DNA of 64,000 nucleotides, taken from the NCBI RefSeq assembly GCF_024502345.1, contig NZ_JALDNN010000001.1. One strand, written 5' to 3'. The notes below the pieces were generated by a model. The model ran no database searches, was not told the origin of the DNA, and saw only the letters and a program-made list of their open reading frames with translations. Positions 1 through 64,000 of the stretch are shown here, in pieces (within the stretch, counting starts at the first letter, position 1; every line of letters begins with the position of its first letter). The translations under genes and the position numbers were made by a program. This stretch comes from Escherichia coli (GTDB lineage: Bacteria; Pseudomonadota; Gammaproteobacteria; Enterobacterales; Enterobacteriaceae).

Positions 1-315
1 CAGCATGAACATCAGTTCTGCGAGTAAACCTCTGGACGCCAGAAAACGGCTTTGACGATGAGGGGGAATGTTTCGGGCTTCTTGATGACACTGGGAGGGG
101 AGACGAACAGAAATCAGATGTCCTTCCGTTAAAATCCCTCGGGCAAAGTGAGTCGCCATTTTTCGCTCCATGCTTAATGGTCCATTATGAATACAAGAGT
201 AATCATTTACTGGAATGATGGACAGACTAAAGCGGCTAAAAGTTCGATTCAGACAAGCTTATTACAACTTTTTTACATTTTATTGTGAAATTGGGTCGCG
301 TTTCATACGATTCGG

Positions 316-1275
316 TTATGCCATCGACGCGTAAAGGTTTTTAATGGTTTCCCGTAACCAGACGATCTTCGGATTATGGCTGTTCCGTTTATGCCACAGC
401 AGGGTAAAAGGAACTTCCAGCTTTTTTTGCTGGCTTTCGTCAAACGGGAGAGGAAGAGCAACCAACGGCAGTTGATGGAGTTGATTGTAGTACTGACAGT
501 AGCGCGGCGCGGTCGCCAGTAGCAGATTGTCGGGTTGCGCTGCCATAAACAGTGACTGCTCGAATTCCGGCAGGCTCATAGCAATCGTGCGTTCGCGCCC
601 CAGCTCCTGTAACACATTGTCCAGCGCCCAGGTGTCGCTCTGTTCCCAGCAAATGCTGATATGCGGATAACGTAAAAAGGTGTCCAGATTCCACGTTTCA
701 TGCAGTGCCGGATGATCTTTGCGTAACCAGACGCAGGGCACATCACTAAACAACACTTCATAATCAATGGCTAACGGTAGCGAGCTTAATAGCTCCCGCG
801 AGCGAGGATGACTTTCGCGACCGGAAAAACCAATATCCACTTCACCACGAGTAATGGCATCTAAGGAATCGTAATCCCAGTTACGTAATTTGATGGTCGC
901 CTGGGGGTAACGTTGGTAGATCCGTTTCGACAGCGCATTAAGCATGATCATCATCAGCGGTGATTCCGCCGCCAGTTCAAACTTCAGGCCGCGCGGTGTC
1001 TGGTGGTGCGGTTTATCCAGCAGCAGGTTGCTCATTTGCATCCATTCCGCCAGATTTTGCTCCATGCTGACCATTAGCGGTGTGGGCGACAGACCCAGCG
1101 GTGAGTTCACAAAGAGCGGGTCGTCAAACCACGCTCTTAACTTTGCCAGCGACTTACTCACCGCCGAAGGGGTCACGTTCATCCGCTTCGCCGCTTTGGT
1201 CACGCTGCGCTCCTGCATCAGCAGTTGCAGACAGAGCAGCAGATTGAGATCAAGCGTGGTGATGGATTTCTTCAT
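316..1275 (-). CDS. yidZ: LysR-family transcriptional regulator YidZ
   Basis: 319-aa ORF with N-terminal HTH and LysR substrate-binding architecture; position next to mdtL as in K-12. Confidence 0.85.
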
Positions 1276-2425
1276 GAGCGGCAGCGGGGCGTCCAGGCGC
1301 GACGAACATAATCAGCAACAGGCTCACTATGCTACAGGCAATCAGAATCCCGATCAGCATATTCCATGCGCCGATACCAACCACCGCCGCCAGCCAAATC
1401 CACAGTGACGAACCGCAAACCTGCGCAATACCTAAGGTCGAGCTGGCTACGCCCGCGCGTAATGAAAACGGGCCTAACGCCTGACTCATCGCCACACCAA
1501 AACCAACCGAGAAACCGGCGCAAATCAGCGTGATACCAAACAGAGAAACCGCATGGGAAGGTGAAACGGTAAGAGTGATGCCCGCCGCCAGGAATAACAC
1601 CTGTGAGGTGATCATCAACGTACGTGGCTTAAAAATTCCCAGCGCAAATGGCGTGGAAAATGAAACGGTCATGCTGACGCCAGCGGTCAACGCCATAATG
1701 GTGGCGTATTCTCCGCGCTCAAAACCCATGATTTCCATCAGCAATACCGGCGACGTGTTGACGAAGGTGAGGATCACCGAAACGCTGAGGGTGGTGATAA
1801 CAACACGGCTGAGGAAAAACCGATTAAGCAGCGACTCGCTATTTTCTCGTGATTTGTCCGAAGCTGCGGGGGCGGCAGGGCGCGTTTCTTTTAAAATAAA
1901 CAAAGACAACATCAGTACCGCGATGCCCATTATTGCCATCGTCCAGAACAGACTCTGCCACGGGAATTTAAGCATAATCAGATGACCGAGCACCGGCGCT
2001 AACACCGGAATGATGCAGGTAATGCCGTTGAGTAACGACAGCACTTTTGCCCGACGTCGATCATCCAGCGTGTCGCGCAAAATGGCGAATGCCACCACGT
2101 AACAACAGCCCGCGCCCAACCCCTGTAGAAAGCGCCCTGCAAGAAATAACGTGCTGGTTTCAGCCAGTGAACAGAACACCGAGGCGATAATAAATAGCGC
2201 CGCGCCTGGTATGGCGACAGGCTTTCTCCCTGAACGATCGGCCACTTTACCGGCAAATAACATCGCAGCTGCCATACCTGCCAGATAAACGGAGAACGCA
2301 ATATGTAACTGCGCTTCGCTGGCATTGAGATCGGCGGCGATGCGCGGTAAACCAACGAGGTACATATCAATCCCAGCGGGATAAAGTAAAACCAGGGCAA
2401 AACTACAAATCAAAAAGCGGGACAT
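1250..2425 (-). CDS. mdtL: MFS multidrug efflux transporter MdtL
   Basis: 391-aa polytopic membrane ORF; K-12 synteny between yidZ and tnaB. Confidence 0.85.
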
Positions 2426-2556
2426 GGGCTAAAGCGTCCTGATAGTAAGGTGACGCAAAGCATACGTGGTGAAGGAGGATCAGGCGAGTTGCCATTTGGA
2501 CATAAGTGATTTCCTGAGAGGCAAGAAGCCAGCGAATGACTGGCTTCTTGAAGGAT

Positions 2557-3804
2557 TTAGCCAAATTTAGGTAACACGTTAAAGACGTTGCCGAACCAGC
2601 ACAAAATTACGGTTATACCAAAGAGAATGACAATCGCCGGAATAAGATTGCCGCCCCAGACCGTGAACATCTGATTGGGAAACTTTTTGCGAGCTTTGAT
2701 TGCCAGCACCGCGGGGATAATGACCGCCCAGATGGTGGCGCACAGTCCGGCACCGCCGATCCCGTAAATAAAGCCGTTCGGGAAGATCAGATACAACAAC
2801 GCGGGTGGCAGGAAGGTTAACAGCACGGTTTTGAAACGCCCGCCGTGGGAGTTATCAATCTTAAACAGATCCGCCAGATAATCGAACAATCCCAGCGTGA
2901 CACCAAAGAACGAACTGGCAACAGCTAAGTTGGAGAACACCAGCAGGCAAAACTCGATAATGCCGTGCTGTTTGGTGCCGAGGAACGATTTCACCAGTGA
3001 ATCAACGTTGCCGCCTGAGGAGATAATCGCCTTAAAGCTTTCTCGCGGAATATTCCCCATGGTGCAATAGAGCCAGAAGAGATAAATCACCAGCGCCAGC
3101 AGCGAACCAAATACCACGCTTTTGATTAACTTATCTTTGCGTTTTCCATAGCAAATAATCAGGCTGGGAATATTGCCGTGGAAACCAAATGACGCCAGAC
3201 ACACCGGCAAAGCCATAAAGATATACGGGAAGTAAGACGTTCCCGCAGTGGTGCTGGTGGCATCGCGCAGGATGGAGTAATCGACCTGGAAGAAGAAAGA
3301 ACCAAACACGATCACAAAGGAGATAATCTTCAGCCCGAGGAACAATGAGGTAATGCGACTGGCGGCTAACGAACTTATCCACAATACGCTGGCAACGAAA
3401 ATGGCTGTGCAGATCCCGACAATACGTGGATTAGCGTGATAGCCCAAATTCATTGATATCGTTTCACTAATGATCGCACCATTAGCAGAGATATAGGCAT
3501 AAGTGAGGATATAGAGAACGAAGGCAACGGTAATACCGCTGATAATGTTCCAGGTGTTACCGATTAAATCTTTGGTGATGGTGTTAAAACTGGAGCCGAC
3601 AGGATAATTTAAATTTGCTTCTAATAACAATAACCCGGAATGAAGCATTGAAAACCAGGCAATGATAAGGATAAAGGCACCCCAGAAAAACCAGGCACCG
3701 GCAAGATCAACAGGTAAAGCAAACATACCTCCACCAATTACTGTACCTGCTATAACCATAACACCCCAAAATGCAGAGTGCTTTTTTTCAGCTTGATCAG
3801 TCAT
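2557..3804 (-). CDS. tnaB: low-affinity tryptophan permease
   Basis: 415-aa aromatic amino acid permease ORF directly downstream of tnaA. Confidence 0.9.
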   Translation of the reverse strand: MTDQAEKKHSAFWGVMVIAGTVIGGGMFALPVDLAGAWFFWGAFILIIAWFSMLHSGLLLLEANLNYPVGSSFNTITKDLIGNTWNIISGITVAFVLYILTYAYISANGAIISETISMNLGYHANPRIVGICTAIFVASVLWISSLAASRITSLFLGLKIISFVIVFGSFFFQVDYSILRDATSTTAGTSYFPYIFMALPVCLASFGFHGNIPSLIICYGKRKDKLIKSVVFGSLLALVIYLFWLYCTMGNIPRESFKAIISSGGNVDSLVKSFLGTKQHGIIEFCLLVFSNLAVASSFFGVTLGLFDYLADLFKIDNSHGGRFKTVLLTFLPPALLYLIFPNGFIYGIGGAGLCATIWAVIIPAVLAIKARKKFPNQMFTVWGGNLIPAIVILFGITVILCWFGNVFNVLPKFG

Positions 3805-3894
3805 GATGCCACCTTTAGAGGAAGGCTATTTTTGTTATTGAGGATGTAGGGTAAGAGAGTGGCTAACATCCTTATAGCCACTCTGTAGTATTAA

Positions 3895-5310
3895 TTAAAC
3901 TTCTTTCAGTTTTGCGGTGAAGTGACGCAATACTTTTGGTTCGTAGGTAAAGGTTAATCCTTTAATATTCGCCGCGTTCTCTTTCACATGTTTAAAGGCT
4001 TCAATAATGAAGTCCATATGTGTTTGAGTATATGTTGCGCGCGGAATGGTTAAACGCAGCAGTTCAGCCGGGCATGGCAGTTGTTTACCGGTTTTCGGAT
4101 CGCGGCCTAACAGGAAAGAGCCAATTTCTACCGCACGGATACCGGCGACTTTATACAGCTCGCACGCCAGCGCCTGTGCCGGGAACTGGTCTGCCGGGAT
4201 ATGCGGCAGCAGTTTACCGGCATCAACGAATGCCGCGTGACCGCCCGCCTGCTGGCAGACAACGCCAATCTCTTCCAGACCATCGACCAGATACTGTACC
4301 TGCGCGATACGATAAGCCAGCCAGTCGAGATTCATGCCGTCATACAGACCTACCGCCAGACGCTCCATCGCGCCGCCTTCCAGGCCGCCATATGTCGGGA
4401 AGCCTTCCTGCACCACGCAAAGGGTTCTGCACTCGGTGTACACATCAAAGAAGCTGTCGTCTTTCATGCACAGCAAGCCGCCCATCGGCACCATCGCATC
4501 TTTCTTGGCGGACATCGCCAGCATATCGGCATATTTGTAGGTTTCGCGGGTGATCTGCTCGATGGTCCAGTCTTTGTATTCTGCTTCACGCTGCTTGATG
4601 AAATAGGCGTTTTCAGCAAAGCGTGCGGAGTCCATTACCACCGGAATATCGTATTTCTTCGCGATGCTGTACATAGCTTTTAAGTTTGCCAGTGAAACCG
4701 GCTGACCACCTGCAGAGTTACTGGTGATGGTTGCAACGATATACGGCACGTTATTCGGGCCAACTTCTTCAATACCGCGTTCTAATCCTTCGAGGTCAAA
4801 GTTGCCTTTAAAGTCGTAACGCACGCCCGTATCGAAGGCTTCTTTGATATAGACGTTACGCACGGTACAGCCGTTAATCTGGCTATGGCCCTGCGTGGTA
4901 TCAAAGAAATAGTTAGAGAATGCCACCATTTTGCTGCGATCCAGGCCTTTTTCCTGCTCGCGTTTTTTAATCAGTACCGGAATATAGATTTGCTCTGCGC
5001 CACGGCCCTGGTGAGTCGGAATAGTATATTGATAACCAAAGATATTTTTCACTGACTCGGCTAACGCATAGTAGCTGCGGCTGCCGCTGTAGGCTTCGTC
5101 GCCGCGCATCATCGCTGCCTGCATACTTTGGGTTACCGCCCCGGTGCCGCTGTCGGTCAGTAAATCGATAAACACATCTTCGCTATCCAGCAGGAACGGG
5201 TTCATACCGGATTTAATAATTGCTTCTTCACGATAAGCGCGAGTAGTACGTTTTACTGGCTCAATAACACGAATGCGGAACGGTTCAGGGAGATGTTTAA
5301 AGTTTTCCAT
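3895..5310 (-). CDS. tnaA: tryptophanase
   Basis: ORF translation matches tryptophanase; start set at [14 protein letters not shown] (ATG at 5308-5310 on minus strand) rather than the upstream track start. Confidence 0.9.
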
Positions 5311-5530
5311 TACATAATCCTTCATTTATTTTAATTACAGTGATCCCTGTGAATATTACATCTGCAATATCCATTAATTCGCCATGTATATATACAAGCA
5401 CCATCATTTACTAAAATAAGTAAATAAACGAGAGATGGCCTTTGCAAAAGGCAAAATTAAGATATAGCAAACTAATCGTTCACATTGAATCTAATCGGTT
5501 TGGCTCTGGTGATGGCTACAGAAGGGTAAA

Positions 5531-5605
5531 TTAAGGGCGGTGATCGACAATCTTATTGTCGATATTGAACCATTTTGAGGTCACACATATATGTAAGATA
5601 TTCAT
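5531..5605 (-). CDS. tnaC: tna operon leader peptide TnaC (24 aa)
   Basis: Minus-strand translation gives MNILHICVTSKWFNIDNKIVDHRP then stop; lies about 220 bp upstream of tnaA; below the ORF track length cut-off. Confidence 0.85.
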   Translation of the reverse strand: MNILHICVTSKWFNIDNKIVDHRP

Positions 5606-5847
5606 AATGCACTTATCCTCGAAAGACACGAGGCTACAGTATAATACTCAAGAATTTTGTCTATTCTAAAATTGTTTAAATGTGAATCGAATCACAATCG
5701 TTCGGGGAGCAATATTAAATGCTTTTTTTTAAGATTATAAATTACGTAAGAATTTTAATGTTTAAAAAAAGGGTTGAGGAATAACAGGAGTGCTAACAAT
5801 GAAGCGAAGCCGCATCTGACAGTCAGAATACGGCTTCGTAAGCGCGG

Positions 5848-7212
5848 TTACTTACCAATACAGAAGCTGGAGAAAATCCGCCCCAGCAGGTCGTCAGAGG
5901 TAAATTCCCCGGTGATTTCGCTTAAGTTCTGCTGCGCCAGGCGCAACTCTTCCGCCAGTAGTTCGCCTGCCCAGGCACCTAACAGTTGCGCTTTACCTTG
6001 CTGCAAATGCTCCGCTGCCTGTTCCAGCGCCTGTAGGTGGCGACGGCGCGCCAGGAAGCCGCCTTCCATGTTGGTGTCAAAGCCCATGCTCTGTTTGAGA
6101 TGGTTACGCAGCACGTCCACGCCTTCGCCAGTCCTTGCAGACAGACGAATCAACGCATGACCGTTCACTTCACTCATTCCCAGCGTTTCGCCGGTGATAT
6201 CGGCTTTATTGCGCACCACGGTGATCGGCAGTTTCGCGGGCAGACGGGCGATAAATTCCGGCCAGATCTCTGCCGGATCAACGGCGTCTGTCGTGGTGCC
6301 ATCGACCATAAACAGCACGCGGTCGGCCTGTTCAATTTCCTGCCACGCGCGCTCGATCCCAATACGTTCAACTTCGTCACTGGCTTCACGTAGCCCGGCG
6401 GTATCGATGATATGCAGCGGCATTCCGTCAATATGGATATGCTCACGCAGCACGTCACGCGTGGTTCCGGCGATATCGGTTACGATTGCCGCTTCACGGC
6501 CCGCCAGCGCGTTTAACAGGCTCGATTTACCGGCATTAGGACGTCCGGCAATCACCACCTTCATCCCTTCGCGCAACAAACTACCCTGACGTGCTTCAGC
6601 ACGCACTGCATCGAGATCGGCAATCACGTCATTAAGCTGGGCTTCAATTTTGCCGTCGGAGAGGAAATCGATCTCTTCATCGGGGAAATCAATTGCCGCT
6701 TCAACGTAAATGCGCAAGTGGGTGAGGGCTTCTACCAGATGATTAACCCGTGCGGAGAATGCGCCTTGCAGCGAGTTAAGTGCCGAACGGGCTGCCTGTT
6801 CCGAACTGGCGTCGATAAGATCCGCAATCGCCTCAGCTTGGGCTAAGTCGAGTTTATCGTTAAGAAACGCGCGTTCGGAAAACTCACCAGGGCGAGCAAT
6901 CCGCAGGCCGGGAATGGTCAGAATGCGTTTTAACAGCAGGTCGAGGATCACCGGACCGCCATGACCTTGCAGTTCCAGCACATCTTCGCCGGTGAACGAG
7001 TTCGGGCCAGGGAACCATAGCGCAATCCCCTGATCGAGCACGCTGCCGTCGGCGTCTTTAAACGGAAGATAATCGGCGTAGCGCGGCTTAGGCAGTTTAC
7101 CCAGCACGGTTTCGGCAACTTCACGGGCTTTGAAGCCGGAGATGCGCAGGATGCCAACGCCGCCACGTCCCGGAGGCGTGGCCTGGGCTACGATAGTGTC
7201 ATTATCGCTCAT
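5848..7212 (-). CDS. mnmE: tRNA modification GTPase MnmE
   Basis: 454-aa ORF with GTPase motifs ([14 protein letters not shown]) and C-terminal CIGK. Confidence 0.9.
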
Positions 7213-7313
7213 GATGTTCCTGTTGCTTTGTGTGGCGGATGCGCGGTATCCGCCCTACGAAAAGAAAAAAGGCGGTCAACTGACCGCCCTTATTTTAGCG
7301 AAAACTCACCGAA

Positions 7314-8960
7314 TCAGGATTTTTTCTTCTCGCGGCTATGCAGGCCACGTTTTTCCAGACCACGGTAAATCAGCTGCTGCTGGATAATGGTTACCAGGTT
7401 GCTGACGATATAGTACAGCACCAGACCTGACGGGAACCACAGGAAGAACACGGTGAAGATGACCGGCATAAAGGTCATGATCTTCTGCTGCATCGGGTCG
7501 GTCACTGTGGTCGGCGACATCTTCTGAATGAAGAACATCGTTACGCCCATCAGGATCGGCAGGATGTAGTACGGGTCCTGTGCCGACAGGTCGTGGATCC
7601 ACAGTGCAAACGGTGCCTGACGCAGTTCAACGGAACCCATCAGCATGTAGTACAACGCCAGGAAGATTGGCATCTGGATCAGCAGCGGGAAGCAGCCGCC
7701 CAGCGGGTTAACCTTCTCAGCTTTGTACAGCGCCATCATTTCCTGGCTGATACGCTGTTTGTCATCACCCAGACGCTCACGCATTGCCTGAATCTTCGGC
7801 TGCAGCATACGCATCTTCGCCATGGAGGTGTACTGCGCTTTGGTCAGCGGGTACATGATGCCACGAACGATAAAGGTGATGATGATAATGGAGAAGCCCC
7901 AGTTACCCACAAAGCTATGGATCCATTTCAGCAGTTTGAACAGCGGCTGAGAGATGAACCACAACCAACCGTAATCAACGGTCAGATCCAGGTGCGGAGC
8001 AACAGCTGCCATTTTGTCCTGGATTTCCGGGCCAACCCACAGGGTGCTGTTCATCGCGCCAGTCTGACCAGGCTGAACCAGTACCGGCTGAGATTTATAG
8101 CCGATAGCGGCGATGCCGTTACCCAGATTAGCGGTATAGAAGTTGTTGGTACCGTCGTTATGCGGGATCCACGCCGTCGCGAAATACTGTTGCAGCATTG
8201 CCACCCAACCACCTTTCGAAGAGATGTTCAGGTTTTCGTTATCGGCAATGGTATCGAACTTGTATTTCTCGTACTTCTCGTCAGGCGTGGAGTACGCCGC
8301 GCCGCGGAAGGTGTGCAGTGCGAAGTTGCTGCTTCCGGTATCGAGATGCGGTGGCAGAGTGATGGATTGCTTCAACTGACCAAAGGTGGAGATTTCCAGC
8401 GGTTTCTCGCCAGCGTTCTGCACGTTGTAGTTGACGTTGACAGCGTAATCACCACGTTTCAGGACAAACGTTTTGGTAAACGTGTTGCCTGCCGCGTCGG
8501 TATACGTCATCGGCACCTGCAGTTCGTTTTGACCTTCAGCCAGCACATAAGCGTCTTTTTCAACGTTATACAGCGGACGCGGGCCGTTAGCCGGGTTATC
8601 CGGGCCATCACGACCGGTCAGACCGCTCTGTGCCTGATAAATAAACTGCGGTGAAGTTTCCAGCAGCTGGAACGGCTGGGTAGAGTTCAGCTCTTTCGGG
8701 TAAGCAGGCAGCAGAGCTTGCTCAACATCACCACCACGGGTGTTGATGGTCAGATCAAGCACGTCGGTCTTAACCGAGATCAGTTTCCCCTGGCCACTGG
8801 CCGGTACGCCCTGGTCGGCGGCGCTACCCGCTGCGGTGGTCGTTGTCTGCGTGGTCTGTTGGGCCTGAGGTTGCGGGTTTTTATCCTGCTCCCAGGCTTG
8901 CCAGATCATGAAAGACACGAACAGCAAAGCGATGACTAAAAGATTGCGTTGCGAATCCAT
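7314..8960 (-). CDS. yidC: membrane protein insertase YidC
   Basis: 548-aa ORF; conserved yidC-yidD-rnpA-rpmH arrangement. Confidence 0.9.
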
Positions 8961-8962
8961 CG

Positions 8963-9220
8963 TTAGTGTTCTCTGGTATCAAATGGTCCGGGCGGGACGG
9001 GATCGTCACCACCAGGGTGTAAAGGGTGGCATTTTAATACGCGTTTCACCGTCAACCAACTGCCTTTTATCACTCCAAACCTGCGCAATGCCTCAATTCC
9101 GTAGCTTGAACAGGTTGGAGTGAAACGACAATGCGGCCCGAGTAGCGGACTAATCAGGCGTTGATAGACCCGAATGAGGGCTATCAGGACCCGCGAGCCA
9201 GGCGACAGTGGCGGCGCCAT
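8963..9220 (-). CDS. yidD: membrane protein insertion efficiency factor YidD
   Basis: 85-aa ORF between rnpA and yidC. Confidence 0.8.
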
Positions 9221-9543
9221 AATTTTTCCAACGCTTCCGAGAGAGCACGGTTATCGAGGTCGGCAACCCCTTTTTTCGCCACCACCACGAAATCCATAGC
9301 CGGGAGTTCATGTTGGCGCAGACGGAAGCTTTCACGCGTCAGACGTTTAATCCGATTGCGTTCATGGGCGCGTCGAACGTTTTTCTTGGCGACTGTAAGA
9401 CCGATACGGGGATGCCCCAGCGAATTCAGGCGGCCGAGAATGGTAATTTGCGGCGTGCCAGCCCGTTGTGGCTGCTGGAAGACGAATGTGAATTGACTGG
9501 GAGTTAACAAGCGTAACTCCCTGGGAAATGCGAGCTTAACCAC
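9184..9543 (-). CDS. rnpA: RNase P protein component
   Basis: 119-aa basic protein ORF; conserved position downstream of rpmH. Confidence 0.9.
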
Positions 9544-9559
9544 TCAGGGGTTAGCTTTA

Positions 9560-9712
<153 letters not shown>

Positions 9713-10088
9713 CTAAACTTGAATAAATTCAATGGCTTTATTGGATATCCGCCGAAAAATGAAACGATGGACACCGAAGCCATGGGTGATTAAAGAGGCC
9801 GGATTGTAATAATTGTACACTCCGGAGTCAATTCTCTTTCCTTATTTACCGCGCTTTTCCGCACCTTTTCGCAGGGAAAATGTACGACCTCACACCAGTG
9901 AAAACCAGCATGGCGCGCCGGGTGGAGGATTATACGGGCTGATGGGTAAAGCGCAAGGATCGTCCTGGATCTTTATTAGATCGATTAAGCCAATTTTTGT
10001 CTATGGTCATTAAATTTTCCAATATGCGGCGTAAATCGTGCCCGCCTCGCGGCAGGATCGTTTACACTTAGCGAGTTCTGGAAAGTCC

Positions 10089-10097
10089 TGTGGATAA
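10089..10097. promoter_or_regulatory. DnaA box (TGTGGATAA) in dnaA promoter region
   Basis: 9-mer matches the DnaA box consensus in reverse orientation; GATC sites cluster nearby at about 10149-10190. Confidence 0.6.
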
Positions 10098-10306
10098 ATC
10101 GGGAAAATCTGTGAGAAACAGAAGATCTCTTGCGCAGTTTAGGCTATGATCCGCGGTCCCGATCGTTTTGCAGGATCTTGATCGGGCATATAACCGCAGA
10201 CAGCGGTTCGTGCGTCACCCTCAAGCAGGGTCTTTTCGACGTACGTCAACAATCATGAATGTTTCAGCCTTAGTCATTATCGACTTTTGTTCGAGTGGAG
10301 TCCGCC

Positions 10307-11710
10307 GTGTCACTTTCGCTTTGGCAGCAGTGTCTTGCCCGATTGCAGGATGAGTTACCAGCCACAGAATTCAGTATGTGGATACGCCCATTGCAGGCGG
10401 AACTGAGCGATAACACGCTGGCCCTGTACGCGCCAAACCGTTTTGTCCTCGATTGGGTACGGGACAAGTACCTTAATAATATCAATGGACTGCTAACCAG
10501 TTTCTGCGGAGCGGATGCCCCACAGCTGCGTTTTGAAGTCGGCACCAAACCGGTGACGCAAACGCCACAAGCGGCAGTGACGAGCAACGTCGCGGCCCCT
10601 GCACAGGTGGCGCAAACGCAGCCGCAACGTGCTGCGCCTTCTACGCGCTCAGGTTGGGATAACGTCCCGGCCCCGGCAGAACCGACCTATCGTTCTAACG
10701 TAAACGTCAAACACACGTTTGATAACTTCGTTGAAGGTAAATCTAACCAACTGGCGCGCGCGGCGGCTCGCCAGGTGGCGGATAACCCTGGCGGTGCCTA
10801 TAACCCGTTGTTCCTTTATGGCGGCACGGGTCTGGGTAAAACTCACCTGCTGCATGCGGTGGGTAACGGCATTATGGCGCGCAAGCCGAATGCCAAAGTG
10901 GTTTATATGCACTCCGAGCGCTTTGTTCAGGACATGGTTAAAGCCCTGCAAAACAACGCGATCGAAGAGTTTAAACGCTACTACCGTTCCGTAGATGCAC
11001 TGCTGATCGACGATATTCAGTTTTTTGCTAATAAAGAACGATCTCAGGAAGAGTTTTTCCATACCTTCAACGCCCTGCTGGAAGGTAATCAACAGATCAT
11101 TCTCACCTCGGATCGCTATCCGAAAGAGATCAACGGCGTTGAGGATCGTTTGAAATCCCGCTTCGGTTGGGGACTGACTGTGGCGATCGAACCGCCAGAG
11201 CTGGAAACCCGTGTGGCGATCCTGATGAAAAAGGCCGACGAAAACGACATTCGTTTGCCGGGCGAAGTGGCGTTCTTTATCGCCAAGCGTCTACGATCTA
11301 ACGTACGTGAGCTGGAAGGGGCGCTGAACCGCGTCATTGCCAATGCCAACTTTACCGGACGGGCGATCACCATCGACTTCGTGCGTGAGGCGCTGCGCGA
11401 CTTGCTGGCATTGCAGGAAAAACTGGTCACCATCGACAATATTCAGAAGACGGTGGCGGAGTACTACAAGATCAAAGTCGCGGATCTCCTTTCCAAGCGT
11501 CGATCCCGCTCGGTGGCGCGTCCGCGCCAGATGGCGATGGCGCTGGCGAAAGAGCTGACTAACCACAGTCTGCCGGAGATTGGCGATGCGTTTGGTGGTC
11601 GTGACCACACGACGGTGCTTCATGCCTGCCGTAAGATCGAGCAGTTGCGTGAAGAGAGCCACGATATCAAAGAAGATTTTTCAAATTTAATCAGAACATT
11701 GTCATCGTAA
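10307..11710 (+). CDS. dnaA: chromosomal replication initiator DnaA
   Basis: Translation matches DnaA (AAA+ Walker [11 protein letters not shown]); start set at the GTG giving MSLSLWQQ (467 aa), 12 nt inside the track start. Confidence 0.9.
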
Positions 11711-11714
11711 ACCT

Positions 11715-12814
11715 ATGAAATTTACCGTAGAACGTGAGCATTTATTAAAACCGCTACAACAGGTGAGCGGTCCGTTAGGTGGTCGTCCTACGCTACCGAT
11801 TCTCGGTAATCTGCTGTTACAGGTTGCTGACGGTACGTTGTCGCTGACCGGTACTGATCTCGAGATGGAAATGGTGGCACGTGTTGCGCTGGTTCAGCCA
11901 CACGAGCCAGGAGCGACGACCGTTCCGGCGCGCAAATTCTTTGATATCTGCCGTGGTCTGCCTGAAGGCGCGGAAATTGCCGTGCAGCTGGAAGGTGAAC
12001 GGATGCTGGTACGCTCCGGGCGTAGCCGTTTTTCGCTGTCTACCCTGCCAGCGGCGGATTTCCCGAACCTCGATGACTGGCAGAGCGAAGTCGAATTTAC
12101 CCTGCCGCAGGCAACGATGAAGCGTCTGATTGAAGCGACCCAGTTTTCTATGGCGCATCAGGACGTTCGCTATTACTTAAATGGTATGCTGTTTGAAACC
12201 GAAGGTGAAGAACTGCGCACCGTGGCAACCGACGGCCACCGTCTGGCGGTCTGTTCAATGCCAATTGGTCAATCTTTGCCAAGCCATTCGGTGATCGTAC
12301 CGCGTAAAGGCGTGATTGAACTGATGCGTATGCTCGACGGCGGCGACAATCCGCTGCGCGTACAGATTGGCAGCAACAACATTCGCGCCCACGTTGGCGA
12401 CTTTATCTTCACCTCCAAACTGGTGGATGGTCGCTTCCCGGATTATCGCCGCGTTCTGCCGAAGAACCCGGACAAACATCTGGAAGCTGGCTGCGATCTG
12501 CTCAAGCAGGCGTTTGCTCGCGCGGCGATTCTCTCTAACGAGAAATTCCGCGGCGTACGTCTTTATGTCAGCGAAAACCAGCTGAAAATCACCGCCAACA
12601 ACCCGGAACAGGAAGAAGCGGAAGAGATCCTCGACGTTACCTATAGCGGTGCGGAGATGGAAATCGGCTTCAACGTCAGCTACGTGCTGGATGTTCTGAA
12701 CGCGCTGAAATGTGAAAACGTCCGCATGATGCTGACCGATTCGGTTTCCAGCGTGCAGATTGAAGATGCGGCCAGCCAGAGCGCGGCTTATGTTGTCATG
12801 CCAATGAGACTGTA

Positions 12815-12815
<1 letters not shown>
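11715..12815 (+). CDS. dnaN: DNA polymerase III beta sliding clamp
   Basis: 366-aa ORF, ends ...VVMPMRL; immediately downstream of dnaA. Confidence 0.95.
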
Positions 12816-16331
<3,516 letters not shown>

Positions 16332-16352
16332 TGGCGCTAACCATGCGAGCGT

Positions 16353-16450
16353 GCCTGATGCGCTACGCTTATCAGGCCTACGAAAATCTTGCAATGTATT
16401 GAATTTTCATGATTTTGTAGGCCGGATAAGGCGTTCACGCCGCATCCGGC
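16353..16450. repeat. REP/BIME element pair downstream of gyrB
   Basis: Two inverted REP-like units (gcctgatgcgctacgcttatcaggcctac and tgtaggccggataaggcgttcacgccgcatccggca). Confidence 0.6.
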
Positions 16451-16467
16451 AAGAAGCTATAAGAAAA

Positions 16468-16493
16468 GGGCGGAGATCATCTCCGCCCTTTTT
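16468..16493 (+). terminator. intrinsic terminator after gyrB
   Basis: Perfect hairpin gggcggagatcatctccgccc followed by a T-run. Confidence 0.5.
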
Positions 16494-16570
16494 ATTTCTG
16501 CAATCCGCAATTATCATCCCGCAAATCTATACTTTTTGGGTCAACACGTAACGCTTTACAGGTGATTATC

Positions 16571-16969
16571 ATGGGGCTTTTTGATGAAGTTGTCGGTGCC
16601 TTTCTGAAAGGCGATGCGGGGAAATATCAGGCTATTTTAAGTTGGGTTGAGGAGCAGGGCGGCATTCAGGTGCTGCTGGAAAAACTGCAAAGTGGCGGCT
16701 TAGGGGCCATTCTCTCAACCTGGCTGAGTAATCAACAGGGCAATCAATCGGTTAGTGGCGAGCAACTGGAATCGGCGCTCGGCACAAATGCGGTGTCCGA
16801 TCTCGGGCAAAAACTTGGCGTGGATACCAGTACAGCTTCCAGTTTACTGGCAGAGCAATTGCCGAAGATTATTGATGCGCTCTCACCGCAAGGTGAAGTG
16901 TCACCACAAGCCAATAACGATCTGCTTTCCGCAGGTATGGAACTGCTGAAAGGGAAACTCTTCCGCTAA
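16571..16969 (+). CDS. yidB: conserved protein YidB (DUF937-like)
   Basis: ATG at 16571 (MGLFDEVVGAF...) inside the GTG track ORF; K-12 synteny. Confidence 0.8.
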   Translation: MGLFDEVVGAFLKGDAGKYQAILSWVEEQGGIQVLLEKLQSGGLGAILSTWLSNQQGNQSVSGEQLESALGTNAVSDLGQKLGVDTSTASSLLAEQLPKIIDALSPQGEVSPQANNDLLSAGMELLKGKLFR

Positions 16970-17083
16970 GCAAATGGGGAGCATGCAACCCGCGTTGCAT
17001 CCCCCTTTTCCCTCGGGTGTTGTACTGATTTTTGAGCGGAATCGCGTTAGCATGGGTCAGGAACCAATCTACCTGGGGAACTC

Positions 17084-17896
17084 ATGGCTATCAAACTCAT
17101 TGCTATCGATATGGATGGCACCCTTCTGCTGCCCGATCACACCATTTCACCCGCCGTTAAAAATGCGATTGCCGCAGCTCGCGCCCGTGGCGTGAATGTC
17201 GTGCTAACGACGGGTCGCCCGTATGCAGGTGTGCACAACTACCTGAAAGAGCTGCATATGGAACAGCCGGGCGACTACTGCATTACTTATAACGGCGCGC
17301 TAGTACAGAAGGCCGCTGATGGTAGCACCGTGGCGCAAACTGCTCTCAGCTATGACGACTATCGTTTCCTGGAAAAACTCTCTCGCGAAGTCGGTTCTCA
17401 TTTCCACGCCCTGGACCGCACCACGCTGTACACCGCCAACCGTGATATCAGCTACTACACGGTGCATGAATCCTTCGTTGCCACCATTCCGCTGGTGTTC
17501 TGCGAAGCGGAGAAAATGGACCCCAATACCCAGTTCCTGAAAGTGATGATGATTGATGAACCCGCCATCCTCGACCAGGCTATCGCGCGTATTCCGCAGG
17601 AAGTGAAAGAGAAATATACCGTGCTGAAAAGTGCGCCGTACTTCCTCGAAATCCTCGATAAACGCGTTAACAAAGGTACGGGGGTGAAATCACTGGCCGA
17701 CGTGTTAGGTATTAAACCGGAAGAAATCATGGCGATTGGCGATCAGGAAAACGATATCGCAATGATTGAATATGCAGGCGTCGGTGTGGCGATGGATAAC
17801 GCTATTCCTTCGGTGAAAGAAGTGGCGAACTTTGTCACCAAATCTAACCTTGAAGATGGCGTGGCGTTTGCTATTGAGAAGTATGTGCTGAATTAA
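17084..17896 (+). CDS. yidA: HAD-family sugar phosphatase YidA
   Basis: 270-aa ORF with HAD motif IAIDMDGTLL. Confidence 0.9.
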   Translation: MAIKLIAIDMDGTLLLPDHTISPAVKNAIAAARARGVNVVLTTGRPYAGVHNYLKELHMEQPGDYCITYNGALVQKAADGSTVAQTALSYDDYRFLEKLSREVGSHFHALDRTTLYTANRDISYYTVHESFVATIPLVFCEAEKMDPNTQFLKVMMIDEPAILDQAIARIPQEVKEKYTVLKSAPYFLEILDKRVNKGTGVKSLADVLGIKPEEIMAIGDQENDIAMIEYAGVGVAMDNAIPSVKEVANFVTKSNLEDGVAFAIEKYVLN

Positions 17897-17901
17897 TCTG
17901 T

Positions 17902-17935
17902 GGGCGGGCAAACAGCATGAATGCGTTTGCCCGCT
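17902..17935. terminator. hairpin between convergent yidA and yidX (possible bidirectional terminator)
   Basis: Inverted repeat gggcgggcaaac...gtttgcccgc in the 45-bp gap between the two stops. Confidence 0.4.
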
Positions 17936-17941
17936 TACTGA

Positions 17942-18598
17942 TTATTGGTTTACTGCATATACAACCAGAAATTGCAGCGGTGCAGTAATGATGTCCAGCG
18001 TAACAGTCACTGGCAGTAATGCTGCGGAAACACCATCCGGAATGCCTCTGGGTGAATAGTATTCATAAAATCGCACTTTAAATGGATGGTAGAACGCCAT
18101 CACCTTTGAGTAATCCATGTTTTTATTTTTCTCATGGATTGTGCCTTTTAGGTTTTCCAGTGACCTGGTACAGTGTTGAACACCACAGGCAAAACCATAA
18201 TGCGTTGCCAGTGCCTTTTCTTCTTCGTTATTCCAGTAGTAGTAAAGCGATATTGTGCCGGTAAATTTCTTTTTCCCCGCATTTAAAACAAATCTTGCGT
18301 CATCGGCAACCTGAATATTGTGCCGGTTAAGTGCTGGATCATTGAGCATCTTAACGATGTCATCGGCACCATCAGTGATAAGGTAATCCAGCGATTCCCC
18401 TACAAAAACATAGCCTTTTGTTCCATTACTATCTTTTGCCTGCGATAGCCCAGTGATGGTGTCTGACTGCGATTGATACTTTCCTGAACTACCCTTTGCG
18501 GTATGGGAAACCAGAGCATACGAGATACAGCCTGAAAGCATCAGCGCCAGTGGGAATAAACCGGCAGCCTTAAAAAATCCCTTAAAATTCAACTTCAT
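17942..18598 (-). CDS. yidX: putative lipoprotein YidX
   Basis: Start set at [24 protein letters not shown] (signal peptide with lipobox), inside the longer track ORF. Confidence 0.75.
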
Positions 18599-18874
18599 GA
18601 TTAATCCTTTAAACGAGTAGCTAAGCCGTTGAAAGCATACTCTTCTTTCCCTCCTGTTTAGCGCCTGATATCCCTTTTCAGATTTCTGCCCGACGCATGT
18701 CATTTTTTATGCATTGTTCTTTTTGTGATCTAAATTGTAGTACAACAATATAAGTTTGTACTACATTACGCACACGGCAAACGCGAACGTCATCACGCTG
18801 GTACTACAAAGTTGCCGCGTTATGCATCGATCGGGGTAAAGTAGAGAAGAACATACAGAGCACAAGGACTCTCC

Positions 18875-19564
18875 ATGACTCTCAATAAAACCGATCGCAT
18901 TGTCATTACGCTGGGTAAACAGATCGTTCACGGCAAATACGTACCTGGCTCGCCACTTCCGGCTGAGGCGGAGCTCTGTGAAGAGTTTGCAACCTCGCGC
19001 AACATCATCCGTGAGGTGTTCCGTTCGTTGATGGCGAAACGGCTGATTGAAATGAAACGTTATCGCGGCGCGTTTGTGGCACCGCGTAACCAGTGGAATT
19101 ACCTCGACACTGACGTACTGCAATGGGTGCTGGAAAACGACTACGACCCACGGCTTATCAGTGCCATGAGCGAAGTGCGAAATCTGGTGGAACCGGCGAT
19201 TGCCCGTTGGGCAGCAGAGCGCGCGACCTCCAGCGATCTGGCGCAGATTGAATCGGCGCTGAACGAGATGATTGCCAACAATCAGGACCGCGAAGCGTTT
19301 AACGAAGCGGATATTCGCTACCACGAGGCGGTGCTGCAGTCGGTGCATAACCCGGTGTTACAGCAACTTAGCATTGCGATCAGTTCGCTGCAGCGGGCGG
19401 TTTTTGAACGAACCTGGATGGGCGATGAGGCCAACATGCCGCAAACGCTCCAGGAACATAAGGCGCTGTTCGATGCGATACGGCATCAGGACGGCGATGC
19501 GGCAGAGCAGGCGGCGCTTACCATGATCGCCAGCTCGACACGAAGGTTAAAGGAAATCACATGA
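18875..19564 (+). CDS. dgoR: GntR/FadR-family repressor of galactonate operon
   Basis: 229-aa ORF with N-terminal HTH; first gene of the dgo cluster. Confidence 0.9.
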   Translation: MTLNKTDRIVITLGKQIVHGKYVPGSPLPAEAELCEEFATSRNIIREVFRSLMAKRLIEMKRYRGAFVAPRNQWNYLDTDVLQWVLENDYDPRLISAMSEVRNLVEPAIARWAAERATSSDLAQIESALNEMIANNQDREAFNEADIRYHEAVLQSVHNPVLQQLSIAISSLQRAVFERTWMGDEANMPQTLQEHKALFDAIRHQDGDAAEQAALTMIASSTRRLKEIT

Positions 19565-20439
19565 CAGCTCGCTACATCGCAATTGACTGGGGATCGACCA
19601 ATCTGCGCGCCTGGCTTTATCAGGGCGACCACTGCCTGGAGAGCAGGCAATCAGAAGCAGGCGTCACGCGCCTGAACGGAAAATCTCCGGCTGCGGTGTT
19701 AGCAGAAGTCACGACCGACTGGCGTGAAGAGAATACGCCAGTGGTAATGGCAGGAATGGTCGGCAGCAATGTCGGCTGGAAAGTTGCTCCGTATTTATCT
19801 GTTCCTGCCCGTTTTTCGTCTATTGGCGAACAATTAACGTCTGTTGGCGACAATATCTGGATTATTCCCGGATTATGCGTCTCTCATGACGATAACCACA
19901 ATGTGATGCGCGGCGAAGAAACACAATTGATCGGCGCGCGAGCTCTGGCTCCTTCCTCTCTTTATGTTATGCCCGGTACGCATTGCAAATGGGTGCAGGC
20001 CGATAGCCAGCAAATCAACGATTTTCGCACCGTGATGACCGGTGAACTACATCATTTACTGTTAAATCACTCATTGATTGGCGCAGGTTTGCCGCCGCAG
20101 GAAAACTCTGCCGATGCCTTCGCGGCTGGCCTTGAGCGCGGCCTTAATGCGCCCGCCATATTGCCGCAGCTTTTTGAAGTTCGCGCCTCGCATGTGCTGG
20201 GAACACTTCCCCGCGAACAGGTCAGCGAATTTCTCTCTGGTTTGTTGATTGGCGCAGAGGTTGCCAGTATGCGCGACTATGTGACCCATCAACACGCCAT
20301 CACCCTTGTCGCCGGAACATCGCTGACCGCGCGCTACCAGCAAGCCTTTCAGGCGATGGGTTGCGACGTGACGGCGGTGGCGGGCGACACGGCATTTCAG
20401 GCTGGTATAAGGAGCATCGCTCATGCAGTGGCAAACTAA
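19561..20439 (+). CDS. dgoK: 2-dehydro-3-deoxygalactonokinase
   Basis: 292-aa ORF overlapping dgoR stop; dgo operon order. Confidence 0.9.
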   Translation: MTARYIAIDWGSTNLRAWLYQGDHCLESRQSEAGVTRLNGKSPAAVLAEVTTDWREENTPVVMAGMVGSNVGWKVAPYLSVPARFSSIGEQLTSVGDNIWIIPGLCVSHDDNHNVMRGEETQLIGARALAPSSLYVMPGTHCKWVQADSQQINDFRTVMTGELHHLLLNHSLIGAGLPPQENSADAFAAGLERGLNAPAILPQLFEVRASHVLGTLPREQVSEFLSGLLIGAEVASMRDYVTHQHAITLVAGTSLTARYQQAFQAMGCDVTAVAGDTAFQAGIRSIAHAVAN

Positions 20440-21040
20440 ACTTCCGCTGATCGCCATTTTGCGCGGCATTAAGCCCGACGAGGCGCTGGCGCATGTTGGC
20501 GCGGTGATTGACGCCGGGTTCGACGCGGTTGAAATCCCGCTGAATTCCCCACAATGGGAGCAAAGCATTCCCGCCATCGTTGATGCGTATGGCGACAAGG
20601 CGTTGATTGGCGCAGGTACGGTACTGAAACCTGAACAGGTCGATGCGCTCGCCAGGATGGGCTGTCAGCTCATCGTTACGCCCAATATCCATAGTGAAGT
20701 GATCCGCCGTGCGGTGGGCTACGGCATGACCGTCTGCCCCGGCTGCGCGACGGCGACCGAAGCCTTTACCGCGCTCGAAGCGGGCGCGCAGGCGCTGAAA
20801 ATATTTCCGTCATCGGCTTTTGGTCCGCAATACATCAAAGCGTTAAAAGCGGTATTGCCATCGGACATCGCAGTCTTTGCCGTTGGCGGCGTGACGCCAG
20901 AAAACCTGGCGCAGTGGATAGACGCAGGTTGTGCTGGGGCGGGCTTAGGCAGCGATCTCTATCGCGCCGGGCAGTCCGTAGAACGCACCGCGCAGCAGGC
21001 AGCAGCATTTGTTAAGGCGTATCGAGAGGCAGTGCAATGA
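20423..21040 (+). CDS. dgoA: 2-dehydro-3-deoxy-6-phosphogalactonate aldolase
   Basis: 205-aa KDPG-aldolase-like ORF. Confidence 0.9.
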
Positions 21041-22185
21041 AAATCACCAAAATTACCACGTATCGTTTACCTCCCCGCTGGATGTTCCTAAAAATTGAAA
21101 CCGATGAAGGCGTGGTCGGTTGGGGCGAGCCCGTGATTGAAGGCCGCGCCCGTACGGTGGAAGCGGCAGTTCACGAGCTGGGTGACTATTTGATTGGTCA
21201 GGATCCTTCGCGCATCAATGACTTATGGCAAGTGATGTATCGCGCCGGATTTTATCGTGGCGGTCCAATCCTGATGAGCGCCATTGCCGGGATCGACCAG
21301 GCGTTATGGGATATCAAAGGCAAAGTGCTGAATGCGCCGGTCTGGCAACTGATGGGCGGCCTGGTTCGCGACAAAATTAAAGCCTACAGTTGGGTCGGCG
21401 GCGATCGTCCGGCGGATGTTATCGACGGCATTAAAACCCTGCGCGAAATCGGCTTCGATACCTTCAAACTGAACGGTTGTGAAGAACTGGGGCTAATTGA
21501 TAACTCCCGCGCGGTAGATGCGGCAGTCAACACCGTGGCACAAATTCGTGAAGCTTTTGGCAATCAGATTGAGTTTGGTCTTGATTTCCACGGTCGCGTC
21601 AGCGCGCCAATGGCGAAAGTGCTGATTAAAGAACTGGAGCCGTATCGCCCGCTGTTTATTGAAGAGCCGGTGCTGGCGGAACAAGCCGAATACTACCCGA
21701 AATTGGCGGCACAAACGCATATTCCACTGGCGGCGGGTGAGCGCATGTTCTCACGTTTCGATTTTAAACGCGTGCTGGAGGCAGGCGGTATTTCGATTCT
21801 GCAACCGGATCTCTCCCATGCAGGCGGTATTACCGAATGCTACAAAATTGCTGGAATGGCAGAAGCCTATGATGTGACCCTTGCGCCGCACTGTCCGCTC
21901 GGACCGATTGCACTGGCGGCTTGCCTGCATATCGACTTTGTTTCCTATAACGCGGTACTTCAGGAACAAAGTATGGGCATTCATTACAACAAAGGCGCGG
22001 AGTTACTCGACTTTGTGAAAAACAAAGAAGACTTCAGTATGGTTGGCGGCTTCTTTAAACCGTTAACGAAACCGGGCTTAGGTGTGGAAATCGACGAAGC
22101 TAAAGTTATTGAGTTCAGTAAAAATGCCCCGGACTGGCGTAATCCGCTCTGGCGTCATGAAGATAACAGCGTAGCAGAGTGGTAA
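21037..22185 (+). CDS. dgoD: D-galactonate dehydratase
   Basis: 382-aa enolase-superfamily ORF. Confidence 0.9.
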
Positions 22186-22304
22186 TTCCTGCCACGTAAG
22201 CCCCTCATCGGGCACTAAAACAGCAATACAAAAATATAACCCTCTGTAAATTACAGGGCATGGTGAGCGGCTTCGCTATGCCCAAAATCTGGAGAAAGCT
22301 CGCT

Positions 22305-23597
22305 ATGGATATTCCCGTTAATGCAGCAAAGCCGGGGCGTCGGCGTTATCTGACGCTGGTGATGATCTTTATTACGGTGGTCATTTGTTATGTTGACCGC
22401 GCTAACCTGGCCGTGGCTTCCGCCCATATTCAGGAAGAGTTCGGCATTACGAAAGCGGAAATGGGCTATGTATTTTCGGCCTTCGCCTGGCTTTATACGC
22501 TATGCCAGATCCCCGGCGGTTGGTTTTTAGATCGCGTAGGTTCTCGCGTGACTTATTTTATTGCGATATTTGGTTGGTCAGTGGCGACTTTATTCCAGGG
22601 CTTTGCCACGGGATTAATGTCATTAATTGGTCTGCGTGCGATAACCGGTATTTTCGAAGCGCCCGCTTTCCCGACCAATAACCGGATGGTGACCAGCTGG
22701 TTCCCGGAACATGAACGCGCTTCCGCCGTTGGTTTTTATACGTCTGGTCAGTTTGTCGGTCTGGCGTTTTTGACTCCGCTGCTGATCTGGATTCAGGAGA
22801 TGTTGAGCTGGCACTGGGTGTTCATTGTCACTGGTGGTATCGGCATTATCTGGTCGCTGATTTGGTTTAAGGTTTATCAGCCGCCGCGCCTGACCAAAGG
22901 TATCAGCAAAGCTGAACTGGATTACATTCGTGATGGCGGCGGTCTGGTGGATGGTGATGCGCCGGTGAAGAAAGAGGCGCGTCAGCCGTTAACAGCCAAA
23001 GACTGGAAACTGGTGTTCCATCGTAAACTGATCGGCGTTTATCTTGGGCAATTTGCGGTGGCTTCTACACTGTGGTTTTTCTTAACCTGGTTCCCGAACT
23101 ATTTAACCCAGGAAAAAGGAATCACGGCGCTGAAAGCAGGCTTTATGACCACGGTGCCATTCCTCGCGGCGTTTGTCGGCGTCCTGCTCTCTGGCTGGGT
23201 AGCGGATCTGCTGGTACGTAAGGGCTTTTCACTGGGCTTTGCGCGTAAAACGCCGATTATCTGCGGCTTGCTGATCTCCACCTGCATTATGGGCGCTAAC
23301 TACACTAACGATCCGATGATGATTATGTGCCTGATGGCGCTGGCATTCTTCGGTAACGGTTTTGCTTCGATTACCTGGTCGCTGGTTTCTTCTCTGGCAC
23401 CGATGCGCCTGATTGGTTTAACCGGCGGCGTGTTTAACTTCGCCGGTGGTCTGGGCGGCATCACCGTTCCGCTGGTGGTGGGGTACCTGGCGCAGGGTTA
23501 CGGTTTCGCACCTGCACTGGTTTATATCTCCGCCGTCGCGTTGATTGGCGCGCTCTCTTATATCCTGCTGGTGGGCGATGTGAAGCGCGTTGGCTAA
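22305..23597 (+). CDS. dgoT: D-galactonate MFS transporter
   Basis: MFS ORF; start set at ATG 22305 ([16 protein letters not shown]...), inside the track ORF. Confidence 0.85.
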
Positions 23598-24658
23598 TCC
23601 TTCAACTGTGGAATATGTGCCACACCACTGCGCATAATCCACTTTCTTAAAGCCGGTGCGGTCAGGCATCGGCTTTTTACTATCTTGCCGAAGAGTTTTA
23701 AACGCAGTTTGCGGGTGGCGCGCCAGTAAGCGGTATTGAGCTTCTCTGGCTGCTTCAGTAACACCGAACGCAGAATGTCTGCGCTATCCAGCGCATAGCT
23801 AATCCCCTCCAGCGAGCTGGCGCTGATAAATCCCGCCGCTTCACCAATCAGAAAGGCGTTGTCCTTACCGCAGACAAAATCCTGCCAGCGTGAGGGAAAC
23901 AGCACCGTGCATTTTTCGCTTTTCACCGCCTTACCAAACTGGAACTGAAAGGCGCTCATTTTCTCTTTCAGCGTCGTGAAACGCGTCTGACCGTCTTTCA
24001 TTGGATAAGCACCGCCAAAGATAAAATAACCGTCTTTGCTGATACTCCATGAATAACAGTTAGTTATCGAATTATCAAAGATGCAGGAGTAGAACGGCAC
24101 CGGATGTTTCTCCGCGAACCACTGCTGGATAGCGACATATTTACGGATTTGATGATCCGGGTAGAGATGTCGCCGCACCATCGAGTTTGCGCCATCGGCA
24201 CCGACCAGATAGCGGGCGGTAATATGTTGCTCCCAGCCGTCTGCACGAAAAATGACATGCCATTTATCATCCTCACGCCAGATTTTTCGGCACAGGCTAT
24301 CGTGATAAACCTCAACGCTGGTGGGGATCAGCGATTTCATCCACAAGTCGAAAGCATGGCGATTAATATTGATATAGCTTCGCTGGTAGTTACGCGTGAG
24401 CGATGCGGCGACGTCGACAGTTTTGACGCTGAAAATCTGTGGATTGGCGATCACATCGACAGGAAGCGTCAGTCCATCGCGAATAAAAGATCGCTGCGCG
24501 TCCGGTGCCAGCAGACCGCCGCAAGGTTTGCTGAAACCTTCAGTACCACACTGGTGCTTTTTATCCAGCGCGATCACCTGCATTTTGCCTGCTAATTTTC
24601 GCGCCAACGCCGATCCTGCCGGGCCGAGGCCAATAATCGCCACGTCGAAATGTTCCAT
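23594..24658 (-). CDS. cbrA: FAD-binding flavoprotein CbrA (colicin E2 tolerance)
   Basis: Start at [19 protein letters not shown] (Rossmann GxGxxG), ATG at 24656-24658. Confidence 0.8.
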
Positions 24659-24722
24659 CTTTTCACTCACATTCATCACGATGGCAAAAGACTATTGTCT
24701 GAAAGTGAAGTCCTTGTGAAGT

Positions 24723-25973
24723 ATGATGGCGGGACCCGTTTTGTATCAGGATCGCGCCATGAAACAGATAACCTTTGCTCCCCGTAATCACCTGCTCACC
24801 AATACCAATACCTGGACGCCCGACAGCCAGTGGCTGGTATTTGACGTGCGTCCTTCTGGGGCGTCGTTTACCGGCGAGACCATTGAGCGTGTGAATATCC
24901 ATACCGGCGAGGTCGAGGTTATCTATCGCGCGTCACAGGGCGCACACGTCGGCGTGGTGACCGTTCATCCGAAGTCAGAGAAATATGTTTTCATCCATGG
25001 CCCGGAAAATCCTGATGAAACATGGCATTACGATTTCCATCATCGACGCGGAGTCATTGCTGAAGGCGGCAAGGTGAGCAATCTCGATGCAATGGATATT
25101 ACCGCGCCGTATACGCCAGGAGCGCTGCGCGGCGGCAGCCATGTGCATGTCTTTAGCCCGAACGGTGAAAGGGTGAGCTTTACCTATAACGACCATGTAA
25201 TGCATGAACTCGATCCGGCGCTGGATTTGCGAAACGTCGGTGTTGCTGCGCCGTTTGGCCCGGTCAACGTACAAAAGCAGCATCCGCGTGAATACAGCGG
25301 TAGCCACTGGTGCGTGCTGGTGAGTAAAACCACGCCCACGCCGCAGCCTGGCAGCGATGAAATCAATCGTGCTTATGAAGAAGGATGGGTAGGAAATCAC
25401 GCGCTGGCGTTTATTGGCGACACACTTTCGCCAAAGGGCGAGAAAGTGCCGGAGCTGTTTATCGTTGAGTTACCGCAAGATGAAGCTGGCTGGAAAGCGG
25501 CAGGTGATGCGCCGTTAAGTGGAACGGAAACCACCCTGCCCGCGCCACCGCGCGGCGTCGTGCAGCGACGTTTAACCTTTACCCACCATCGGGCTTATCC
25601 GGGGTTAGTCAACGTCCCGCGCCACTGGGTGCGCTGTAATCCGCAGGGTACGCAAATCGCGTTTTTAATGCGTGATGATAACGGCATTGTGCAACTGTGG
25701 CTTATCTCGCCACAGGGCGGCGAGCCGCGCCAGTTAACCCATAACAAAACGGATATTCAGTCTGCATTTAACTGGCATCCGTCAGGAGAATGGTTGGGCT
25801 TTGTGCTGGATAATCGAATTGCTTGTGCCCATGCGCAAAGCGGCGAGGTTGAGTATTTAACCGAAAACCACGCCAATCCACCTTCTGCGGACGCCGTGGT
25901 CTTCTCGCCGGATGGTCAGTGGCTGGCGTGGATGGAAGGCGGCCAGCTGTGGATCACCGAAACTGATCGCTAA
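24723..25973 (+). CDS. yidR: conserved protein YidR
   Basis: 416-aa ORF; K-12 synteny; exact start uncertain between the first ATGs. Confidence 0.75.
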   Translation: MMAGPVLYQDRAMKQITFAPRNHLLTNTNTWTPDSQWLVFDVRPSGASFTGETIERVNIHTGEVEVIYRASQGAHVGVVTVHPKSEKYVFIHGPENPDETWHYDFHHRRGVIAEGGKVSNLDAMDITAPYTPGALRGGSHVHVFSPNGERVSFTYNDHVMHELDPALDLRNVGVAAPFGPVNVQKQHPREYSGSHWCVLVSKTTPTPQPGSDEINRAYEEGWVGNHALAFIGDTLSPKGEKVPELFIVELPQDEAGWKAAGDAPLSGTETTLPAPPRGVVQRRLTFTHHRAYPGLVNVPRHWVRCNPQGTQIAFLMRDDNGIVQLWLISPQGGEPRQLTHNKTDIQSAFNWHPSGEWLGFVLDNRIACAHAQSGEVEYLTENHANPPSADAVVFSPDGQWLAWMEGGQLWITETDR

Positions 25974-25974
25974 A

Positions 25975-26307
25975 TCAGTTATCAGACATTCTGGCCGGTG
26001 GAATAACCGCATTGGTGGCTTGCGCGTTGGCTTCGCTTTTTTCAACGCGTGAGCGCACCGAACTGTCTTTGCGGAACACATCCCACGGCAGTAAAAGCGT
26101 GTCCATCACAGCGGTAAACGGCATATCGAGAATCGCCAGCGACTTAGTGCCCCAGTTGGTTTCATCGTCGCCAATCATGGTTGCGCTGGCGCGGGTGCCG
26201 GGATACGTTCCTTCTTTCCCTCCGGTATGGGACATCACGCTGGAGCATCCTCCGAGTAATGTCATTCCGCTGCATATCATGAACGCTAACAACACATTTC
26301 TTATCAT
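25975..26307 (-). CDS. yidQ: putative lipoprotein YidQ
   Basis: Start at MIRNVLLAFMICSGMTLLGGCSS (lipobox), ATG at 26305-26307. Confidence 0.75.
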   Translation of the reverse strand: MIRNVLLAFMICSGMTLLGGCSSVMSHTGGKEGTYPGTRASATMIGDDETNWGTKSLAILDMPFTAVMDTLLLPWDVFRKDSSVRSRVEKSEANAQATNAVIPPARMSDN

Positions 26308-26481
26308 AATAAATTCATCTGTTGATCGTGGGTGTTGGCCTGATGAGTTATAGCGATCCCTTGCTGAAAATAACATCATCATTACGTCGCACTGTGGCGG
26401 CTATCGCACTTTAACGTTTCGTGCTGCCCCCTCAGTCTATGCAATAGACCATAAACTGCAAAAAAAAGTCCGCTGATAAGG

Positions 26482-26510
26482 CTTGAAAAGTTCATTTCCA
26501 GACCCATTTT
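26482..26510 (+). promoter_or_regulatory. sigma-32 heat-shock promoter of ibpAB
   Basis: cttgaaa -35 and cccatttt -10 elements with 14-bp spacing, about 100 bp upstream of ibpA. Confidence 0.5.
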
Positions 26511-26612
26511 TACATCGTAGCCGATGAGGACGCGCCTGATGGGTGTTCTGGCTACCTGACCTGTCCATTGTGGAAGGTCTTACATTCTCGCTGATTTCAG
26601 GAGCTATTGATT

Positions 26613-27026
26613 ATGCGTAACTTTGATTTATCCCCGCTTTACCGTTCTGCTATTGGATTTGACCGTTTGTTTAACCACTTAGAAAACAACCAGAGCCAGA
26701 GTAATGGCGGCTACCCTCCGTATAACGTTGAACTGGTAGACGAAAACCATTACCGCATTGCTATCGCTGTGGCTGGTTTTGCTGAGAGCGAACTGGAAAT
26801 TACCGCCCAGGATAATCTGCTGGTGGTGAAAGGTGCTCACGCCGACGAACAAAAAGAGCGCACCTATCTGTACCAGGGCATCGCTGAACGCAACTTTGAA
26901 CGCAAATTCCAGTTAGCTGAGAACATTCATGTTCGTGGCGCTAACCTGGTAAATGGTTTGCTGTATATCGATCTCGAACGCGTGATTCCGGAAGCGAAAA
27001 AACCGCGCCGTATCGAAATCAACTAA
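26613..27026 (+). CDS. ibpA: small heat-shock protein IbpA
   Basis: ATG at 26613 ([16 protein letters not shown]...), alpha-crystallin domain. Confidence 0.9.
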
Positions 27027-27137
27027 TTCCCTAAGGCCGCCTGGCGCGGCCTGACATCTCCATGCTCGCCGTCAGGGAGCATATGCGAATCTTCGGATTT
27101 GCAGGTACTTACTCGCTTCTTAGAAGGAGAAATGACT

Positions 27138-27566
27138 ATGCGTAACTTCGATTTATCCCCACTGATGCGTCAATGGATCGGTTTTGACAAACTGGCCAAC
27201 GCACTGCAAAACGCCGGTGAAAGCCAGAGCTTCCCGCCGTACAACATTGAGAAAAGCGACGATAACCACTACCGCATTACCCTTGCGCTGGCAGGTTTCC
27301 GTCAGGAAGATTTAGAGATTCAACTGGAAGGTACGCGCCTGAGCGTAAAAGGCACGCCGGAGCAGCCAAAAGAAGAGAAAAAATGGCTGCATCAAGGGCT
27401 TATGAATCAGCCATTTAGCCTGAGCTTTACGCTGGCTGAAAATATGGAAGTCTCTGGCGCAACCTTCGTAAACGGTTTACTGCATATTGATTTAATTCGT
27501 AATGAGCCTGAACCCATCGCAGCGCAGCGTATCGCTATCAGCGAACGTCCCGCGTTAAATAGCTAA
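27138..27566 (+). CDS. ibpB: small heat-shock protein IbpB
   Basis: ATG at 27138 ([16 protein letters not shown]...) with aggag RBS 9 nt upstream; paralog of ibpA. Confidence 0.9.
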
Positions 27567-27581
27567 CTAGCTATTCTCTTT

Positions 27582-27609
27582 GCCCCGCCATTCTGGTGGG
27601 GCTTTTTTT
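27582..27609 (+). terminator. intrinsic terminator after ibpB
   Basis: Hairpin gccccgccattctggtggggc followed by T7. Confidence 0.55.
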
Positions 27610-27761
27610 GTCTTACTTACTCAACAATGCGTTAAATTTCGCCTGTTTAAGATATTTCGGCACGTTCTTTCCCGTGATAATGTGCGCTATAAGGCAAATC
27701 TGCTTCACCGATTCAGCCATAATCCGTAGCAATTAAAATGTTATCTCAAGAGAAATGGACG

Positions 27762-29423
27762 ATGAGTGATATAGCATTAACGGTCAGTATTCTGGCTTTG
27801 GTGGCAGTCGTCGGTTTGTTTATCGGCAACGTCAAATTTCGCGGCATAGGATTAGGTATTGGCGGCGTGCTGTTTGGTGGGATCATCGTCGGCCATTTTG
27901 TTTCTCAGGCGGGGATGACATTAAGTAGCGATATGCTGCATGTTATTCAGGAATTTGGCCTGATCCTGTTCGTTTATACCATCGGGATTCAGGTAGGGCC
28001 GGGCTTCTTTGCCTCATTGCGCGTCTCCGGATTACGCCTCAACCTGTTTGCTGTTCTGATCGTCATCATCGGTGGTCTGGTTACCGCCATCCTGCATAAA
28101 CTGTTTGATATTCCACTGCCGGTAGTGCTGGGGATTTTCTCCGGTGCGGTTACCAATACGCCAGCGCTGGGGGCAGGGCAGCAGATTTTGCGCGACCTGG
28201 GTACACCAATGGAAATGGTCGATCAGATGGGGATGAGTTACGCGATGGCGTATCCATTCGGCATTTGCGGGATTTTGTTCACCATGTGGATGTTGCGGGT
28301 TATTTTCCGCGTCAATGTCGAGACAGAAGCTCAGCAGCACGAGTCTTCACGCACCAATGGCGGCGCGCTGATCAAGACTATCAATATTCGCGTTGAGAAC
28401 CCTAACCTGCATGATTTAGCCATTAAAGATGTACCGATTCTCAACGGCGACAAAATTATCTGCTCGCGTCTGAAACGCGAAGAAACCCTAAAAGTTCCTT
28501 CGCCAGATACCATTATCCAACTGGGCGATTTGCTGCATCTGGTGGGGCAGCCAGCGGATTTACATAATGCGCAACTGGTGATTGGTCAGGAGGTCGATAC
28601 TTCGCTGTCCACGAAAGGCACTGATTTGCGCGTCGAGCGTGTGGTGGTCACCAATGAAAACGTGCTCGGAAAACGTATTCGCGACCTGCACTTTAAAGAA
28701 CGCTATGACGTTGTTATCTCGCGCCTGAACCGTGCCGGGGTCGAACTGGTCGCCAGTGGCGATATCAGCCTGCAGTTCGGCGATATCCTCAATCTGGTGG
28801 GGCGTCCGTCCGCAATTGATGCCGTTGCCAATGTGCTGGGGAATGCGCAGCAAAAACTGCAACAGGTTCAGATGCTGCCAGTGTTTATTGGCATCGGGCT
28901 TGGCGTATTGTTAGGTTCTATTCCCGTCTTTGTGCCAGGATTCCCGGCCGCGTTGAAACTGGGGCTGGCGGGCGGTCCGCTGATTATGGCGTTGATCCTC
29001 GGGCGTATCGGCAGTATCGGCAAGCTGTACTGGTTTATGCCGCCAAGTGCCAACCTCGCGCTGCGGGAGCTGGGGATCGTGCTGTTCCTCTCGGTCGTTG
29101 GTCTGAAATCTGGTGGGGATTTTGTAAATACCCTGGTCAATGGCGAAGGGCTAAGCTGGATTGGTTATGGAGCCCTGATCACCGCCGTTCCGCTGATTAC
29201 TGTTGGCATTCTGGCGCGGATGTTAGCCAAAATGAATTACCTGACCATGTGCGGGATGCTGGCAGGTTCCATGACCGATCCTCCGGCGCTGGCGTTTGCT
29301 AATAATCTTCATCCAACCAGCGGTGCGGCGGCGCTCTCTTACGCCACTGTCTATCCGTTAGTGATGTTCCTGCGCATTATCACCCCCCAATTACTGGCGG
29401 TGCTCTTCTGGAGTATCGGTTAA
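27762..29423 (+). CDS. yidE: putative AAE-family transporter YidE
   Basis: Membrane ORF with central TrkA-C-like domains; start at ATG 27762 ([11 protein letters not shown]...). Confidence 0.85.
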
Positions 29424-30136
29424 CTCTTTTCCGGGTGGAGTCGCCGTAAATGGTACTCCACCTGGTATTCGCTGGCATTTCTGAACATCACTGAATAATT
29501 CAAAAACTCCCCGCTCTCACTATATGACAACGAGGTGATCCGCAGCAGTGGCGTGTGTTCCGCTACCTTCATTTGCCGCGCCAGCAGTCTATCGGCGAGC
29601 ACCGGCGTCAGGCTTTCATAATTACCGCCAATCAAAATCCCACACTCTTGTTCAATATATTCAAACTTCGACCCTTCCAGATGTTGCAGCGAAAGGTTAC
29701 GGAACAGTTTTACCGGCATATAGCTGTCTTCCAGCATCAGCGGTTTCCCTTCCACAAAACGAACGCGACGGGAGAAGTAGATCTGCTCGTTGATTTGAAT
29801 CCGTAACTGGCTGGCAATGGCCGGAGGCGCAGGCATGATTTCAAAAATCAGCACCTGGCTGGTGACCGTTTTTCCCTGCCGTTTTAACACCTCCACCAGC
29901 CCGGTCAGGCTGGCGGTTTGATGCAGTACATCTTTACGCACCAGGTAAGTGCCGCTGCCGTGGCGGCGGACCACCAATCCCCACGCTACCAGCAGGTCAA
30001 TGGCTTTACGGATGGTCATCCGCGATACCGCAAATTCTTCCGCCAACTTTTTTTCACCGGGAAGAAGGCTATTTAGCGTGAAATCTGCGGAATTAAGTCG
30101 AATTCTTAACCGCTCCGCAATGCTTTTGTAGATCAT
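29420..30136 (-). CDS. yidP: GntR-family transcriptional regulator YidP
   Basis: Start at [13 protein letters not shown] (ATG 30134-30136); HTH plus UTRA-like C-terminus. Confidence 0.8.
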
Positions 30137-30431
30137 CTCTAGATCTCTTTTTTGCCTGCAAGCCCGGGTAATGCGCCCACAAGTTCTGCTTAATCGATTG
30201 AAAAAACATCTTTTTTTTAAACATGTGTTCGATGCTGTGTACCAGTGCTCACAGATGTCTACTTTTTCGCGAAAACGTAGATCTCTACCGCCCAACGAAA
30301 AGCATGAAAGCGATCACGAATCCCATTGGGTCGTCATGTTCTGCCGATCGCATCTTCCTATCCTCGCTCCAGGCCTGCCGCATAACCAATCAGGCTTCCT
30401 ACTTACAGAATTGAGAAAAGAGGATGTGGAA

Positions 30432-33752
<3,321 letters not shown>

Positions 33753-33918
33753 TTTAATATCCCTCCGGCGAATTATGCTCACAACCTGAACTTAACAGAA
33801 AACAATCCGTTCAGGGATACGACGTTTGTATTTTAAGAATCTGACTGCCTGACCCGACGCATTTTACCTCTCCCTATATTCATGCGTCCGGGACATAAAC
33901 ATAAATAAGGGCTATGAG

Positions 33919-35634
33919 ATGAATTCGTTACAAATCTTGAGTTTTGTCGGTTTTACGCTGCTGGTGGCGGTGATCACCTGGTGGAAGGTCCGCAAAACAG
34001 ATACCGGATCGCAACAAGGCTATTTTCTTGCCGGACGTTCACTAAAAGCGCCGGTTATTGCCGCTTCGTTAATGCTAACCAACCTTTCCACGGAACAACT
34101 GGTCGGCCTTTCCGGGCAGGCCTACAAAAGCGGCATGTCGGTGATGGGCTGGGAAGTGACTTCAGCGGTGACGCTGATCTTCCTCGCGCTAATCTTTTTA
34201 CCGCGCTATCTGAAGCGCGGCATTGCCACCATCCCCGATTTTCTGGAGGAACGTTATGATAAAACGACGCGTATTATCATCGACTTCTGCTTCCTCATTG
34301 CCACCGGCGTCTGCTTTCTGCCGATTGTTCTCTACTCCGGCGCGTTGGCGCTCAACAGCCTGTTTCACGTCGGGGAATCGCTACAGATTTCTCACGGTGC
34401 GGCTATCTGGCTACTGGTAATTTTGCTTGGTCTGGCGGGAATTTTGTATGCGGTGATCGGCGGACTGCGCGCAATGGTAGTGGCGGACTCCATCAACGGT
34501 ATTGGGCTGGTTATCGGCGGGTTGATGGTGCCGGTATTTGGCCTGATCGCGATGGGCAAGGGCAGCTTTATGCAGGGCATTGAGCAACTCACCACCGTTC
34601 ACGCCGAGAAATTAAACTCAATCGGTGGCCCGACCGATCCCTTGCCGATTGGCGCGGCATTTACCGGTTTGATTCTGGTGAACACCTTTTACTGGTGTAC
34701 AAATCAGGGCATCGTGCAACGCACGCTGGCGTCAAAAAGCCTGGCGGAAGGGCAAAAGGGGGCGCTGTTAACGGCGGTGCTGAAAATGCTCGACCCGCTG
34801 GTACTGGTGCTGCCAGGGTTGATTGCGTTTCATCTGTATCAGGATTTACCGAAAGCCGACATGGCCTACCCGACGCTGGTCAATAACGTTCTGCCAGTGC
34901 CAATGGTGGGTTTCTTCGGCGCGGTGTTATTTGGTGCGGTGATCAGTACCTTCAACGGCTTTCTGAATAGCGCCAGTACGTTATTCAGTATGGGTATTTA
35001 CCGTCGCATCATTAACCAGAATGCCGAGCCGCAGCAGCTGGTCACCGTCGGGCGCAAATTTGGTTTCTTTATCGCTATCGTTTCGGTGCTGGTCGCGCCG
35101 TGGATCGCCAACGCGCCGCAGGGGCTGTATAGCTGGATGAAACAGCTCAACGGCATTTACAACGTGCCGCTGGTTACCATCATCATTATGGGCTTTTTCT
35201 TCCCGCGCATCCCGGCGCTGGCGGCAAAAGTGGCGATGGGGATTGGCATAATCAGCTACATCACCATCAACTATCTGGTGAAGTTCGACTTCCATTTCCT
35301 CTATGTGCTGGCCTGTACGTTCTGCATCAACGTGGTCGTGATGCTGGTGATCGGTTTTATCAAACCGCGCGCCACGCCGTTCACCTTCAAAGATGCGTTT
35401 GCGGTGGACATGAAACCGTGGAGAAACGTCAAGATCGCGTCAATTGGCATCCTGTTCGCGATGATTGGCGTCTATGCCGGGCTGGCTGAATTCGGCGGCT
35501 ACGGTACGCGCTGGTTAGCGATGATCAGTTATTTCATTGCCGCCGTAGTGATTGTCTACCTGATTTTTGACAGCTGGCGGCATCGTCACGACCCAGCCGT
35601 AACCTTTACTCCCGACGCGAAGGATAGCCTATGA
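33919..35634 (+). CDS. yidK: sodium:solute symporter family transporter YidK
   Basis: 571-aa polytopic ORF, divergent from yidL. Confidence 0.85.
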   Translation: MNSLQILSFVGFTLLVAVITWWKVRKTDTGSQQGYFLAGRSLKAPVIAASLMLTNLSTEQLVGLSGQAYKSGMSVMGWEVTSAVTLIFLALIFLPRYLKRGIATIPDFLEERYDKTTRIIIDFCFLIATGVCFLPIVLYSGALALNSLFHVGESLQISHGAAIWLLVILLGLAGILYAVIGGLRAMVVADSINGIGLVIGGLMVPVFGLIAMGKGSFMQGIEQLTTVHAEKLNSIGGPTDPLPIGAAFTGLILVNTFYWCTNQGIVQRTLASKSLAEGQKGALLTAVLKMLDPLVLVLPGLIAFHLYQDLPKADMAYPTLVNNVLPVPMVGFFGAVLFGAVISTFNGFLNSASTLFSMGIYRRIINQNAEPQQLVTVGRKFGFFIAIVSVLVAPWIANAPQGLYSWMKQLNGIYNVPLVTIIIMGFFFPRIPALAAKVAMGIGIISYITINYLVKFDFHFLYVLACTFCINVVVMLVIGFIKPRATPFTFKDAFAVDMKPWRNVKIASIGILFAMIGVYAGLAEFGGYGTRWLAMISYFIAAVVIVYLIFDSWRHRHDPAVTFTPDAKDSL

Positions 35635-37124
35635 AACGCCCCAATTTTCTGTTCATCATGACCGATACCCAGGCCACCAATATGGTCGGTTGCTATAGCG
35701 GTAAACCGCTGAATACGCAAAATATTGATAGTCTGGCGGCGGAAGGTATTCGCTTTAATTCCGCCTACACCTGTTCACCGGTTTGTACGCCTGCACGCGC
35801 CGGACTATTTACCGGTATCTACGCTAACCAGTCCGGCCCGTGGACCAACAACGTCGCGCCAGGCAAAAACATCTCCACTATGGGGCGCTACTTTAAGGAT
35901 GCCGGCTATCACACCTGTTACATCGGCAAATGGCATCTCGACGGTCATGACTATTTCGGCACTGGCGAGTGTCCGCCGGAGTGGGACGCTGATTACTGGT
36001 TCGATGGGGCGAACTACCTTAGCGAACTGACGGAAAAAGAGATCAGCCTGTGGCGCAATGGCCTAAACAGCGTTGAGGATTTACAGGCGAACCATATCGA
36101 CGGAACCTTCACCTGGGCGCACCGCATCAGCAATCGGGCGGTAGATTTTCTGCAACAGCCCGCGCGCGCCGAGGAACCCTTCCTGATGGTGGTTTCGTAT
36201 GATGAGCCGCATCACCCGTTCACCTGTCCGGTGGAGTATTTAGAGAAATACGCTGATTTTTACTACGAGCTGGGCGAGAAAGCACAGGATGACCTGGCTA
36301 ACAAACCGGAACATCACCGCTTATGGGCGCAGGCGATGCCATCGCCAGTCGGTGATGGCGGGCTTTATCACCATCCGCTCTATTTTGCCTGCAATGACTT
36401 TGTTGATGACCAAATCGGACGGGTCATCAATGCCTTAACGCCAGAGCAACGTGAAAATACGTGGGTTATTTATACATCCGATCACGGCGAAATGATGGGC
36501 GCACATAAGCTGATCAGTAAAGGAGCGGCGATGTATGACGACATCACCCGCATTCCGCTGATCATCCGTTCGCCGCAAGGGGAGCGGCGACAGGTCGATA
36601 CGCCAGTCAGTCATATCGATTTACTGCCGACAATGATGGCGCTGGCAGATATTGAAAAACCAGAGATTCTGCCGGGGGAAAATATCCTTGCCGTGAAAGA
36701 GCCACGCGGCGTGATGGTGGAATTTAACCGCTACGAGATTGAGCATGACAGCTTTGGCGGTTTTATTCCGGTGCGTTGCTGGGTGACGGATGACTTTAAA
36801 CTGGTACTCAACCTCTTCACCAGTGATGAACTTTACGATCGCCGTAATGACCCAAATGAAATGCATAACCTGATCGATGATATCCGTTTTGCAGACGTTC
36901 GCAGCAAAATGCATGACGCCTTATTGGATTACATGGACAAAATTCGCGATCCGTTCCGCAGTTACCAATGGAGTCTGCGTCCGTGGCGTAAAGATGCACG
37001 GCCGCGCTGGATGGGGGCGTTTCGTCCACGCCCACAAGATGGCTATTCGCCAGTGGTACGCGACTATGACACCGGCCTACCGACGCAAGGAGTGAAGGTG
37101 GAGGAGAAAAAACAGAAATTCTGA
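35631..37124 (+). CDS. yidJ: putative sulfatase YidJ
   Basis: 497-aa ORF with sulfatase active-site signature CSPVCTPARAGLFTG. Confidence 0.85.
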   Translation: MKRPNFLFIMTDTQATNMVGCYSGKPLNTQNIDSLAAEGIRFNSAYTCSPVCTPARAGLFTGIYANQSGPWTNNVAPGKNISTMGRYFKDAGYHTCYIGKWHLDGHDYFGTGECPPEWDADYWFDGANYLSELTEKEISLWRNGLNSVEDLQANHIDGTFTWAHRISNRAVDFLQQPARAEEPFLMVVSYDEPHHPFTCPVEYLEKYADFYYELGEKAQDDLANKPEHHRLWAQAMPSPVGDGGLYHHPLYFACNDFVDDQIGRVINALTPEQRENTWVIYTSDHGEMMGAHKLISKGAAMYDDITRIPLIIRSPQGERRQVDTPVSHIDLLPTMMALADIEKPEILPGENILAVKEPRGVMVEFNRYEIEHDSFGGFIPVRCWVTDDFKLVLNLFTSDELYDRRNDPNEMHNLIDDIRFADVRSKMHDALLDYMDKIRDPFRSYQWSLRPWRKDARPRWMGAFRPRPQDGYSPVVRDYDTGLPTQGVKVEEKKQKF

Positions 37125-37170
37125 CGATAATGCCCGCTGATGATCACCCGGCGGGCATTATTCAGGCTGC

Positions 37171-37620
37171 TTAAACCAGCGAACCGCCGGTCAGGAAGGA
37201 AAAAATCAGGAATATCAGCAAAATGCTGCACACGATGCCGATACCAAAAAGCAAGGTATGAAAAGCCAGCGTCCCGCCGCCAAAAACCAGCGCGCCGCGA
37301 ATGCCCCAGCGATTTTCCTTACGCATACCGCCAATAAATGCGCAAAGTAGCGCAGCAATGGCCAGTGCGATACCGCTTTGATCGAGGATTTTATCGATAT
37401 CCATGTCCTCTTTTTTCTCCACAGTGGTAATTTTTTCGCCTTTTATTCCGGCGAGAAGACCTCTTTTAATTTCAGCCGTTTTGTCCGCCACGATGCTTTC
37501 AAGCGTTGGCGGTGGTGCGGAAAAAGGGCCGAATGAAAAGTGGATAATCCCCATCATTAAAGCGATGGCACCGAACAGCATGCCCAATGAACTGATTTTA
37601 TTTTGCGCTATGATACCCAT
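37171..37620 (-). CDS. yidI: inner membrane protein YidI
   Basis: 149-aa hydrophobic ORF; K-12 synteny. Confidence 0.8.
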   Translation of the reverse strand: MGIIAQNKISSLGMLFGAIALMMGIIHFSFGPFSAPPPTLESIVADKTAEIKRGLLAGIKGEKITTVEKKEDMDIDKILDQSGIALAIAALLCAFIGGMRKENRWGIRGALVFGGGTLAFHTLLFGIGIVCSILLIFLIFSFLTGGSLV

Positions 37621-37728
37621 CTGACCTCCTTGTAGCGGATGGCAAAAGCATATCAGGAAACGGGCGGACGAAATTCTTAAAAAAAACCGCTAAAGATAGA
37701 GCGTTAGTGAAATTGCAAAGGAGCAACA

Positions 37729-38076
37729 ATGAAAATTTCCCGCCTTGGAGAAGCGCCCGATTACCGCTTCTCGCTGGCTAATGAGCGTACTTTTCTGGCG
37801 TGGATCCGTACCGCACTAGGATTTCTGGCGGCGGGGGTTGGGCTTGATCAACTTGCGCCAGATTTCGCCACGCCCGTCATTCGTGAACTGCTGGCGTTGT
37901 TGTTGTGTCTGTTTTCCGGCGGGTTAGCAATGTATGGCTACCTGCGCTGGTTACGCAATGAAAAAGCGATGCGTCTGAAAGAGGACCTGCCCTACACCAA
38001 CAGCTTATTAATCATTAGCTTAATATTGATGGTCGTGGCGGTGATCGTTATGGGACTGGTGTTGTATGCCGGATAG
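37729..38076 (+). CDS. yidH: inner membrane protein YidH (DUF202)
   Basis: 115-aa membrane ORF. Confidence 0.8.
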   Translation: MKISRLGEAPDYRFSLANERTFLAWIRTALGFLAAGVGLDQLAPDFATPVIRELLALLLCLFSGGLAMYGYLRWLRNEKAMRLKEDLPYTNSLLIISLILMVVAVIVMGLVLYAG

Positions 38077-38428
38077 CCGCAAAGCCAGACGCATTGCCGA
38101 CCCAGGACTGCAGCCGGAGCGCACATCACTGGCGTGGTTTCGTACCATGCTGGGCTACGGCGCGTTGATGGCGTTGGCTATCAAACACAACTGGCACCAG
38201 GCGGGCATGTTATTCTGGATTTCGATTGGCATTCTCGCCATCGTGGCGCTGATCCTCTGGCACTACACCCGTAATCGCAATTTAATGGATGTCACGAATA
38301 GCGATTTTTCCCAATTTCACGTAGTCCGTGACAAATTTTTGATCTCCCTCGCGGTGTTATCTCTCGCAATACTGTTTGCTGTAACGCATATACATCAACT
38401 TATCGTATTTATTGAGAGAGTCGCATGA
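38066..38428 (+). CDS. yidG: inner membrane protein YidG (DUF202)
   Basis: 120-aa membrane ORF overlapping yidH stop. Confidence 0.8.
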   Translation: MPDSRKARRIADPGLQPERTSLAWFRTMLGYGALMALAIKHNWHQAGMLFWISIGILAIVALILWHYTRNRNLMDVTNSDFSQFHVVRDKFLISLAVLSLAILFAVTHIHQLIVFIERVA

Positions 38429-38922
38429 CAGGAAGTCAGGTCATTGATGCTGAAGAGGACAGGCATAAACTGGTTGTAGAGTACAAGGATGCTCTGCAAC
38501 CTGCCGATTTTTATCACAATTTCAAACAGCGGGGCATCCGCTCCGTACAGCTCATTCCCTATCTTGAATTTGATGACCGGGGCGATCTGACGGCCGCTTC
38601 GGTGACAGCAGAGCTGTGGGGGAAATTTTTAATTGCCCTGTTCGAGTGTTGGGTGCGGGCAGATATCAGTCGTATCTCGATTGAGCTTTTTGACGCCACC
38701 TTACAAAAATGGTGTGGCAGCGAAAACCCGCAACCGCGCCGTGACTGCCAGGCGTGCGACTGGCATCGCCTGTGCCCGCACGCTCGGCAGGAGACGCCAG
38801 ACAGCGTGCTTTGTGCGGGCTATCAGGCGTTTTATTCTTACTCCGCACCGCATATGCGGGTGATGCGTGATCTGATAAAGCAGCATCGTTCTCCCATGGA
38901 GCTGATGACGATGCTGCGGTGA
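38425..38922 (+). CDS. yidF: truncated sulfatase-maturating enzyme-like protein YidF
   Basis: 165-aa ORF with Cys-rich C-terminal motifs (CQACDWHRLCPH) but no CxxxCxxC radical-SAM motif. Confidence 0.7.
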   Translation: MTGSQVIDAEEDRHKLVVEYKDALQPADFYHNFKQRGIRSVQLIPYLEFDDRGDLTAASVTAELWGKFLIALFECWVRADISRISIELFDATLQKWCGSENPQPRRDCQACDWHRLCPHARQETPDSVLCAGYQAFYSYSAPHMRVMRDLIKQHRSPMELMTMLR

Positions 38923-38929
38923 CGTGCGC

Positions 38930-40114
38930 TTAAACGGGCTGCCCCTGATGCGACATCCGCGTCGCCAGCGGCAGCCAGCACAGCACGATCAACAATCCCA
39001 TTAAGGTCATCAATAACCCCAGGCTACCCTGACCGGTTTGCGGCAACATCGCAGAGAGCGACGCCAGCACGCCGGAACCAATGTTTTGCAGACCGCCGAC
39101 CAGCGCGCCAGCCGTGCCCGCCAGGAAGGGGAACGGCTCCATCGCGCCGCTGGTCGCCAGCGGAAACAGCATCCCGGCACCGAAAAAGAACAGCGCGGCG
39201 GGAACGAGCAGCGTCCAGACATTCATCACGCCAAACCAGTCGGGGATCCACATCAGCAAGCCAGCCAGCAGGCAGCAGATAACCGACTGCCACATTAACG
39301 TGGAGAAGCGTTTATTGGGACGTCCGGCAAACCATGCGCCAAAAAACGCTGCCGGAATCGGCAGAATAAACAAAATACTGACCGTCATACTGCTCAGCCC
39401 TAACACCGCGCCCATCAGCACGCCGGAGCAGGCTTCAAAGGCGGCAATCCCGGCCAGACCGCCAATCAGCATCAGCAAATAACAGTTAAAACCGCTGTTA
39501 CCGAAAAGCGTTTTATAACTGGTAAGCAGGCGCGTGCGCGGTGCATCGACAGGACGCGTTTCCGGCATCCAGCGGGCCATACTGAAGGTCACACCAGCAC
39601 AAAGAACCAACAAAAAGAGATAACAGGCGCGCCAGTTCCACATCGTATCCAGCAGACCGCCGATTAGCGGTGCGAGCAACGGACTGACGAGAATCCCCAT
39701 GTTTAACAGGCTGTTAGCATGGCGCAACTGTGTCCGTTCATATAAATCTCGCGGCAAAGTACGCGCCATTACGCCGCCAACGCCGGTGCCCATCCCCTGC
39801 ATCGCGCTGGCGGCAATCAACACCGTCAAACTGGAGGTCGTGACCGCGACCAGCGTTGCCAGCATAAAAATGGACATTCCGACGAGGATCACCGGTCGGC
39901 GACCCACACGGTCGGAAATCGGGCCATAAAACAGCTGTGAGACACCGTAAGTCAGCAGATAAGCGCCCATTACGCTCTGCACCGCCCCTTCACGGACGTT
40001 GAGATCGCGCGCCATATCGGCAATAGCTGGAATATAAATGGTTTGCGCCATCTGACCGACGGCCACGAGTAATACCAACATCAATAACAAATTGACGTTT
40101 CTATGCCTTTTCAT
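38930..40114 (-). CDS. emrD: MFS multidrug efflux transporter EmrD
   Basis: Start at MKRHRNVNLLLML (ATG 40112-40114). Confidence 0.9.
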   Translation of the reverse strand: MKRHRNVNLLLMLVLLVAVGQMAQTIYIPAIADMARDLNVREGAVQSVMGAYLLTYGVSQLFYGPISDRVGRRPVILVGMSIFMLATLVAVTTSSLTVLIAASAMQGMGTGVGGVMARTLPRDLYERTQLRHANSLLNMGILVSPLLAPLIGGLLDTMWNWRACYLFLLVLCAGVTFSMARWMPETRPVDAPRTRLLTSYKTLFGNSGFNCYLLMLIGGLAGIAAFEACSGVLMGAVLGLSSMTVSILFILPIPAAFFGAWFAGRPNKRFSTLMWQSVICCLLAGLLMWIPDWFGVMNVWTLLVPAALFFFGAGMLFPLATSGAMEPFPFLAGTAGALVGGLQNIGSGVLASLSAMLPQTGQGSLGLLMTLMGLLIVLCWLPLATRMSHQGQPV

Positions 40115-40274
40115 TATCACGGATGCTTTTATAAAAATAATTAGAATAAGTCACTACGCATTCCCATAAATGCGGGAGAGGAATCTATCACATTGATGAA
40201 TGCTAGCCAGATATGTGCCGGGAATGGCGAAAAGCAAAACGGCAGAATATGTAAACAAAAGCGGCAATAAATGT

Positions 40275-40420
40275 TGCCGGAAGGGATTACGTGCGAACTG
40301 TAACCCTCTCCCTGAAAGGGCGAGGGGGAAACCACCGTTCCCTTTCAGAAAATGAGCTAAACATTGCACGGGACGGTCCCCTCGCCCCTTTGGGGAGAGG
40401 GCTAGGGTGAGGGGCACAGG
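40275..40420. repeat. GC-rich inverted-repeat intergenic element (family unassigned)
   Basis: ccctctccctgaaagggcgaggggg (about 40305-40329) and its near reverse complement cccctcgcccctttggggagaggg (about 40377-40400) flank a roughly 50-bp spacer. Confidence 0.4.
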
Positions 40421-40477
40421 CAGCGCAGGTGCAAACATTCTGCTGGTAGAAGAAGCCCCCAACTCCAACCCGCACGC

Positions 40478-40510
40478 TAAATATAAAAGGGGAGCGGTTA
40501 CCCGCTCCCC
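40478..40510 (-). terminator. intrinsic terminator of tisAB transcript
   Basis: Hairpin ggggagcggttacccgctcccc with an adjacent T-rich run on the minus strand, just downstream of tisB stop. Confidence 0.55.
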
Positions 40511-40532
40511 TTTGGTGCGACTTGAATCTGAA

Positions 40533-40622
40533 TTACTTCAGGTATTTCAGAACAGCATCAAGCAGTTGCAGTGCTGCAACAATGAGTTTGAGGATAAGAA
40601 TGGCGATATCCACCAGGCTCAT
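40533..40622 (-). CDS. tisB: type I toxin TisB (29 aa, SOS-induced membrane peptide)
   Basis: Minus-strand translation MSLVDIAILILKLIVAALQLLDAVLKYLK then stop; below ORF track cut-off. Confidence 0.85.
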   Translation of the reverse strand: MSLVDIAILILKLIVAALQLLDAVLKYLK

Positions 40623-40724
40623 ACGCGTCTCCTGTGGTTCAGGAGCACTGCCAGCTGACGTACCTTTCCGCTGCCTGTTGCCAGCTGTTGTGCACGCGGT
40701 ATCTCAAGGAGAAACGTTGTGCTT

Positions 40725-40745
40725 GTTGACATAACACAGTGTGCT
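40725..40745 (-). promoter_or_regulatory. predicted IstR-1 pairing site in tisAB mRNA leader
   Basis: 21-nt stretch gttgacataacacagtgtgct is identical at 20 of 21 positions to the 5' end of istR-1 (40983-41003), so the minus-strand transcript is complementary to IstR-1; about 100 nt upstream of tisB start. Confidence 0.5.
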
Positions 40746-40856
40746 CACGCGGGGTTAAGGCGCTGACGGCACCACCCGTTTCAGCCAGGACTTAGTGCGC
40801 CGGGTAACGATGCGGCCCCCGCATAACACATTGCGTACAGTGATATTATAGAAGTT

Positions 40857-40876
40857 TGCTGTATAAATAAACAGTA
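40857..40876. promoter_or_regulatory. LexA box (SOS operator)
   Basis: tgctgtataaataaacagta matches the CTGT-N8-ACAG consensus; located between divergent tisAB and istR. Confidence 0.7.
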
Positions 40877-40982
40877 ATTTTTGGACAAAACGCAAACTGT
40901 GATCGATACTCAACTATGTACTAAATACGTCAAAATTCGTGCCGAAATTGCGCGTTCTGCGCGGAACAGGTATACTTTCAGT

Positions 40983-41057
40983 GTTGACATAATACAGTGT
41001 GCTTTGCGGTTACCAGCCGCAGGCGGCTGACGAAACCTCGCTCCGGCGGGGTTTTTT
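40983..41057 (+). ncRNA. istR: antitoxin sRNA IstR-1
   Basis: 75-nt unit ending in a T-run terminator (41052-41057), preceded by a tatact -10 at 40971-40976; divergent from tisB. Confidence 0.65.
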
Positions 41058-41186
41058 GTTACCTGCAATTCAGTGCAAAACGTGATCAACCCCTCAATTT
41101 TCCCTTGCTGAAAAATTTTCCATTGTCTCCCCTGTAAAGCTGTGCTTGTATAAATATTGTTAAACACAAAACCAACAAGGTCCCCA

Positions 41187-41285
41187 ATGACTACTTCCAT
41201 GTTCAACGCAAAACTACTACCAACTGCGCCATCCGCCGCAGTGGTCGTCGTGCGTGTGGTGGTGGTCGTCGGCAATGCGCCGTAG
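41187..41285 (+). CDS. ivbL: ilvB operon leader peptide (32 aa)
   Basis: Translation MTTSMFNAKLLPTAPSAAVVVVRVVVVVGNAP then stop; Val/Leu-rich regulatory run; below ORF track cut-off. Confidence 0.85.
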   Translation: MTTSMFNAKLLPTAPSAAVVVVRVVVVVGNAP

Positions 41286-41312
41286 GGACTGGAACAACAC
41301 ACGATTCCAAAA

Positions 41313-41342
41313 CCCCGCCGGCGCAAACCGGGCGGGGTTTTT
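41313..41342 (+). terminator. ilvBN attenuator terminator
   Basis: Hairpin ccccgccggcgcaaaccgggcgggg followed by T5, between ivbL and ilvB. Confidence 0.6.
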
Positions 41343-41390
41343 CGTTTAAGCACCTCCCGGAAAGTCGGCCCAGAAGAAAAGGACTGGAGC

Positions 41391-43079
41391 ATGGCAAGTT
41401 CGGGCACAACATCGACGCGTAAGCGCTTTACCGGCGCAGAATTTATCGTTCATTTCCTGGAACAGCAGGGCATTAAGATTGTGACGGGCATTCCGGGCGG
41501 TTCTATCCTGCCTGTTTACGATGCCTTAAGCCAAAGCACGCAAATCCGCCATATTCTGGCCCGTCATGAACAGGGCGCGGGATTTATCGCTCAGGGGATG
41601 GCGCGCACCGACGGTAAACCGGCGGTCTGTATGGCCTGTAGCGGACCGGGTGCGACTAACCTGGTGACCGCCATTGCCGATGCGCGGCTGGACTCCATCC
41701 CGCTGATTTGCATCACCGGTCAGGTTCCCGCCTCGATGATCGGCACCGACGCCTTCCAGGAAGTGGACACCTACGGCATCTCTATCCCCATCACCAAACA
41801 CAACTATCTGGTCAGACATATCGAAGAACTCCCGCAGGTCATGAGCGATGCCTTCCGCATTGCGCAATCAGGCCGCCCAGGCCCGGTGTGGATAGACATT
41901 CCTAAGGATGTGCAAACGGCAGTTTTTGAGATTGAAACACAGCCCGCTATGGCAGAAAAAGCCGCCGCCCCCGCCTTTAGCGAAGAAAGCATTCGTGACG
42001 CAGCGGCGATGATTAACGCTGCCAAACGCCCGGTGCTTTATCTGGGCGGCGGTGTGATCAATGCGCCCGCACGGGTGCGTGAACTGGCGGAGAAAGCGCA
42101 ACTGCCTACCACCATGACTTTAATGGCGCTGGGCATGTTGCCAAAAGCGCATCCGTTGTCGCTGGGTATGCTGGGGATGCACGGCGTGCGCAGCACCAAC
42201 TATATTTTGCAGGAGGCGGATTTGTTGATAGTGCTCGGTGCGCGTTTTGATGACCGGGCGATTGGCAAAACCGAGCAGTTCTGTCCGAATGCCAAAATTA
42301 TTCATGTCGATATCGATCGCGCAGAGCTGGGTAAAATCAAGCAGCCGCATGTGGCGATTCAGGCTGATGTTGATGACGTGCTGGCGCAATTGATCCCGCA
42401 GGTGGAAGCGCAACCGCGTGCAGAGTGGCACCAGTTGGTAGCGGATTTGCAGCGCGAATTCCCGTGTCCAATCCCGAAAGCGTGCGATCCATTAAGCCAT
42501 TACGGCCTGATCAACGCCGTTGCCGCCTGTGTCGATGACAATGCGATTATCACCACCGATGTGGGTCAGCATCAGATGTGGACCGCGCAAGCTTATCCGC
42601 TCAATCGCCCACGCCAGTGGCTGACCTCCGGTGGGCTGGGCACGATGGGTTTTGGCCTGCCTGCGGCGATTGGCGCGGCGCTGGCGAACCCGGATCGCAA
42701 AGTGTTGTGTTTCTCCGGCGACGGCAGCCTGATGATGAATATTCAGGAGATGGCGACCGCCAGTGAAAATCAGCTGGATGTCAAAATCATTCTGATGAAC
42801 AACGAAGCGCTGGGGCTGGTGCATCAGCAACAGAGTCTGTTCTACGAGCAAGGCGTTTTTGCCGCCACCTATCCGGGCAAAATCAACTTTATGCAGATTG
42901 CCGCCGGATTCGGCCTCGAAACCTGTGATTTGAATAACGAAGCCGATCCGCAGGCTGCATTGCAGGAAATCATCAATCGCCCTGGCCCGGCGCTGATCCA
43001 TGTGCGCATTGATGCCGAAGAAAAAGTTTACCCGATGGTGCCGCCAGGTGCGGCGAATACTGAAATGGTGGGGGAATAA
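41391..43079 (+). CDS. ilvB: acetolactate synthase I large subunit
   Basis: 562-aa thiamine-diphosphate enzyme ORF downstream of ivbL. Confidence 0.95.
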   Translation: MASSGTTSTRKRFTGAEFIVHFLEQQGIKIVTGIPGGSILPVYDALSQSTQIRHILARHEQGAGFIAQGMARTDGKPAVCMACSGPGATNLVTAIADARLDSIPLICITGQVPASMIGTDAFQEVDTYGISIPITKHNYLVRHIEELPQVMSDAFRIAQSGRPGPVWIDIPKDVQTAVFEIETQPAMAEKAAAPAFSEESIRDAAAMINAAKRPVLYLGGGVINAPARVRELAEKAQLPTTMTLMALGMLPKAHPLSLGMLGMHGVRSTNYILQEADLLIVLGARFDDRAIGKTEQFCPNAKIIHVDIDRAELGKIKQPHVAIQADVDDVLAQLIPQVEAQPRAEWHQLVADLQREFPCPIPKACDPLSHYGLINAVAACVDDNAIITTDVGQHQMWTAQAYPLNRPRQWLTSGGLGTMGFGLPAAIGAALANPDRKVLCFSGDGSLMMNIQEMATASENQLDVKIILMNNEALGLVHQQQSLFYEQGVFAATYPGKINFMQIAAGFGLETCDLNNEADPQAALQEIINRPGPALIHVRIDAEEKVYPMVPPGAANTEMVGE

Positions 43080-43082
43080 GCC

Positions 43083-43373
43083 ATGCAAAACACAACTCAT
43101 AACAACGTAATTCTGGAGCTCACCGTTCGCAACCATCCGGGCGTAATGACCCACGTTTGTGGCCTTTTTGCCCGCCGCGCTTTTAACGTTGAAGGCATTC
43201 TTTGTCTGCCGATTCAGGACAGCGACAAAAGCCATATCTGGCTACTGGTCAATGACGACCAGCGTCTGGAGCAGATGATAAGCCAAATCGATAAGCTGGA
43301 AGATGTCGTGAAAGTGCAGCGTAATCAGTCCGATCCGACGATGTTTAACAAGATCGCGGTGTTTTTTCAGTAA
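43083..43373 (+). CDS. ilvN: acetolactate synthase I small subunit
   Basis: 96-aa ACT-domain ORF immediately after ilvB. Confidence 0.95.
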
Positions 43374-43395
43374 CCGCTCAAGGCTTGAACAACAT

Positions 43396-43429
43396 CGCGC
43401 TTATCGTTAAGGTAAGCGCGTTTTTTTTT
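43396..43429 (+). terminator. intrinsic terminator after ilvN
   Basis: Hairpin cgcgcttatcgttaaggtaagcgcg followed by T9. Confidence 0.5.
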
Positions 43430-43447
43430 ACCCGCCAGGACAAGACC

Positions 43448-44038
43448 ATGATCACCGTTGCCCTTATAGACGATCACCTCATCGTCCGCTCCGGCTTTGC
43501 GCAGCTGCTGGGGCTGGAACCTGATTTGCAGGTAGTTGCCGAGTTTGGTTCGGGGCGCGAGGCGCTGGCGGGGCTGCCGGGGCGCGGTGTGCAGGTGTGT
43601 ATTTGCGATATCTCCATGCCCGATATCTCCGGTCTGGAGCTGCTAAGCCAGCTGCCGAAAGGTATGGCGACGATTATGCTCTCCGTTCACGACAGTCCTG
43701 CGCTGGTTGAGCAGGCGCTTAACGCGGGGGCACGCGGCTTTCTTTCCAAACGCTGTAGCCCGGATGAACTCATTGCTGCGGTGCATACGGTTGCCACGGG
43801 CGGCTGTTATCTGACGCCGGATATTGCCATTAAACTGGCATCCGGTCGTCAGGACCCGCTAACCAAACGTGAACGCCAGGTGGCGGAAAAACTGGCGCAA
43901 GGAATGGCGGTGAAAGAGATTGCCGCCGAACTGGGCTTGTCACCGAAAACGGTACACGTCCATCGCGCCAATCTGATGGAAAAACTGGGCGTCAGTAACG
44001 ACGTAGAGCTGGCGCGCCGCATGTTTGATGGCTGGTGA
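43448..44038 (+). CDS. uhpA: response regulator UhpA (NarL/FixJ family)
   Basis: ATG at 43448 ([17 protein letters not shown]...), receiver domain plus LuxR-type HTH. Confidence 0.9.
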
Positions 44039-45540
44039 TGAAGACGTTGTTCTCCCGCTTAATTACCGTTATTGCCTGCTTTTTTATCTTCTCTGCCGCA
44101 TGGTTTTGCTTGTGGAGTATCAGCCTGCACCTGGTTGAGCGCCCTGATATGGCGGTGCTGTTATTTCCGTTTGGTCTGCGTCTGGGGCTAATGCTGCAAT
44201 GCCCGCGCGGATACTGGCCGGTGCTGCTGGGCGCGGAGTGGCTGCTGATTTACTGGCTAACGCAGGCGGTCGGTTTAACCCATTTTTCCTTATTGATGAT
44301 CGGTAGTTTACTGACGTTACTACCCGTTGCGCTGATCTCGCGCTATCGCCATCAACGTGACTGGCGCACCTTGCTGTTACAGGGGGCGGCCCTGACGGCG
44401 GCGGCGTTGTTGCAGTCGCTGCCCTGGCTTTGGCACGGCAAAGAGTCGTGGAATGCGCTACTACTGACTTTAACTGGCGGCCTGACGCTGGCCCCTATAT
44501 GTCTGGTGTTCTGGCACTATCTCGCCAATAACACCTGGCTGCCGCTCGGCCCGTCGTTAGTTTCTCAACCGATCAACTGGCGCGGGCGGCATCTGGTCTG
44601 GTACTTGCTGCTGTTTGTTATTAGTCTCTGGCTCCAGTTGGGATTGCCGGACGAACTGTCGCGCTTTACGCCATTCTGCCTGGCGCTGCCGATTATCGCG
44701 CTGGCCTGGCACTATGGCTGGCAAGGGGCGCTGATTGCGACGTTGATGAACGCCATCGCGCTGATCGCCAGTCAAACCTGGCGCGATCATCCGGTGGACT
44801 TATTGCTCTCGCTGCTGGTGCAAAGTCTGACAGGGTTGTTACTGGGCGCAGGTATCCAGCGGTTGCGTGAACTTAACCAGTCGCTGCAAAAAGAACTAGC
44901 GCGCAATCAGCATCTGGCTGAACGTTTGTTAGAAACTGAAGAGAGCGTGCGCCGCGACGTGGCGCGTGAGCTGCACGACGATATCGGTCAGACCATCACT
45001 GCTATTCGTACTCAGGCGGGCATTGTTCAGCGACTGGCGGCAGATAACGCCAGCGTGAAGCAGAGCGGGCAGCTCATCGAACAACTGTCGCTGGGTGTTT
45101 ACGATGCGGTGCGCCGTTTGTTAGGGCGGTTGCGTCCGCGCCAGCTGGATGATCTCACCCTGGAGCAGGCCATCCGCTCACTGATGCGGGAAATGGAGCT
45201 GGAAGGGCGCGGCATTGTCAGCCATCTCGAATGGCGTATCGATGAGTCAGCGTTAAGTGAAAACCAGCGCGTGACGCTGTTTCGCGTCTGCCAGGAAGGG
45301 CTGAACAACATTGTGAAACATGCTGATGCCAGCGCGGTCACCCTGCAAGGCTGGCAGCAGGATGAACGGTTGATGCTGGTGATTGAAGACGATGGTAGCG
45401 GTTTGCCACCGGGTTCCGGGCAACAAGGTTTTGGCCTCACCGGAATGCGCGAGCGCGTAACGGCGCTGGGCGGCACATTACACATTTCCTGTCTGCACGG
45501 CACGCGTGTCAGCGTTTCTCTACCTCAACGCTATGTCTAA
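44038..45540 (+). CDS. uhpB: sensor histidine kinase UhpB
   Basis: ATG at 44038 (MKTLFSRL...), membrane N-terminus and histidine kinase core. Confidence 0.9.
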
Positions 45541-45549
45541 GGTTCGATG

Positions 45550-46869
45550 ATGTTGCCGTTTCTGAAAGCGCCTGCCGATGCGCCATTACTGACTGATAAA
45601 CATGAAATTGATGCCCGTTATCGCTACTGGCGTCGGCATATTCTGCTGACCATCTGGCTGGGTTACGCGCTGTTTTACTTCACGCGGAAAAGTTTTAACG
45701 CCGCCGTACCAGAAATCCTTGCTAACGGCGTGCTCAGCCGTAGCGATATCGGCCTGTTAGCGACCCTGTTTTACATTACTTACGGCGTGTCGAAGTTTGT
45801 CTCCGGCATTGTCAGCGATCGCTCAAATGCCCGTTATTTTATGGGGATAGGGCTTATCGCCACGGGCATTATCAACATTCTGTTTGGCTTCTCGACGTCG
45901 CTATGGGCGTTTGCCGTACTCTGGGTGCTGAACGCCTTTTTCCAGGGCTGGGGTTCACCGGTGTGTGCGCGTCTGTTAACCGCCTGGTATTCTCGTACCG
46001 AGCGCGGCGGTTGGTGGGCATTATGGAACACGGCGCATAACGTCGGCGGCGCACTCATTCCCATTGTGATGGCAGCGGCTGCACTACATTACGGCTGGCG
46101 TGCCGGGATGATGATTGCTGGTTGTATGGCGATCGTCGTGGGGATTTTTCTCTGCTGGCGGCTGCGCGATCGCCCGCAGGCGTTAGGTTTACCGGCGGTA
46201 GGTGAATGGCGGCACGACGCGCTGGAGATTGCTCAACAACAAGAAGGGGCAGGGCTGACGCGTAAAGAGATCCTCACCAAGTATGTGTTGCTGAATCCGT
46301 ATATCTGGCTGCTTTCGTTTTGCTATGTGCTGGTCTATGTGGTCCGGGCGGCAATCAACGACTGGGGCAATTTGTATATGTCCGAGACGCTGGGCGTCGA
46401 TCTGGTCACGGCGAATACGGCAGTGACGATGTTTGAACTGGGCGGATTTATCGGTGCGCTGGTAGCCGGTTGGGGCTCGGACAAATTGTTTAACGGCAAC
46501 CGTGGGCCGATGAATTTGATTTTCGCCGCCGGAATTTTGCTTTCAGTCGGCTCGCTGTGGCTGATGCCATTTGCCAGCTACGTGATGCAGGCAACCTGCT
46601 TCTTCACTATTGGTTTTTTTGTCTTTGGCCCGCAGATGTTAATCGGCATGGCGGCGGCAGAGTGTTCACACAAAGAGGCGGCAGGGGCGGCGACGGGGTT
46701 TGTCGGCTTGTTTGCTTATCTGGGGGCGTCGCTTGCTGGTTGGCCGCTGGCGAAAGTACTCGATACCTGGCACTGGAGCGGTTTTTTTGTGGTTATCTCT
46801 ATTGCCGCCGGGATTTCCGCACTGCTGTTACTGCCCTTTTTGAACGCCCAGACACCGCGCGAAGCGTGA
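45550..46869 (+). CDS. uhpC: MFS sensor protein UhpC
   Basis: MFS ORF paralogous to uhpT; start at the second ATG (MLPFLKAP...). Confidence 0.9.
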   Translation: MLPFLKAPADAPLLTDKHEIDARYRYWRRHILLTIWLGYALFYFTRKSFNAAVPEILANGVLSRSDIGLLATLFYITYGVSKFVSGIVSDRSNARYFMGIGLIATGIINILFGFSTSLWAFAVLWVLNAFFQGWGSPVCARLLTAWYSRTERGGWWALWNTAHNVGGALIPIVMAAAALHYGWRAGMMIAGCMAIVVGIFLCWRLRDRPQALGLPAVGEWRHDALEIAQQQEGAGLTRKEILTKYVLLNPYIWLLSFCYVLVYVVRAAINDWGNLYMSETLGVDLVTANTAVTMFELGGFIGALVAGWGSDKLFNGNRGPMNLIFAAGILLSVGSLWLMPFASYVMQATCFFTIGFFVFGPQMLIGMAAAECSHKEAAGAATGFVGLFAYLGASLAGWPLAKVLDTWHWSGFFVVISIAAGISALLLLPFLNAQTPREA

Positions 46870-46915
46870 TGCATCTCACCTTTTCACTTCATATCCGGCA
46901 AAACTAAGAAATTTT

Positions 46916-46930
46916 CCAGGTTTTGCCTGG
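46916..46930. promoter_or_regulatory. candidate UhpA operator (ccagg-N5-cctgg inverted repeat) in uhpT promoter
   Basis: Inverted repeat about 80 bp upstream of the uhpT start codon. Confidence 0.4.
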
Positions 46931-47006
46931 ACGCTATCTCAGGCCTGATTTGCTGCTGATTTTTACAATGCATGCCTCACGCAGGTATTCATTTCAGGAG
47001 TAACCC

Positions 47007-48398
47007 ATGCTGGCTTTCTTAAACCAGGTTCGCAAGCCGACCCTGGACCTTCCGCTCGAAGTGCGGCGCAAAATGTGGTTCAAACCGTTCATGCAATCCT
47101 ACCTGGTGGTCTTTATCGGCTACCTGACGATGTACCTGATTCGCAAGAACTTTAACATCGCGCAGAACGACATGATCTCGACCTACGGGTTGAGCATGAC
47201 GCAGCTGGGGATGATCGGCCTGGGTTTCTCCATCACTTATGGCGTGGGTAAAACGCTGGTTTCCTACTACGCCGACGGCAAAAACACCAAACAATTCCTG
47301 CCGTTCATGCTTATCCTGTCTGCCATTTGTATGCTGGGCTTCAGTGCCAGTATGGGCAGCGGCTCGGTTAGCCTGTTTCTGATGATTGCCTTCTACGCCT
47401 TAAGCGGCTTTTTCCAGAGCACCGGCGGTTCGTGCAGTTACTCCACCATCACCAAATGGACGCCGCGTCGTAAGCGCGGGACCTTCCTCGGTTTCTGGAA
47501 TATTTCTCACAACCTTGGCGGTGCAGGCGCAGCAGGTGTGGCGCTGTTCGGGGCAAATTACCTGTTCGATGGCCATGTCATCGGCATGTTTATCTTCCCG
47601 TCGATTATCGCGCTGATTGTCGGTTTTATCGGCCTGCGTTACGGCAGCGACTCCCCGGAATCTTATGGCCTCGGCAAAGCTGAAGAACTGTTCGGCGAGG
47701 AGATCAGCGAAGAGGACAAAGAGACAGAATCTACCGATATGACCAAGTGGCAGATCTTTGTTGAGTATGTGCTGAAAAACAAAGTGATCTGGCTGCTGTG
47801 CTTCGCCAACATTTTCCTCTATGTGGTACGTATTGGTATCGACCAGTGGTCAACCGTATACGCGTTCCAGGAACTGAAACTCTCTAAAGCGGTGGCGATT
47901 CAGGGCTTTACGCTGTTTGAAGCTGGTGCGCTGGTCGGTACGCTGCTGTGGGGCTGGCTCTCTGACCTGGCGAACGGTCGCCGTGGCCTGGTGGCCTGCA
48001 TCGCGCTGGCGCTGATTATCGCCACGCTCGGTGTGTATCAACATGCCAGCAACGAATATATCTATCTGGCTTCTCTCTTTGCGTTGGGTTTCCTGGTCTT
48101 TGGCCCGCAATTGTTGATTGGTGTGGCTGCTGTTGGTTTTGTACCTAAAAAAGCGATTGGTGCTGCCGATGGTATTAAAGGCACCTTTGCTTACCTGATT
48201 GGCGACAGCTTTGCCAAGTTAGGTCTGGGAATGATTGCCGATGGGACGCCGGTATTCGGCCTTACCGGCTGGGCAGGCACCTTCGCCGCGCTGGATATCG
48301 CCGCGATTGGTTGTATCTGCCTGATGGCGATAGTGGCGGTGATGGAAGAACGCAAAATCCGCCGCGAGAAAAAAATTCAGCAGTTGACAGTGGCATAA
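47007..48398 (+). CDS. uhpT: hexose-6-phosphate:phosphate antiporter
   Basis: 463-aa MFS organophosphate antiporter ORF. Confidence 0.95.
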
Positions 48399-48416
48399 AC
48401 GTAACTGGTGACTTTT

Positions 48417-48444
48417 GCCCGGCATGACGCCGGGCTTTTTTTTT
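48417..48444. terminator. terminator hairpin between convergent uhpT and ade
   Basis: Hairpin gcccggcatgacgccgggc followed by T9 on the plus strand. Confidence 0.55.
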
Positions 48445-48445
48445 A

Positions 48446-50212
48446 TTATTCCGTGACTTCCAGCGTAGTGAAGGCAAATTTCTCGCCATCAAATAGCCCC
48501 TGACTGGTTAGTTTCAGCGCGGGGATCACTGGCAGAGAAAGAAACGCCATCTGAATAAACGGCTCATCCGGTAACGGACCGCATTCACGGGCGGCGGCTT
48601 TCAAGGCGTCAATTTGTTCCGCCAGCGACTGCGCCGTGTCGGTGCTCATCAGCCCGGCAATGGGCAACGGTAGATGACTTTGTACCTGGCCGTTACGTAC
48701 CACGCACAACCCGCCGCCATCCTGAATCACCTGATTGACCGCCAGCGCCATCTCTTCGGCACTGCGACCGATCACCACAATATTATGGCTGTCATGACTG
48801 ACCGTCGCAGCCAGCGCACCTTCATTCAGGCCAAAGCCGCCGAGCAAACCACAGGCCGGAGCCAGACGTTGCCCGTAACGCTCAAGTACGGCAATAAAGC
48901 ACACATCATCGCGATCAAAACCATTTTCGCTGTAGACGCTGGAGCGGGAGTGCGTAATCAATTCGTTATGGATGACGTCAATGACCCGATAGCGTTTTCC
49001 GGGCATGAATTGCAGGGAAAAGTCGCTGGCGGAAACTGGCTGGCGGGCAATGGTATTGCCATACGGCGGAGCGGATTGTGCCAGTCTCGCCGACTCTTCC
49101 GCCTGTAAGGTTTGCGCATCAATCGGTTCGCCTTTCACCAGTACCTGCTGCACCGTGACCTTACGCGCATCGCTCAACAGGACGATATCAGCCTGCTTAC
49201 CGGGTGCCAGTAAGCCCAGGTGATTCAGACCAAAGTGGCGCGCCGTCGACCAGCTGGCGACGCGATATGCCACATGCAGCGGCACATTGTGTTGTTCGAT
49301 CAGGCGGCGAATTAGGGCATCGATATGCCCTTCATGGGCGATCTCCCACGGGTTACGGTCATCAGTACAGAGCATGCATTGCGGGCTGTTAAATTCGTTG
49401 ATCAACGGTGCCAGTGCGTTGAGATTGCGGGCAGCGGACCCCTCGCGGATCATCAACGACATGCCGAGTTGTAATTTCCGGCGTCCTTCTTCCAGCTGAT
49501 AACTTTCGTGGCAGTTTTCAATACCCGCGGCAATATAGGCATTAAGTTCTTTACCACCCAAACCCGGGCAGTGACCGTCCAGCGTCAGGTGGCGAAATGC
49601 ATCCAGTTTATCGAGCAGCGCATTCTGCCCGCTAATTACGCCAGGGTAGTCCATCATTTCTGCAAGGCCGGTAACCTGCGGATGGTCCCGCCAGGCGAGC
49701 ATCTGTTCAAGGGTAAAACTGGCACCGTTAACATCGCAGCCTTCCAGAGCGGGCACGCAAGAGCTGACCTGTAAGTACTGGTTTTGCCTTGCCTGTTTGG
49801 CACAGCGGGCAAACCAGGCGAATCCGGCTTCGCCCATCACGTTGACGATTTCATGAGGGTCGCAAATAACGGTCGTCAGGCCGCGCGGCAGAGTAGCGGT
49901 TTCAAAGGTGACCGGCGTCATCATGCTGGATTCAATATGCAGGTGAGCATCAATAAACCCTGGCACCGCCGTTGCGCCGCGGGCATCAATCCGCTGCAAA
50001 GCCGGAGCATCAGTGTATTCTGCGCCAACACCGGCAATGTAACGTCCTTTAATCACAATTGGGCCGGAAATTTCTCCGCCATTGATCAGGTCGAGAATAG
50101 AGACATTATCAATAATATAATCGGCAACAGCGTCGCCACGGGAAACGGCTAACAATTCCTGGTATTCAGCCCGGCTAATGTGATGAAATTTATGGTTAAT
50201 AGAATTATTCAT
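48446..50212 (-). CDS. ade: adenine deaminase
   Basis: 588-aa amidohydrolase ORF with metal-binding HxH ([12 protein letters not shown]). Confidence 0.9.
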
Positions 50213-50374
50213 ATTTTTCTCATTTTGATTTTATCAATTTGATTATTATTTATCATAAAGAAACGTCGCGAGATTATTAAAGAATATCCATTAATGTGCA
50301 ATTGAAATGTGATAATTATCACTGAACCGTTGTTGTCATTTGTTTTACAAAAGCAAGGGATTAAATCTCCTCCA

Positions 50375-51721
50375 ATGGACAAAAAAATGAATAATGACAA
50401 TACCGATTACGTGAGTAATGAATCAGGGACGCTTTCGCGATTATTTAAACTACCTCAGCATGGGACCACCGTCCGCACAGAATTGATTGCGGGGATGACC
50501 ACTTTTTTAACCATGGTGTACATCGTTTTTGTGAACCCGCAAATCCTCGGCGCGGCACAAATGGACCCGAAAGTGGTGTTTGTTACCACCTGTTTGATTG
50601 CCGGTATCGGCAGCATTGCGATGGGGATATTTGCTAACTTACCCGTGGCGCTGGCTCCGGCAATGGGGCTGAACGCCTTCTTTGCCTTCGTGGTCGTGGG
50701 GGCGATGGGCATCTCCTGGCAGACCGGGATGGGCGCAATATTCTGGGGCGCAGTTGGACTATTTTTGCTCACGCTGTTTCGTATCCGGTACTGGATGATC
50801 TCCAACATTCCCTTAAGTTTACGTATTGGTATCACCAGCGGAATTGGATTATTTATCGCCTTAATGGGATTAAAAAATACTGGCGTTATTGTCGCCAATA
50901 AAGACACGCTGGTGATGATTGGCGATTTAAGTTCTCACGGCGTGTTGTTAGGTATTTTAGGGTTTTTTATTATAACCGTGTTGTCATCACGTCATTTTCA
51001 TGCCGCGGTGCTGGTTTCTATTGTGGTGACGTCTTGCTGTGGATTATTTTTCGGTGATGTTCATTTTAGCGGCGTCTATTCCATTCCGCCTGATATTAGC
51101 GGCGTCATTGGTGAAGTAGATTTGAGCGGCGCGTTAACACTTGAACTCGCCGGTATCATTTTCTCCTTTATGCTGATCAACCTATTTGATTCATCAGGAA
51201 CATTAATTGGTGTAACTGATAAAGCGGGCTTAATAGATGGTAACGGTAAATTCCCCAATATGAATAAGGCGCTGTATGTTGATAGCGTCAGTTCGGTGGC
51301 GGGTGCGTTTATCGGCACCTCGTCTGTTACTGCCTATATTGAAAGTACTTCTGGTGTGGCAGTCGGTGGCCGCACGGGGCTGACTGCGGTTGTGGTTGGC
51401 GTTATGTTCCTGTTGGTTATGTTCTTCTCACCGCTGGTGGCGATGGTTCCTCCTTACGCAACCGCCGGAGCGTTAATCTTTGTTGGCGTGCTGATGACTT
51501 CGAGCCTGGCGCGCGTTAACTGGGATGATTTTACCGAATCGGTGCCTGCGTTTATTACCACGGTGATGATGCCCTTTACTTTCTCGATCACCGAAGGGAT
51601 TGCACTCGGCTTTATGTCGTACTGCATCATGAAAGTGTGCACCGGGCGCTGGCGCGATCTGAACCTGTGTGTGGTGGTGGTCGCAGCTCTGTTTGCACTG
51701 AAGATTATTCTGGTGGATTAG
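50375..51721 (+). CDS. adeQ: purine (adenine) permease, NCS2 family
   Basis: Polytopic NCS2-type ORF divergent from ade; start ambiguous between ATG 50375 and ATG 50387. Confidence 0.8.
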   Translation: MDKKMNNDNTDYVSNESGTLSRLFKLPQHGTTVRTELIAGMTTFLTMVYIVFVNPQILGAAQMDPKVVFVTTCLIAGIGSIAMGIFANLPVALAPAMGLNAFFAFVVVGAMGISWQTGMGAIFWGAVGLFLLTLFRIRYWMISNIPLSLRIGITSGIGLFIALMGLKNTGVIVANKDTLVMIGDLSSHGVLLGILGFFIITVLSSRHFHAAVLVSIVVTSCCGLFFGDVHFSGVYSIPPDISGVIGEVDLSGALTLELAGIIFSFMLINLFDSSGTLIGVTDKAGLIDGNGKFPNMNKALYVDSVSSVAGAFIGTSSVTAYIESTSGVAVGGRTGLTAVVVGVMFLLVMFFSPLVAMVPPYATAGALIFVGVLMTSSLARVNWDDFTESVPAFITTVMMPFTFSITEGIALGFMSYCIMKVCTGRWRDLNLCVVVVAALFALKIILVD

Positions 51722-51773
51722 TAACTGGCAAGGGTTTCCAGATATCATGAGTTCTGATTACGCAGGAGAACTC

Positions 51774-52226
51774 ATGATCTGGATAATGCTCGCCACGCTG
51801 GCGGTAGTGTTTGTGGTTGGTTTTCGGGTGCTGACATCCGGGGCCAGAAAAGCGATTCGCCGTCTCAGTGATCGGCTGAATATCGATGTCGTACCCGTGG
51901 AGTCGATGGTCGATCAAATGGGAAAGTCAGCCGGTGACGAATTTTTACGTTATTTGCATCGCCCGGATGAGTCGCACCTGCAAAACGCCGCGCAGGTGTT
52001 GCTCATCTGGCAAATTGTCATTGTCGATGGTAGCGAACAGAACCTGCTGCAATGGCATCGGATTTTACAAAAAGCCCGTCTTGCCGCGCCGATTACCGAT
52101 GCTCAGGTCAGGCTGGCGCTGGGTTTTCTGCGCGAAACCGAACCTGAAATGCAGGATATTAATGCTTTTCAGATGCGCTATAACGCGTTCTTTCAGCCTG
52201 CCGAGGGCGTTCACTGGCTGCATTAA
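51774..52226 (+). CDS. yicN: conserved protein YicN
   Basis: ATG at 51774 with aggag-like RBS (caggagaactcATG), N-terminal TM segment. Confidence 0.75.
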   Translation: MIWIMLATLAVVFVVGFRVLTSGARKAIRRLSDRLNIDVVPVESMVDQMGKSAGDEFLRYLHRPDESHLQNAAQVLLIWQIVIVDGSEQNLLQWHRILQKARLAAPITDAQVRLALGFLRETEPEMQDINAFQMRYNAFFQPAEGVHWLH

Positions 52227-52235
52227 AACCGCTTC

Positions 52236-52298
52236 GTCTTATCAGCCTACAGACCGCGCCTGACCTGTCGGGTGGATAAGACGTTCACGCCGCATCCG
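52236..52298. repeat. REP element between yicN and nepI
   Basis: ggataagacgttcacgccgcatccgg REP core with an inverted partner gtcttatcagcctac. Confidence 0.5.
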
Positions 52299-52436
52299 GT
52301 AATCTTTGCCCTGTTCCGTTTCGATCTTAACTCCAGCTCAAGCAACACCGTAAAAGTTGCAAAAACGTTAAATGCGTCACACATTTCAATGTTAAAGTGG
52401 TCGGCTTTTCCCCTGAAACATGCCACGGGTAACACC

Positions 52437-53627
52437 ATGAGTGAATTTATTGCCGAAAACCGCGACGCGGATGCCATCACCCGACCGAACTGGTCAGCCG
52501 TTTTCTCGGTGGCGTTTTGTGTCGCCTGTCTGATTATCGTTGAGTTTTTGCCCGTCAGTTTGTTGACGCCAATGGCCCAGGATTTAGGCATTTCGGAAGG
52601 GGTTGCCGGGCAATCGGTGACCGTGACCGCCTTTGTGGCAATGTTTGCCAGTTTGTTTATTACCCAGACAATTCAGGCTACTGACCGCCGCTACGTTGTT
52701 ATTTTGTTTGCCGTTTTGCTGACGCTCTCCTGCTTGCTGGTTTCCTTTGCTAACTCATTCAGTTTGCTTTTAATCGGTCGTGCCTGTCTGGGGCTGGCGC
52801 TGGGCGGGTTCTGGGCGATGTCGGCGTCGCTGACCATGCGTCTGGTACCACCGCGTACGGTGCCGAAGGCGCTGTCGGTGATCTTCGGCGCGGTTTCTAT
52901 TGCGCTGGTGATTGCCGCGCCGTTGGGCAGTTTTTTAGGCGAGCTTATCGGTTGGCGCAATGTCTTTAATGCGGCGGCGGTGATGGGCGTGCTGTGTATT
53001 TTCTGGATTATCAAATCATTGCCTTCACTGCCAGGCGAACCCTCGCATCAGAAACAAAATACTTTCCGCTTATTACAACGTCCGGGTGTGATGGCAGGGA
53101 TGATCGCCATCTTCATGTCTTTCGCCGGGCAGTTTGCTTTCTTCACGTATATTCGCCCGGTGTATATGAACCTGGCGGGATTCGGCGTGGATGGCTTAAC
53201 GCTGGTGCTGTTGAGTTTTGGTATCGCCAGCTTTATTGGTACGTCGCTTTCGTCGTTCATTCTTAAACGTTCGGTAAAACTGGCCTTAGCAGGCGCGCCG
53301 TTAATACTGGCTGTGAGTGCGTTGGTACTGACGTTGTGGGGAAGCGATAAAATCGTTGCTACCGGCGTGGCGATTATCTGGGGGCTAACTTTTGCATTGG
53401 TTCCCGTCGGCTGGTCAACGTGGATCACCCGCTCGCTGGCCGATCAGGCAGAAAAAGCCGGGTCTATTCAGGTGGCGGTTATTCAGCTTGCTAATACCTG
53501 TGGCGCGGCAATCGGCGGTTATGCGCTGGATAATATTGGTCTGACTTCGCCGTTGATGTTGTCCGGCACATTGATGTTGCTGACTGCATTGTTGGTTACT
53601 GCAAAGGTGAAAATGAAGAAATCCTGA
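52437..53627 (+). CDS. nepI: MFS purine ribonucleoside efflux pump NepI
   Basis: ATG at 52437 ([14 protein letters not shown]...), 12-TM MFS; the upstream 55 codons of the track ORF run through the REP element. Confidence 0.85.
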
Positions 53628-53667
53628 TATCAGGTAAAGAAGCGTTGGTCAGTAGTTGTTGCTGTTC

Positions 53668-53961
53668 TTACATATCCGGGCATTCTACCTTACCCAACGC
53701 TTCCCAATAATTGCTCTGATTATTACGTTCCATCGCCACGATGGCCTCGCGTATATGTTGTTTATTGTTTTCATCTGACAACATTAACTTTTCCCACGCT
53801 TCATCTGATAATGACGCCTGTGGCGTGCAAATTTTACGTAAATCTTGTAATACCGTGGTTTTCTCTTTTGCGGACTGCAGTGAGCTAAAAGGCGACTCGG
53901 CGTATACGATGCCTGGCATAGCGAAAAAAGTGAAAATAAGCAGTAGTGTCGTTGGTTTCAT
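53668..53961 (-). CDS. yicS: small secreted protein YicS
   Basis: 97-aa ORF with N-terminal signal peptide. Confidence 0.8.
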   Translation of the reverse strand: MKPTTLLLIFTFFAMPGIVYAESPFSSLQSAKEKTTVLQDLRKICTPQASLSDEAWEKLMLSDENNKQHIREAIVAMERNNQSNYWEALGKVECPDM

Positions 53962-54182
53962 GGATTCAACCTTTTACAAATGTGTATCGAATGAAGCATA
54001 AGTGTAGTTTGCTTTCATCGCTCTCATCATGCTGTACGAAACGCGCTTGCGTGGTCAGTAAGAAGTGCCAGACTTTATATTCCACTTTTATTCCTTTTTA
54101 TTCTTATCGATAGCGTTTCGTTTTTTAAACCGCAGCGACCTTACCGCTATAGTCAGGTAATCATTAATAAAAGGATAAAAAA

Positions 54183-55001
54183 ATGAAACTGACAACACAT
54201 CATCTACGGACAGGGGCCGCATTATTGCTGGCCGGAATTCTGCTGGCAGGTTGCGACCAGAGTAGCAGCGATGCAAAACACATTAAAGTTGGCGTTATAA
54301 ATGGCGCAGAACAAGATGTCGCGGAAGTCGCTAAAAAGGTGGCAAAAGAGAAATATGGCCTCGATGTTGAACTGGTAGGATTTAGCGGTTCGTTGCTACC
54401 GAACGATGCGACAAATCATGGCGAACTTGATGCGAATGTCTTCCAGCATCGACCCTTTCTTGAACAAGATAATCAGGCGCATGGTTATAAACTGGTAGCG
54501 GTGGGAAATACGTTTGTCTTCCCTATGGCGGGTTATTCCAAAAAAATCACAACCGTGGCGCAAATAAAAGAAGGCGCGACAGTGGCGATCCCCAACGACC
54601 CGACCAACCTTGGTCGCGCACTTTTACTGTTGCAAAAAGAGAAGCTAATTACTCTGAAAGAGGGAAAAGGGTTATTACCTACCGCGCTGGATATAACCGA
54701 TAATCCTCGTCATTTGCAGATTATGGAACTCGAGGGGGCGCAGCTTCCGCGCGTACTGGATGATCCCAAAGTTGATGTAGCGATTATCAGCACCACTTAC
54801 ATTCAGCAGACAGGGCTTTCTCCGGTGCACGACAGCGTATTTATTGAAGATAAGAATTCGCCGTATGTGAATATTTTGGTGGTACGGGAAGATAATAAGA
54901 ATGCAGAAAACGTGAAGGAATTTCTGCAATCTTATCAATCACCCGAAGTCGCTAAAGCGGCAGAAACCATTTTTAACGGTGGCGCGGTGCCTGGCTGGTA
55001 A
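54183..55001 (+). CDS. nlpA: lipoprotein 28 (methionine-binding family)
   Basis: 272-aa ORF with lipobox LLAGC and MetQ-like body. Confidence 0.9.
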   Translation: MKLTTHHLRTGAALLLAGILLAGCDQSSSDAKHIKVGVINGAEQDVAEVAKKVAKEKYGLDVELVGFSGSLLPNDATNHGELDANVFQHRPFLEQDNQAHGYKLVAVGNTFVFPMAGYSKKITTVAQIKEGATVAIPNDPTNLGRALLLLQKEKLITLKEGKGLLPTALDITDNPRHLQIMELEGAQLPRVLDDPKVDVAIISTTYIQQTGLSPVHDSVFIEDKNSPYVNILVVREDNKNAENVKEFLQSYQSPEVAKAAETIFNGGAVPGW

Positions 55002-55004
55002 TTC

Positions 55005-55928
55005 TCACTCATGCCGCGCCGGACGATTTATTTTTCTGGCGCGGCGACGGGAATCCATTGAAATCAAAATCACCGATGACAGAATCAGCAGCGTTCCCAG
55101 CCAGTCCGGTAATGTGAACGTGATCCCCAGCAACAGCAAAGAGAGTAGCGCGCTACTTAATGGTTCTGCACAGCTCAAAATGCTGGCTTTTGGACCGCCA
55201 ATTAATTGTGCTCCTTTCAGGTACAGACTAAATGTCAGGGATGTACCAATGACCACCAAATAAAAAAACGCCAGAATCAAACTGCCGTTAACGACAAAGT
55301 TTGTTCCTTGTCTGGCATAAAAAGGCAACAGAATCAGACCGCCAATCAGCATACTCCAGCCGACGACTGGTAACGTGCCATAGCGGGCAATTAGCGTTGA
55401 GGGATAGGTGGTATAGAATGCAGCAGCAAATGCCGAGGCAATGCCCCAGAACAACGCGGCAGGAGAGATCGATAATGACGTCGGATTACCGTGTGTCACC
55501 AATAAAAAAGTCCCGACCAGCGATGTCAAAATAGCGCAGAAAACCAGAATGCCCGGGCGCGATTTACGCACCAGTGAGAACCAGGCGACGATAATCGTCG
55601 GTGAGAGGAATTGCAGCACCGTTGCCGTGGCTGCGTTCGATTTTTCGATGGTTAGCAAAAAAGTGAGCTGTACAGTTAGCGCGCCAACCACGGAAAAAAT
55701 CAGCAGGCTAATGGCATCTTTATGATTGTTAATAATAGAAAAGATTTTATCGCCATGAACAAATGACAGCGTCAGTAGAATCAAACCGGCGAATATCAAA
55801 CGCGTCATAGTCAAAAACTGCGACGACATCTGGCTTTGCTCCATGATGTATTGCGCGCAGACCCCTGAACTTCCCCACAACACGGCGGCAATCAGAACGT
55901 TCAGCATCCCCTTTCTGGTGGAACCCAT
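55005..55928 (-). CDS. yicL: EamA/DMT-family transporter YicL
   Basis: 307-aa 10-TM ORF convergent with nlpA. Confidence 0.85.
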
Positions 55929-56563
55929 TTTTCCCTCTGCATACTGTTTTGTCGTTTATGTATGCAGGCATGATAGCAAAAATGGCGAGGATGGCTCTGT
56001 TTGCGCCACGCCGATTTTTCTTAGCCCAGACTGGTGAGCTAAATATCTTTAATAAACAGCAGGCAAATCATCGCAATACCCAACATCCCTATCGCCAGCC
56101 AGAACAACGCATGGTAGCTCCAGATTTCAACCATAATTCCGTCAACAGAGCCGGCGATAATCCAGCCGACGCGTGAAGTATTTGCATATAACGTTGTCGC
56201 AGAGCCTATTTTTTCAGGCATCAAGTCCTGAAAATAAAGCATGCCGATACCACAGAGAATACCAAGGAAGATGGCATTAAGAATTTGCAATTCCAGCTCA
56301 ACCGCCGGAGTCGTCGCCATGAGTACGCTGGCGTAAAAACACATTCCACTCACGATAGCAATGAGCATTAATAGTCGCTTGCCAATACGTTTCATGTAAT
56401 AGCCTGCGATTAACATCATCGGAATTTCCAGACCGGCAGCGATACCAATCATTTCTCCAGCCAGTTTATCGGTTAGATGCAGTTCATCAATAATAAATAG
56501 CGGCATATTTATCATGTAGAGATTATTCGCCGCCCACATCATTGAACAAACCACAAAAAGTAG

Positions 56564-57785
56564 CTGTAGATTCAATCTGTCAATGCAACACCCCTTTCAA
56601 TTATCTCTTTCGGTGTTTTGAACTTCAGTGTCTTTCTCGGTCTGTTGTTTAGCTGAGCAGCAACCAGATCTAGTTCATGTTGAGTATATTGGGCAAGACA
56701 TGTCTTTTTAGGAAAGTACTGCCGAATTAGCCCATTTGTGTTCTCATTTGTTCCCCGCTGCCAAGGACTCTGAGGATCGCAGAAGTAAACTTTAACGCCG
56801 GTGCTGACAGTAAATTCTAGATGTCTGGCCAGTTCCATTCCTCTGTCCCATGTCAGTGATTTTCTGAGTTCTGACGGTAAACTCAGGAATTTGTCGGTAA
56901 GAGCCTGATTTACTGAGACAGAATCTTTGCCCCTGAGTCTAAGGATGATCGTATAACGTGATTTTCGGTCTACAAGTGTGGCTATATGAGAGTTTTTTGT
57001 ACCTGAGACTAAATCGCCCTCCCAATGCCCCAGAGAGCGTCTGTTATCGATATTTCGGGAACGTTCGTGAATTGGTGTTCCGTTCACTATGTTAATCGTA
57101 CCTCTTTCGCCTTTGCGGGTATGACGCCTGCCATGGCGAAGGCTATGCGACCGTCGCAGATGCTGTATATTCAGGTGGTGTAGCGCTTCACGGCTACGAA
57201 AGTACAGCGTTTTATAAATTGTCTCAGGTGATATTCGCAGCGTTTTTTGACGTGGTTTTGTTCGCCTTAACCATCCTGATATTTGCTCTGGAGACCATTT
57301 CATCTCCAGCTTTTCCAGAACAAGCTTTCGCAATGGTAAATTTTGATCCAGTAAGCACGGTTTTGGCCTTTTCGCCATTCTGTTGGCTCGGTTATTAGCA
57401 TCAACAGCTTTGTAATAGCGTCTGCCCCGATTACGCTGAACTTCACGTGAGATCGTCGAAGGACTGCGATTCAGCGCAGTAGCTATCGCACGAATGCTCA
57501 TTTTGGCTGACAAACCAGCTCGTATCTCCTCGCGCTCAGACAGTGTCAGGTGAGCTACAGCCCGCTTACGCTCATGGGGTTTTATGCCGCCAGTATCCCT
57601 TAACATAGTGAAGATCGTTCCGGGTTTTGAACCCAGGATATTCGCTATTTCACTGAAGCCTGTTCCGTTCTTCCATAGTTCAAAAACAGAGGCTTTTTCC
57701 TCTGCTGTAAATGTTCGTCTCATTCAAAAAACCTCCGCAACCCCATGTTTTCACATAACTGTTGCGTTGACCAATTGAATCTACA
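56564..57785 (-). mobile_element. IS30 insertion sequence (complete, about 1.22 kb)
   Basis: Terminal inverted repeats (tgtagattcaatctgtcaatgcaacacccc at one end, tgtagattcaattggtcaacgcaacagttatgtgaaaacatgggg in reverse complement at the other) flanked by a 2-bp direct repeat gc. Confidence 0.9.
56572..57723 (-). CDS. insI: IS30 transposase
   Basis: 383-aa ORF with N-terminal HTH and C-terminal DDE integrase fold, fills the IS30 body. Confidence 0.9.
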   Translation of the reverse strand: MRRTFTAEEKASVFELWKNGTGFSEIANILGSKPGTIFTMLRDTGGIKPHERKRAVAHLTLSEREEIRAGLSAKMSIRAIATALNRSPSTISREVQRNRGRRYYKAVDANNRANRMAKRPKPCLLDQNLPLRKLVLEKLEMKWSPEQISGWLRRTKPRQKTLRISPETIYKTLYFRSREALHHLNIQHLRRSHSLRHGRRHTRKGERGTINIVNGTPIHERSRNIDNRRSLGHWEGDLVSGTKNSHIATLVDRKSRYTIILRLRGKDSVSVNQALTDKFLSLPSELRKSLTWDRGMELARHLEFTVSTGVKVYFCDPQSPWQRGTNENTNGLIRQYFPKKTCLAQYTQHELDLVAAQLNNRPRKTLKFKTPKEIIERGVALTD

Positions 57786-58882
57786 GCCGCGTATCTCGCT
57801 TTCTATGGATGGAGGGTAAAATTTCTACGGGTTGGGTAACGACAGGAATATTTCTTTGTATTGATGGCAAAAACAACCAGACTATCAGCCCGCAAACAAC
57901 AAATGCGATGGCAGCGGTGAGATACATCACTTTAAAACTAAATCCCATTGCCAGTTCATAAGCGAGCGGTGGCCCGATAACCCAGGCAAGCGAGATCTGA
58001 GCACGTAAAAATGTACTGAACATGACCGTCTCACGGCCTGTTCTATCGGCGTGTTCACGGGCGAGGGCGAACATTTGCGGGTTTGCGGTGGAAGCAAAAC
58101 TACTCAGAAGTACGCCCGTTGAGAGGAGAATGAAGTAGTTGCGATTCCACGCAAAAAGCGTGCAGGCCAGCACTCCAAATAAGCAACATAGCAGAATCAG
58201 TAATTTACGGTCGCCTTGTTTATCGGAGTGCCTTGCCAGAAATTGACTGACCAGAATTCCCATAATAGCGCTACCGGTGAAGAAAAAACCTACCATTATA
58301 GGACGGGCTTTCAGTTCATCTGCGAGGAATATACTTAGGGTAGGAGTCTGAAGAGCGCCCGCAATACCCGTCAGAAAGGCGACAAGTAAAAATGCCGCGG
58401 CAGTGAGATCAAGTATTTTTGATGGAGTGGTAGCCGTTTTTTGCATTCTTCTGAATCACCGGGCGAAAAAATATAACTGAGTTACAAATAAGTACCAGTC
58501 GAATGAGTATTGTATTAAGAATTTTTGAGTATCGCTGATACAACCAGAAAGCAATGCTAGCGCAATATTATAGGGCCAGCAATTGAGATTATTAGCAAAA
58601 GCATGTTAAGAATTAATTACCGAATTTATATATTAATTATAGTAAGGCAATGAGCTATTTTTGATAGTAAAAATAAAACAAGTTGATTTGATATATTAAA
58701 TGAACAAATTAATCTTGATGGCAGTCTGATTATTGGTGAAGTTTATAGTCAGTTTTTTTCGCCAGCGGTTAAAGAAATAGAATAATCGTATAAAAAAGGG
58801 TGTTCTGGGGCGAGTAAAACAACATCTTCACCTTAATGGCGATACAGTTGGCTGAGAGTCAGCAGGGGGGCAAATCACCTGC

Positions 58883-59003
58883 AAATAAACACGGCGCATA
58901 CTGGCGTGAATATCGCGGATGCGTTCGAGGACAGAAGAACCGACAGGCGGATTCTTCAGCCGCTCATCGTCCATCACAAAACCTTAGACCAGGTATTCCT
59001 GAA
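58883..59003 (-). pseudogene. fragment of a RhuM-family gene (paralogous remnant)
   Basis: About 120 bp with clear nucleotide similarity to 59745-59893 of the intact gene, including a 34-nt identical core; carries a deletion and an in-frame stop. Confidence 0.55.
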
Positions 59004-59214
59004 GCCGATTGAATATTGAGCAGTAGAAAATATCTGGATTGACAGTATTACAAGGGGTTGGAGAACGTCAGGAGAGGCATTTTGGCGATCACAGGAGTCG
59101 CATTCAGCGGCTTGATCTGTTGAATTTAGTGGTTTTTATCGTGTTGGATTTTTGTTGGTGCCCCCTATTATGCCCCCAAATGATTTTGCTTGTGGTGGTT
59201 ATAGGCATTCAGAG

Positions 59215-60252
59215 CTACTTTTTAGGCTCTGTTTTCCATTGTAGCAAACCGGCGATATCCTTCTCACCTTCGGCTTCTTTTAAGCGCCGTTGTTGTTCAG
59301 CAAACTGACCATACTCCGCCTGCGCTTTTTCATCGGCCATTTTCTTACTGATTTTACCTGCGCCTTGCAAAACCTCACGGTCGTTAAATTGCAGGAACTG
59401 ATCCAGCTTATCCTGCCAGTCGCGTAAAAAGACCTGCTGACGACGACGGGCCTGATCCTCGGCAAAATCCAGCCACATGTTAACTACGCGGTTAAGCTCG
59501 CTGACTTCATCCTGAGTGAGATAATTTTTTGCCACCGTCACGTCACCCTTACGCACCTCTTCACCTTTATAGCTGGTCAGCCCCATATGTGGCTGGCTGG
59601 CGTCAGCACGCAGATGAATGAGTTCAGCGGCGGTATGTCCGGTACAGGCAAAATGTAACTTGTTCTGGATGGTTTGAAAAAACTGCGTGGTTTCTTTCAG
59701 TGATGGTTGATAGTCGGCGGCTAACGCAAAGATCTCTCGCACCCGTAAATAAACCCGACGTTCGCTGGCGCGAATATCGCGGATACGCTCCAGCATCTCA
59801 TCGAAATAGTCGGGCACAGCCGATGAACCCACGGGCGGGTTCTTCAGCCGCTCATCGTCCATCACAAAACCTTTGATCAGGTATTCCTGGAGCGTCTGGG
59901 TTGCCCACTGGCGGAACTGCGTGCCGCGAGGGGAGCGAACGCGGTAGCCGACAGCAAGAATAACAGGCAGGCTGTAGTGAAGCCTGTTGCGGCTTACCTG
60001 ACGGCCACCTTCCTGTTGAACTTGTAAGTAAGACTTACAGGTTGCGTTTTGTTCAAGTTCGCCTTCTTCATAGATCGCTTTAATGTGCTGTGTAACTGCC
60101 TGGGGAGTGATCTGATAAAGGTTTGCGATGGTTGCCTGAGGGAGCCATAGTGTCTCTTGCTCAAAGCGGCATTCAACACGAACTTCACCGTCATCGCTGG
60201 CAAACATAACAAATTCGCCTGCCGGGGATTGGGTTAAGTATTTATCTGTCAT
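59215..60252 (-). CDS. RhuM-family protein
   Basis: 345-aa ORF (MTDKYLTQS...) with RhuM-family conserved blocks (VISVGYRV-like, RGTQFRQWATQ, LIKGF..DDERLK). Confidence 0.65.
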   Translation of the reverse strand: MTDKYLTQSPAGEFVMFASDDGEVRVECRFEQETLWLPQATIANLYQITPQAVTQHIKAIYEEGELEQNATCKSYLQVQQEGGRQVSRNRLHYSLPVILAVGYRVRSPRGTQFRQWATQTLQEYLIKGFVMDDERLKNPPVGSSAVPDYFDEMLERIRDIRASERRVYLRVREIFALAADYQPSLKETTQFFQTIQNKLHFACTGHTAAELIHLRADASQPHMGLTSYKGEEVRKGDVTVAKNYLTQDEVSELNRVVNMWLDFAEDQARRRQQVFLRDWQDKLDQFLQFNDREVLQGAGKISKKMADEKAQAEYGQFAEQQRRLKEAEGEKDIAGLLQWKTEPKK

Positions 60253-60339
60253 GCCGTCTCCGCTTATATCTGACTCGCAATGCTGTAATCCGCTTAGTAT
60301 GCCAGAAATTCTTGGTGAAGCTTATTACGCAGATAGCGT

Positions 60340-61173
60340 TTATTTTGCGGGCAGCGCTCCCGGATAATGCTTTGCCACAATGTCATTCATCTTCTCCACC
60401 AGGTCCAGACGCTTAAACGTGATATGCCCGTTGCCTTTCTGAAAGTAGCGAATGGTGAACATATCGTCTTTAAAGACCTGTTGATGCGGGTTATCGCGAA
60501 CAAAATTCATAAATCGGATAGAGACATCATGCCGGTTGTCAGGAATGGTTTTGCCATCCAGCAGGTAAAGCATCCGTTCCAGATCGGCGAGCTGATCGCG
60601 CCGCCAGCCCCAGTTCAGACTGAAGCCCCATCTGTCATGCTTCACCAGATTGTTGACGATAATCTTCTTACCGAAGTAACAGGGATTATTGGTTTTGTAG
60701 TCCCAGCTTAACCCTTTAAATACATTGATAATCCCACGTTCGAAAACATCCTGTTTATTGTGGTGGAGTTGTTCAAAGGTACTTAGGATGTTGGCTTCAC
60801 TGATGGCCGGAAGATCGCCCTCTTCGAGGTTTTTAGCCCACTGGCTGCGGGCTTCGGCATCCATCAAGGTCAACATCCCGGACTTCAGCATGAGATCGCG
60901 CCAGATACTGCGATCGATATTGCAGGTAATCACCGGCATCGCTTTATCGACTGGTTGCATCAGCCAGCAGTCAAAGGAATGGCCCTGTCGCATCGCCCAA
61001 TGCTCCGCCACATCACCACCGATGCTGGAGGTTAGCCGTGAGATATCATCAAGCTTATGGATCAGGATTTCTATCAGGCTCAGCGCAGCATCACGCCCTG
61101 TGACGATGCGTTCTATACTGGTTGAGCAAATTAGCTCATTATGATCGGTTAAAACTTCAGCTTCTGTTTGCAT
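60340..61173 (-). CDS. DUF4942-like protein
   Basis: 277-aa ORF from ATG 61171-61173 (MQTEAEVLTDHNE...); family call from memory of proteins encoded downstream of CbtA-family toxins. Confidence 0.5.
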   Translation of the reverse strand: MQTEAEVLTDHNELICSTSIERIVTGRDAALSLIEILIHKLDDISRLTSSIGGDVAEHWAMRQGHSFDCWLMQPVDKAMPVITCNIDRSIWRDLMLKSGMLTLMDAEARSQWAKNLEEGDLPAISEANILSTFEQLHHNKQDVFERGIINVFKGLSWDYKTNNPCYFGKKIIVNNLVKHDRWGFSLNWGWRRDQLADLERMLYLLDGKTIPDNRHDVSIRFMNFVRDNPHQQVFKDDMFTIRYFQKGNGHITFKRLDLVEKMNDIVAKHYPGALPAK

Positions 61174-61287
61174 GATATTTTGTCCGTAAAAAGCAAACAC
61201 GCCCGCCGGGAGTGGCAGGCGCATTATGCAATGAGTAAATAAGGAAGACAGATCGGGAATGTAATTCGGGAAGGAGGCTCGCAAGAT

Positions 61288-61620
61288 TCAGCGTGTCGAA
61301 AGATTATGGCCTTGTCGTAACAACCCCATTGCCTGTCGCGCCCGCAAAATGTCTACAGCCCGCAGATAAGGCGATTGTTCCTGCCAGCTAAATCCTTTGC
61401 GATCGATGCGAACGAGTTCGTATTTTTCCACCAGAAAGTTCACGGCATCGGCAAGAGTAACGCCTGCGTTGATATGTTCCTGAATGACTGTTTCATCGCA
61501 GAATGGCGTGTCACTCAGGGCCAGGCCATAGTGTTGTGCAAGTAGACGGGTCAGTAACATCTGCCAGACGGCCACAGGCGACGGGCATGGCTTCGCTATG
61601 TGTGCGTCCTCCTTTCGCAT
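61288..61620 (-). CDS. CbtA/YeeV-family toxin homolog with atypical N-terminus, no adjacent antitoxin gene
   Basis: 110-aa ORF whose body ([28 protein letters not shown]...AVNFLVEKY...DILRAR) aligns to the YeeV/YkfI/YpjF family; first 12 residues differ and overlap the upstream ORF. Confidence 0.65.
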
Positions 61621-62329
61621 TGCGCCCGTTCAGACCACCTTTAATCAGGTTCTCCTGAATGCGCTGATAGGTTGTCCAGAGGTCACCGGACTCATCCTGC
61701 CAGCGACGGGGAGCCAGTAGCTGAGATTCCGTCACCGGCTGATGCTCTTCGCCAAAACGATACGTCAGCGCAGCTTGCGCCAGCGCCGCCTGTGCTGGTG
61801 GAGGTAGCATGAGTGACTGCATGGCATCGCGCTTCTCTTCTACGCGGTCAAATATCCCCAGCACTTCGTAAGCCCCTTCAATGACCTTCTCTACTACGTT
61901 GCCTTTATGCGGGACACGCACCTCCCCGAACGACTCGCCGCAAATCAACCCATTTTGGCAAACAGATCTGAATAAACCCGGCAGCATTTGATATGAACTG
62001 GAGCCGTCATGGCTGTTAAGCAGGATTATTTCTGGCACTTGTTTGCCAGTAATCTGGCCTTCTCGGCGTAGGCGCAGCATGTGTTTGGTGTGCTCACGCT
62101 TGCTCTGGTCCCGCACTCGGGTCTGGCAGGCAAAGAACGGTTGAAAGCCTTCACGCTTCAGGTTATCGAGCAGAGTGATTGTCGGAATGTAGGTATAGCG
62201 GTCACTGCGGGATTCATGTTTGTCTTCGCTGAAGACGCTGGGCACATAGTGCGCCAGCTCCTCGCGGGTTAACGGGCGGTCACGGCGCACAAGATTGGTA
62301 GCACCAAAACGGCTGGCTAAACGGGTCAT
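61511..62329 (-). CDS. DUF932-like protein (YfjQ/YafZ-like), C-terminus overlapping the toxin ORF
   Basis: 272-aa ORF from ATG 62327-62329 (MTRLASRFG...) with ggag RBS; last 37 codons overlap the toxin ORF in another frame. Confidence 0.55.
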
Positions 62330-62399
62330 AGGCGACTCCTTTAAAAATGGGCATAAAAAAGCCACCCCGAAGGATGGCCTGGATTGAAAGGCTGGATTA

Positions 62400-62849
62400 T
62401 TAAGGTGAAACAGAAGGGTGTATCTGCGATGCAGTCTTTTCTGAATCTGGTATCGGCAATGCAGATAGTTCGGCAGGACTAAGCTTTCCTGCGCGGTAAA
62501 GTTGCAGTTTCACCAGAATCGGCGCTTTTTGCGACTGAAGGTAACTCAGGCACCATTCCCGCTTCAGGACTATCCTGACCGGGGCAGGCAAAAGCTCATA
62601 TGCTTTGCTAAAAACGACTTCAACAAAAGCATCATCACTCAGTTTATCCTCGGCAATATTCAACAGACCATTGATGACAATATTTTCCAGTAACAGCCTG
62701 TATTTGTCAGAACCCGTTACCGAAGCTTTAACCGTGTTTTCCGGTAAGTGTTCAGAAGATGTGTCATGATTTTCTGTGTGTGCTTTTCTGCGTGAGAAAT
62801 TCAGCTTTTCTGTAAGGCTACGAAATTTTCCTGTGCTATTTTCAGACAT
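62400..62849 (-). CDS. hypothetical protein (149 aa)
   Basis: ORF from ATG 62847-62849 (MSENSTGKF...) with agga RBS about 9 nt upstream; co-oriented 70 bp upstream of the DUF932-like gene; no family recognised. Confidence 0.45.
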   Translation of the reverse strand: MSENSTGKFRSLTEKLNFSRRKAHTENHDTSSEHLPENTVKASVTGSDKYRLLLENIVINGLLNIAEDKLSDDAFVEVVFSKAYELLPAPVRIVLKREWCLSYLQSQKAPILVKLQLYRAGKLSPAELSALPIPDSEKTASQIHPSVSP

Positions 62850-63092
62850 CGTAATTTTATCCTGTGGCCTCCGCGTCTTGCCATCAGGCAAGTACGGCGA
62901 GTTTTTTTATCGCTTTAATCAGGCTAAAGGTGGTCAAACCTGCACCTAGAGCCCTGACCGTGACCGAATGGCTTCGCATCAACGTAACCCCCATTACGCA
63001 CAGGACAAGTTGCCACGTACAATCAGGCCATGGGGGGTCATTACCCGGCATGTCCGTAACCACTTCGCTTTGACTATGCACGGAAAACACCT

Positions 63093-63736
63093 CTACTTGT
63101 AGCCATTAGGGAGCCACTGGCCCTGTTTGCGAATATCAGTAATAATGCCCCCCTCTTTGACCGAAATGGTACGCCAGCTTGGTTCTTTGCTGGATGCATT
63201 CCCATAGGTATACCCGACAGTCATTGTCAGGTTTTCGCCTGAAGTTGTGGTGAGATCAGCCTCATACTTAGCTTCGGTATTTTGTTTGCGAATAAAACGC
63301 ACGGTGTTGATTGCAGAACAGCGAATACTGCTTTTCGCATATTCAAAGGAATTGTTAGCCATTTGGCATCCGTCGTTTTTAATTTCATCCGTCAGGTTTG
63401 CAGAAACATTAAAGTTCTTAGGTACAGGGGCAAATTTAGCCATGTCGTTTCGCATAGTCGGTGGATCTGTCTGAAGCACAAGATAAACAGGACAATCTGA
63501 TTTGCCTACTTCACACGCTTTTGCCACGTAATCACGTACTGGCCATCCAGCATTACCGAAATATTCCGCACCACTTTCATCTTTGCATTGTGACCAGGTA
63601 GCTTTTTTCCCCATCATAATGCCGTCTACCAGCACACAGGTGACGGCTTTTACAGGCTCACCATCCCACCGGACTGCATCAAAGGGCTGAATGCCTGTAT
63701 GGTTCACGTCAAGCGTGTAGGCCTGTGGATTCCTAG
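63093..63736 (-). pseudogene. hypothetical protein, 5' end truncated by IS5
   Basis: Reading frame open from the IS5 junction to stop at 63093; the first 23 residues of the track ORF are encoded by the IS5 terminus; no family recognised. Confidence 0.45.

Positions 63737-64000
<264 letters not shown>

Follow-up and report, generated by a model that had tools for sequence, protein, structure and literature searches.

A BIME-1 repeat in the gyrB 3′ untranslated region of Escherichia coli, upstream of the predicted gyrB terminator

That E. coli genes carry REP/BIME elements in their 3′ UTRs has been in the textbooks since the 1980s. In the older literature, BIME-1 is also named the RIB or RIP element. 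The REP-associated tyrosine transposase TnpA(REP) is believed to disperse and reshuffle the elements of this class. A REP is an imperfect palindrome of 30–40 nt that matches a consensus sequence and has a GTAG foot, and a BIME-1 consists of a z1 and a y unit, present in a single copy and joined by a long, well-conserved L linker in which an IHF site is frequent (PMC3333891). Table DS3 of Sutormin et al. lists 78 BIME-1 intervals, and as a class these are depleted in gyrase cleavage sites, with 3 observed and 9 expected (PMC6379681). One paper illustrates intergenic regions that contain REPs with the region between gyrB and yidB (PMC7967276).

We analyzed this region in a 64,000-nt stretch of the E. 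coli chromosome (hereafter the window), where the genes are arranged in the order dnaA-dnaN-recF-gyrB-yidB-yidA. The gyrB ORF ends at position 16331 with the stop codon TAA (16329–16331, plus strand). The next gene is yidB (16571–16969, plus strand; 132 amino acids, a YidB/DUF937 protein with a match to Pfam YidB). The original prediction had described the site as a convergence point of transcription, which it is not, as the plus strand carries both gyrB and yidB. Since the two genes are co-directional, the repeats lie inside the gyrB 3′ UTR and precede the terminator.

A 501-nt query around the element was found at 100% identity in many E. coli genomes, including that of the K-12 strain MC4100. 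When the 2-kb stretch 15536–17536 was compared with MG1655, 24 substitutions and no indels were detected. None of these differences lies within 16194–16854, so that the gyrB-yidB intergenic region is identical to that of K-12. MG1655 coordinates are obtained by subtracting the window coordinate from 3894036. The RefSeq tables for K-12 carry no repeat feature between gyrB and yidB, and likewise none at the BIME-1 between yaaX and yaaA; this annotation is therefore usable neither for nor against the presence of a repeat.

We conclude, with a probability of about 0.9, that window positions 16352–16451 (MG1655 3877585–3877684) are one BIME-1 in the gyrB 3′ UTR, 5′ of the terminator. Two inverted REP units had been predicted, and both were found. 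The pattern GTAGGCCKGATAAG-N(4-22)-GCATCMGGC had exactly two matches in the 64-kb window, at 16353–16381 on the minus strand and at 16417–16450 on the plus strand, that is, in inverted orientation. It had no match in 100 dinucleotide-preserving shuffles of the window.

The first unit is a z1-type REP of 30 nt (16352–16381), which reads GTAGGCCTGATAAGCGTAGCGCATCAGGCA on the minus strand without a mismatch to the consensus. Read directly on the plus strand it is TGCCTGATGCGCTACGCTTATCAGGCCTAC, an iREP on the sense strand of gyrB, with its foot CTAC at 16378–16381. A gap of 20 nt (16332–16351) separates it from the gyrB stop codon, its stem starting 20–21 nt past the last stop base. The L linker follows (16382–16416; 35 nt, partly palindromic). 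The second unit is a y-type REP of 35 nt on the plus strand (16417–16451), GTAGGCCGGATAAGGCGTTCACGCCGCATCCGGCA, which was recovered both as a consensus match and by an inverted-repeat search. Its foot GTAG is at 16417–16420, and its stem has the usual two-base mismatch. The element thus contains one z1 and one y unit in inverse orientation, in a single copy and not in tandem.

The sequence is also high in copy number, dispersed and extragenic, the copy examined here lying between the gyrB stop and the yidB start. With the 501-nt query, at least 40 matching pieces per record were found in 4241 records, and the median was at least 40 places per genome. As RNA, the z1 REP folds with −14.8 kcal/mol (z = −3.7), the y REP with −20.9 kcal/mol (z = −4.7) and the whole BIME with −42.6 kcal/mol. 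The z scores of the REPs, the BIME and the terminator lay between −3.7 and −6.2, and no shuffled sequence was as stable. The gyrB 3′ region as a whole also folds far better than its shuffles (z = −5.6).

The linker between the REPs is long and conserved, as expected for an L linker. It is identical to the linker of the yaaX-yaaA BIME-1 at 26 of 35 positions, and a 48-nt linker query found copies at a median of 9 places per E. coli genome. It contains an IHF-consensus-like site, ATTCAATACATTG, on the minus strand (16392–16404; MG1655 3877632–3877644), with one mismatch to WATCAANNNNTTR. The IHF consensus alone had 72 one-mismatch matches in the window against 54.5 expected, which is not significant. 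A match so near to chance on its own counts only in the context of an L linker. The motif is conserved in all Escherichia orthologs of the gyrB BIME. Every sequence-level feature in the definition of BIME-1 was thus found in the element after gyrB.

This BIME-1 is already known and catalogued. It is the entry 'BIMEs1 3763853-3763950' of 97 nt in Table DS3 (PMC6379681), which corresponds to window 16352–16449. The entry was mapped with an offset of +1122 between the reference used in PMC6379681 and the RefSeq sequence of W3110. We checked the offset with the gltS-recG BIME-1, where the start coordinate was exact, and with the sucB-sucC BIME-2.

A predicted intrinsic terminator of gyrB lies further downstream (16464–16497, plus strand). 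It is separated from the BIME by 12 bases and lies 132 nt 3′ of the gyrB stop codon. It consists of an A-tract (16464–16467), a stem arm GGGCGGAGA (16468–16476), the loop TCA (16477–16479), the second stem arm TCTCCGCCC (16480–16488) and a T-run (16489–16493) followed by ATTT. Counted with its flanks, the hairpin (16464–16492) has 14-nt arms that are 100% complementary, with TTTTTATTT directly 3′ of it. Its RNA fold has −23.3 kcal/mol on the plus strand (z = −6.2) and −21.7 kcal/mol on the minus strand. A GC-rich hairpin with a U-run immediately 3′ is what is expected of an intrinsic terminator, and the separate perfect hairpin terminator of the original prediction was thus borne out. The same holds for its overall description of a REP/BIME cluster plus terminator between the end of gyrB (16331) and the start of yidB (16571), which is an ordinary arrangement.

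A consensus scan for promoters and terminators did not report the hairpin at 16464–16497; the sole site it gave was a chance-level one inside gyrB. The miss is likely due to the perfect palindrome, which leaves a 1-nt loop in the search. Folding was used instead. The Term-seq supplements that we searched have no entry for gyrB or yidB. In E. coli 2017.17.01CC, a 711-bp copy of IS200C (L002:598-1308) is inserted at the point corresponding to window 16497/16498, immediately 3′ of the terminator's TTTTTATT. The target of this insertion is the flank of the terminator, not the REPs. The exact junction is ambiguous because TTATT is also present at the right end of IS200C.

The same z1-L-y element, at the same distance from the gyrB stop, was found in E. 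albertii, E. whittamii, Escherichia sp. E1V33, Escherichia sp. MOD1-EC7003 and the divergent E. coli E69. Its presence at the same site in other Escherichia indicates that the BIME predates E. coli as a species. The terminator is also conserved across Escherichia, being kept in E. albertii and in an E. coli allele that lacks the BIME. In E. whittamii and Escherichia sp. MOD1-EC7003, a different terminator, of the CCCTTATATAAGGG type, lies 3′ of the same BIME-1. E. whittamii has about 1.2 kb of extra DNA there with a small, very hydrophobic reverse-strand ORF (MKKFIDILILIIFIVAVILG...), and MOD1-EC7003 has lost most of yidB. The CCCTTATATAAGGG-type terminator and a similar small ORF are shared by Salmonella diarizonae.

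Among 5426 complete E. coli genomes, 4624 had the long allele with the BIME and 698 (12.9%) had a short allele without it. The short allele is invariant. In it, the whole interval from TAATGGC to the terminator stem is taken up by 37 nt of unrelated sequence, and the terminator and yidB are intact. For example, L003:433-473 in E. coli S1-KEN-05-A corresponds to window 16332–16467. Carriers include named O25b:H4-ST131 strains. The invariance of the allele points to a single event, and it probably arose by one replacement in one lineage. We considered whether the short allele might be a decayed REP and rejected this: 40-nt local alignments against the long allele scored 13 (shuffle mean 12.7) and 15 (shuffle mean 12.3). 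Similarity no better than that of shuffled sequences indicates replacement rather than decay. The BIME is thus dispensable, since 698 E. coli genomes lack it and keep the terminator.

Another layout follows gyrB in Salmonella enterica subsp. arizonae, several Citrobacter, Kosakonia, Superficieibacter and one Enterobacter: a y unit, a short linker and a z unit. Each of these BIMEs is followed by a hairpin terminator, and these loci have no yidB. Only a terminator follows gyrB in Klebsiella, Enterobacter cloacae, C. freundii, Atlantibacter and most other Enterobacterales. The different BIMEs after gyrB across genera show the gyrB 3′ UTR to be a repeatedly used landing place. Repeated landing at such sites is a normal habit of REPs.

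Several ORFs run across the repeats, and the REPs had been proposed to explain the spurious ones. This explanation holds for a 66-amino-acid ORF on the plus strand (16351–16551), which reads through the BIME and the terminator, and for an N-terminal extension of nepI, but not for the antisense ORF at 15654–16394. The latter exists as predicted, on the minus strand, with 246 amino acids and a TTG start. However, 678 of its 741 nt are inside gyrB and only its first 63 nt are in the BIME region, so that the BIME contributes no more than the TTG start and 21 initial codons. Across the full length of gyrB, 3 stops occur in the codon-aligned antisense frame, compared with 31–32 in the other two antisense frames. 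The same frame is also open in three genera that lack a REP at this place (Enterobacter, Klebsiella and Cedecea), and it has 14 stops in Providencia. The antisense ORF stems from the codon usage of gyrB and not from the REPs.

At the second site for which REPs had been proposed (52236–52298), upstream of nepI, we found a decayed REP pair, a BIME remnant (52235–52298), although the strict REP consensus was not matched there. It consists of a truncated iREP, cgtcttatcagcctac, and a y-like REP with about 83% identity to the y REP of gyrB. The ORF at 52272–53627 is nepI with a false N-terminal extension of 55 codons, its GTG at 52272 lying inside the y-like unit.

A search of Rfam gave a match to ES036 (CssrF) on the minus strand at 16374–16416, with 44.8 bits against a gathering score of 37.6. 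Together with the two matches to the REP consensus, this agrees with the presence of the predicted repeats. Elsewhere, the model matches the E. albertii ortholog and the yaaX-yaaA linker, its matches beyond the window including L112:394-436 and L007:10959-11000; it has no match in the BIME-less E. coli allele. In effect, ES036 models the L linker of BIME-1 together with the opening bases of the z REP. Three other Rfam families scored above their gathering scores in the window: AsdA, an antisense RNA of the dnaA mRNA (10817–10897, minus strand), the ROSE_2 thermometer (26547–26619, plus strand) and istR (40928–41057, plus strand). All three are known elements of this chromosome region.

The ES036 score might be taken to mean that the minus strand carries a small antisense RNA gene, either an ES036/CssrF-like sRNA or an RNA antisense to the yidB 5′ UTR, of which the REPs and the hairpin are parts. 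In line with this, Fig. 5B and the supplement of PMC7967276 present, from re-analyzed TSS data, an RNA that starts between the co-directed gyrB and yidB genes on the opposite strand, antisense to the yidB 5′ UTR. The region concerned is window 16497–16570 (minus strand; MG1655 3877466–3877539). The hairpin also folds well on the minus strand, where UUUUCUU comes next. Nevertheless, ES036 matches the linkers of several BIME-1 copies and the linker occurs about 9 times per genome, so that the model detects the repeat and not a gene. The consensus scan found no sigma-70-like promoter on either strand within 16200–16700, nor one for yidB itself. For any antisense RNA that starts near yidB, the two-way hairpin (16464–16492) comes ahead of the REPs, and it would probably stop the reported minus-strand RNA before they are reached. 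The expression of the trimmed RNA is described in PMC7967276 as weak and limited to certain conditions, and the whole BIME is missing in 698 genomes. We therefore consider an sRNA gene at this site unlikely. ES036 matches should not be taken as sRNA genes without transcript evidence.

It might also be supposed that the BIME is a binding or cleavage site of gyrase, which would relieve supercoils downstream of the dnaA-gyrB cluster or feed back on gyrB expression. REP/BIME DNA binds gyrase better than random DNA, according to work cited in PMC6379681 and PMC6463007, and BIMEs of differing types lie directly after gyrB in several genera. Gyrase, however, prefers BIME-2, with y and z2 units in tandem, whereas the gyrB element is a single BIME-1, of a class depleted in cleavage sites. 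Its own entry has 0 gyrase cleavage sites in all four conditions (PMC6379681), by which the gyrase explanation is already largely refuted. Furthermore, no REP is present at this place in Klebsiella, Enterobacter cloacae, C. freundii and most other Enterobacterales, and the element is lost in ST131-type E. coli; a gyrase site is thus extremely unlikely. Equally hard to credit is a role of the stop-proximal REP in stalling terminating ribosomes and lowering GyrB through trans-translation. Such stalling has been described in E. coli where a REP lies no more than 15 nt from the stop codon (Liang et al. 2015, as summarized in PMC7967276), and the first REP after gyrB is fairly near the stop, but its stem begins 20–21 nt past it, beyond the 15-nt limit. 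Finally, the 66- or the 246-amino-acid ORF might encode a real small protein, both ORFs being present and the NCBI pipeline annotating, in some genomes, a partial pseudogene for a 'hypothetical protein' across the BIME. In E. coli ET979, such a pseudogene (L004:453-551; window 16352–16450, minus strand) lies exactly over the BIME, which shows that translations of REPs sit in protein databases. Neither ORF has a Pfam family. The 66-amino-acid ORF is made of repeat and terminator sequence and is mostly replaced in the short allele of the 698 genomes; codon bias in gyrB accounts for the longer one, which is not maintained in Providencia. We reject a protein-coding role for both ORFs, the chance of one being practically nil.

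The BIME-1 after gyrB is thus ordinary, non-coding, non-autonomous repeated DNA of the REP/BIME class, and its presence would be owing to the mobility of REPs rather than to a need of gyrB. By analogy with the class, gyrB transcripts would read through the BIME and stop at the hairpin and T-run (16464–16497), and the BIME would be carried on the gyrB mRNA within a 3′ UTR of about 165 nt. In this RNA the two REPs may fold as stable hairpins or as one long hairpin, and such REP hairpins might slow 3′-to-5′ exonucleases. In DNA, the linker may bind IHF and bend. Any function of the gyrB BIME in protecting the mRNA 3′ end or in IHF binding is thus a putative one, drawn from the behavior of related elements. 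None of these functions is essential, since a large clonal group of E. coli has swapped the BIME and kept the terminator. That ST131-type strains have lost it naturally speaks against anything more than a minor function.

The gyrB 3′ UTR was colonized independently by different BIMEs, z1-L-y in Escherichia and, in the opposite order, y-short linker-z in Salmonella arizonae, Citrobacter, Kosakonia and Superficieibacter, each placed after the stop codon and before a terminator. The pattern could be a sign that REP-based control of gyrB mRNA fate or of local supercoiling has been selected for, perhaps together with the reported antisense RNA and the two-way terminator, as opposed to neutral insertion in a permissive site. 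We regard such selection as very unlikely.

The class is textbook material and this copy is already listed, so that the finding has little biological weight. Its practical side is that the repeat breeds false ORFs and false sRNA calls, as seen in the ES036 match, the 'hypothetical protein' fragments of PGAP and the N-terminal extension of nepI. Long antisense ORFs in highly expressed genes, by comparison, come from codon bias and not from neighboring repeats. The natural BIME-less allele of ST131-type strains provides a ready comparison for the effect of a BIME-1 on the mRNA of an essential gene.

Among known systems, the terminator resembles canonical Rho-independent terminators in its 9-bp GC-rich stem, 3-nt loop and run of 5 T. 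It differs from them in its A-tract flank, which makes it symmetrical; with this A-tract/T-tract symmetry it is a potential two-way terminator, which could also stop transcription of the minus strand. The likeness to Rfam RF02751 (ES036, CssrF), above the gathering score, is that of the L linker and the start of the z1 REP. For Rfam RF02564 (naRNA4, CssrE), the y REP matches model positions 1–33. Its second hairpin, however, was aligned to the gyrB terminator and not to a REP, and membership in this family was rejected with 47.1 bits against a gathering score of 59.5.

The element shares alternating REPs and an intergenic position with BIME-2, which is made of tandem y and z2 units with short S linkers and is a target of gyrase in vivo. 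It differs from BIME-2 in that it lacks a z2 unit and an S linker and is not amplified in tandem. Without z2, tandem copies or a single cleavage site, it is neither a BIME-2 nor a strong gyrase site. The closest counterpart is BIME-1 as found, for example, between yaaX and yaaA (MG1655 5565–5669), with an inverted REP, an L linker with an IHF-type motif and a y REP. The yaaX-yaaA copy has a longer z2-like unit, whereas the gyrB copy has the short z1 of the BIME-1 definition. There is no essential difference between the two: each is a single extragenic element of about 100 nt at the 3′ end of a transcription unit.

Follow-up and report, generated by a model that had tools for sequence, protein, structure and literature searches.

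The closest described system is ROSE_2 (RF01832), the enterobacterial ibpA thermometer, whose Escherichia coli representative was described by Waldminghaus et al. (2009) and Gaubig et al. (2011), as cited in PMC6096418 and PMC3669281. The E. coli element is one of the two best-studied ROSE-like elements and confers an approximately 4-fold reporter induction between 25 and 42 °C (PMC3669281). In the ibpA 5′ UTR, three stem–loops are recognized, of which SL3 is thermo-responsive; the thermometer is partly open already at 37 °C, and the IbpA protein has been described as its "safety catch" (bioRxiv 10.1101/2020.04.20.050740; PMC10410725).

Related elements differ from the E. coli leader in architecture; for ROSE1 of rhizobia and the Pseudomonas ibpA elements, the difference is confined to the number and sequence of the upstream hairpins. 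The family ROSE (RF00435), whose founding element ROSE1 lies upstream of hspA in Bradyrhizobium japonicum and other alpha-proteobacteria, also precedes a small heat-shock gene and masks the Shine–Dalgarno sequence in the same way, by U(U/C)GCU with a bulged G in the hairpin closest to the start codon (PMC3669281). ROSE1 has four hairpins and a different sequence, whereas the E. coli leader has three and is preceded by a sigma-32 type promoter. The Pseudomonas ibpA elements (ROSE_3, RF02523) share the gene and the hairpin formed by the motif and the Shine–Dalgarno sequence, and their heat induction in E. coli reporters is similar (4- to 6-fold, PMC3669281), but they consist of two hairpins in 61 to 62 nt, as opposed to three in about 96 nt. 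FourU of Salmonella agsA is likewise found in the leader of a small heat-shock gene, where a labile hairpin hides the Shine–Dalgarno sequence (PMC6096418). However, its four uridines pair with the Shine–Dalgarno sequence without U(U/C)GCU or a bulged G, and the ibpA leader is not a member of this class.

Here, we examined the leader of ibpA in a window of E. coli DNA (the whole stretch of 64,000 nucleotides that was analyzed), for which the initial annotation had proposed a ROSE-type thermometer. The Rfam match to ROSE_2, the pairing of the motif with the Shine–Dalgarno sequence, the comparative data, and the literature concur with this proposal, and the leader is almost certainly the ROSE-type RNA thermometer already described for the ibpAB heat-shock operon of E. 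coli. The features are listed in Table 1.

Table 1. Features of the ibpAB locus in the 64,000-nucleotide window
Feature	Position	Strand	Description
Sigma-32 −35 element, CTTGAAA	26482–26488	+	7/7 consensus
Sigma-32 −10 element, ACCCATTT	26502–26509	+	Consensus CCCCATNT; 13-nt spacer from −35
Hairpin I (SL1)	26517–26555	+	Stable stem–loop at the predicted mRNA 5′ end
Rfam ROSE_2 (RF01832) match	26547–26619	+	Spans hairpins II and III and the start codon
Hairpin II (SL2)	26558–26579	+	GACCU-G-UCC/GGA-AGGUC with a bulged G; part of the Rfam ROSE_2 structure
Hairpin III (SL3), temperature-sensing	26587–26603	+	CUC-G-CUG, loop AUUU, CAGGAG
ROSE motif U(U/C)GCU, here UCGCU	26588–26592	+	G26590 bulged; anti-Shine–Dalgarno
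Shine–Dalgarno AGGAG	26599–26603	+	Paired within hairpin III; 9-nt spacer to the ATG at 26613
ibpA CDS	26613–27026	+	137 aa; ATG at 26613; NCBIfam NF008013 IbpA and RefSeq annotation
ROSE-like hairpin, ibpA–ibpB spacer	27112–27129	+	CUC-G-CUUC, loop UUA, GAAGGAG; read from the sequence
ibpB CDS	27138–27566	+	142 aa; second gene of the ibpAB operon; NCBIfam NF008618 IbpB equivalog, 288.4 bits
Terminator-like stem–loop, then T run	27582–27602	+	End of the ibpAB operon, before yidE

Locus and promoter

The region examined for genes (26300–27700) contains ibpA and ibpB as tandem small heat-shock genes on the plus strand, and the ibpA product scored 295.5 bits with the NCBIfam IbpA equivalog (cut-off, 212). 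A 741-nt query comprising the leader, ibpA, and the spacer was 100% identical to E. coli chromosomes; of 5426 complete genomes, 5419 contained it exactly once. The shorter promoter-plus-leader segment of 148 nt showed at least 99% identity in 5382 of 5417 genomes. The neighbors in an identical E. coli genome are yidR, yidQ (opposite strand), ibpA, ibpB, and yidE. The window is a piece of the E. coli chromosome.

Both strands of the 64-kb window were scanned for sigma-32 promoters using CTTGAAA, a spacer of 12 to 15 nt, and CCCCATNT, with a threshold of at least 12/14. The site upstream of ibpA (26482–26509) scored 13/14 and was the sole one to reach the threshold on either strand. No sigma-70 promoter was found in a scan of 26300–27750, which is expected because the promoter is of the sigma-32 type. 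Based on the usual spacing from the −10 element, we infer that transcription starts at about 26516–26518, which would give a leader of 95 to 97 nt; the E. coli ibpA leader is given as 96 nt in a review (PMC6096418). The initial annotation had placed a leader of roughly 100 nt, starting at 26511, downstream of a sigma-32 promoter. The promoter is borne out by the 13/14 match and the length is close, but the start lies approximately 5 nt too far upstream of the predicted one near 26517. The leader is shorter by this amount because 26511 is still at the edge of the −10 element.

Several other elements were observed in and around the operon. The terminator-like hairpin downstream of ibpB is GCCCCGCC-AUU-CUGGUGGGGC followed by UUUUUUU, and it is situated 16 nt 3′ of the ibpB stop codon. 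A G+C-rich stem–loop (GGCCGC-CUGGC-GCGGCC, 27035–27051) is located 9 nt past the ibpA stop codon with no T run after it. Its sole Rfam match was a CRISPR repeat model at 13.6 bits, which is meaningless, and it could be a processing or stabilizing structure that separates the ibpA from the ibpAB transcripts. Two minus-strand ORFs of 43 and 41 aa overlap the ibpA leader, and both are short and unsupported.

Rfam match and secondary structure of the leader

The whole window was scanned with Rfam at gathering thresholds, and the leader matched ROSE_2 over the full model (positions 1–73 of 73) with 100.4 bits, well above the gathering score of 65 (E = 9.7e-22). ROSE (RF00435) did not reach its threshold in the window, and ROSE_2 alone among the ROSE families passed. 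In identical E. coli genomes, RefSeq annotates a "ROSE" sequence_feature at the equivalent bases, directly upstream of ibpA and overlapping its start. The other Rfam matches above their gathering scores were the istR Hfq-binding antitoxin RNA (40928–41057, plus strand, 144.8 bits), the AsdA antisense RNA of dnaA mRNA (10817–10897, minus strand, 101.9 bits), and the ES036/CssrF sRNA (16374–16416, minus strand, 44.8 bits), all of which are expected in this region of the E. coli chromosome.

The initial annotation had pointed to a ggag Shine–Dalgarno sequence, whose pairing it could not confirm by eye, and had proposed a search for a U(U/C)GCU motif paired with it and an Rfam scan as checks. The ggag is found at 26600–26603, within AGGAG, and it is faced by UCGCU with G26590 bulged. 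The pairs are U26588–A26602, C26589–G26601, C26591–G26600, and U26592–A26599. Together with the ROSE_2 score, these observations support the assignment. The leader displays every ROSE-like feature that is testable by sequence analysis: it is the 5′ UTR of a small heat-shock (alpha-crystallin type) gene, ibpA; U(U/C)GCU pairs imperfectly with the Shine–Dalgarno sequence in the hairpin nearest to the start codon; G26590 within the motif is unpaired in the Rfam consensus and in the structures predicted by RNAfold and RNAalifold; and three hairpins are predicted (two to four in the class), of which the upstream ones are predicted to be stable. Position, number of hairpins, and the combination of UCGCU, bulged G, and AGGAG are the same as in ROSE_2, and the leader is this element, with no difference of substance. 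The two outer pairs that Rfam draws for hairpin III (26583–26584 with 26608–26609) are poorly supported, being paired in just 58% of cells across relatives in the alignment A2 described below.

The three hairpins differ in their predicted stability. Hairpin I begins exactly at the predicted first transcribed base (26517) and was present in the RNAfold minimum-energy structure at all temperatures between 20 and 50 °C. Over the same range, hairpin II also stayed folded, with a pair probability that fell from 0.99 to 0.96. The core of hairpin III is marginal, with a calculated ΔG that weakened from −5.7 kcal/mol at 25 °C through −4.1 kcal/mol at 37 °C to −3.4 kcal/mol at 42 °C. Deletion of G26590 in silico changed the ΔG at 37 °C from −4.1 to −7.9 kcal/mol, nearly doubling the stability of this hairpin.

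Conservation and covariation across Proteobacteria

Loci for comparison were gathered with a degenerate DNA pattern for the N terminus of IbpA (11 residues) alone, taking one genome per species, which gave at least 120 loci. They include Enterobacterales, Aeromonas, Salinivibrio, Cellvibrio and relatives, Undibacterium, and alpha-proteobacteria (for example, Paracoccus and Pleomorphomonas). Addition of the leader of the window itself and removal of two loci with incomplete upstream sequence resulted in 119 full-length leaders.

T[TC]GCT was located 19 to 39 nt before the ATG in 117 of the 119 ibpA-type leaders; in shuffled leaders, the average count was 6.9 and the highest was 14. The flanks of the motif change together with those of the Shine–Dalgarno sequence from group to group. 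The motif and Shine–Dalgarno arms are CUCGCUG/CAGGAG in Enterobacteriaceae, CCUCGCUG/UAGGAGG in Serratia, UUAUCGCUC/GAGGGUAA in Aeromonas, AUAUUGCUC/GAGGAUAU in the Cellvibrio group, and UGUCGCUC/GGAGGACA in alpha-proteobacteria. Exceptional sequences were seen at three loci. In Cedecea neteri NBRC 105707 (L062, 3622–3703), CAUGAG replaces the CAGGAG that contains the Shine–Dalgarno sequence. A Sodalis-like louse endosymbiont (L078, 2096–2175) has UCGAU for UCGCU and a shifted UUGGAGG, and the motif is absent in a metagenome-assembled genome of Proteobacteria (L043, before an ATG at about 1768). These exceptions may reflect decay or sequencing error.

For the analysis of covariation, a covariance model (R1) was built from 68 distinct Enterobacterales leaders and the Rfam structure, and a search of 100 sources with it yielded the alignment A2. 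In a plain MAFFT alignment of the 68 leaders (A1), sequences with shorter loops had the 3′ arm of hairpin II in the wrong columns, and A1 was replaced by realignment with R1. In A2, which was fitted to the model so that its counts are biased toward the given structure, 93.5% of cells held standard pairs versus 73.0% in shuffles, and double-sided changes were observed in 14 of 16 pairs. The covariation score was 0.427 versus 0.129 in shuffles, none of 500 of which reached 0.427, and it was at most 0.07 when the partners were slid by one to three columns. All eight pairs of hairpin II had double changes, with 94 to 97% of cells paired. In hairpin III, double changes were found in four of six pairs, and the two pairs at the heart of the motif (C–G and U–A) never vary.

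As a control, 43 Enterobacteriaceae leaders were aligned with plain MAFFT and passed to RNAalifold without a given structure. The same three hairpins were recovered, and five of the eight inner-stem pairs of hairpin I showed double changes. Hairpin III is invariant within these 43 leaders, and its six pairs consequently give no covariation. The covariation support for hairpin III is provided by its flanking pairs and by relatives at a greater distance. Together, these data show that the architecture of the leader is maintained by selection.

Thirteen distant ibpA leaders (L005, L008, L010, L013, L019, L022, L024, L029, L040, L042, L053, L073, and L078) were scanned with the Rfam ROSE families at the gathering threshold, and none of them matched. 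They include genomes of Serratia, Pantoea, Acerihabitans, Aeromonas, Salinivibrio, Cellvibrio-type, and alpha-proteobacterial origin. In 12 of these 13 leaders, U(U/C)GCU is nevertheless present opposite the Shine–Dalgarno sequence; it is degraded in L078. Rfam is unfit for tracing the ROSE family beyond core Enterobacteriaceae. Because its ROSE models are narrow, automated annotation under-counts the class.

Temperature dependence of the predicted folding

The comparison of folding at 30 and 42 °C suggested in the initial annotation proved weakly supportive: the change with temperature is small, and its direction varies with where the sequence is cut. For the transcript 26517–26645, the unpaired probability of the Shine–Dalgarno sequence rose from 0.095 at 25 °C through 0.18 at 42 °C to 0.24 at 50 °C. 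When 26511–26630 was folded, the trend was reversed, and the unpaired probability dropped with temperature. In the minimum-energy structure of this 120-nt stretch at 30 to 37 °C, a competitor displaces hairpin III. The stretch is not unusually stable compared with shuffles (z = −1.6; an equal or better folding energy was reached by 17 of 200 shuffles).

When the 73-nt Rfam match was folded alone, 26549–26559 paired with the Shine–Dalgarno region at all temperatures. In this fold, the 3′ strand of hairpin I (GGCUACCUGA) has lost its partner, and its pairing with UCAGGAGCU (26597–26606) buries the Shine–Dalgarno sequence. The pairing arises because hairpin I is cut in the 73-nt fold, and the complementarity between GGCUACCUGA and UCAGGAGCU is absent in most other genera. 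It is probably a truncation artifact, and folding Rfam matches in isolation can mislead.

Among the sequences folded, the expected, modest rise in accessibility was obtained solely for the transcript that begins at the predicted +1. The calculated folding counts as weak evidence for the thermometer. A weak signal is expected because non-canonical pairs, on which ROSE hairpins rely (PMC3669281), are missing from the energy model.

A second ROSE-like hairpin in the ibpB leader

The spacer between ibpA and ibpB contains a second hairpin of this kind. UCGCU at 27113–27117, with G27115 bulged, faces the Shine–Dalgarno sequence AAGGAG (27124–27129) of ibpB, and model R1 gave a secondary match at 27076–27146 with 26.5 bits. 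The ibpB leader (27062–27144) scored 19.3 bits with ROSE, 15.2 bits with ROSE_2, and 18.5 bits with ROSE_3, under the gathering scores of 45, 65, and 43, respectively. The Rfam ROSE models thus miss the ibpB leader in the window, and the hairpin is also without annotation in RefSeq. Across 51 Enterobacterales loci, the core CUCGCUUC-NNN-GAAGGAG upstream of ibpB shows almost no variation. It has been reported that ibpB has its own RNA thermometer (bioRxiv 10.1101/2020.04.20.050740). The ibpB leader works like a ROSE element, but by the Rfam criterion it does not belong to these families.

Proposed mechanism and alternative roles of the leader

The identity of the locus, its Rfam membership, the pairing of the motif with the Shine–Dalgarno sequence, and the conservation and covariation of the hairpins are established in this analysis, as are the sequestration of the Shine–Dalgarno sequence in hairpin III through the ROSE motif and the marginal stability of this hairpin beside stable upstream ones. 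The following mechanism is proposed for the ibpA leader. RNA polymerase carrying sigma-32 would initiate near 26517, and the leader of about 96 nt would form the stable hairpins I and II and the weak hairpin III. At low temperature, pairing of UCGCU, with G26590 bulged, to AGGAG would result in poor ribosome loading. As the temperature rises, the marginal hairpin III would fray gradually, the Shine–Dalgarno sequence would become accessible, and ibpA would be translated. As a second layer of control, IbpA oligomers bind the leader and repress translation until protein aggregates titrate IbpA away. The temperature response and the self-repression by IbpA rest on published experiments.

This second layer could in principle be the main one. 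The leader would then be chiefly a protein-binding operator for IbpA oligomers that is released by aggregates, with temperature sensing by the RNA being secondary; we regard this as a serious, though less probable, reading. In published experiments (bioRxiv 10.1101/2020.04.20.050740; PMC10410725; PMC10474464), translation of a reporter with the ibpA 5′ UTR increases in a strain without ibpAB, and also when aggregates build up at constant temperature, and mutations in SL1 to SL3 abolish control. In the hairpins themselves, the hairpin II sequence CCUGUCC/GGAAGG is nearly invariant across Enterobacterales, which goes beyond the need of a purely structural role. However, the operator adds to the thermometer and does not replace it: the same papers accept the thermometer and place IbpA as a "safety catch" on one that is leaky. 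Furthermore, the ROSE motif opposite the Shine–Dalgarno sequence is conserved far beyond the gamma-proteobacteria in which the self-regulation by IbpA is described.

The conservation of hairpin II can be specified further. Its core heptamer CCUGUCC is exact in 67 of 118 leaders, and the outer pairs and the loop vary (hairpin in loci L002–L121). In the Cellvibrio group, the core appears in compensated form (CUUGAUC/GAUAAG), and an upstream hairpin with this bulged-G layout is also seen in more distant proteobacteria. That hairpin II is a specific recognition site of IbpA oligomers, and not just a folding aid, is a speculative and rather unlikely interpretation of this pattern.

Protection of the message is a further conceivable role. 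If the hairpins mainly shielded the ibpAB mRNA from RNase, with no gating of translation, the placement of hairpin I at the very first predicted base of the transcript would make sense, and a role of upstream ROSE hairpins in protecting mRNA is discussed in PMC3669281. Nevertheless, such protection leaves unexplained why the motif faces the Shine–Dalgarno sequence in nearly all leaders (117/119) and why hairpin III is kept marginal by its bulged G. It accounts at most for hairpins I and II, and as the main function of the leader it is improbable. A chance resemblance in an ordinary, unstructured leader with a good Shine–Dalgarno sequence, with which the unexceptional overall folding energy of 26511–26630 would agree, is ruled out for practical purposes by the Rfam E value, by covariation far above the shuffled and slid controls, and by the near-universal motif. 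The protein operator and a possible mRNA-stabilizing role of hairpin I are complements of the thermometer, not alternatives to it.

Implications

The element is already known and is annotated in both Rfam and RefSeq, and nothing new is added here; the value of the case lies in calibration. A reader without tools identified the thermometer correctly, and the covariance model and the comparative analysis confirmed it, whereas temperature-dependent folding alone would not have done so. For E. coli, the leader represents textbook translational heat-shock control at the expected place on the chromosome. If hairpin II were indeed the IbpA site, the leader would sense both protein and temperature, each through a separable module.

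What the first reader, a model, noticed from the sequence alone, without database searches (positions are those of the whole stretch)
40275..40420. Large GC-rich inverted repeat in the emrD-tisB spacer
Two roughly 25-bp G/C-rich arms that are near reverse complements flank a roughly 50-bp spacer and could fold into a long stem-loop. The ORF track reports three overlapping spurious ORFs here, typical of repeat sequence. It is not a canonical REP, so its family is uncertain. Its position next to a toxin locus could matter for transcript insulation or mRNA stability.
Basis: seen in the sequence. Interest (0 to 1): 0.3.

Follow-up and report, generated by a model that had tools for sequence, protein, structure and literature searches.

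The report
Known BoxC repeat pair near tisB
The GC-rich inverted repeat between emrD and tisB is real, but it is an inverted pair of the already described E. coli BoxC (PIT/TMECO) intergenic repeat, sits at a strain-variable spot, and shows no sign of a locus-specific function.

Summary
Arms 40301-40327 and 40378-40404 are 27 nt long, 85% complementary and 50 nt apart. They fold into a long hairpin on either strand, well beyond shuffled controls.

The family is not unknown. The right arm plus its 3' extension (40379-40413) fits the published BoxC/PIT/TMECO consensus exactly. Its 36-mer at this locus (checked in strain SE11) is already in the catalogue of Holder et al. 2015. The left arm is a B-type BoxC on the other strand that has lost 12 nt, one purine block. 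An inverted A+B pair is a described BoxC layout; K-12's lldD-trmL pair has the same orientation.

Only the roughly 45-nt BoxC cores are multi-copy (median 14 places per E. coli genome). The spacer and outer flank are single-copy. About 1,500 of 5,426 complete E. coli genomes carry this pair. Another 2,819 carry a 37-nt REP-like palindrome at the same spot, as do other Escherichia species, so REP looks ancestral. A further 1,059 lack the whole tisB-istR cassette.

The element has no terminator shape, no Rfam match and no credible ORF. The published functional tests cited by Holder et al. were negative.

Verdict: already known, low interest.

The parts
40379..40414 (+). Complete A-type BoxC/TMECO core: CCCTCGCCC-CTTTG-GGGAGAGGG-CTA-GGGTGAGGG-G, three blocks with the potential to form an intrastrand triplex.
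   Evidence: A regex of the published consensus matches 40379-40413. The sequence differs by one base, in loop 2 (CTA instead of TTA), from K-12 TMECO numbers 7, 11 and 15. The identical 36-mer is listed 14 times in Suppl. Table S8 of PMC4666352. The SE11 entry maps between tisB and ysdE.
40363..40441 (+). Extended A-type BoxC unit: the core plus about 16 nt of 5' flank and about 27 nt of 3' flank, both shared with other copies.
   Evidence: Alignment A2 with six other A-type copies. GCACGGGACGGTCCCC aligns with GTGCTCGAACAGTCCCC, and CACAGGCAGCGCAGGTGCAAACATT aligns with AACAGCCAGCACTGGTGCGAACATT.
40304..40326 (-). Truncated B-type BoxC core. On the minus strand it reads CCCTCGCCC-TTTCA-GGGAGAGGG, that is two blocks (a hairpin); loop 2 and one purine block (12 nt) are missing.
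   Evidence: It matches K-12 TMECO number 10 at 28 of 28 bases across the core and 5' flank. The best local alignment to K-12 number 8 needs a 12-nt gap that removes one purine block. The flank after it matches the B-type 3' flank at 11 of 16 positions (shuffle p about 0.002).
40301..40404 (.). The large inverted repeat or long hairpin: 27-nt arms (40301-40327 and 40378-40404) plus an inner stem (about 40334-40341 with 40369-40376).
40328..40377 (.). The 50-nt inner spacer. It is single-copy in E. coli and made partly of the 5' flanks of the two BoxC units.
   Evidence: The spacer query (40326-40378) hits one place per genome, in 1,497 of 5,426 genomes, all at 99% identity or more. The 50-nt spacer aligns with the inner spacer of the K-12 lldD-trmL pair better than shuffles do (p about 0.002).
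40287..40455 (.). The whole strain-variable segment of about 169 nt. It stands where K-12-type genomes and other Escherichia species carry a 37-nt REP-like palindrome.
   Evidence: Alignment A1, outgroup loci and allele counts.
40486..40513 (-). Context: the tisB intrinsic terminator, a perfect 12-bp stem with a T-run on the minus strand. It is not part of the repeat.
   Evidence: (inverted pair I5).
40193..40270 (+). Context: the small ORF ysdE, convergent with tisB. The repeat lies between the 3' ends of the two genes.
   Evidence: ORF list. ysdE is annotated at the equivalent position in RefSeq records.

Best explanation
The feature is an inverted pair of BoxC elements, also called PIT or TMECO elements. 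BoxC is a known family of short, GC-rich intergenic repeats in enterobacteria. The right member is a complete A-type unit on the + strand. The left member is a B-type unit on the - strand that lost 12 nt, probably by slippage between its two directly repeated purine blocks. That leaves a plain hairpin.

Each core is itself a near-palindrome, so two cores in opposite orientation automatically make a long inverted repeat. I infer that the pair has no locus-specific regulatory job. It most likely behaves as a structure-prone passenger sequence. As single-stranded DNA it can form hairpin, cruciform or triplex structures that promote slippage, conversion and replacement. This makes the tisB-ysdE spacer an indel hot spot. 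In one part of the E. coli population the pair replaced an ancestral REP-like element.

Shown here: family identity, architecture, copy number, polymorphism and direction of change. Inferred: the slippage mechanism, the lack of function, and how the pair reached this site. The confidence of 0.8 is for the whole statement: about 0.95 for the BoxC identity and about 0.65 for the absence of a locus-specific function.
For: The right unit fits the published consensus 5'-CCCTCNCCCN3-6GGGNGAGGGN3GGGNGAGGG-3' exactly, and its similarity to other copies extends into the flanks. The left unit is identical to K-12 B-type core number 10, with a 12-nt gap that removes one purine block.

Inverted A+B pairs are a described feature of the family, with five in MG1655. 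The K-12 lldD-trmL pair has the same outward orientation.

The cores are dispersed at a median of 14 places per genome across 5,408 of 5,426 genomes, and the repeated part is only about 45 nt. This locus is already in the published catalogue.

The locus has three states: the BoxC pair in about 1,500 genomes, a REP-like element in 2,819, and no tisB cassette in 1,059. Four other Escherichia lineages carry the REP state.

Among five sampled carriers, all variation inside the segment but one 1-nt difference in a C-run in the outer flank falls in or beside the left unit: a loop reading TGAAA or CAAAG, and two point differences in one strain. That is consistent with conversion. Holder et al. found TMECO loci hypervariable, and palindromic pairs often partly deleted in a way that still allows a hairpin.

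The element has no terminator shape, no Rfam family at threshold and no Pfam domain in the four overlapping ORFs tested.
Against: Nothing contradicts the family assignment. Several points weaken the 'no function' part. A structured GC-rich palindrome, either REP or BoxC, occupies this exact spot in every tisB-bearing Escherichia examined, which could reflect selection for some structure there. The pair is nearly invariant among its roughly 1,500 carriers, although that may only reflect recent common descent. No transcript data were available. Loop 2 of the right unit reads CTA, which is neither canonical type A (TTA) nor type B (CCG). The mechanism that put the pair here is unknown.
Confidence: 0.8

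Rival explanations
1. RNA-level element. The long hairpin acts in the 3' region of ysdE (+) or of read-through tisB (-) transcripts. It would be a REP-like barrier to 3'-to-5' exonucleases, or an insulator between the convergent genes and the emrD promoter.
For: The RNA hairpin is very stable on both strands (-65 to -73 kcal/mol). The element sits between the 3' ends of convergent ysdE and tisB. It occupies the slot that holds a REP-like palindrome in other strains and species. From general knowledge, REPs can stabilise upstream mRNA.
Against: The element has no U-tract and no terminator-like call. It lies downstream of tisB's own perfect 12-bp terminator, so few tisB transcripts should reach it. 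PIT elements showed no promoter or terminator activity and no effect on RNA polymerase (Hoyne & Maher 2002, as summarised in PMC4666352). The element is absent from about 72% of E. coli genomes. Variation is too low to test covariation.
Confidence: 0.12
2. A MITE-like mobile composite. The two BoxC units would be the terminal inverted repeats of an element of about 130-170 bp that transposed into the spacer as a unit.
For: The pair is present or absent between strains. Its inner spacer aligns with that of the K-12 lldD-trmL outward pair better than shuffles do (p about 0.002), so the composite may have been copied as a unit.
Against: The spacer and the outer flank are strictly single-copy in all 5,426 genomes. 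The junctions show no target-site duplication, and the event is a replacement of REP rather than a simple insertion. No transposase is known for BoxC (general knowledge). The repeated part elsewhere is only the core of about 45 nt.
Confidence: 0.05
3. A protein-coding gene or a chance palindrome. One of the overlapping ORFs (for example 40154-40468 on the minus strand, 104 aa) would be real, or the repeat would be a compositional accident.
For: ORFs of 39-104 aa overlap the region.
Against: The four ORFs tested have no Pfam match. They all run through a segment missing from most E. coli genomes and from the other Escherichia lineages examined. No shuffle folds as well. The pattern search finds one hit in the window where 0.04 is expected by chance.
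Confidence: 0.01

Closest known systems
BoxC, also PIT elements and TMECO (Bergler 1992; Bachellier 1999; Hoyne 2000; Holder 2015, PMC4666352)
   Same: The right unit fits the consensus exactly, and its flanks are also similar to other copies. The element is intergenic and its core is dispersed in many copies. It forms an A+B inverted pair. The locus varies between strains. The same 36-mer at this locus is in the published catalogue.
   Different: Loop 2 reads CTA rather than TTA or CCG. The partner unit lacks one purine block and so cannot form a triplex. The pair has the rarer outward orientation, and its 50-nt inner spacer is longer than the 16-29 nt between units in the four inward K-12 pairs.
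K-12 TMECO pair 17+18 in the lldD-trmL spacer
   Same: The layout is the same: A-type on one strand, an inner spacer, B-type on the other strand, with the third blocks pointing outward. The inner spacers align weakly.
   Different: The K-12 pair keeps all three blocks in both units and has a 59-nt inner spacer. Sequence identity outside the cores is low.
REP / BIME (PU) elements
   Same: Both are short, GC-rich, palindromic intergenic repeats found between convergent genes. A REP-like unit occupies exactly this site in K-12-type E. coli and in other Escherichia species.
   Different: The sequences are unrelated. The window element has no GCCGGATG...CATCCGGC-type palindrome.
ERIC / IRU
   Same: It is an enterobacterial intergenic repeat with a long imperfect palindrome of about 127 bp, similar in overall size to this pair.
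   Different: The window has no match to either ERIC core at up to 3 mismatches (the primer sequences came from memory).

Membership tests
BoxC / PIT / TMECO | Core consensus 5'-CCCTCNCCCN3-6GGGNGAGGGN3GGGNGAGGG-3' (three blocks) | tested here: met
   The right unit at 40379-40413 on + matches exactly (consensus from PMC4666352). The left unit at 40304-40326 has only blocks 1-2, so taken alone it fails this test.
BoxC / PIT / TMECO | Dispersed in many copies across the E. coli chromosome | tested here: met
   blastn finds 72,870 places in 5,408 of 5,426 genomes, median 14 per genome. The repeated part corresponds to window 40365-40412.
BoxC / PIT / TMECO | Intergenic location | tested here: met
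   It lies between ysdE (ends 40270) and tisB (ends 40533). RefSeq annotates nothing under it.
BoxC / PIT / TMECO | Similarity to other copies extends beyond the core (BoxC was described as about 56 bp) | tested here: met
   Alignments A2 and A3 with K-12 and KE47 copies. The length of 56 bp and 32 copies are quoted in PMC2267715.
BoxC / PIT / TMECO | Pairs occur as an inverted type A + type B combination | tested here: met
   The right unit is A-like by its core and flanks. The left unit is a B-type core identical to K-12 number 10. Caveats: loop 2 of the A unit reads CTA, and the B unit is truncated.
BoxC / PIT / TMECO | Forms an intrastrand purine-motif triplex as single-stranded DNA in vitro | not testable with these tools
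   The folding tools model Watson-Crick pairs only. CD and NMR data exist for near-identical oligonucleotides with a TTA loop (PMC4666352).
BoxC / PIT / TMECO | The locus is hypervariable between closely related strains | tested here: met
   Three allelic states account for about 99% of 5,426 genomes.
REP / BIME | REP palindrome sequence | tested here: not met
   The window segment does not align with the REP-like unit that K-12 carries at the same site. I recognised that K-12 unit as REP from memory. Its multi-copy nature is shown.
ERIC / IRU | Conserved central inverted repeat (the ERIC1R and ERIC2 sequences) | tested here: not met
   No matches at up to 3 mismatches anywhere in the window.
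MITE | Several full-length copies with the same termini, and target-site duplications | tested here: not met
   The spacer and outer flank are single-copy in every genome. The junctions show no duplication.
Intrinsic terminator | GC-rich hairpin followed directly by a U-tract | tested here: not met
   The scan calls no site at the repeat on either strand. It does call the tisB terminator at 40513-40486 and a weak hairpin at 40279-40262.
Any Rfam RNA family | Score at or above the family's gathering threshold | tested here: not met
   Only istR passes (144.8 bits). The best hit on the repeat is mir-1275 at 19.7 bits against a threshold of 71.

The most novel reading that the evidence does not exclude
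The outward BoxC pair (A unit, inner spacer, B unit; about 130-170 nt) may be a composite that is copied between loci as a unit by an unknown mechanism. Sitting at the very edge of the tisB-istR cassette, it or its REP predecessor may be the recombination substrate behind loss or replacement of this toxin-antitoxin locus in about 20% of E. coli. A weaker variant of this reading is that the hairpin tunes ysdE, tisB or emrD expression in the lineages that carry it.
Probability: 0.08. Interest if true: 0.4.

Novelty: already known. Interest (0 to 1): 0.1.

Why it matters
The finding matters little in itself. It settles the family of an intergenic palindrome, which helps annotation because RefSeq records, including K-12, do not mark BoxC elements. 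It also adds a worked example to the published claim that these repeats mark unstable intergenic sites. Here a REP-like unit, a BoxC pair or nothing sits at the boundary of a type I toxin-antitoxin cassette that is itself gained or lost. Anyone comparing tisB regulation or persistence across E. coli lineages should know that the 3' flank differs between K-12-type and BoxC-pair-carrying strains.

Tried and rejected
- **Rfam scan of 39800-41500 at E up to 1.** Only istR is real; the hit on the repeat (mir-1275, 19.7 bits) is noise.
- **A second copy inside the 64-kb window.** There is none.
- **MITE idea.** I searched the spacer and the outer flank separately against 5,426 genomes. Both are single-copy, so I rejected it.
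- **Terminator idea.** No call at the repeat.
- **Coding idea.** No Pfam match.
- **ERIC.** No match.
- **First two literature searches.** The terms 'box C', 'BIME', 'IRU' and 'RSA' returned only noise; 'boxC' with 'repetitive extragenic palindromic' found the relevant papers.
- **MAFFT alignment of B-type units.** It did not open the 12-nt gap. A pairwise affine-gap alignment and a fixed-register shuffle test were needed to support the deletion.
- **Searches for ysdE or tisB papers on this spacer.** Nothing relevant came back.
- **Genome-contig scan.** I spent the single scan on a TisB C-terminal pattern to obtain outgroup loci. Salmonella, Citrobacter and Enterobacter carry tisB at a different locus, so only the four Escherichia lineages were informative.

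Full report
**Setting.** The window is E. coli chromosome. emrD lies at 38930-40120 on the minus strand and the small ORF ysdE at 40193-40270 on the plus strand. tisB lies at 40533-40622 on the minus strand. istR lies at 40928-41057 on the plus strand (Rfam, 144.8 bits). ivbL-ilvB follows, with ilvB starting at 41391. The finding therefore sits between the 3' ends of the convergent genes ysdE and tisB. It is beyond tisB's own terminator, a perfect 12-bp hairpin with a T-run at 40513-40486.

- The repeat finder reports arms at 40301-40327 and 40378-40404. They are 27 nt long, 85% complementary and 50 nt apart.
- As RNA, 40275-40420 folds to -72.8 kcal/mol on + and -67.3 on - (z = -5.5 and -4.9). 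No shuffle out of 200 folds as well.
- As single-stranded DNA, 40296-40416 gives about -30 kcal/mol on either strand.
- Forbidding long-range pairs costs about 19-21 kcal/mol in RNA, so the inter-arm stem is the preferred fold.
- Each arm is also a small hairpin of the form CCCTCNCCC, 5 nt, GGGNGAGGG.

**What it is.** A blastn of 40290-40420 against 5,426 complete E. coli genomes found 72,870 places, a median of 14 per genome. Hits at other loci and on plasmid records cover only the part corresponding to window 40365-40412. A literature search led to Holder et al. 2015 (PMC4666352). That paper treats the element first called BoxC (Bergler 1992), later PIT (Hoyne 2000), and there TMECO. Its consensus is 5'-CCCTCNCCCN3-6GGGNGAGGGN3GGGNGAGGG-3'.

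- **Right unit.** Window 40379-40413 fits that consensus exactly. It differs by one base, in loop 2 (CTA for TTA), from K-12 copies 7, 11 and 15. The identical 36-mer occurs 14 times in the paper's Supplementary Table S8. I checked one entry, SE11 NC_011415 4102670-4102635, and it lies between tisB and ysdE. So this element at this locus has already been catalogued.
- **Left unit.** On the minus strand it reads CCCTCGCCCTTTCAGGGAGAGGG. With its 5' flank this is identical, 28 of 28 bases, to K-12 type B copy 10. It is then followed by TTACAGTTCGCAC instead of loop 2 and a third purine block. The best local alignment to K-12 copy 8 opens a 12-nt gap that removes one purine block. The sequence after the gap matches the usual B-type 3' flank at 11 of 16 positions (fixed-register shuffle p about 0.002). 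I infer a slippage deletion between the two directly repeated GAGGG blocks.
- **Extended similarity.** For the A-type unit, similarity to other copies runs from about 40363 to 40441.
- **Pair layout.** Holder et al. report five inverted pairs in MG1655, each type A with type B. I fetched all five. Four have their third blocks facing inward. One, the lldD-trmL pair (copies 17 and 18), has them facing outward, as in the window. The inner spacers of the window pair and the lldD-trmL pair align better than shuffles do (p about 0.002). That is only suggestive that the composite was copied as a unit.

**What is and is not repeated.** The spacer query (40326-40378) and the outer flank (40413-40462) are each found once per genome. 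They occur in 1,497 and 1,509 of the 5,426 genomes, always at this locus. The whole feature is therefore not a multi-copy mobile element. Only its BoxC cores are repeated.

**The site is polymorphic.** Three allelic states together cover about 99% of the 5,426 genomes.
- **REP allele.** K-12-type genomes carry a 37-nt REP-like palindrome (GGTAGGGCGGATAAGATGCGTCAGCATCGCATCCGAC) in place of window 40287-40455 or so. A junction query spanning it is found nearly full-length in 2,819 genomes, and its core is itself multi-copy.
- **tisB-less allele.** In 1,059 genomes the whole tisB-istR cassette is replaced by about 150 nt of unrelated sequence. The emrD-side breakpoint lies within about 5 nt of the left edge of the repeat segment.
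- **BoxC-pair allele.** This is the allele in the window, present in about 1,500 genomes.

**Direction of change.** A scan of one genome per species for the TisB C-terminus gave four other Escherichia lineages, including E. whittamii. All have tisB, the terminator, a REP or REP remnant, ysdE and emrD, and none has BoxC. In Salmonella, Citrobacter and Enterobacter, tisB sits elsewhere. So REP is the older state, and the BoxC pair is a derived replacement within E. coli.

**Variation among carriers.** Five carriers were aligned over the segment. Apart from a 1-nt difference in a C-run in the outer flank of one strain, all variation falls in or beside the left unit. Its loop reads TGAAA in the window, 88-3493 and O121. 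It reads CAAAG in NT1W25 and SE11, where the arms become 26 of 27 complementary. These clustered changes look like conversion rather than independent point mutation (inference).

**Function.**
- Neither strand shows a hairpin followed by a U-tract at the repeat.
- No Rfam family reaches its threshold there.
- None of the four overlapping ORFs tested has a Pfam match.
- The literature summarised in PMC4666352 reports several results. PIT elements block DNA polymerase in vitro. They show no promoter or terminator activity and no effect on RNA polymerase. Triplex formation is seen for single strands in vitro but not in vivo. TMECO loci are more variable between strains than control intergenic sites. 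Palindromic pairs are often partly deleted yet still able to form a hairpin.
- This locus fits that description closely.

My best reading is a structure-prone passenger repeat that marks an indel hot spot at the edge of the tisB-istR cassette. A structured palindrome, REP or BoxC, occupies this slot in every tisB-bearing Escherichia I examined. But nothing I could compute supports the idea, and the published functional tests argue against it.

**Verdict.** Novelty: already known. Interest: low.

Noticed in passing
window 40284-41108; L003 1884-2030: The whole tisB-istR cassette is missing from 1,059 of 5,426 complete E. coli genomes. It is replaced by about 150 nt of unrelated sequence. The emrD-side breakpoint falls within about 5 nt of the left edge of the BoxC/REP segment.
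   Followed up: partly
L001 about 679-715 (K-12-type); L006: K-12-type genomes carry a 37-nt REP-like palindrome exactly where the window has the BoxC pair. It is multi-copy but is not annotated as a repeat in NC_000913.3. None of the five K-12 BoxC pairs is annotated either.
   Followed up: partly
window 40193-40270 (+): The window's ysdE (MMNASQICAGNGEKQNGRICKQKRQ) differs from the K-12/NT1W25 type in a clustered patch of about 30 nt (alignment A1, columns 104-128). In that patch it resembles an outgroup Escherichia lineage (L128). Only 2 of 5,426 genomes match the 1-kb region at 99% or more.
   Followed up: no
window 40262-40279 (-): A weak terminator-like hairpin (CGGCAACATTTATTGCCG followed by CTTTTGTTTA) lies on the minus strand, overlaps the ysdE stop codon, and is conserved in all three alleles aligned. 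Together with the tisB terminator it brackets the repeat on the minus strand.
   Followed up: no
These hold 146 motifs, 123 of them distinct, in contigs of 32-74% GC, with four close inverted pairs. Holder et al. reported no association with phages or plasmids. Host-flank contamination of these contigs was not checked.
   Followed up: partly
window 40501-40520 vs 40379-40398: One arm of the tisB terminator (CCCGCTCCCCTTTGGTGCGA) is 80% identical to the first block and loop of the BoxC unit. It could pair with the BoxC unit at 75-76% complementarity (D1, I2, I3). This is probably compositional.
   Followed up: no
L129, L132, L133, L136-L138, L140: In Citrobacter, Salmonella diarizonae and Enterobacter, tisB and its terminator are followed by a different gene rather than by ysdE-emrD. 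So the cassette sits at a different locus outside Escherichia.
   Followed up: no

Follow-up and report, generated by a model that had tools for sequence, protein, structure and literature searches.

A chromosomal tisAB/istR type I toxin–antitoxin locus of Escherichia coli, very probably intact and organised as in K-12

Whether a short interval of an Escherichia coli chromosome carries a complete toxin–antitoxin system is a question that gene lists built on a length threshold are poorly placed to answer. It was raised here by positions 40478–41057 of a 64,000-nt stretch of E. coli DNA (referred to throughout as the window), in which an earlier reading of the letters, the original prediction, had picked out by hand the SOS-inducible tisB/istR-1 pair. 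In K-12, tisB is induced by the SOS response, the sRNA IstR-1 is made constitutively, the duplex of the two RNAs is cut by RNase III, and the TisB peptide depolarises the membrane (PMC2826370, PMC4147584, PMC5668327). Sequence comparison indicates that the interval is almost certainly the chromosomal type I toxin–antitoxin locus tisAB/istR of Escherichia coli in intact form, since all of the tisAB and istR parts were found, in the K-12 arrangement and at the K-12 genomic position. The locus is an ordinary allele of an already known, textbook system, and the four elements named in the original prediction (peptide, LexA box, sRNA and repeat) all lie where it had placed them.

The toxin gene is on the minus strand and istR is on the plus strand, so that the two are divergent and do not overlap, with 295 nt between the tisB ATG (40622) and the start of IstR-2 (40918) and with an operator for which LexA binding is predicted at the toxin promoter. 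The gene order yidF-emrD-tisB-istR-ivbL-ilvB matches that of K-12, and the chromosomal context of emrD on one side and ivbL-ilvBN on the other is conserved; the K-12 MG1655 annotation lists ilvB, ivbL, istR (IstR-1, IstR-2), tisB, ysdE and emrD in the order seen in the window. The MG1655 locus (b4618 for tisB, b4616 for istR-1/istR-2) has the same position, divergent layout and lengths, and its inferred 5′ UTR, tisA, antisense target, promoter hexamers and Shine-Dalgarno sequence are identical to those of the window. Pairwise alignment of the interval with MG1655 gave seven substitutions and no insertions or deletions over 580 nt. This was the comparison by which divergence or deletion of the peptide or sRNA region was to be detected, and neither was found. 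The features and the seven differences are compiled in Table 1.

Table 1. Features of the tisAB/istR locus and its differences from K-12 MG1655, in window coordinates
Feature	Position	Strand	Basis or remark
tisAB primary transcript	40478..40838	-	5′ end inferred from the -10 hexamer; 3′ end after the terminator
tisAB intrinsic terminator	40486..40513	-	Perfect 12-bp hairpin, 4-nt loop, then U-rich tail; hairpin and repeat search
tisB CDS (N2S allele), a hydrophobic membrane toxin of 29 aa	40533..40622	-	ORF, family models, K-12 alignment
tisA, 37-codon upstream ORF	40619..40732	-	Stop overlaps tisB start (ATGA); DNA identical to K-12
tisB Shine-Dalgarno AGGAGA	40628..40633	-	5 nt before AUG; hexamer search
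Segment of the tisAB 5′ UTR for IstR-1 pairing and ribosome standby	40724..40745	-	Direct repeat of the IstR-1 5′ end
tisAB promoter -10 hexamer TATAAT	40845..40850	-	Same as PMC11264685 Table 1
LexA operator TGCTGTATAAATAAACAGTA	40857..40876		Over the tisAB -35 region, just upstream of the istR-2 -35
istR-2 promoter TGGACA, 17-nt spacer, GATACT	40882..40910	+	Hexamers as PMC11264685 Table 1
IstR-2, 140 nt, LexA-controlled, contains IstR-1	40918..41057	+	Mapped from K-12 RefSeq ncRNA annotation
istR-1 constitutive promoter TTGCGC, 17-nt spacer, TATACT	40948..40976	+	Hexamers as PMC11264685 Table 1
IstR-1 antitoxin sRNA	40983..41057	+	Rfam match, fold, K-12 annotation
Difference from K-12	40500		tisAB terminator loop
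Difference from K-12	40618		TisB N2S
Difference from K-12	40858		LexA operator (20 nt), A>G at its position 2
Difference from K-12	40879		Between operator and istR-2 -35
Difference from K-12	40919		IstR-2 +2
Difference from K-12	40969		IstR-2-only stem, also istR-1 promoter spacer
Difference from K-12	41026		IstR-1 stem 1, U-A to U·G

When the listing of open reading frames is taken down to 20 aa, tisB appears as 29 codons with the translation MSLVDIAILILKLIVAALQLLDAVLKYLK, and this is the hydrophobic peptide that had been found by hand. It passes the cut-offs of Pfam PF13939 (TisB_toxin; 37.6 bits, cut-off 25) and of two curated NCBIfam equivalog models, NF011340 (69.9 bits, cut-off 53) and TIGR04459 (61.5 bits, cut-off 38), both over residues 1–29. 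Together with the score of the sRNA against its Rfam family, given below, and the K-12 position, these matches bear out the assignment of the pair as tisB/istR-1. The peptide is identical to K-12 TisB at 28 of 29 residues, the sole change being N2S, which is the majority natural allele, carried by 85% of the E. coli loci; overproduced TisB with N2S is toxic, and its toxicity is no lower than that of the K-12 peptide (PMC11264685).

The 5′ end of the tisAB transcript was placed 7 nt downstream of the -10 hexamer, with an accuracy of a few nucleotides, which gives an inferred 5′ UTR of about 215 nt. The segment 40623–40857, covering this 5′ UTR and the -10 hexamer, is 100% identical to K-12. The promoter hexamers of tisAB, istR-2 and istR-1 have been tabulated for a set of over 2,000 E. 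coli genomes, and the Shine-Dalgarno sequence AGGAGA is listed there as 100% conserved (PMC11264685 Table 1); the tisAB -10, the -35 and -10 of both istR promoters and the Shine-Dalgarno sequence of the window all equal the published hexamers. At the other end of the transcript, the loop of the terminator hairpin reads GUAA here and GAAA in K-12. The upstream ORF tisA includes part of the IstR-1 target, and it has been described as untranslated (PMC2826370, PMC11264685); the lack of any family match for it in Pfam or NCBIfam is consistent with that status.

The Rfam family istR (RF01400) was matched at 40928–41057 on the plus strand in a scan of the whole window, with 144.8 bits (gathering score 45) and E = 7e-30, and the match is complete, spanning model positions 1–130 of 130. 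Mapping of the K-12 RefSeq annotation places IstR-1 at 40985–41057 (73 nt), so that the terminator-ended 75-nt sRNA unit originally described differs from it by at most 2 nt and is indeed IstR-1; the Rfam model and the K-12 annotation also cover the longer IstR-2, which the original prediction had not named. IstR-1 is constitutive, and IstR-2 is controlled by LexA and neither represses tisB nor is needed for its repression (PMC2826370, PMC11264685). A 75-nt RNA starting at 40983 is predicted to fold at -32.0 kcal/mol (z = -3.0) into an unpaired 5′ tail of 12 nt, one stem-loop (40995–41029) and a terminator hairpin (41032–41055) followed by a U-run; the tail forms the first part of the antisense segment at 40983–41003. 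A search for hairpins with T-runs reported a terminator-like hairpin at 41040–41052 with the T-run after it; both transcription units, tisAB and istR, close with terminator-like hairpins. The single substitution within IstR-1, A>G at 41026, turns a U-A pair of stem 1 into U·G, leaves the minimum free energy structure the same (-32.0 versus -32.5 kcal/mol in K-12) and introduces the base of the Rfam consensus.

The 5′ end of IstR-1 recurs in the tisAB leader as a direct repeat of 22 nt, 40724–40745 against 40982–41003, with 21 of the 22 positions identical; because the two units are divergent and the repeat is direct in the DNA, the IstR-1 5′ end is complementary to the leader. The one T/C difference in the repeat becomes a G·U pair within a contiguous RNA duplex, as it does in K-12. 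Shuffles of the window yielded no match to the 22-nt repeat even when three mismatches were allowed, and the complementarity is far beyond chance. Complementarity extending past these 22 nt, as might be left by an old duplication, was considered and dropped as not significant, the DNA similarity there being weak, with 53 of 1,000 shuffles scoring as well. RNAduplex returned a long duplex of -78 kcal/mol between IstR-1 and the leader in a calculation that ignores intramolecular structure.

In the inferred transcript the target covers roughly +94 to +115; it lies 101 nt from the tisB ATG and 90 nt from the Shine-Dalgarno sequence, in keeping with the near-identical 21-nt copy about 100 nt upstream of tisB that the original prediction had reported. 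At a distance of 90 nt, IstR-1 cannot mask the ribosome-binding site directly. The separation from the AUG and the untouched Shine-Dalgarno sequence fit blocking of ribosome standby better than direct occlusion of the ribosome-binding site, and a standby role has been assigned to the target segment in K-12 (PMC6690012, PMC4147584). The proposed fit to the standby-site antisense mechanism thus stands, with a pairing segment that is clear of the Shine-Dalgarno sequence in a leader that is the K-12 leader from 40623 to 40857.

A different account of the silencing would have IstR-1 act mainly through RNase III cleavage and mRNA decay, or through direct masking of the ribosome-binding site, and not by competition with 30S standby. 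RNase III is known to act on the duplex, tisB mRNA is raised in rnc and istR-1 mutants (PMC4147584), and the predicted folds show no clear switch in accessibility between the +1 and +42 mRNAs. Masking is ruled out by the geometry just described. Standby competition has been demonstrated in vitro with an mRNA whose 5′ UTR is identical to that of the window: IstR-1 displaces 30S and S1 from the +42 mRNA when RNase III is absent (PMC6690012), and inhibition by IstR-1 under this condition has already been seen for the identical K-12 leader. Cleavage and standby blocking are compatible, and the accepted model has both. We regard this account as hardly credible and retain standby competition.

The +1, +42 and +106 mRNA species were defined on the K-12 leader (PMC6690012). 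Since the 5′ UTR of the window is that of K-12, the K-12 results on these mRNAs, on S1-dependent standby and on RNase III cleavage carry over, and an inert +1, an active, standby-competent +42 and an inert +106 mRNA would be expected here from the identity of the leader. In the predicted folds of the +1, +42 and +106 mRNAs the Shine-Dalgarno sequence is mostly paired (probability of being unpaired, 0.16–0.20), and in the +1 fold the mRNA 5′ end is predicted to pair with the upstream half of the IstR-1 target; both features appear to agree qualitatively with the published model. Thermodynamic folding reproduced the change in accessibility from +1 to +42 only modestly, the target being unpaired with a probability of 0.38 versus 0.48. 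For this reason the structural switch is taken from the literature, and the folds were not used as independent evidence for it.

The leader, the target and the antisense segment of the sRNA are all identical to K-12, which makes the published K-12 mechanism transferable, and the steps set out here are those of the K-12 literature (PMC6690012, PMC4147584, PMC5668327, PMC2826370), which we infer to apply in this strain. LexA at 40857–40876 would keep the tisAB promoter repressed until it is itself cleaved in response to DNA damage. The tisAB mRNA in its primary (+1) form would be translationally inert, and removal of its first 41 nt would give the +42 mRNA. Here a 5′ hairpin and a single-stranded stretch, the latter some 100 nt upstream of the structured ribosome-binding site of tisB, would jointly act as an S1-dependent 30S standby site. 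The constitutive 75-nt IstR-1 would pair through its 5′ 21 nt with the standby stretch, blocking standby binding and displacing 30S and S1, and RNase III, directed to the duplex, would cut the message to give the inert +106 mRNA. With the transcript start inferred at about 40838, the +42 end would be near 40797 and +106 near 40733, the latter within the IstR-1 duplex, so that the inferred start is consistent with the published RNase III cut. Under strong SOS induction tisAB transcription would exceed IstR-1, and the 29-aa TisB would enter the inner membrane, collapse the proton motive force and ATP and bring about a dormant, antibiotic-tolerant state; TisB is known to depolarise the inner membrane and to promote ciprofloxacin-tolerant persisters (PMC2826370).

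The LexA operator is the only feature of the locus that is not the common allele. Its CTGT-N8-ACAG motif, CTGTATAAATAAACAG at 40859–40874, is the only one in the 64-kb window and has the minus-strand tisAB -10 hexamer as its neighbour. As a bare motif it is within chance (0.42 expected per 64 kb, and at least one in 36 of 100 shuffles), and it was therefore rejected as significant on its own; the box carries weight because it occupies the orthologous position of the K-12 operator, between the tisAB and istR-2 promoters, where a LexA box in the divergent promoter region had been claimed. The operator matches the K-12 operator TACTGTATAAATAAACAGTA, for which a heterology index of 1.81 has been given (PMC5668327), at 19 of 20 positions. 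The exception is position 2, G here and A in K-12, so that the operator begins TGCTGT in place of TACTGT. An exact 36-nt query able to seed on the G allele only matched 128 of the 5,426 complete E. coli genomes. The first operator of the K-12 lexA gene, an established LexA operator, reads TGCTGTATATACTCACAGCA and also starts with TGCTGT. Destruction of the LexA box by the A>G change was considered and is unlikely: the palindromic CTGT-N8-ACAG core is intact and the lexA operator has the same beginning, which makes a loss of LexA control improbable. It is conceivable that the TGCTGT allele weakens LexA repression and that, in combination with the more toxic N2S TisB, it lowers the DNA-damage threshold for TisB-dependent dormancy, so that persisters would form more readily than in K-12, but we consider this quite unlikely.

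Across the species the locus shows a presence/absence polymorphism, as previously reported for tis/istR (PMC11264685). Of the 5,426 complete E. coli genomes, 4,358 carry the 580-nt locus, 4,150 of these with it in one piece, and the remaining 1,068 have no tisB/istR match. In the locus region the window is 99.9% identical to E. coli FDAARGOS_943, and its identity to essentially all E. coli that have the locus is 95% or higher. The tisB/istR locus is interrupted in about 208 genomes. In E. coli 32-4 (positions 3894–5300 of the extracted locus L004), the promoter region is interrupted: a transposase gene of the ISL3-like ISKox3 is situated between tisB and ivbL, and similarity to the window stops at about 40870, inside the LexA box. 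In E. coli E10 (L003, 2840–3035), about 190 nt of unrelated DNA replaces window positions 40282–41122 between ysdE and the ivbL promoter.

Given this variation, the locus might be present in the window yet functionally decayed, a remnant heading for the loss that about one in five E. coli genomes shows. That tisB/istR is dispensable in nature, as the absent and interrupted copies attest, speaks for such decay, as does the minority operator allele. Against it, the tisB ORF is full length and encodes the dominant N2S allele, toxic by experiment (PMC11264685), the promoter hexamers, Shine-Dalgarno sequence, both terminators and antisense pairing are all intact, and not one insertion or deletion separates the locus from K-12. 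We therefore hold decay to be very improbable and keep the reading of an intact locus, which no feature of the sequence contradicts.

Several other toxin and sRNA families of E. coli share this design. The dinQ/agrB, zorO/orzO and shoB/ohsC systems, which are type I systems of the SOS or standby kind, likewise pair a small hydrophobic toxin with a divergent sRNA, have a long, structured 5′ UTR that requires 5′ processing, and have a segment of about 20 nt complementary to the sRNA at a large distance upstream from the ribosome-binding site (PMC5668327, PMC4147584). They are nevertheless distinct families, whereas the locus described here matches the TisB and istR models specifically.

The surroundings of the locus contain further small features. 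Between ysdE/emrD and the tisB terminator lies a GC-rich element of 185 nt (40288–40472) with imperfect inverted arms of 27 nt at 40301–40327 and 40378–40404; K-12 has a short REP-like stretch at this site and no 185-nt GC-rich element. The element is a dispersed, unannotated repeat that occurs in 3,993 of the 5,426 E. coli genomes, at 13,150 places in all and at a median of three per genome, and it is presumably similar to enterobacterial intergenic repeats of the 'Box C' class. The ysdE ortholog (24 aa, 40196–40270, plus strand) encodes MNASQICAGNGEKQNGRICKQKRQ in the window and MNVSQIYARNGELFSGRICKQKRQ in K-12, a difference at 7 of 24 residues that stems from substitutions clustered at 40203–40245 in otherwise near-identical DNA. 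On the other side, positions 41188–41345 of the plus strand, upstream of ilvB (41391–43079), contain the ivbL leader peptide MTTSMFNAKLLPTAPSAAVVVVRVVVVVGNAP, in which residue 6 is changed from K-12 (L6F), along with its attenuator terminator. Elsewhere in the window, three more Rfam families scored above their gathering scores: AsdA, the antisense RNA of dnaA mRNA (10817–10897, minus strand, 101.9 bits), the ROSE_2 RNA thermometer (26547–26619, plus strand, 100.4 bits) and the ES036/CssrF sRNA (16374–16416, minus strand, 44.8 bits).

The statement that automated ORF calling misses all of the locus holds for the length-thresholded list, since tisB is absent from the default list of ORFs of at least 60 aa, whose three entries over this interval, of 83, 70 and 165 aa, are spurious. 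It does not hold for NCBI PGAP, which calls tisB in the 99.9%-identical strain FDAARGOS_943, although no istR feature is annotated there. The value of the locus lies in annotation. It is a good positive control for the way in which small toxin genes and sRNAs escape an ORF track with a length threshold; in this case family HMMs and covariance models recover both genes immediately.

Follow-up and report, generated by a model that had tools for sequence, protein, structure and literature searches.

Leader-peptide attenuators precede many biosynthetic operons of the Enterobacteria, and ilvL (of ilvGMEDA), leuL, hisL, thrL, pheL and trpL all follow the same logic. Each has a short translated ORF rich in codons for the end product of its pathway, a set of 1:2, 2:3 and 3:4 alternative hairpins, and an intrinsic terminator ahead of the first biosynthetic gene. 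The ivbL leader of the ilvBN operon shares this arrangement, but the sequences of the other leaders are unrelated to it, and, unlike ilvL, it senses valine and leucine and has no isoleucine codons. The K-12 ivbL attenuator goes back to Friden, Newman and Freundlich (1982), as cited in PMC3783181 and PMC6123439, and passages in PMC6123439, PMC3783181 and PMC11347164 that cite the 1982 work describe the operon as controlled by attenuation. In reporter experiments, a K-12 ivbL leader-gfp fusion was repressed by added valine and leucine, and replacing the leucine codons in the fusion abolished the leucine response (PMC11187965).

Here we describe the corresponding locus in the window, the 64,000-nt stretch of E. 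coli DNA that was analysed. We assign the feature, at about 96% probability, to the E. coli ivbL-ilvBN operon as its ivbL leader, a transcription attenuator that works through the translating ribosome and responds to charged tRNA-Val and tRNA-Leu. The coordinates of its parts and of the neighbouring genes are collected in Table 1.

Table 1. Features of the ivbL leader and the downstream operon (window coordinates)
Feature	Position	Strand	Basis or remark
Candidate promoter -10 element TATAAAT, just upstream of the 5'UTR	41149-41155	+	putative, as is the transcription start
CA-rich 5' untranslated leader AAACACAAAACCAACA, probable GcvB-contact region	41161-41176	+	read from sequence; PMC11347164
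Shine-Dalgarno sequence AAGG, 6-nt spacer to the ivbL ATG	41177-41180	+	read from sequence
ivbL leader ORF, 32 codons plus TAG, MTTSMFNAKLLPTAPSAAVVVVRVVVVVGNAP	41187-41285	+	ORF translation; RefSeq ivbL; NF007579; PF08049
Regulatory Leu codons 10-11 (CUA CUA)	41214-41219	+	CUACUA kept in 23 of 24 aligned leaders; CUACGA in Proteus penneri
Hairpin A, ACUGCG...CGCAGU, within the coding region	41223-41242	+	compensatory change at synonymous sites
Regulatory Val run, codons 19-28 (GUG GUC GUC GUG CGU GUG GUG GUG GUC GUC)	41241-41270	+	third positions nearly invariant across species
Segment 1, probable protector 5' strand (Val-Arg-Val codons, GUGCGUGU...G)	41250-41262	+	consensus fold
Segment 2, holds the stop codon	41270-41287	+	41270-41281, partner of segment 1 in the consensus fold (probable protector); 41276-41282 and 41285-41287, antiterminator partners of segment 3
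Small hairpin UGGAAC...GAUUCCA in the spacer, lying within the antiterminator	41290-41308	+	covaries, with three pairs changed on both sides
Segment 3, terminator 5' arm (41309-41321) and antiterminator 3' strand (41314-41316 and 41319-41325)	41309-41325	+	CCCCGCCGGCG invariant in 25 of 25 sequences
Segment 4, terminator 3' arm (41328-41341), U tract from 41338 (UUUUUCGUU)	41328-41346	+	folding; alignment
ilvB, acetolactate synthase I large subunit, 562 aa	41391-43079	+	NF006016, 1089 bits (cut-off 870); RefSeq annotation
ilvN, acetolactate synthase I small subunit, 96 aa	43083-43373	+	NF006036, 185.5 bits (cut-off 128); RefSeq annotation

Identity of the leader and its genomic setting

The original prediction had placed an ivbL leader and attenuator upstream of ilvBN at 41187-41342, and these coordinates proved right, with RefSeq identity and protein family models in agreement. 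A 421-nt query spanning 41000-41420, and thus including the leader, matched five RefSeq E. coli chromosomes at 100% identity, and the same query found the region in 5418 of the 5426 complete E. coli genomes. In the matching records the leader is labelled "ivbL: ilvB operon leader peptide IvbL", ilvB and ilvN come next, and the gene order is yidF-emrD-ysdE-tisB-(istR)-ivbL-ilvB-ilvN. In the window, both acetolactate synthase genes score above their own equivalog cut-offs and lie immediately downstream of ivbL in the same orientation and the same order as in RefSeq. The likeness to K-12 MG1655 ivbL (b3672) is close: 340 of 343 bases are identical, segments 1-4 and the terminator are unchanged, and the locus order emrD - tisB/istR - ivbL - ilvB - ilvN - uhpA is the same. 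Both leaders have the 32-codon ORF, the valine run and the paired CUA codons. The three differences from K-12 are two upstream bases, at 41062 and 41075, and a CTC to TTC change at codon 6 that replaces leucine with phenylalanine (L6F).

The leader ORF runs from an ATG at 41187-41189 to a TAG at 41283-41285 and encodes a 32-residue peptide, MTTSMFNAKLLPTAPSAAVVVVRVVVVVGNAP. This peptide matches the NCBIfam equivalog model NF007579 along its entire length (residues 1-32 of 32; 80.1 bits, cut-off 60) and the Pfam IlvB_leader model PF08049 (75.7 bits against a cut-off of 25). A 32-codon leader with a run of Val and Leu codons had been claimed earlier, and it is indeed present, including the quoted motif AAVVVVRVVVVVG. 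Nine of the ten codons from 19 to 28 specify valine (GUG or GUC), with a single arginine codon, CGU, between them, and codons 10 and 11 are both the rare leucine codon CUA. These codons are intact: apart from the common L6F allele the leader equals K-12 ivbL, and its peptide passes both family models. The ORF had also been reported missing from the ORF track, which is so for no other reason than its length, below 60 aa. When ORFs were listed with a minimum of 20 aa, ivbL appeared inside a 42-aa TTG-initiated ORF at 41157-41285. A chance ORF was considered and ruled out by conservation across the related leaders, in which the Shine-Dalgarno-like purines and the start codon are also conserved. 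CCCC follows directly 3' of the AAGG, and the CCC just ahead of the start codon is kept in most related leaders.

The codon 6 polymorphism, at window position 41201, reduces the number of leucine codons from the three of K-12 to two. We asked how common each allele is using 46-mers: the Phe allele (TTC) matched 3240 of 5426 complete E. coli genomes and the K-12 allele (CTC) matched 2174, so the window carries the majority allele. In other genera residue 6 is L, M, N, Q or others, and because it varies in this way, position 6 is not a conserved sensing codon. We also considered L6F as a disabling mutation and rejected this, as it is the majority allele and leaders with two leucine codons are normal in other genera. 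Since relatives carry two to four leucine codons, the two found here lie inside the natural range.

Upstream of the ORF, a consensus promoter scan did not call the ilvB promoter. The sequence CGTGATCAACCCCTCA at 41081-41096 is a weak CRP-like half-palindrome with three mismatches, about 70 bp upstream of the likely ilvB transcription start. A search for such matches found 190 in the window against 210 expected from shuffles. CGTGATCAACCCCTCA can therefore be put forward only as a candidate for the published cAMP-CRP site, and the search itself gives no evidence for that site. Near the Shine-Dalgarno sequence, GGUCCC could pair with GGGACU at 41285-41290, perhaps occluding the ribosome-binding site in an untranslated leader.

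We searched 39500-42500 against Rfam at E<=1, and no leader family was matched. The only strong match nearby was istR (RF01400, 144.8 bits, 40928-41057, plus strand), part of the tisB/istR type I toxin-antitoxin locus that lies just upstream of ivbL; the tisB ORF (40533-40622, minus strand) encodes MSLVDIAILILKLIVAALQLLDAVLKYLK. A 22-nt direct repeat, TGTTGACATAA[C/T]ACAGTGTGCT, occurs at 40724-40745 and 40982-41003 with 95% identity between its copies. One copy lies inside istR and the other in the region upstream of tisB. Since tisB lies on the opposite strand, the tisAB mRNA is complementary to IstR at this repeat, the known antisense pairing site. Between emrD and tisB there is also a 27-nt inverted repeat (40301-40327 and 40378-40404), whose arms are 85% complementary and separated by 50 nt. 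It overlaps ysdE, a 24-aa gene annotated in RefSeq (about 40283-40357), and resembles a repeat element of intergenic DNA; the spurious ORFs that cross it yield ...SPKGRG... motifs when translated.

Alternative pairings in the leader transcript

A strong terminator hairpin had been proposed ahead of ilvB, and its energy, z-score, shuffle comparison and position all bear this out. The hairpin occupies 41309-41341; its 13 pairs are interrupted by a single bulged G and close a 6-nt loop, and UUUUUCGUUU comes after it. Its stem is formed by AAAACCCCGCCGG and CCGGGCGGGGUUUU, 23 bases past the stop codon, and the U tract comes next; the G+C-rich hairpin with its U tract (41309-41342) ends 49 nt short of the ilvB start at 41391. 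The predicted energy is -21 to -24 kcal/mol (z = -4.15 against dinucleotide shuffles), and none of 200 shuffles was as stable. A simple consensus terminator scan did not call this hairpin, presumably owing to the bulged G. On the minus strand, two sub-threshold Rfam matches at 41300-41368, to STnc310 (21.4 bits) and Pseudomonas P6 (20.6 bits), do not represent a gene. They arise because the attenuator terminator is symmetric, reading as an A-run, a hairpin and a U-run.

The competing antiterminator pairs U41276-G41282 with C41319-A41325 and G41285-G41287 with C41314-C41316. In isolation it has a predicted energy of -21.9 kcal/mol, comparable to that of the terminator. It draws on six stem bases of the terminator (C41314-C41316 and C41319-G41321) and four loop bases, and because of these shared bases the two structures are mutually exclusive. 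Folding accordingly predicts exclusive terminator and antiterminator hairpins, and these, together with the intact leader codons and the conservation described below, support the original prediction of a classic Val/Leu attenuation arrangement. The whole leader folds at -73.3 kcal/mol (z = -4.13).

The protector pairing was derived from an RNAalifold consensus of leaders cut at the position corresponding to 41300. In this consensus, 41250-41262 paired with 41270-41281 at -8.7 to -10.3 kcal/mol, and hairpin A and a CUAC:GUAG closure also formed. In the window's own minimum free energy (MFE) structure, the valine run instead pairs with the start of the ORF (AUGACUACU with GGUGGUCGU) and not with segment 2. 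An alternative CUACUA:UGGUGG pairing fits equally well as CUAC:GUAG, and the two are not distinguishable. Because the leader's own MFE differs and this alternative fits equally, the exact protector is the least secure element of the model. The pairing nonetheless offers a possible rationale for the arginine codon in the valine run, which may serve to supply a GCG that pairs with the GCGC of segment 2.

To place these structures relative to translation, we masked a 30-nt ribosome footprint at successive positions. On the complete leader, equilibrium folding gave the terminator a probability of 0.69-0.88 at every ribosome position. A kinetic switch would be expected to behave in this way, and the preference does not tell the models apart. 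Since full-leader equilibrium cannot show a switch, we used nascent transcripts ending at 41324 or 41327, that is, before the terminator 3' arm. In the transcript to 41327, masking the footprint left the antiterminator complete with the A site on valine codons 19-26, eroded it at codons 27-28, and abolished it with the ribosome on the stop codon (41283-41285), which sits within segment 2, the 5' strand of the antiterminator. With no ribosome on the transcript ending at 41327, the antiterminator was still the MFE structure. Equilibrium folding alone therefore fails to reproduce the switch, and the model depends on kinetic ordering.

Barrier estimates from findpath speak to this ordering with varying reliability. 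The barrier from antiterminator to terminator was estimated at 17.9 kcal/mol. Those toward the antiterminator were strongly model-dependent, at 9.2 kcal/mol from the MFE protector and 0.6 kcal/mol from the consensus protector. A path starting from the ribosome state gave 11.0 kcal/mol, an artefact of long-range 5'UTR pairing retained in the start structure.

Conservation across Enterobacterales

We scanned a collection of species-representative genomes for the codon pattern VVVRVVVVV with third positions left free. Among the 120 stretches returned, 24 were short ORFs ending VVVRVVVVV(V)GxAP-stop, with GNTP in one. They came from Enterobacter, Citrobacter, Kluyvera, Klebsiella-like genomes, Cedecea, Phytobacter, Pseudescherichia and E. 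albertii, and also from Serratia, Yersinia, Proteus, Providencia, Morganella and Budvicia. Every one of the 24 leaders has an ilvB homologue 100-200 nt downstream. The peptides are 31-34 aa long, nearly all with LL at positions 10-11, and contain 2-4 leucine and 8-12 valine codons.

Conservation in these leaders is strongest at the nucleotide level. CUACUA, the third positions of the valine run, the arginine codon CGU, GCGCCGUA(AC)GGG and CCCCGCCGGCG are all invariant or nearly so, and in leaders with a UAA stop instead of UAG an inserted AC keeps the GGG. At fourfold-degenerate third positions the leader has an identity of 0.92, against 0.48 for ilvB from these genomes. This difference places the constraint on the RNA or on codon choice, beyond the peptide alone.

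The alternative structures are conserved in the same alignment. With RNAalifold, full-length leaders gave the terminator as their consensus, and leaders truncated ahead of segment 4 gave the antiterminator. For the eight core pairs of the antiterminator, 100% of cells are paired, and for the terminator 94.6% of cells across 24 distinct sequences; the strands of both are invariant, so this is conservation only and not covariation. Covariation appears elsewhere in the leader. In hairpin A, the pair 41225:41240 occurs as C-G (13 sequences), U-A (6) or A-U (1), and these truly compensatory changes fall at synonymous third positions of Thr and Ala codons. Together, the protector, hairpin A and the CUAC:GUAG closure are paired in 97.8% of cells against 18-62% in slid controls, an advantage that is inflated because the structure was derived from the same sequences that were scored. 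Protector helix 4 alone is paired in 95.9% of cells, with one-sided, wobble-compatible changes.

These data bear on a simpler account of the region, namely that the hairpin serves simply as a constitutive terminator or insulator, or else marks the 3' end of an independent small RNA encoded between istR and ilvB, the valine-rich ORF being incidental and untranslated. Such an element would be consistent with the terminator hairpin always being favoured in equilibrium folding, with the weak, terminator-like small RNA matches that the symmetry of the hairpin gives on the minus strand, and with the listing of an ivbL terminator 3' end in a Term-seq study. However, istR has its own terminator at 41035-41057, and no other ilvB promoter is evident in the 49 nt past the hairpin. 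The ORF has a properly spaced Shine-Dalgarno sequence, and its length, its Val and Leu codons and the stop inside segment 2 are kept in the 24 genomes while the N-terminal residues drift. Moreover, the K-12 leader answers to valine and leucine in reporter fusions. We therefore regard a plain terminator as extremely improbable and retain ribosome-mediated attenuation. The ORF and its identity with ivbL, the potential for the three alternative pairings and their conservation, and the footprint geometry are all shown by this analysis, and, apart from the exact protector pairing, which is uncertain, every computable defining feature of a leader-peptide attenuator was found.

Proposed mechanism and significance

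Ribosome coupling, the order of kinetic folding and the response in vivo are modelled here on the established mechanism and on the K-12 experiments. The leader transcript would be about 185 nt long, with a ribosome translating the 32-codon ORF close behind RNA polymerase. When Val-tRNA and Leu-tRNA are plentiful, the ribosome would reach the UAG at 41283-41285 and cover segment 2 (41276-41287). Segment 3 could then pair only with segment 4, so that the terminator would form and transcription would stop before ilvB. When Val-tRNA is scarce, the ribosome would stall in the run of nine valine codons (41241-41270), leaving segment 1 single-stranded and segment 2 free. As segment 3 leaves the polymerase, the free segment 2 would pair with it, through GGG:CCC and UGCGCCG:CGGCGCA, and by taking six bases of the terminator stem this antiterminator would let the polymerase read through into ilvBN. 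In the absence of translation, segments 1 and 2 would be expected to pair first, as the protector, and the terminator would then form.

A stall at the CUA leucine codons (41214-41219) is predicted to have the same outcome by an indirect route. The 3' half of hairpin A would thereby become available for pairing with segment 1, which would leave the antiterminator strand free. Pairing of the leucine codons with the stop region (CUAC:GUAG) or with valine codons (CUACUA:UGGUGG) could be an undescribed relay from leucine stalling to antitermination. In a similar vein, the leader may carry more RNA-level information than the textbook three-hairpin model holds, and L6F may tune leucine sensitivity among lineages; we regard these readings, the relay included, as speculative and unlikely extensions of the model.

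Control of the operon might instead be dominated by post-transcriptional regulation, with the small RNA GcvB and RNase E acting on the ivbL 5'UTR and the ivbL-ilvB spacer and outweighing tRNA sensing. One study lists ivbL as a GcvB target with a predicted GcvB site in the 5'UTR near the AUG, and it places RNase E cleavage sites between ivbL and ilvB (PMC11347164). In the window, the 5'UTR at 41161-41176 is CA-rich, and in the MFE structure GGUCCC, part of which lies in the 3' half of the Shine-Dalgarno sequence, pairs with GGGACU past the stop codon. Nevertheless, the GcvB mechanism was called uncorroborated by its own authors (PMC11347164). Regulation of this kind would be a layer added to attenuation and not an alternative to it, and it leaves the Val/Leu codon run, the overlap between antiterminator and terminator, and the invariance of both unexplained. 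Its dominance over tRNA sensing is thus very unlikely, and we favor attenuation by charged tRNA-Val and tRNA-Leu as the primary control.

We conclude that this is an already known attenuator, which in the window is intact, correctly placed and ordinary, and which carries the majority L6F allele. As ivbL has been known since 1982, is a textbook example and is found, with annotation, in essentially all E. coli genomes, the significance of finding it here is mostly that of correct annotation. What is gained is a map of the alternative hairpins at the level of coordinates for this allele. Additionally, the strong nucleotide conservation of the leader across Enterobacterales and the L6F polymorphism are of minor interest to those engineering Val/Leu biosensors from ivbL.

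Follow-up and report, generated by a model that had tools for sequence, protein, structure and literature searches.

The setC gene in the stretch of Escherichia coli DNA analysed here (the window, 64 kb in length) is interrupted by a complete copy of IS30. The arrangement very likely arose by IS30 transposition along its normal route into a setC target of the 'hot-spot' type, an event that split SetC and probably inactivated it.

Structure of the insertion

The interrupted gene lies on the minus strand and runs from an ATG at 58446 to a stop codon at 56039-56041, so the limits given in the initial annotation (56039-58446) are exact. The insertion and its surroundings comprise the following features.

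56039..56564, minus strand: setC 3' fragment, codons 221-394 and stop, with neither its own promoter nor a good start
56563..56564: target-site duplication, copy 1, GC
56565..57785, minus strand, same orientation as setC: complete IS30, 1221 bp (direct reading and script)
56565..56590, plus strand: IRR, TGTAGATTCAATCTGTCAATGCAACA, adjoining the setC 3' fragment (inverted-repeat search)
56583-56578, minus strand: TTGACA within IRR, facing outward
56572..57723, minus strand: IS30 transposase gene, insI-type, 383 aa, intact, the sole long ORF of the element
57760..57785, minus strand: IRL, TGTAGATTCAATTGGTCAACGCAACA, adjoining the setC 5' fragment (inverted-repeat search)
57786..57787: target-site duplication, copy 2, GC
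57781..58446, minus strand: setC 5' fragment, an ORF of 221 aa that covers the N-terminal half and most of the central loop

Read on the plus strand, the element opens with TGTAGATTCAATCTGTCAATGCAACA and closes with TGTTGCGTTGACCAATTGAATCTACA. Its terminal repeats are 26 bp long and imperfect, with 23 of the 26 positions complementary. A repeat finder returned arms of 28 nt with 89% complementarity, the repeats being lengthened by the GC duplication on either side, itself a palindrome. As had been claimed at the outset, the IS30 is complete: both ends are present, the transposase is intact, and 1219 of 1221 nt (99.8%) match IS30A of MG1655, the substitutions being 843 G>C and 1046 T>C. The transposase differs from MG1655 InsI1 by one amino acid (V261L) and scores 276 bits against NF033563, the NCBIfam model for IS30 transposases (cut-off 80, E = 3e-82). 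In its length, terminal repeats, DDE-type ORF, 2-bp duplication and near-identity to the type element, the insertion is a member of the IS30 family. With its ORF intact and both ends in place, the copy in setC is predicted to be active in transposition. A search for a second pair of IS30 ends across the 64-kb window returned the element's own ends only.

The break falls after nucleotide 661 of setC and leaves fragments of 661 and 526 nt. When IS30 and one GC were removed by script, an ORF of 1185 nt and 394 aa without internal stops was obtained, whereas the frame was broken when both copies of GC were retained. The two halves are thus intact and in register, as first proposed, and join into a continuous SetC. 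The proposed GC target duplication is likewise seen, with GC on both sides of the element versus a single GC in the intact allele.

The restored protein scores 645 bits against TIGR00899 (SET family, cut-off 522) and 670 bits against the SetB equivalog NF011587, below the cut-off of 693 for that model. From K-12 SetC (b3659) it differs by 8 nt and 2 of 394 aa (T213I, T255A). On these comparisons the restored protein is identified as SetC, a predicted MFS sugar efflux transporter of the SET family. The neighbouring genes, yicL (55005..55928) and nlpA (54183..55001), are arranged as in K-12.

Consequences for SetC

At the upstream junction, setC reads ...ACG CGG C|TG TAG. The terminal TGTAG of IS30 completes codon 221 (Leu, as in native SetC) and supplies the TAG stop. 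A hydropathy scan shows hydrophobic blocks up to about residue 200 and again from about residue 254; the break, at IQRNIPVVTQPVEILPSIHRKRDTR|LLFVV, lies in the hydrophilic stretch between them. A split in the central loop points to loss of transport, and SetC is most likely non-functional in this strain. In K-12, setC has been linked to arabinose efflux: its deletion raises intracellular arabinose, and its over-expression lowers intracellular arabinose and is toxic (PMC3429515). Given this published role, a mild sugar-retention phenotype would be expected.

We also considered the downstream half. Mechanically, an ORF can be opened at a TTG within IRR (56575); this TTG overlaps the transposase TGA (TTGA) and is in frame with the setC 3' half. 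It has no obvious ribosome-binding site, and its expression appears unlikely. A promoter scan for an outward hybrid promoter at the IRR end, in which TTGACA would serve as the -35 element and the flank would provide the -10 element toward the setC 3' half and yicL, found none; candidate -10 hexamers in the flank are poor. LacY can be split and still work as a transporter. By analogy, and as no more than speculation, the halves of SetC, cut exactly in the central loop, might reassemble into a working split transporter, the C-terminal half being made from the TTG.

Comparison with K-12 and other complete genomes

In MG1655, setC (yicK, b3659; 3836953..3838137) is uninterrupted and aligns end to end with the restored gene. 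The window thus differs from K-12 at this locus, as the initial annotation proposed, and the idea that reference K-12 carries the same insertion is rejected, given the intact annotation of its setC and the full-length alignment.

We then looked for the insertion among 5426 complete RefSeq E. coli genomes. Neither the setC-IRR junction of the window nor the opposite-orientation junction, in which IRR adjoins the setC 5' fragment, was found in any of them. Of the 5426 genomes, 3752 have the empty site, and in four (H31-H34) the intact setC matches the empty site reconstructed from the window with 100% identity across 400 nt. This identity indicates a clean insertion that left the site otherwise unchanged, in keeping with the simple event originally described. 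The event had also been described as recent. Here too the data agree: both halves of the gene are undecayed, and the exact intact protein is encoded on at least 1000 public contigs. In about 31% of the complete genomes this part of setC is without a match, in keeping with the gene being dispensable.

Of the eight nucleotide differences from K-12 setC, five fall no more than 25 nt from the point of insertion. The clustered variants span nt 638-675 of the gene (about 57772-57809 and 56551-56564 in the window). They also occur in genomes with the empty site and hence are older than the insertion.

The 25 kb of conserved backbone at 31565-56564, which includes the uhp, ilvBN and adeD region, has a best match of 99.1% among the 5426 complete genomes. 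The source lineage is thus poorly represented among them, and this leaves no near-isogenic genome with an empty site by which the insertion could be dated.

On the other side of setC, positions 58447-64000 are occupied by an island of the rhuM / DUF4942 / CbtA type that directly adjoins the gene. K-12 has no island in its selC-to-setC interval, only selC and yicT. No tRNA gene, hence no selC, was found across the 64-kb window, from which it follows that the island continues past the window end. At 61597/61598, the window lacks 1299 nt that are kept in two otherwise 100% identical metagenome contigs (L085:9646-10944 and L003:1550-2848). The deletion has 2 bp of microhomology (TA) at its ends. 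Lost with it are radC, a DUF987 gene and the cbeA (yeeU-type) antitoxin gene, together with the 3' end of a DUF932 gene and the first ~30 nt of the cbtA toxin gene.

Match of the setC site to IS30 target preference

IS30 inserts either into its own inverted repeats or into near-palindromic 'hot-spot' sequences, attacking the target with a stagger of 2 bp (PMC9333248). To score the setC site, we built a target model from IS30 junctions. Genome, viral and metagenome collections were scanned with the IRL 26-mer, and the junctions of MG1655 IS30A and the lambda LHS site were added. The scan of genome contigs contributed 15 stretches, informative on target sites rather than on setC. The setC site was left out of the model, and so were the top matches from the junction search of the complete genomes, which reach 10 to 17 nt into the setC flank and had been selected for their similarity to the site. 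A 24-bp consensus for IS30 hot spots was reportedly put forward by Olasz in 1998. In our model the half-site pattern, read toward the duplication, is roughly AAA(G/A)N(A/G)(C/G)GCN. The two half-sites in setC are as follows.

56549..56564, plus strand: left half of the IS30 target, AACCACAAAAAGTA[GC], 6.8 to 7.5 bits (target model)
57786..57801, plus strand: right half of the IS30 target, [GC]CGCGTATCTCGCTT, 5.8 to 7.5 bits (target model)

Among the 62,777 positions scored in the window, the setC site comes 3rd to 6th (z about 3.7 to 4.0), a rank that is indicative only, as the model is small (77 unique half-sites) and dominated by IS3-family sites. According to the model, then, the setC site matches the IS30 target preference and would be a target of the hot-spot type. 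The K-12 allele, which carries A>G at position -9, has a right half-site of 2.4 to 3.0 bits; its whole site scores 4.3 to 5.4 bits lower than that of the window and would, again as an indication, rank 36th to 104th. A gap of 4 to 5 bits in the model amounts to roughly 20- to 40-fold. These scores suggest that the setC allele of the window is more susceptible to IS30 than the K-12 allele.

In the metagenome sample (L059-L178), about 84 of the 119 IS30 IRL junctions fall at one homologous IS3-family (IS911-like) site, ...ATATTAAAAAAGGCT[AC]CGCGCTCTTGATGTC. IS30 enters this site in both orientations and, among the sampled junctions, uses it far more often than any other.

The same insertion in other assemblies

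Other assemblies share the setC::IS30 insertion with this strain. By exact look-up, the truncated product of 221 aa, recorded as KUH14565.1, was traced to public draft genomes and metagenome assemblies, on 28 contigs. Two of these (L003 and L085) carry the junction of the window with flanks 99.95% to 100% identical to it. Four more (L002, L005, L006 and L007) share that junction but differ on the selC side, where the contexts include another island, arsenic-resistance genes or the lack of any island. The other junction, between IRR and the setC 3' fragment, is present on four further gut-metagenome contigs (L179-L182). In L004 and nine similar contigs, IS30 sits at the same dinucleotide but is reversed, such that its IRR end adjoins the setC 5' fragment. 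Public samples with the insertion in one orientation or the other include GCA_050029375.1, GCA_050022275.1, the ERZ272xxxxx samples and SRR10681909. The presence of IS30 in both orientations at one dinucleotide is most simply explained by at least two independent insertions, and we conclude that the site has probably been hit at least twice. The two orientations may alternatively derive from in-place inversion of a single insertion.

How many events lie behind the same-orientation copies is a separate matter. The setC 5' fragment and 400 nt upstream of it are identical in L002, L003, L005, L006 and L085; L002 shares the 843C variant of IS30 with the window; and the carriers diverge only further upstream of setC, near the island end. 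Judged by this shared haplotype, the same-orientation copies may descend from one event. A stronger version holds that one old insertion was inherited by a lineage and that the differing upstream contexts reflect later turnover of islands at selC. The same three observations speak for this account, which we regard as possible though doubtful. The reversed elements of the L004 type share the haplotype and yet call for a second event, the gene halves are undecayed and encode a protein identical to that of the intact allele on at least 1000 contigs, and the insertion occurs in none of the complete genomes, all of which speaks against this account.

Selection, and not target preference, could also underlie the recurrence: being without SetC might be useful in the gut, with independent knock-outs accumulating. 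The two orientations of IS30 are in favour of this account, as is an IS10-type end, CTGATGAATCCCCTAATGATTTTGGTA, found at the same codon of a K-12-like setC allele in L008 (6640-6689; contig from SRR7213657), the truncated 221-aa product of which is identical to that of the window. The effects of setC dosage on arabinose (PMC3429515) and the roughly 31% of complete genomes with no match to this part of the gene point the same way. The L008 coincidence is weak evidence, however, as the look-up itself demanded truncation at exactly codon 221. Moreover, the IS30 insertions share the exact dinucleotide. Such precision is expected of target specificity, whereas knock-outs favoured by selection would be spread over the gene. 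The disrupted form is also rare (28 contigs versus at least 1000 with the identical intact allele, and 0 of 5426 complete genomes). We therefore consider selection an improbable cause of the recurrence.

Finally, IS elements are a classic source of misassembly and the junction is in no complete RefSeq E. coli genome, but misplacement of a repeated IS30 inside setC can practically be dismissed, as both junctions and the 2-bp duplication recur independently in several assemblies from different assemblers, the IRL side in L085 and L003 and the IRR side in L179-L182.

Proposed origin and significance

Of these readings, transposition by the normal route into a hot-spot type target accounts best for the data. 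Following published IS30 work, a circular or dimeric intermediate with an IR-IR junction would have integrated into setC, with cuts staggered by 2 bp giving rise to the GC duplication. The target is near-palindromic, of A-rich / GC-core character, and resembles the favourite natural targets of IS30; in this allele it was probably hit at least twice independently. The insertion splits the 12-helix MFS transporter in its central cytoplasmic loop, leaving a 221-aa N-terminal half ended by the IS terminus and a C-terminal half predicted to be promoterless. Given that setC is dispensable, the event was probably neutral or nearly so.

A bolder extension is conceivable. The window allele, and not that of K-12, might be a true chromosomal hot spot for IS30, with a few polymorphisms of synonymous scale beside the GC core mimicking the IS3-family target, and repeated SetC knock-outs might be kept because loss of the exporter (of arabinose or other sugars) helps in the gut. 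We consider this improbable as a whole.

In terms of the normal-route reading, a known element has entered a dispensable gene at a preferred target, and this is an ordinary event; no open question hangs on it. A literature search for setC together with IS30 returned a single match, to an unrelated 'setC' of SGI1/IncA/C. For annotation, setC should be labelled a pseudogene in this strain. The setC-IS30 junction can serve, by PCR or as a k-mer, as a specific marker of a lineage that occurs in human gut metagenomes. The case may also serve as a small illustration of how an insertion sequence with target specificity can come to prefer an allele through a handful of base changes in coding DNA.

Comparison with known IS30 insertions

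The copy described here and IS30A of K-12 (CP4-6, insI1, b0256) have in common the length of 1221 bp, the 26-bp repeats, the 383-aa transposase and the 2-bp target duplication. They differ in location: IS30A of K-12 sits within IS911, and the present copy sits within setC. A 2-bp duplication is likewise common to hot-spot targets in general and the setC site. The lambda LHS site and the IS911/IS3-family site occupied by IS30A are, like the setC site, near-palindromic, with A-runs 6 to 10 bp to either side of a G/C-rich core. The likeness can be seen by setting a hot-spot example, GCGAAGTACGCC[GC]GGCTTTTTTTAATA, against the setC target, GCGAGATACGCG[GC]TACTTTTTGTGGTT. In the model, the setC half-sites score about 6 to 7.5 bits versus 10 to 15 bits for the best IS3-family half-sites. 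Whereas the IS3-family targets belong to other mobile elements, the target in setC is a chromosomal coding sequence.

Follow-up and report, generated by a model that had tools for sequence, protein, structure and literature searches.

The window, i.e. the whole stretch of 64,000 nucleotides analysed here, is a piece of E. coli chromosome that extends from upstream of dnaA (which begins at position 10307) through uhp, ade, nepI, nlpA, and yicL to setC. Past setC it holds an AT-rich spacer, a decayed RhuM gene fragment, a relic of the 3' end of the tRNA-Sec gene (selC), a non-coding segment, an intact rhuM gene, and a DUF4942 gene, in this order (Table 1). A search for tRNA genes within the window found none. 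In this strain, setC is split into two parts (56039-56564 and 57785-58446) by an IS30 element at 56565-57784, which has terminal inverted repeats (TGTAGATTCAAT...) and a 383-aa transposase ORF (56572-57723), while the setC gene of E. coli G3/10 is uninterrupted.

Table 1. Features between setC and the first island genes, in positions of the window
Feature	Position	Strand	Basis
AT-rich backbone spacer, setC to pseudogene	58447..58839		One mismatch versus HS
RhuM pseudogene fragment, codons 121-186, orthologue of yicT (b4653)	58840..59005	minus	DNA alignment, tblastn
attR, relic of the tRNA-Sec (selC) 3' end, TGGC[GGAA deleted]GATCACAGGAGTCG	59083..59100		Alignment with HS and G3/10
Non-coding island terminal segment, attR to rhuM stop codon	59101..59214		Alignable with FORC_028 and ATCC 11775
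Intact rhuM, 345 aa	59215..60252	minus	ORF, Pfam PF13310, PADLOC PDC-S05
DUF4942 gene, next inward from rhuM	60340..61173	minus	Region 99.7% identical to G3/10, PGAP DUF4942

The product of the intact gene is a member of the RhuM family by a full-length profile match. Specifically, the Pfam Virulence_RhuM profile (PF13310) matches residues 70-323 with an E-value of 1.3e-115 and is covered from model position 1 to 250 of 252. The same gene in G3/10 is named "virulence protein RhuM" by PGAP (WP_045265419.1), and exactly the same protein is encoded on 210 public contigs. The family around it is large, with 25,567 representative relatives at E ≤ 1e-3 (more than 25,000 clusters at 50% identity). 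The other members of its own 90% cluster, which come from Serratia, Klebsiella aerogenes, Hafnia, E. albertii, and Citrobacter, are uniformly similar, and a partial S. enterica protein is 98% identical across the first 139 residues. When these N-terminal 139 residues were used as a query for fusions to other C-terminal parts, short RhuM fragments and nothing else were returned. The PHROGs and NCBIfam profiles have no match for the protein, sequence searches of the PDB, run from the single protein as well as from a profile, reached only E 0.4-1 at best, and a scan around the gene detected no promoter or terminator above shuffled expectation.

The decayed fragment ends 210 bp from the rhuM stop codon. 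Smith-Waterman alignment of the DNA pairs window positions 58876-59005 with 59740-59893 (113/130 identities, 24 gapped positions), with a score of 112 compared with 19.3 ± 2.3 and a maximum of 30 among 200 shuffles. At the protein level, tblastn places RhuM residues 121-186 on positions 59004-58840 (E = 8e-17), and the alignment is marked by an in-frame stop at the position of K127 and by deletions of 8 and 3 residues. The original prediction, which described a 345-aa RhuM-family protein and, about 210 bp past its 3' end, a decayed remnant with a deletion and a stop codon, was therefore accurate in family, coordinates, deletion, and stop, and the similarity on which it relied is far above chance. 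The fragment is not new to annotation: PGAP already calls it a "RhuM family protein" pseudogene, and yicT (b4653) of K-12 MG1655 is identical to window positions 58843-58974 at 132 of 132 sites. Over the wider stretch 58440-59100, the window and K-12 are identical at 659 of 665 positions.

Where the backbone ends was determined by comparison with HS, a strain with an empty site, in which setC, yicT, and an intact tRNA-Sec gene follow each other and no intact rhuM is present. From setC through the fragment, the window equals HS except for two single-base differences, and this holds up to ...AGGCATTTTGGC[GGAA]GATCACAGGAGTCG, which is the final ~22 nt of selC read on the window strand. Past the selC 3' end, HS enters the tRNA gene, while the window and G3/10 enter unrelated sequence and then the 3' end of rhuM; the terminal segment between attR and the rhuM stop codon has no alignment with the empty site. 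The relic carries a deletion of 4 nt in the window and of 1 nt in G3/10. Its 14-mer GATCACAGGAGTCG has one exact match in the whole window, at the relic, and a search of the whole window with up to 2 mismatches returned the same single match, i.e. no older attR copy lies to the left of the fragment. The same breakpoint is found in G3/10, in the selC island of FORC_028, and at a direct repeat in ATCC 11775.

When an element integrates site-specifically into a tRNA gene at its 3' end, it classically leaves a relic repeat at the boundary, and selC is a textbook integration hotspot. Here, a direct repeat of the tRNA 3' end marks the distal boundary, the empty-site breakpoint falls at that repeat, and rhuM lies 115 bp from attR on the island side. 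Since the identity with empty-site strains ends at the selC relic, the intact rhuM is the last gene of a selC-integrated island, and the fragment is part of the E. coli backbone that flanks selC, outside this island.

The two RhuM sequences differ widely in their distribution. At least 3602 of 5426 complete E. coli genomes contain the stretch comprising the spacer, the fragment, and the start of selC (58447-59100), as a rule with 95-99% identity or more, and most genomes with this setC-fragment-selC flank have no intact rhuM. A near-full-length rhuM is carried by 917 of the 5426, the allele of the window by only 2 at ≥99% identity, and the whole arrangement (58450-60340) by 2, namely G3/10 and CFSAN051542 (99.6-99.7% identity).

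These data bear on whether the fragment is a local tandem duplicate of the neighbouring rhuM, one copy of which then decayed. The copies share their orientation, lie ~860 bp apart in register, and are 87% identical over 130 bp, all of which would suit a duplication; however, thousands of genomes, K-12 and HS among them, have a fragment with the same stop and the same deletions but no intact gene, and the selC attR relic lies between the two copies. Nor is the fragment closer to its neighbour than to another allele, as a tandem duplicate should be: it matches the neighbour at 113/130 and the rhuM allele of ATCC 11775 at 118/130 positions, a gap too small to assign the parent allele. We give local duplication practically no chance. 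By contrast, two separate arrivals of rhuM at selC, an old one that is now yicT and a later one borne by the island, are very probable, and with two independent arrivals at one site the RhuM copies are neighbours without any local duplication. Of the original proposal that duplication or recombination joined two RhuM-type genes at this junction, what holds is that two such genes met there; they came in separate selC events, and the supposed duplicate is yicT, which in the rhuM-less HS stands beside an intact selC.

The window stops short of the integrase end and of selC, and the full structure of the island is deduced from G3/10, where it spans 27.6 kb from attR to the intact selC. Starting from selC, the G3/10 island contains an Arm-binding ORF and a tyrosine integrase gene beside tRNA-Sec, then a 5'-nucleotidase gene, a type I restriction-modification system, a TerY-P anti-phage system, an IS5-like element, and YfjJ-like and HTH genes. 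These are followed by a distal module of DUF932, RadC, DUF987, YeeU, CbtA, and DUF4942 genes, and then by RhuM and attR. By its gene content, this is an integrative island of the defence type, and rhuM is the gene nearest its outer edge. The selC island of FORC_028 has a related terminal non-coding segment and ends with DUF4942, without rhuM, and as such rhuM is an optional terminal cargo and no fixed part of this island family.

The window and G3/10 also differ at several places. Identity is 99.7% across 57785-61598 and only 94% across 61597-63732. At 61597/61598, 1.3 kb are deleted relative to G3/10. Lost with them are the YeeU antitoxin, DUF987, and RadC genes in full, the first 10 codons of the CbtA toxin gene, and the 3' end of DUF932; what is left is a chimeric 110-aa CbtA ORF without an antitoxin gene (61288-61620) and a DUF932 ORF (61511-62365) whose C-terminus is changed. 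Positions 63733-64000 belong to an IS5-like (ISKpn26-type) element that is inverted compared with G3/10, with ~5 kb of G3/10 sequence absent in between. The 94% identity of the interior, the inverted element, and the missing ~5 kb show that the island is mosaic or rearranged in the window strain. Outside the island, ~490 bp of G3/10 (22264-22754 of its extracted locus L007, in an annotated 6-phospho-alpha-glucosidase gene) are missing from the window at ~32631-32648, and smaller indels are located near 29882-29955, 34925-35082, and 40287-40459.

A second form of the locus is found in ATCC 11775 and many UPEC/APEC genomes, in which selC is separated by 52 bp from an intact rhuM, again of 345 aa. 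In ATCC 11775, the next feature beyond this gene is the degenerate selC repeat known from the window, which has lost the same 4 nt. The backbones of ATCC 11775 and HS cease to be homologous 29 bp upstream of yicL and become so again 15 bp 3' of selC. The whole yicL-selC interval is therefore variable: one lineage has setC and yicT there, the other a hypothetical gene, a fragment, the repeat, and rhuM. Comparison of window positions 55929-59100 with 6935-9214 of the ATCC 11775 locus (L002) shows that, in strains of this type, unrelated sequence replaces the yicL-selC interval, setC included; setC itself may thus be part of an ancient insertion at selC. The fragment of ATCC 11775, which lies outside the repeat, is a second and different piece of RhuM (residues 166-245, L002 positions 7723-7926, E = 8e-10). 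With RhuM copies layered in this manner at selC, rhuM arrived there at least twice in each lineage. We infer that the islet of ATCC 11775 is what remains of an island that lost everything but rhuM, in which case rhuM would seem to have been kept by selection.

The ATCC 11775-type strains also help in judging whether yicT has been kept because it took on a role of its own, such as that of a small RNA, a small ORF, or an element that regulates setC or selC. Its 95-99% conservation in most E. coli could be read in this way, but such identity is ordinary for the E. coli backbone, and the whole setC-yicT segment is absent from ATCC 11775-type strains. Rfam has no match at E ≤ 1 in 58300-60400, and the RhuM reading frame of the fragment is damaged by a stop and two deletions. 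A function of the fragment itself is highly improbable, and we continue to regard it as the decayed trace of an early rhuM arrival.

The alleles of the window and of ATCC 11775 are 83% identical codon for codon (178 of 1038 positions differ; 880/1027 in local alignment), and the differences are unevenly spread. Codons 31-98 (window 59959-60162) have 54% nucleotide identity and differ in 37 of 68 residues, while the remainder of the gene is 90% identical, and the rhuM alleles are thus mosaic. Codons 99-345 have 71 nucleotide differences and only 6 amino-acid differences (dS 0.56, dN 0.012, ratio 0.022), which indicates that the intact rhuM is functional and under strong purifying selection. Judged from this pattern, codons 31-98 look like a swapped recognition cassette.

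Mosaic alleles could also point to homologous recombination between a resident rhuM and that of an incoming island, with rhuM serving as the recombination anchor for island exchange. The layers of RhuM at selC, where most strains have yicT and those of the ATCC 11775 type have an intact gene and a different fragment, would agree with such an exchange. Against it, backbone and island meet at the tRNA 3' end, which lies 115 bp beyond the intact rhuM, and the FORC_028 island uses the same breakpoint without having a rhuM; no hybrid rhuM was seen across the junction. Recombination within rhuM is very unlikely to have built this junction, and separate arrivals by integration at selC remain the reading that we prefer.

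The order of events that we infer begins with a RhuM gene that would once have been located just downstream of selC and decayed to yicT. Given that K-12 and HS carry the same stop and deletions, this decay took place before most E. coli lineages split, and is older than the island insertion seen here. An integrase-borne island would then have inserted site-specifically into the 3' end of selC, pushing the original selC 3' end out to 59083-59100, where it is now attR, and would have brought its own intact rhuM as the outermost cargo gene.

We modelled the intact protein with AlphaFold2 (mean pLDDT 83). The predicted N-domain (residues 13-126) is a winged helix made of three strands, a helix-turn-helix, a hairpin, and helices, and the predicted C-domain (residues 146-341) is all-helical, with near-invariant polar residues at R161, S163, E164, D180, Y181, Q196, N197, E210, R215, K242, N243, Y244, and E265. 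In the model, codons 31-98 correspond to the helix-turn-helix and the beta-hairpin "wing" of the N-domain. The best structural matches are DNA-binding proteins, i.e. DdrC in the PDB and Bro-N, KilA-N, and antirepressor proteins in BFVD; the latter were matched by Foldseek at E-values of 3e-5 to 3e-2, while Pfam gives no such match.

Homology to DinD, a Bro-N protein, was also considered because of a CDD "dinD + RhuM" note (PMC9881135) and a shared R-x-x-R-x-x-E-[KR]-R motif. BLASTP gave an E-value of 0.089 over 16 residues, and hhalign a probability of 0.2% with a single sequence and of 0.1% with a DinD alignment of 18 sequences. This alignment is narrow (≥74% identity), and DinD homology is rejected at that sensitivity; the low hhalign values also speak against a Bro-N assignment of the N-domain.

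Evidence for the role of the protein comes mainly from its relatives. The PADLOC profile PDLC04852 of the defence candidate PDC-S05 matches RhuM over residues 2-342 (E = 1.2e-171), and a PDC-S05 gene with a RhuM domain from a cold-seep microbe, a distant member, protects E. coli B against phages, reducing the plating of T7 and T5 ~1000-fold and of T4 ~10-fold (PMC12881386, Nat Commun 2026). RhuM is also 14-fold enriched beside the targets of programmed inversions, mostly hsdS (Milman et al. 2023; PMC9881135). In MB98, on another mobile region (L006 8949-17916), a 72%-identical rhuM ends a type I restriction-modification operon with the order hsdM, hsdS, hsdR, two hypothetical genes, and rhuM, in agreement with what has been published on RhuM and restriction-modification loci. 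We hold it moderately probable that RhuM of the window is a single-gene anti-phage defence protein.

Alternatively, RhuM might be a virulence factor or a Fic/Doc-type protein-modifying toxin and have no part in phage defence. The name of the family comes from Salmonella SPI-3 at selC, and in operons with restriction-modification genes and PrrC, RhuM takes the place of the DOC toxin, to which it is often fused, and a toxin role has been proposed for it (Anantharaman et al. 2013; PMC3710099). Neither Pfam nor structural searches, however, found in RhuM a Fic/Doc profile or a Fido fold with its HxFx(D/E)GNGRxxR motif, and the predicted structure has no Fic/Doc resemblance, so that the Fic/Doc-like fold which the original prediction wanted tested was not seen. 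We consider a virulence or toxin role unlikely.

How a defence protein of this build would work is a more tentative matter. Based on the model, the N-terminal winged helix would recognise a nucleic acid or a phage factor and the conserved helical C-terminal domain would act as the effector; such a logic of sensor and effector domains is conceivable but doubtful, and the division of labour between the domains is speculative. Likewise, it is possible, though hardly to be counted on, that RhuM acts against phages on its own and by a new type of mechanism, with an exchangeable winged-helix cassette for recognition and a near-invariant helical effector. If this were true, its repeated arrival at selC and its survival in ~900 E. 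coli genomes as the lone gene of a pared-down islet would reflect selection for defence.

The arrangement is in itself ordinary, because public annotation already includes both the gene (WP_045265419.1) and the pseudogene (yicT), and as a set of annotated features at a known selC hotspot the finding matters little. RhuM, on the other hand, is a very large family with no known biochemistry and a misleading "virulence" name, for which recent evidence points to phage defence. For a direct test, natural controls are available within E. coli, i.e. K-12 with yicT only, ATCC 11775-type strains with a rhuM-only islet, and the window strain, whose island-borne allele differs from that of ATCC 11775 mainly in the winged-helix segment.

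Compared with known forms of the locus, yicT of K-12 is placed and oriented as in the window with respect to setC and selC. Its direct neighbour in K-12 is an intact selC, while here an island has been inserted and an 18-nt selC relic is left beside yicT. The selC islands of G3/10 and FORC_028 have in common the attR breakpoint and the distal module of DUF932, RadC, YeeU/CbtA, and DUF4942; in the window and G3/10, rhuM is added between DUF4942 and attR, an addition that FORC_028 lacks. The islet of ATCC 11775 differs from both in that rhuM is the sole gene between selC and the repeat, with setC and yicT absent. Among defence systems, the protein is matched by the profile of the single-gene candidate PDC-S05, for which phage protection was shown with the cold-seep member. 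RhuM of Salmonella SPI-3 is likewise tied to the selC locus and belongs to the same PF13310 family; by contrast with SPI-3, the island described here is a defence-type integrative element, and its context implies no virulence role.

Follow-up and report, generated by a model that had tools for sequence, protein, structure and literature searches.

An apparent deletion scar in a YkfI/CbtA-type toxin–antitoxin cassette of an Escherichia coli island near setC

Introduction

The locus described here raises the question of how a toxin gene of the CbtA/YkfI type comes to lie in an Escherichia coli genome with no antitoxin gene beside it and with its start beneath another reading frame, and of what such a gene could still do. 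The window, i.e. the whole stretch of DNA that was analysed, comprises 64,000 nucleotides (64 kb) of contig NZ_JALDNN010000001.1. A first-pass annotation of the sequence had proposed that a deletion of 1.5–2 kb had removed the usual upstream genes, with the junction near 61585–61600, and had left open whether the toxin is inactive, neutralised in trans or part of a different pairing. The features on which the argument turns are listed below.

61288..61620, minus strand: chimeric 110-aa ORF, a 5'-truncated cbtA-family toxin gene (Pfam, comparison with E. coli G3/10, RefSeq)
61620–61597, minus strand: codons 1–8 of this ORF (MRKEDAHI), out-of-frame DUF932 DNA
61596–61291, minus strand: codons 9–110, native toxin residues A12–R113
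61290–61288, minus strand: stop codon of the 110-aa ORF
61511..62329, minus strand: DUF932 gene, truncated, an out-of-frame fusion of 272 aa (translations, Pfam PF06067)
61597..61598, minus strand: deletion junction with 2-bp TA microhomology (blastn and base-by-base comparison)

Results

The toxin reading frame and the truncated DUF932 gene

The 110-aa ORF matches the Pfam family PF06755 (CbtA_toxin) with E = 3e-57 and 191.9 bits, with ORF residues 7–105 aligned to positions 10–108 of the 112 in the model; its identification as a CbtA-type toxin over nearly the full length is thus borne out. NCBIfam gave no match to the toxin ORF, the NCBIfam library having no model for this toxin, and a PDB sequence search gave no detectable relative of it. 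Over the 102 toxin residues that remain there is no difference from WP_047399350.1 of E. coli G3/10. The native start MNTSPATNQRV (residues 1–11) is replaced in the ORF by MRKEDAHI, so that the full-length native N-terminus is absent and the first-pass description of the N-terminus as non-canonical was correct; family members are nearly all 112–113 aa long, with a consensus start of MKTLPATTQRA. The toxin reading frame stays open for 8 codons on the 5' side of the junction, up to ATG 61620 in DUF932 DNA, and the unusual N-terminus arises because this out-of-frame DNA happens to provide an ATG. In alignment, the remnant retains the phenylalanine of AVNFLVEKY, the equivalent of the FtsZ-interaction residue F65, which is the FtsZ determinant of CbtA, YkfI and YpjF (PMC5624674). 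It also retains the equivalent of position 15, a Cys as in YkfI and YpjF (PMC5624674).

The DUF932 ORF runs from ATG 62329 to a TGA stop at 61511–61513 and shares 110 nt (61511–61620) with the 110-aa ORF in a different frame, the overlap with the toxin start that had been noticed at the outset. Its match to PF06067 (E = 1.2e-48) covers only model positions 1–212 of 227, so the domain is incomplete. In the 272-aa product, 244 residues are native DUF932 and the other 28 form a junk tail, encoded where the DUF932 frame passes out of register through cbtA DNA; the 29 residues of the native C-terminus are missing.

The deletion junction

We compared the interval 60300–62900 with 5,426 complete E. 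coli genomes by megablast. The whole query was covered in four of them, each time as two pieces spread over ∼3.9 kb as against 2.6 kb in the window. The best full-coverage match is E. coli G3/10 (NZ_CP060075, locus L001), in which the interval measures 3,906 bp (2,601 bp in the window). The island of G3/10 has the gene order hypothetical, DUF932, radC, DUF987, YeeU antitoxin, CbtA toxin, DUF4942, rhuM, setC, yicL and nlpA; this island is found again in strain CFSAN051542, where DUF987 contains an IS3 element. The intact island of these two strains occupies the same setC-adjacent site as that in the window, with the same flanking DUF932, DUF4942 and rhuM genes. The parts of the intact G3/10 island that are concerned here are as follows.

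L001 6576–7397: DUF932 gene (annotation)
L001 7421–7447: terminator-like hairpin (11-bp stem and T-run) in the gap between DUF932 and radC, deleted in the window (consensus scan)
L001 7468–7941: radC (annotation)
L001 7952–8173: DUF987 gene (annotation)
L001 8119–8148: weak promoter-like site, 49 nt upstream of the antitoxin gene, deleted in the window (consensus scan)
L001 8197–8541: YeeU-family antitoxin gene, WP_045265421.1 (annotation)
L001 8577–8918: CbtA-family toxin gene, WP_047399350.1 (annotation)

In the blastn comparison with G3/10 the left piece ends at window position 61597 (L001 7308) and the right piece starts at window position 61598 (L001 8608), within the range that had been predicted for the junction. 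The window reads GGACGCACACA, then TA, then GCGAAGCC, a single copy of the TA being kept; the parental sequences at the two breakpoints are CACA-TA-CCCGCG on the left and GCGGG-TA-GCGAAG on the right. The window matches G3/10 at every base over the 466 nt that precede the junction, as far as ∼62063, and over 2.5 kb or more on its downstream side, and since the flanks are 100% identical G3/10 can serve as a faithful stand-in for the parental sequence at both breakpoints. What the window lacks is 1,301 bp, L001 7309–8609, less than the 1.5–2 kb first estimated; the deletion itself, put forward as a hypothesis in the first-pass annotation, is upheld by this alignment. Judged on these sequences, the locus is almost certainly the scar of one illegitimate deletion between two TA dinucleotides in a YkfI/CbtA-type type IV toxin–antitoxin cassette.

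Relative to G3/10, the 1,301 bp took with it the 3' end of DUF932 (29 codons plus the stop), radC, DUF987, the YeeU-family antitoxin gene, the 35-nt spacer between antitoxin and toxin, and the toxin start region with codons 1–11. Because 1,301 mod 3 = 2, the DUF932 frame enters the toxin DNA in the wrong frame and continues there for 28 codons. Two marks of a deletion-derived gene remnant are present: an intact colinear homologue with extra DNA between identical flanks (in G3/10), and a broken frame with truncation of both border genes, DUF932 by 29 codons and cbtA by 11. In a type IV module a YeeU/CbeA antitoxin gene, read from the same strand, directly precedes the toxin gene, and the window has none at this place. 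The lack of a CbeA-like antitoxin gene in the interval extends to the whole 64-kb window, where none of three G3/10 proteins used as tblastn queries (antitoxin, DUF987, RadC) detected a homologue (best E = 0.029, 25 bits). The first-pass list of missing upstream genes thus stands for the antitoxin gene and radC and falls for the antirestriction gene, as G3/10 has none between DUF932 and radC.

Occurrence of the deletion allele

By exact-protein lookup, the 110-aa ORF is RefSeq WP_256632695.1 (GenBank MCQ7032787.1), which lies on a 4.74-Mb E. coli contig. The 272-aa DUF932 fusion, which is possible only with the deletion, is encoded by no fewer than 24 contigs (34 index blocks; ENA and Logan) that come from independent samples and differing assemblers, and for 24 contigs the gene calls include the 90-aa form of the toxin, which begins at Met21. 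Those carrier copies that were fetched are 100% identical to the window over 3.5–4.7 kb, bar an N-run in one scaffold. The junction was not found by megablast in the 5,426 complete E. coli genomes, and a scan for the exact 26-nt junction gave no hit in GTDB representatives (one genome per species) or in JGI metagenome contigs.

An assembly or sequencing artefact, in which a collapsed or mis-joined contig imitates a deletion, would account for the absence of the junction from all of the complete E. coli genomes searched, and nothing else specific speaks for it. Against it stand the recovery of the fusion on at least 24 independent contigs with 100% identity across the junction, its presence on an NCBI contig of 4.7 Mb as well and the lack of any repeat longer than 2 bp at the breakpoints that could drive a collapse. 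We regard an artefact as exceedingly improbable. On this comparison of sequences, the deletion is a genuine allele that belongs to a single E. coli clone of recent origin, one that has been sampled repeatedly. Since all of the carrier copies are identical, they are uninformative about selection on the remnant.

The public annotation of WP_256632695.1 is the ordinary 'TA system toxin CbtA family protein' and not a pseudogene. Metagenome gene callers give the 90-aa product from Met21, and report the 272-aa DUF932 fusion as a normal protein.

Transcription and translation of the remnant

Promoter and terminator scans were run over the locus; they gave counts no better than those in shuffled sequence, so the hits, both in the window and in G3/10 above, are used as anatomical hints only. 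Two hairpins in the window are relevant.

61196..61225, minus strand: terminator-like hairpin (12-bp stem and T-run) 3' of the toxin stop, the likely end of the transcription unit (consensus scan, pattern match only)
62359..62380, minus strand: terminator-like hairpin directly upstream of DUF932 (consensus scan, pattern match only)

The hairpin 3' of the toxin is also present in the intact island, at L001 8981–9010. Between the upstream hairpin and the DUF932 ATG at 62329 is a strong Shine–Dalgarno (SD) sequence, AAAGGAG. The strong hairpin between DUF932 and radC suggests that in the intact island DUF932 is normally its own transcription unit, apart from radC–DUF987–antitoxin–toxin. Going by these terminator hints, the DUF932 message would run on into the remnant and carry it at its 3' end, because the deletion took the DUF932/radC hairpin and kept the one 3' of the toxin.

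For translation we computed the SD:anti-SD duplex energy for each candidate start.

ATG 61620 (110 aa): SD-like AAAGGUGGU, −7.8 kcal/mol, spacer 13 nt
GTG 61575: no useful SD, −0.4 kcal/mol, spacer 16 nt
ATG 61560 (90 aa): no useful SD, −1.5 kcal/mol, spacer 10 nt
native toxin start in the intact island: weak SD, −3.0 kcal/mol, spacer 8 nt
DUF932 start at 62329: SD AAAGGAGU, −8.2 kcal/mol, spacer 5 nt

With the native start lost, initiation on the remnant would be confined to ATG 61620, which is out of the native frame of the DUF932 DNA it lies in and has the SD-like AAAGGTGG 13 nt away, or to the in-frame positions 61575 and 61560, which have no SD. All three would lie beneath ribosomes that are translating DUF932, and because these ribosomes cross all three starts and terminate downstream of them, internal initiation should be occluded. 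The arrangement of starts and ribosome-binding sites thus suggests that translation of the remnant is probably low. A silent or barely expressed relic, i.e. a pseudogene, is what the sequence most likely represents, and we favour this over a toxin that is neutralised in trans, although an inactive toxin and neutralisation in trans are compatible with one another.

Several observations count against a silent relic. The SD-like sequence at ATG 61620 is stronger than the native one (−7.8 versus −3.0 kcal/mol), though badly spaced; loss of the DUF932 terminator may raise transcription into the remnant; the NCBI pipeline annotates the 110-aa ORF as a normal CDS rather than a pseudogene; and the copies are identical, with none of the decay mutations that would indicate relaxed selection. 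Weighing all of this, we think it probable that the locus is a single deletion scar in a decaying island near setC and that it carries a silent or barely expressed relic which is tolerated by the cell.

Predicted structure of the remnant protein

An AlphaFold2 model of the intact toxin is of moderate quality (mean pLDDT 68). Its residues 1–10 have a pLDDT of 46 and no secondary structure, and the helices that it contains (18–34, 46–54, 59–69 and 91–100) are all kept in the remnant. In the 113-aa subfamily residues 1–11 are moderately conserved: P5 does not vary, R10 has a frequency of 92%, and the mean top-residue frequency over the segment is 0.86, compared with 0.90–0.96 for core positions and 0.57 for the C-terminal tail. 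It is possible, given this conservation, that the loss of residues 1–11 costs some function. If the remnant protein were made, it would probably stay active, with all of the predicted helices and the F65 equivalent in place.

Comparison with known systems

The intact toxin belongs to a 113-aa YkfI-like subfamily and has 82% identity to a cluster named YkfI; like YkfI, it has Cys15 and the conserved F65. Relative to the two-gene YkfI/YafW module, the window has a remnant from which the antitoxin gene and the toxin start have been deleted. CbtA/CbeA (YeeV/YeeU) of CP4-44 is in the same Pfam family as the window toxin. K-12 CbtA, to which the identity is ∼54%, is a more distant paralogue, of 124 aa, with R15 and paired with its antitoxin. 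The YkfI/YafW pair of the cryptic prophage CP4-6 of K-12 shares the upstream order radC-like, DUF987, antitoxin, toxin with the intact island (PMC5371832).

The antitoxins of K-12 provide a precedent for a toxin gene with no antitoxin in cis. CbeA, YafW and YfjZ each neutralise all three K-12 toxins (Wen et al., 2017; PMC5371832), and cells stay viable when chromosomal antitoxin genes are deleted (PMC5371832). The Δ-cbeA, Δ-yafW and Δ-yfjZ mutants (PMC5371832) are therefore like the window in having a toxin without a cis antitoxin; the toxin of the mutants is still full-length and has its native start, whereas the one in the window is 5'-truncated and fused to DUF932 transcription. Toxin mRNA in K-12 is low and is unchanged upon deletion of the antitoxin, so there is no autoregulation (PMC5371832).

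In a 'distant' blastn search, DNA homologues of the island antitoxin were found in 5,003 of the 5,426 complete E. coli genomes (92%), at a median of three places per genome, and on this count the source genome is likely a priori to encode a paralogous antitoxin. The remnant protein, if made, would then be tolerated through the low expression of the family, the dispensability of the K-12 antitoxins and the cross-neutralising YeeU paralogues elsewhere. By analogy with K-12, a toxin gene without a cis antitoxin is not paradoxical in the CbtA family, whether or not the remnant is expressed.

Discussion

The alternative with most in its favour is an active orphan toxin, made from ATG 61620 on the DUF932 transcript, that would still block FtsZ and MreB, with YeeU paralogues in other islands keeping it under control. 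The conserved domain is whole (Pfam model positions 10–108 of 112), the predicted helices and the F65 and C15 equivalents are kept, an SD-like sequence precedes the ATG and the terminator-like hairpin between DUF932 and radC is gone. In work of Tan et al. from 2011, YeeV without its first 15 residues reportedly still gave lemon-shaped cells. The YeeU homologues in 92% of complete genomes would supply an antidote. CbtA remains active when His6 or lambda-CI is fused to its N-terminus, and tags at this end do not do away with its toxicity (PMC5624674), and the K-12 antitoxins cross-neutralise (PMC5371832). What weighs on the other side is expression: the 13-nt spacing from SD to ATG is poor, the start lies inside an ORF of another frame with a strong SD, so that occlusion by elongating ribosomes is to be expected, and the native start and any native toxin–antitoxin promoter have been deleted. 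We therefore consider an active orphan toxin unlikely. The stricter proposal that the pair has been turned into an expressed orphan toxin on the DUF932 transcript, with a YeeU paralogue in another island as its sole antidote, we judge distinctly improbable; if it were true, the host would be 'addicted' to the other island, a cross-island dependency born of gene decay.

The 'different pairing' allowed for in the first-pass annotation would be a novel two-gene system in which the DUF932-derived protein or the DUF4942 protein acts as the antidote. It draws on the physical overlap of the two ORFs and on the constancy of DUF4942 as a neighbour in intact islands. The overlap, however, is an out-of-frame accident of a frame-breaking deletion that cut the DUF932 domain (1–212 of 227) and gave it a junk tail; the arrangement is limited to one clonal allele and is absent from the 5,426 complete E. 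coli genomes, the GTDB representatives and the JGI metagenomes; intact islands have DUF4942 alongside a normal antitoxin; and in K-12 the genes upstream of the toxin–antitoxin pair, radC-like and DUF987, fail to neutralise the toxin (PMC5371832). A new pairing is very improbable and the proposal falls away.

The remnant belongs, in decayed form, to a well-known family, and public databases already contain it; its importance is mostly one of annotation; this would be moderately greater only if the remnant were expressed and dependent on an antitoxin from another island. It would be preferable for WP_256632695.1 to be marked as chimeric and as a 5'-truncated remnant, and for the 272-aa 'DUF932' fusion to be marked accordingly. 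The locus is also a natural example of a cytoskeleton-targeting type IV toxin gene that persists in a circulating gut E. coli clone without a cis antitoxin, in agreement with the laboratory results in which antitoxins are dispensable and interchangeable.

The surrounding island

The remainder of the island and its chromosomal border, as far as they lie in the window, are made up of the following.

60340..61173, minus strand: DUF4942 gene, intact, 277 aa, the gene that normally follows the toxin (G3/10 annotation; PF13708 on metagenome contigs)
59215..60252, minus strand: rhuM, 345 aa, adjoining setC (PF13310, G3/10 annotation)
63737..64000, plus strand: end of an IS5-like (ISKpn26-family) element, with an approximate end coordinate (homology)
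56565..57784, minus strand: IS30 within setC, the chromosomal gene that flanks the island

The IS5-like end truncates a gene that encodes a 267-aa hypothetical protein in the intact island; homology to G3/10 begins at 63732, 164 nt into this CDS. A CTAG is found at 63736–63733 next to the IS5-like end, and the upstream rest of the island is beyond the window. The IS30 element encodes a 383-aa transposase, has 28-nt terminal inverted repeats and splits the sugar efflux gene setC into halves at 58446–57785 and 56564–56039. On metagenome contigs with the cbtA deletion setC is intact (394 aa), and because these carriers have the intact gene the IS30 insertion is younger than the deletion and specific to the strain of the window. 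The whole fits ordinary gene decay in a horizontally acquired island that has also been damaged by IS5 and IS30.

A step from 94 to 100% identity to G3/10 was considered as the breakpoint, or as the trace of a recombination between two islands, and was rejected, as it lies at ∼62063, 466 nt from the junction. This mosaic boundary is inside DUF932: the identity of the window to G3/10 is 100% on the downstream side and ∼94% upstream (62063–63732), the best match to the upstream stretch among the 5,426 complete E. coli genomes being 95.4%. The boundary points to an earlier exchange of DNA by homologous recombination among variants of the island, an event separate from the deletion.

Downstream of rhuM, at 58937–59005, 69 nt of the gene (59825–59893) recur with 91% identity; their counterpart in G3/10 is annotated as a rhuM pseudogene fragment, and many short-read contigs end close to this repeat. 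The chromosomal backbone at 30000–54000 (the adeD, yidK, ilvB and uhpB region) has at most 99.0% identity to the best of the 5,426 complete genomes, of which only four reach 99%. The source lineage seems to be poorly represented among complete genomes, though it is recurrent in gut metagenomes.
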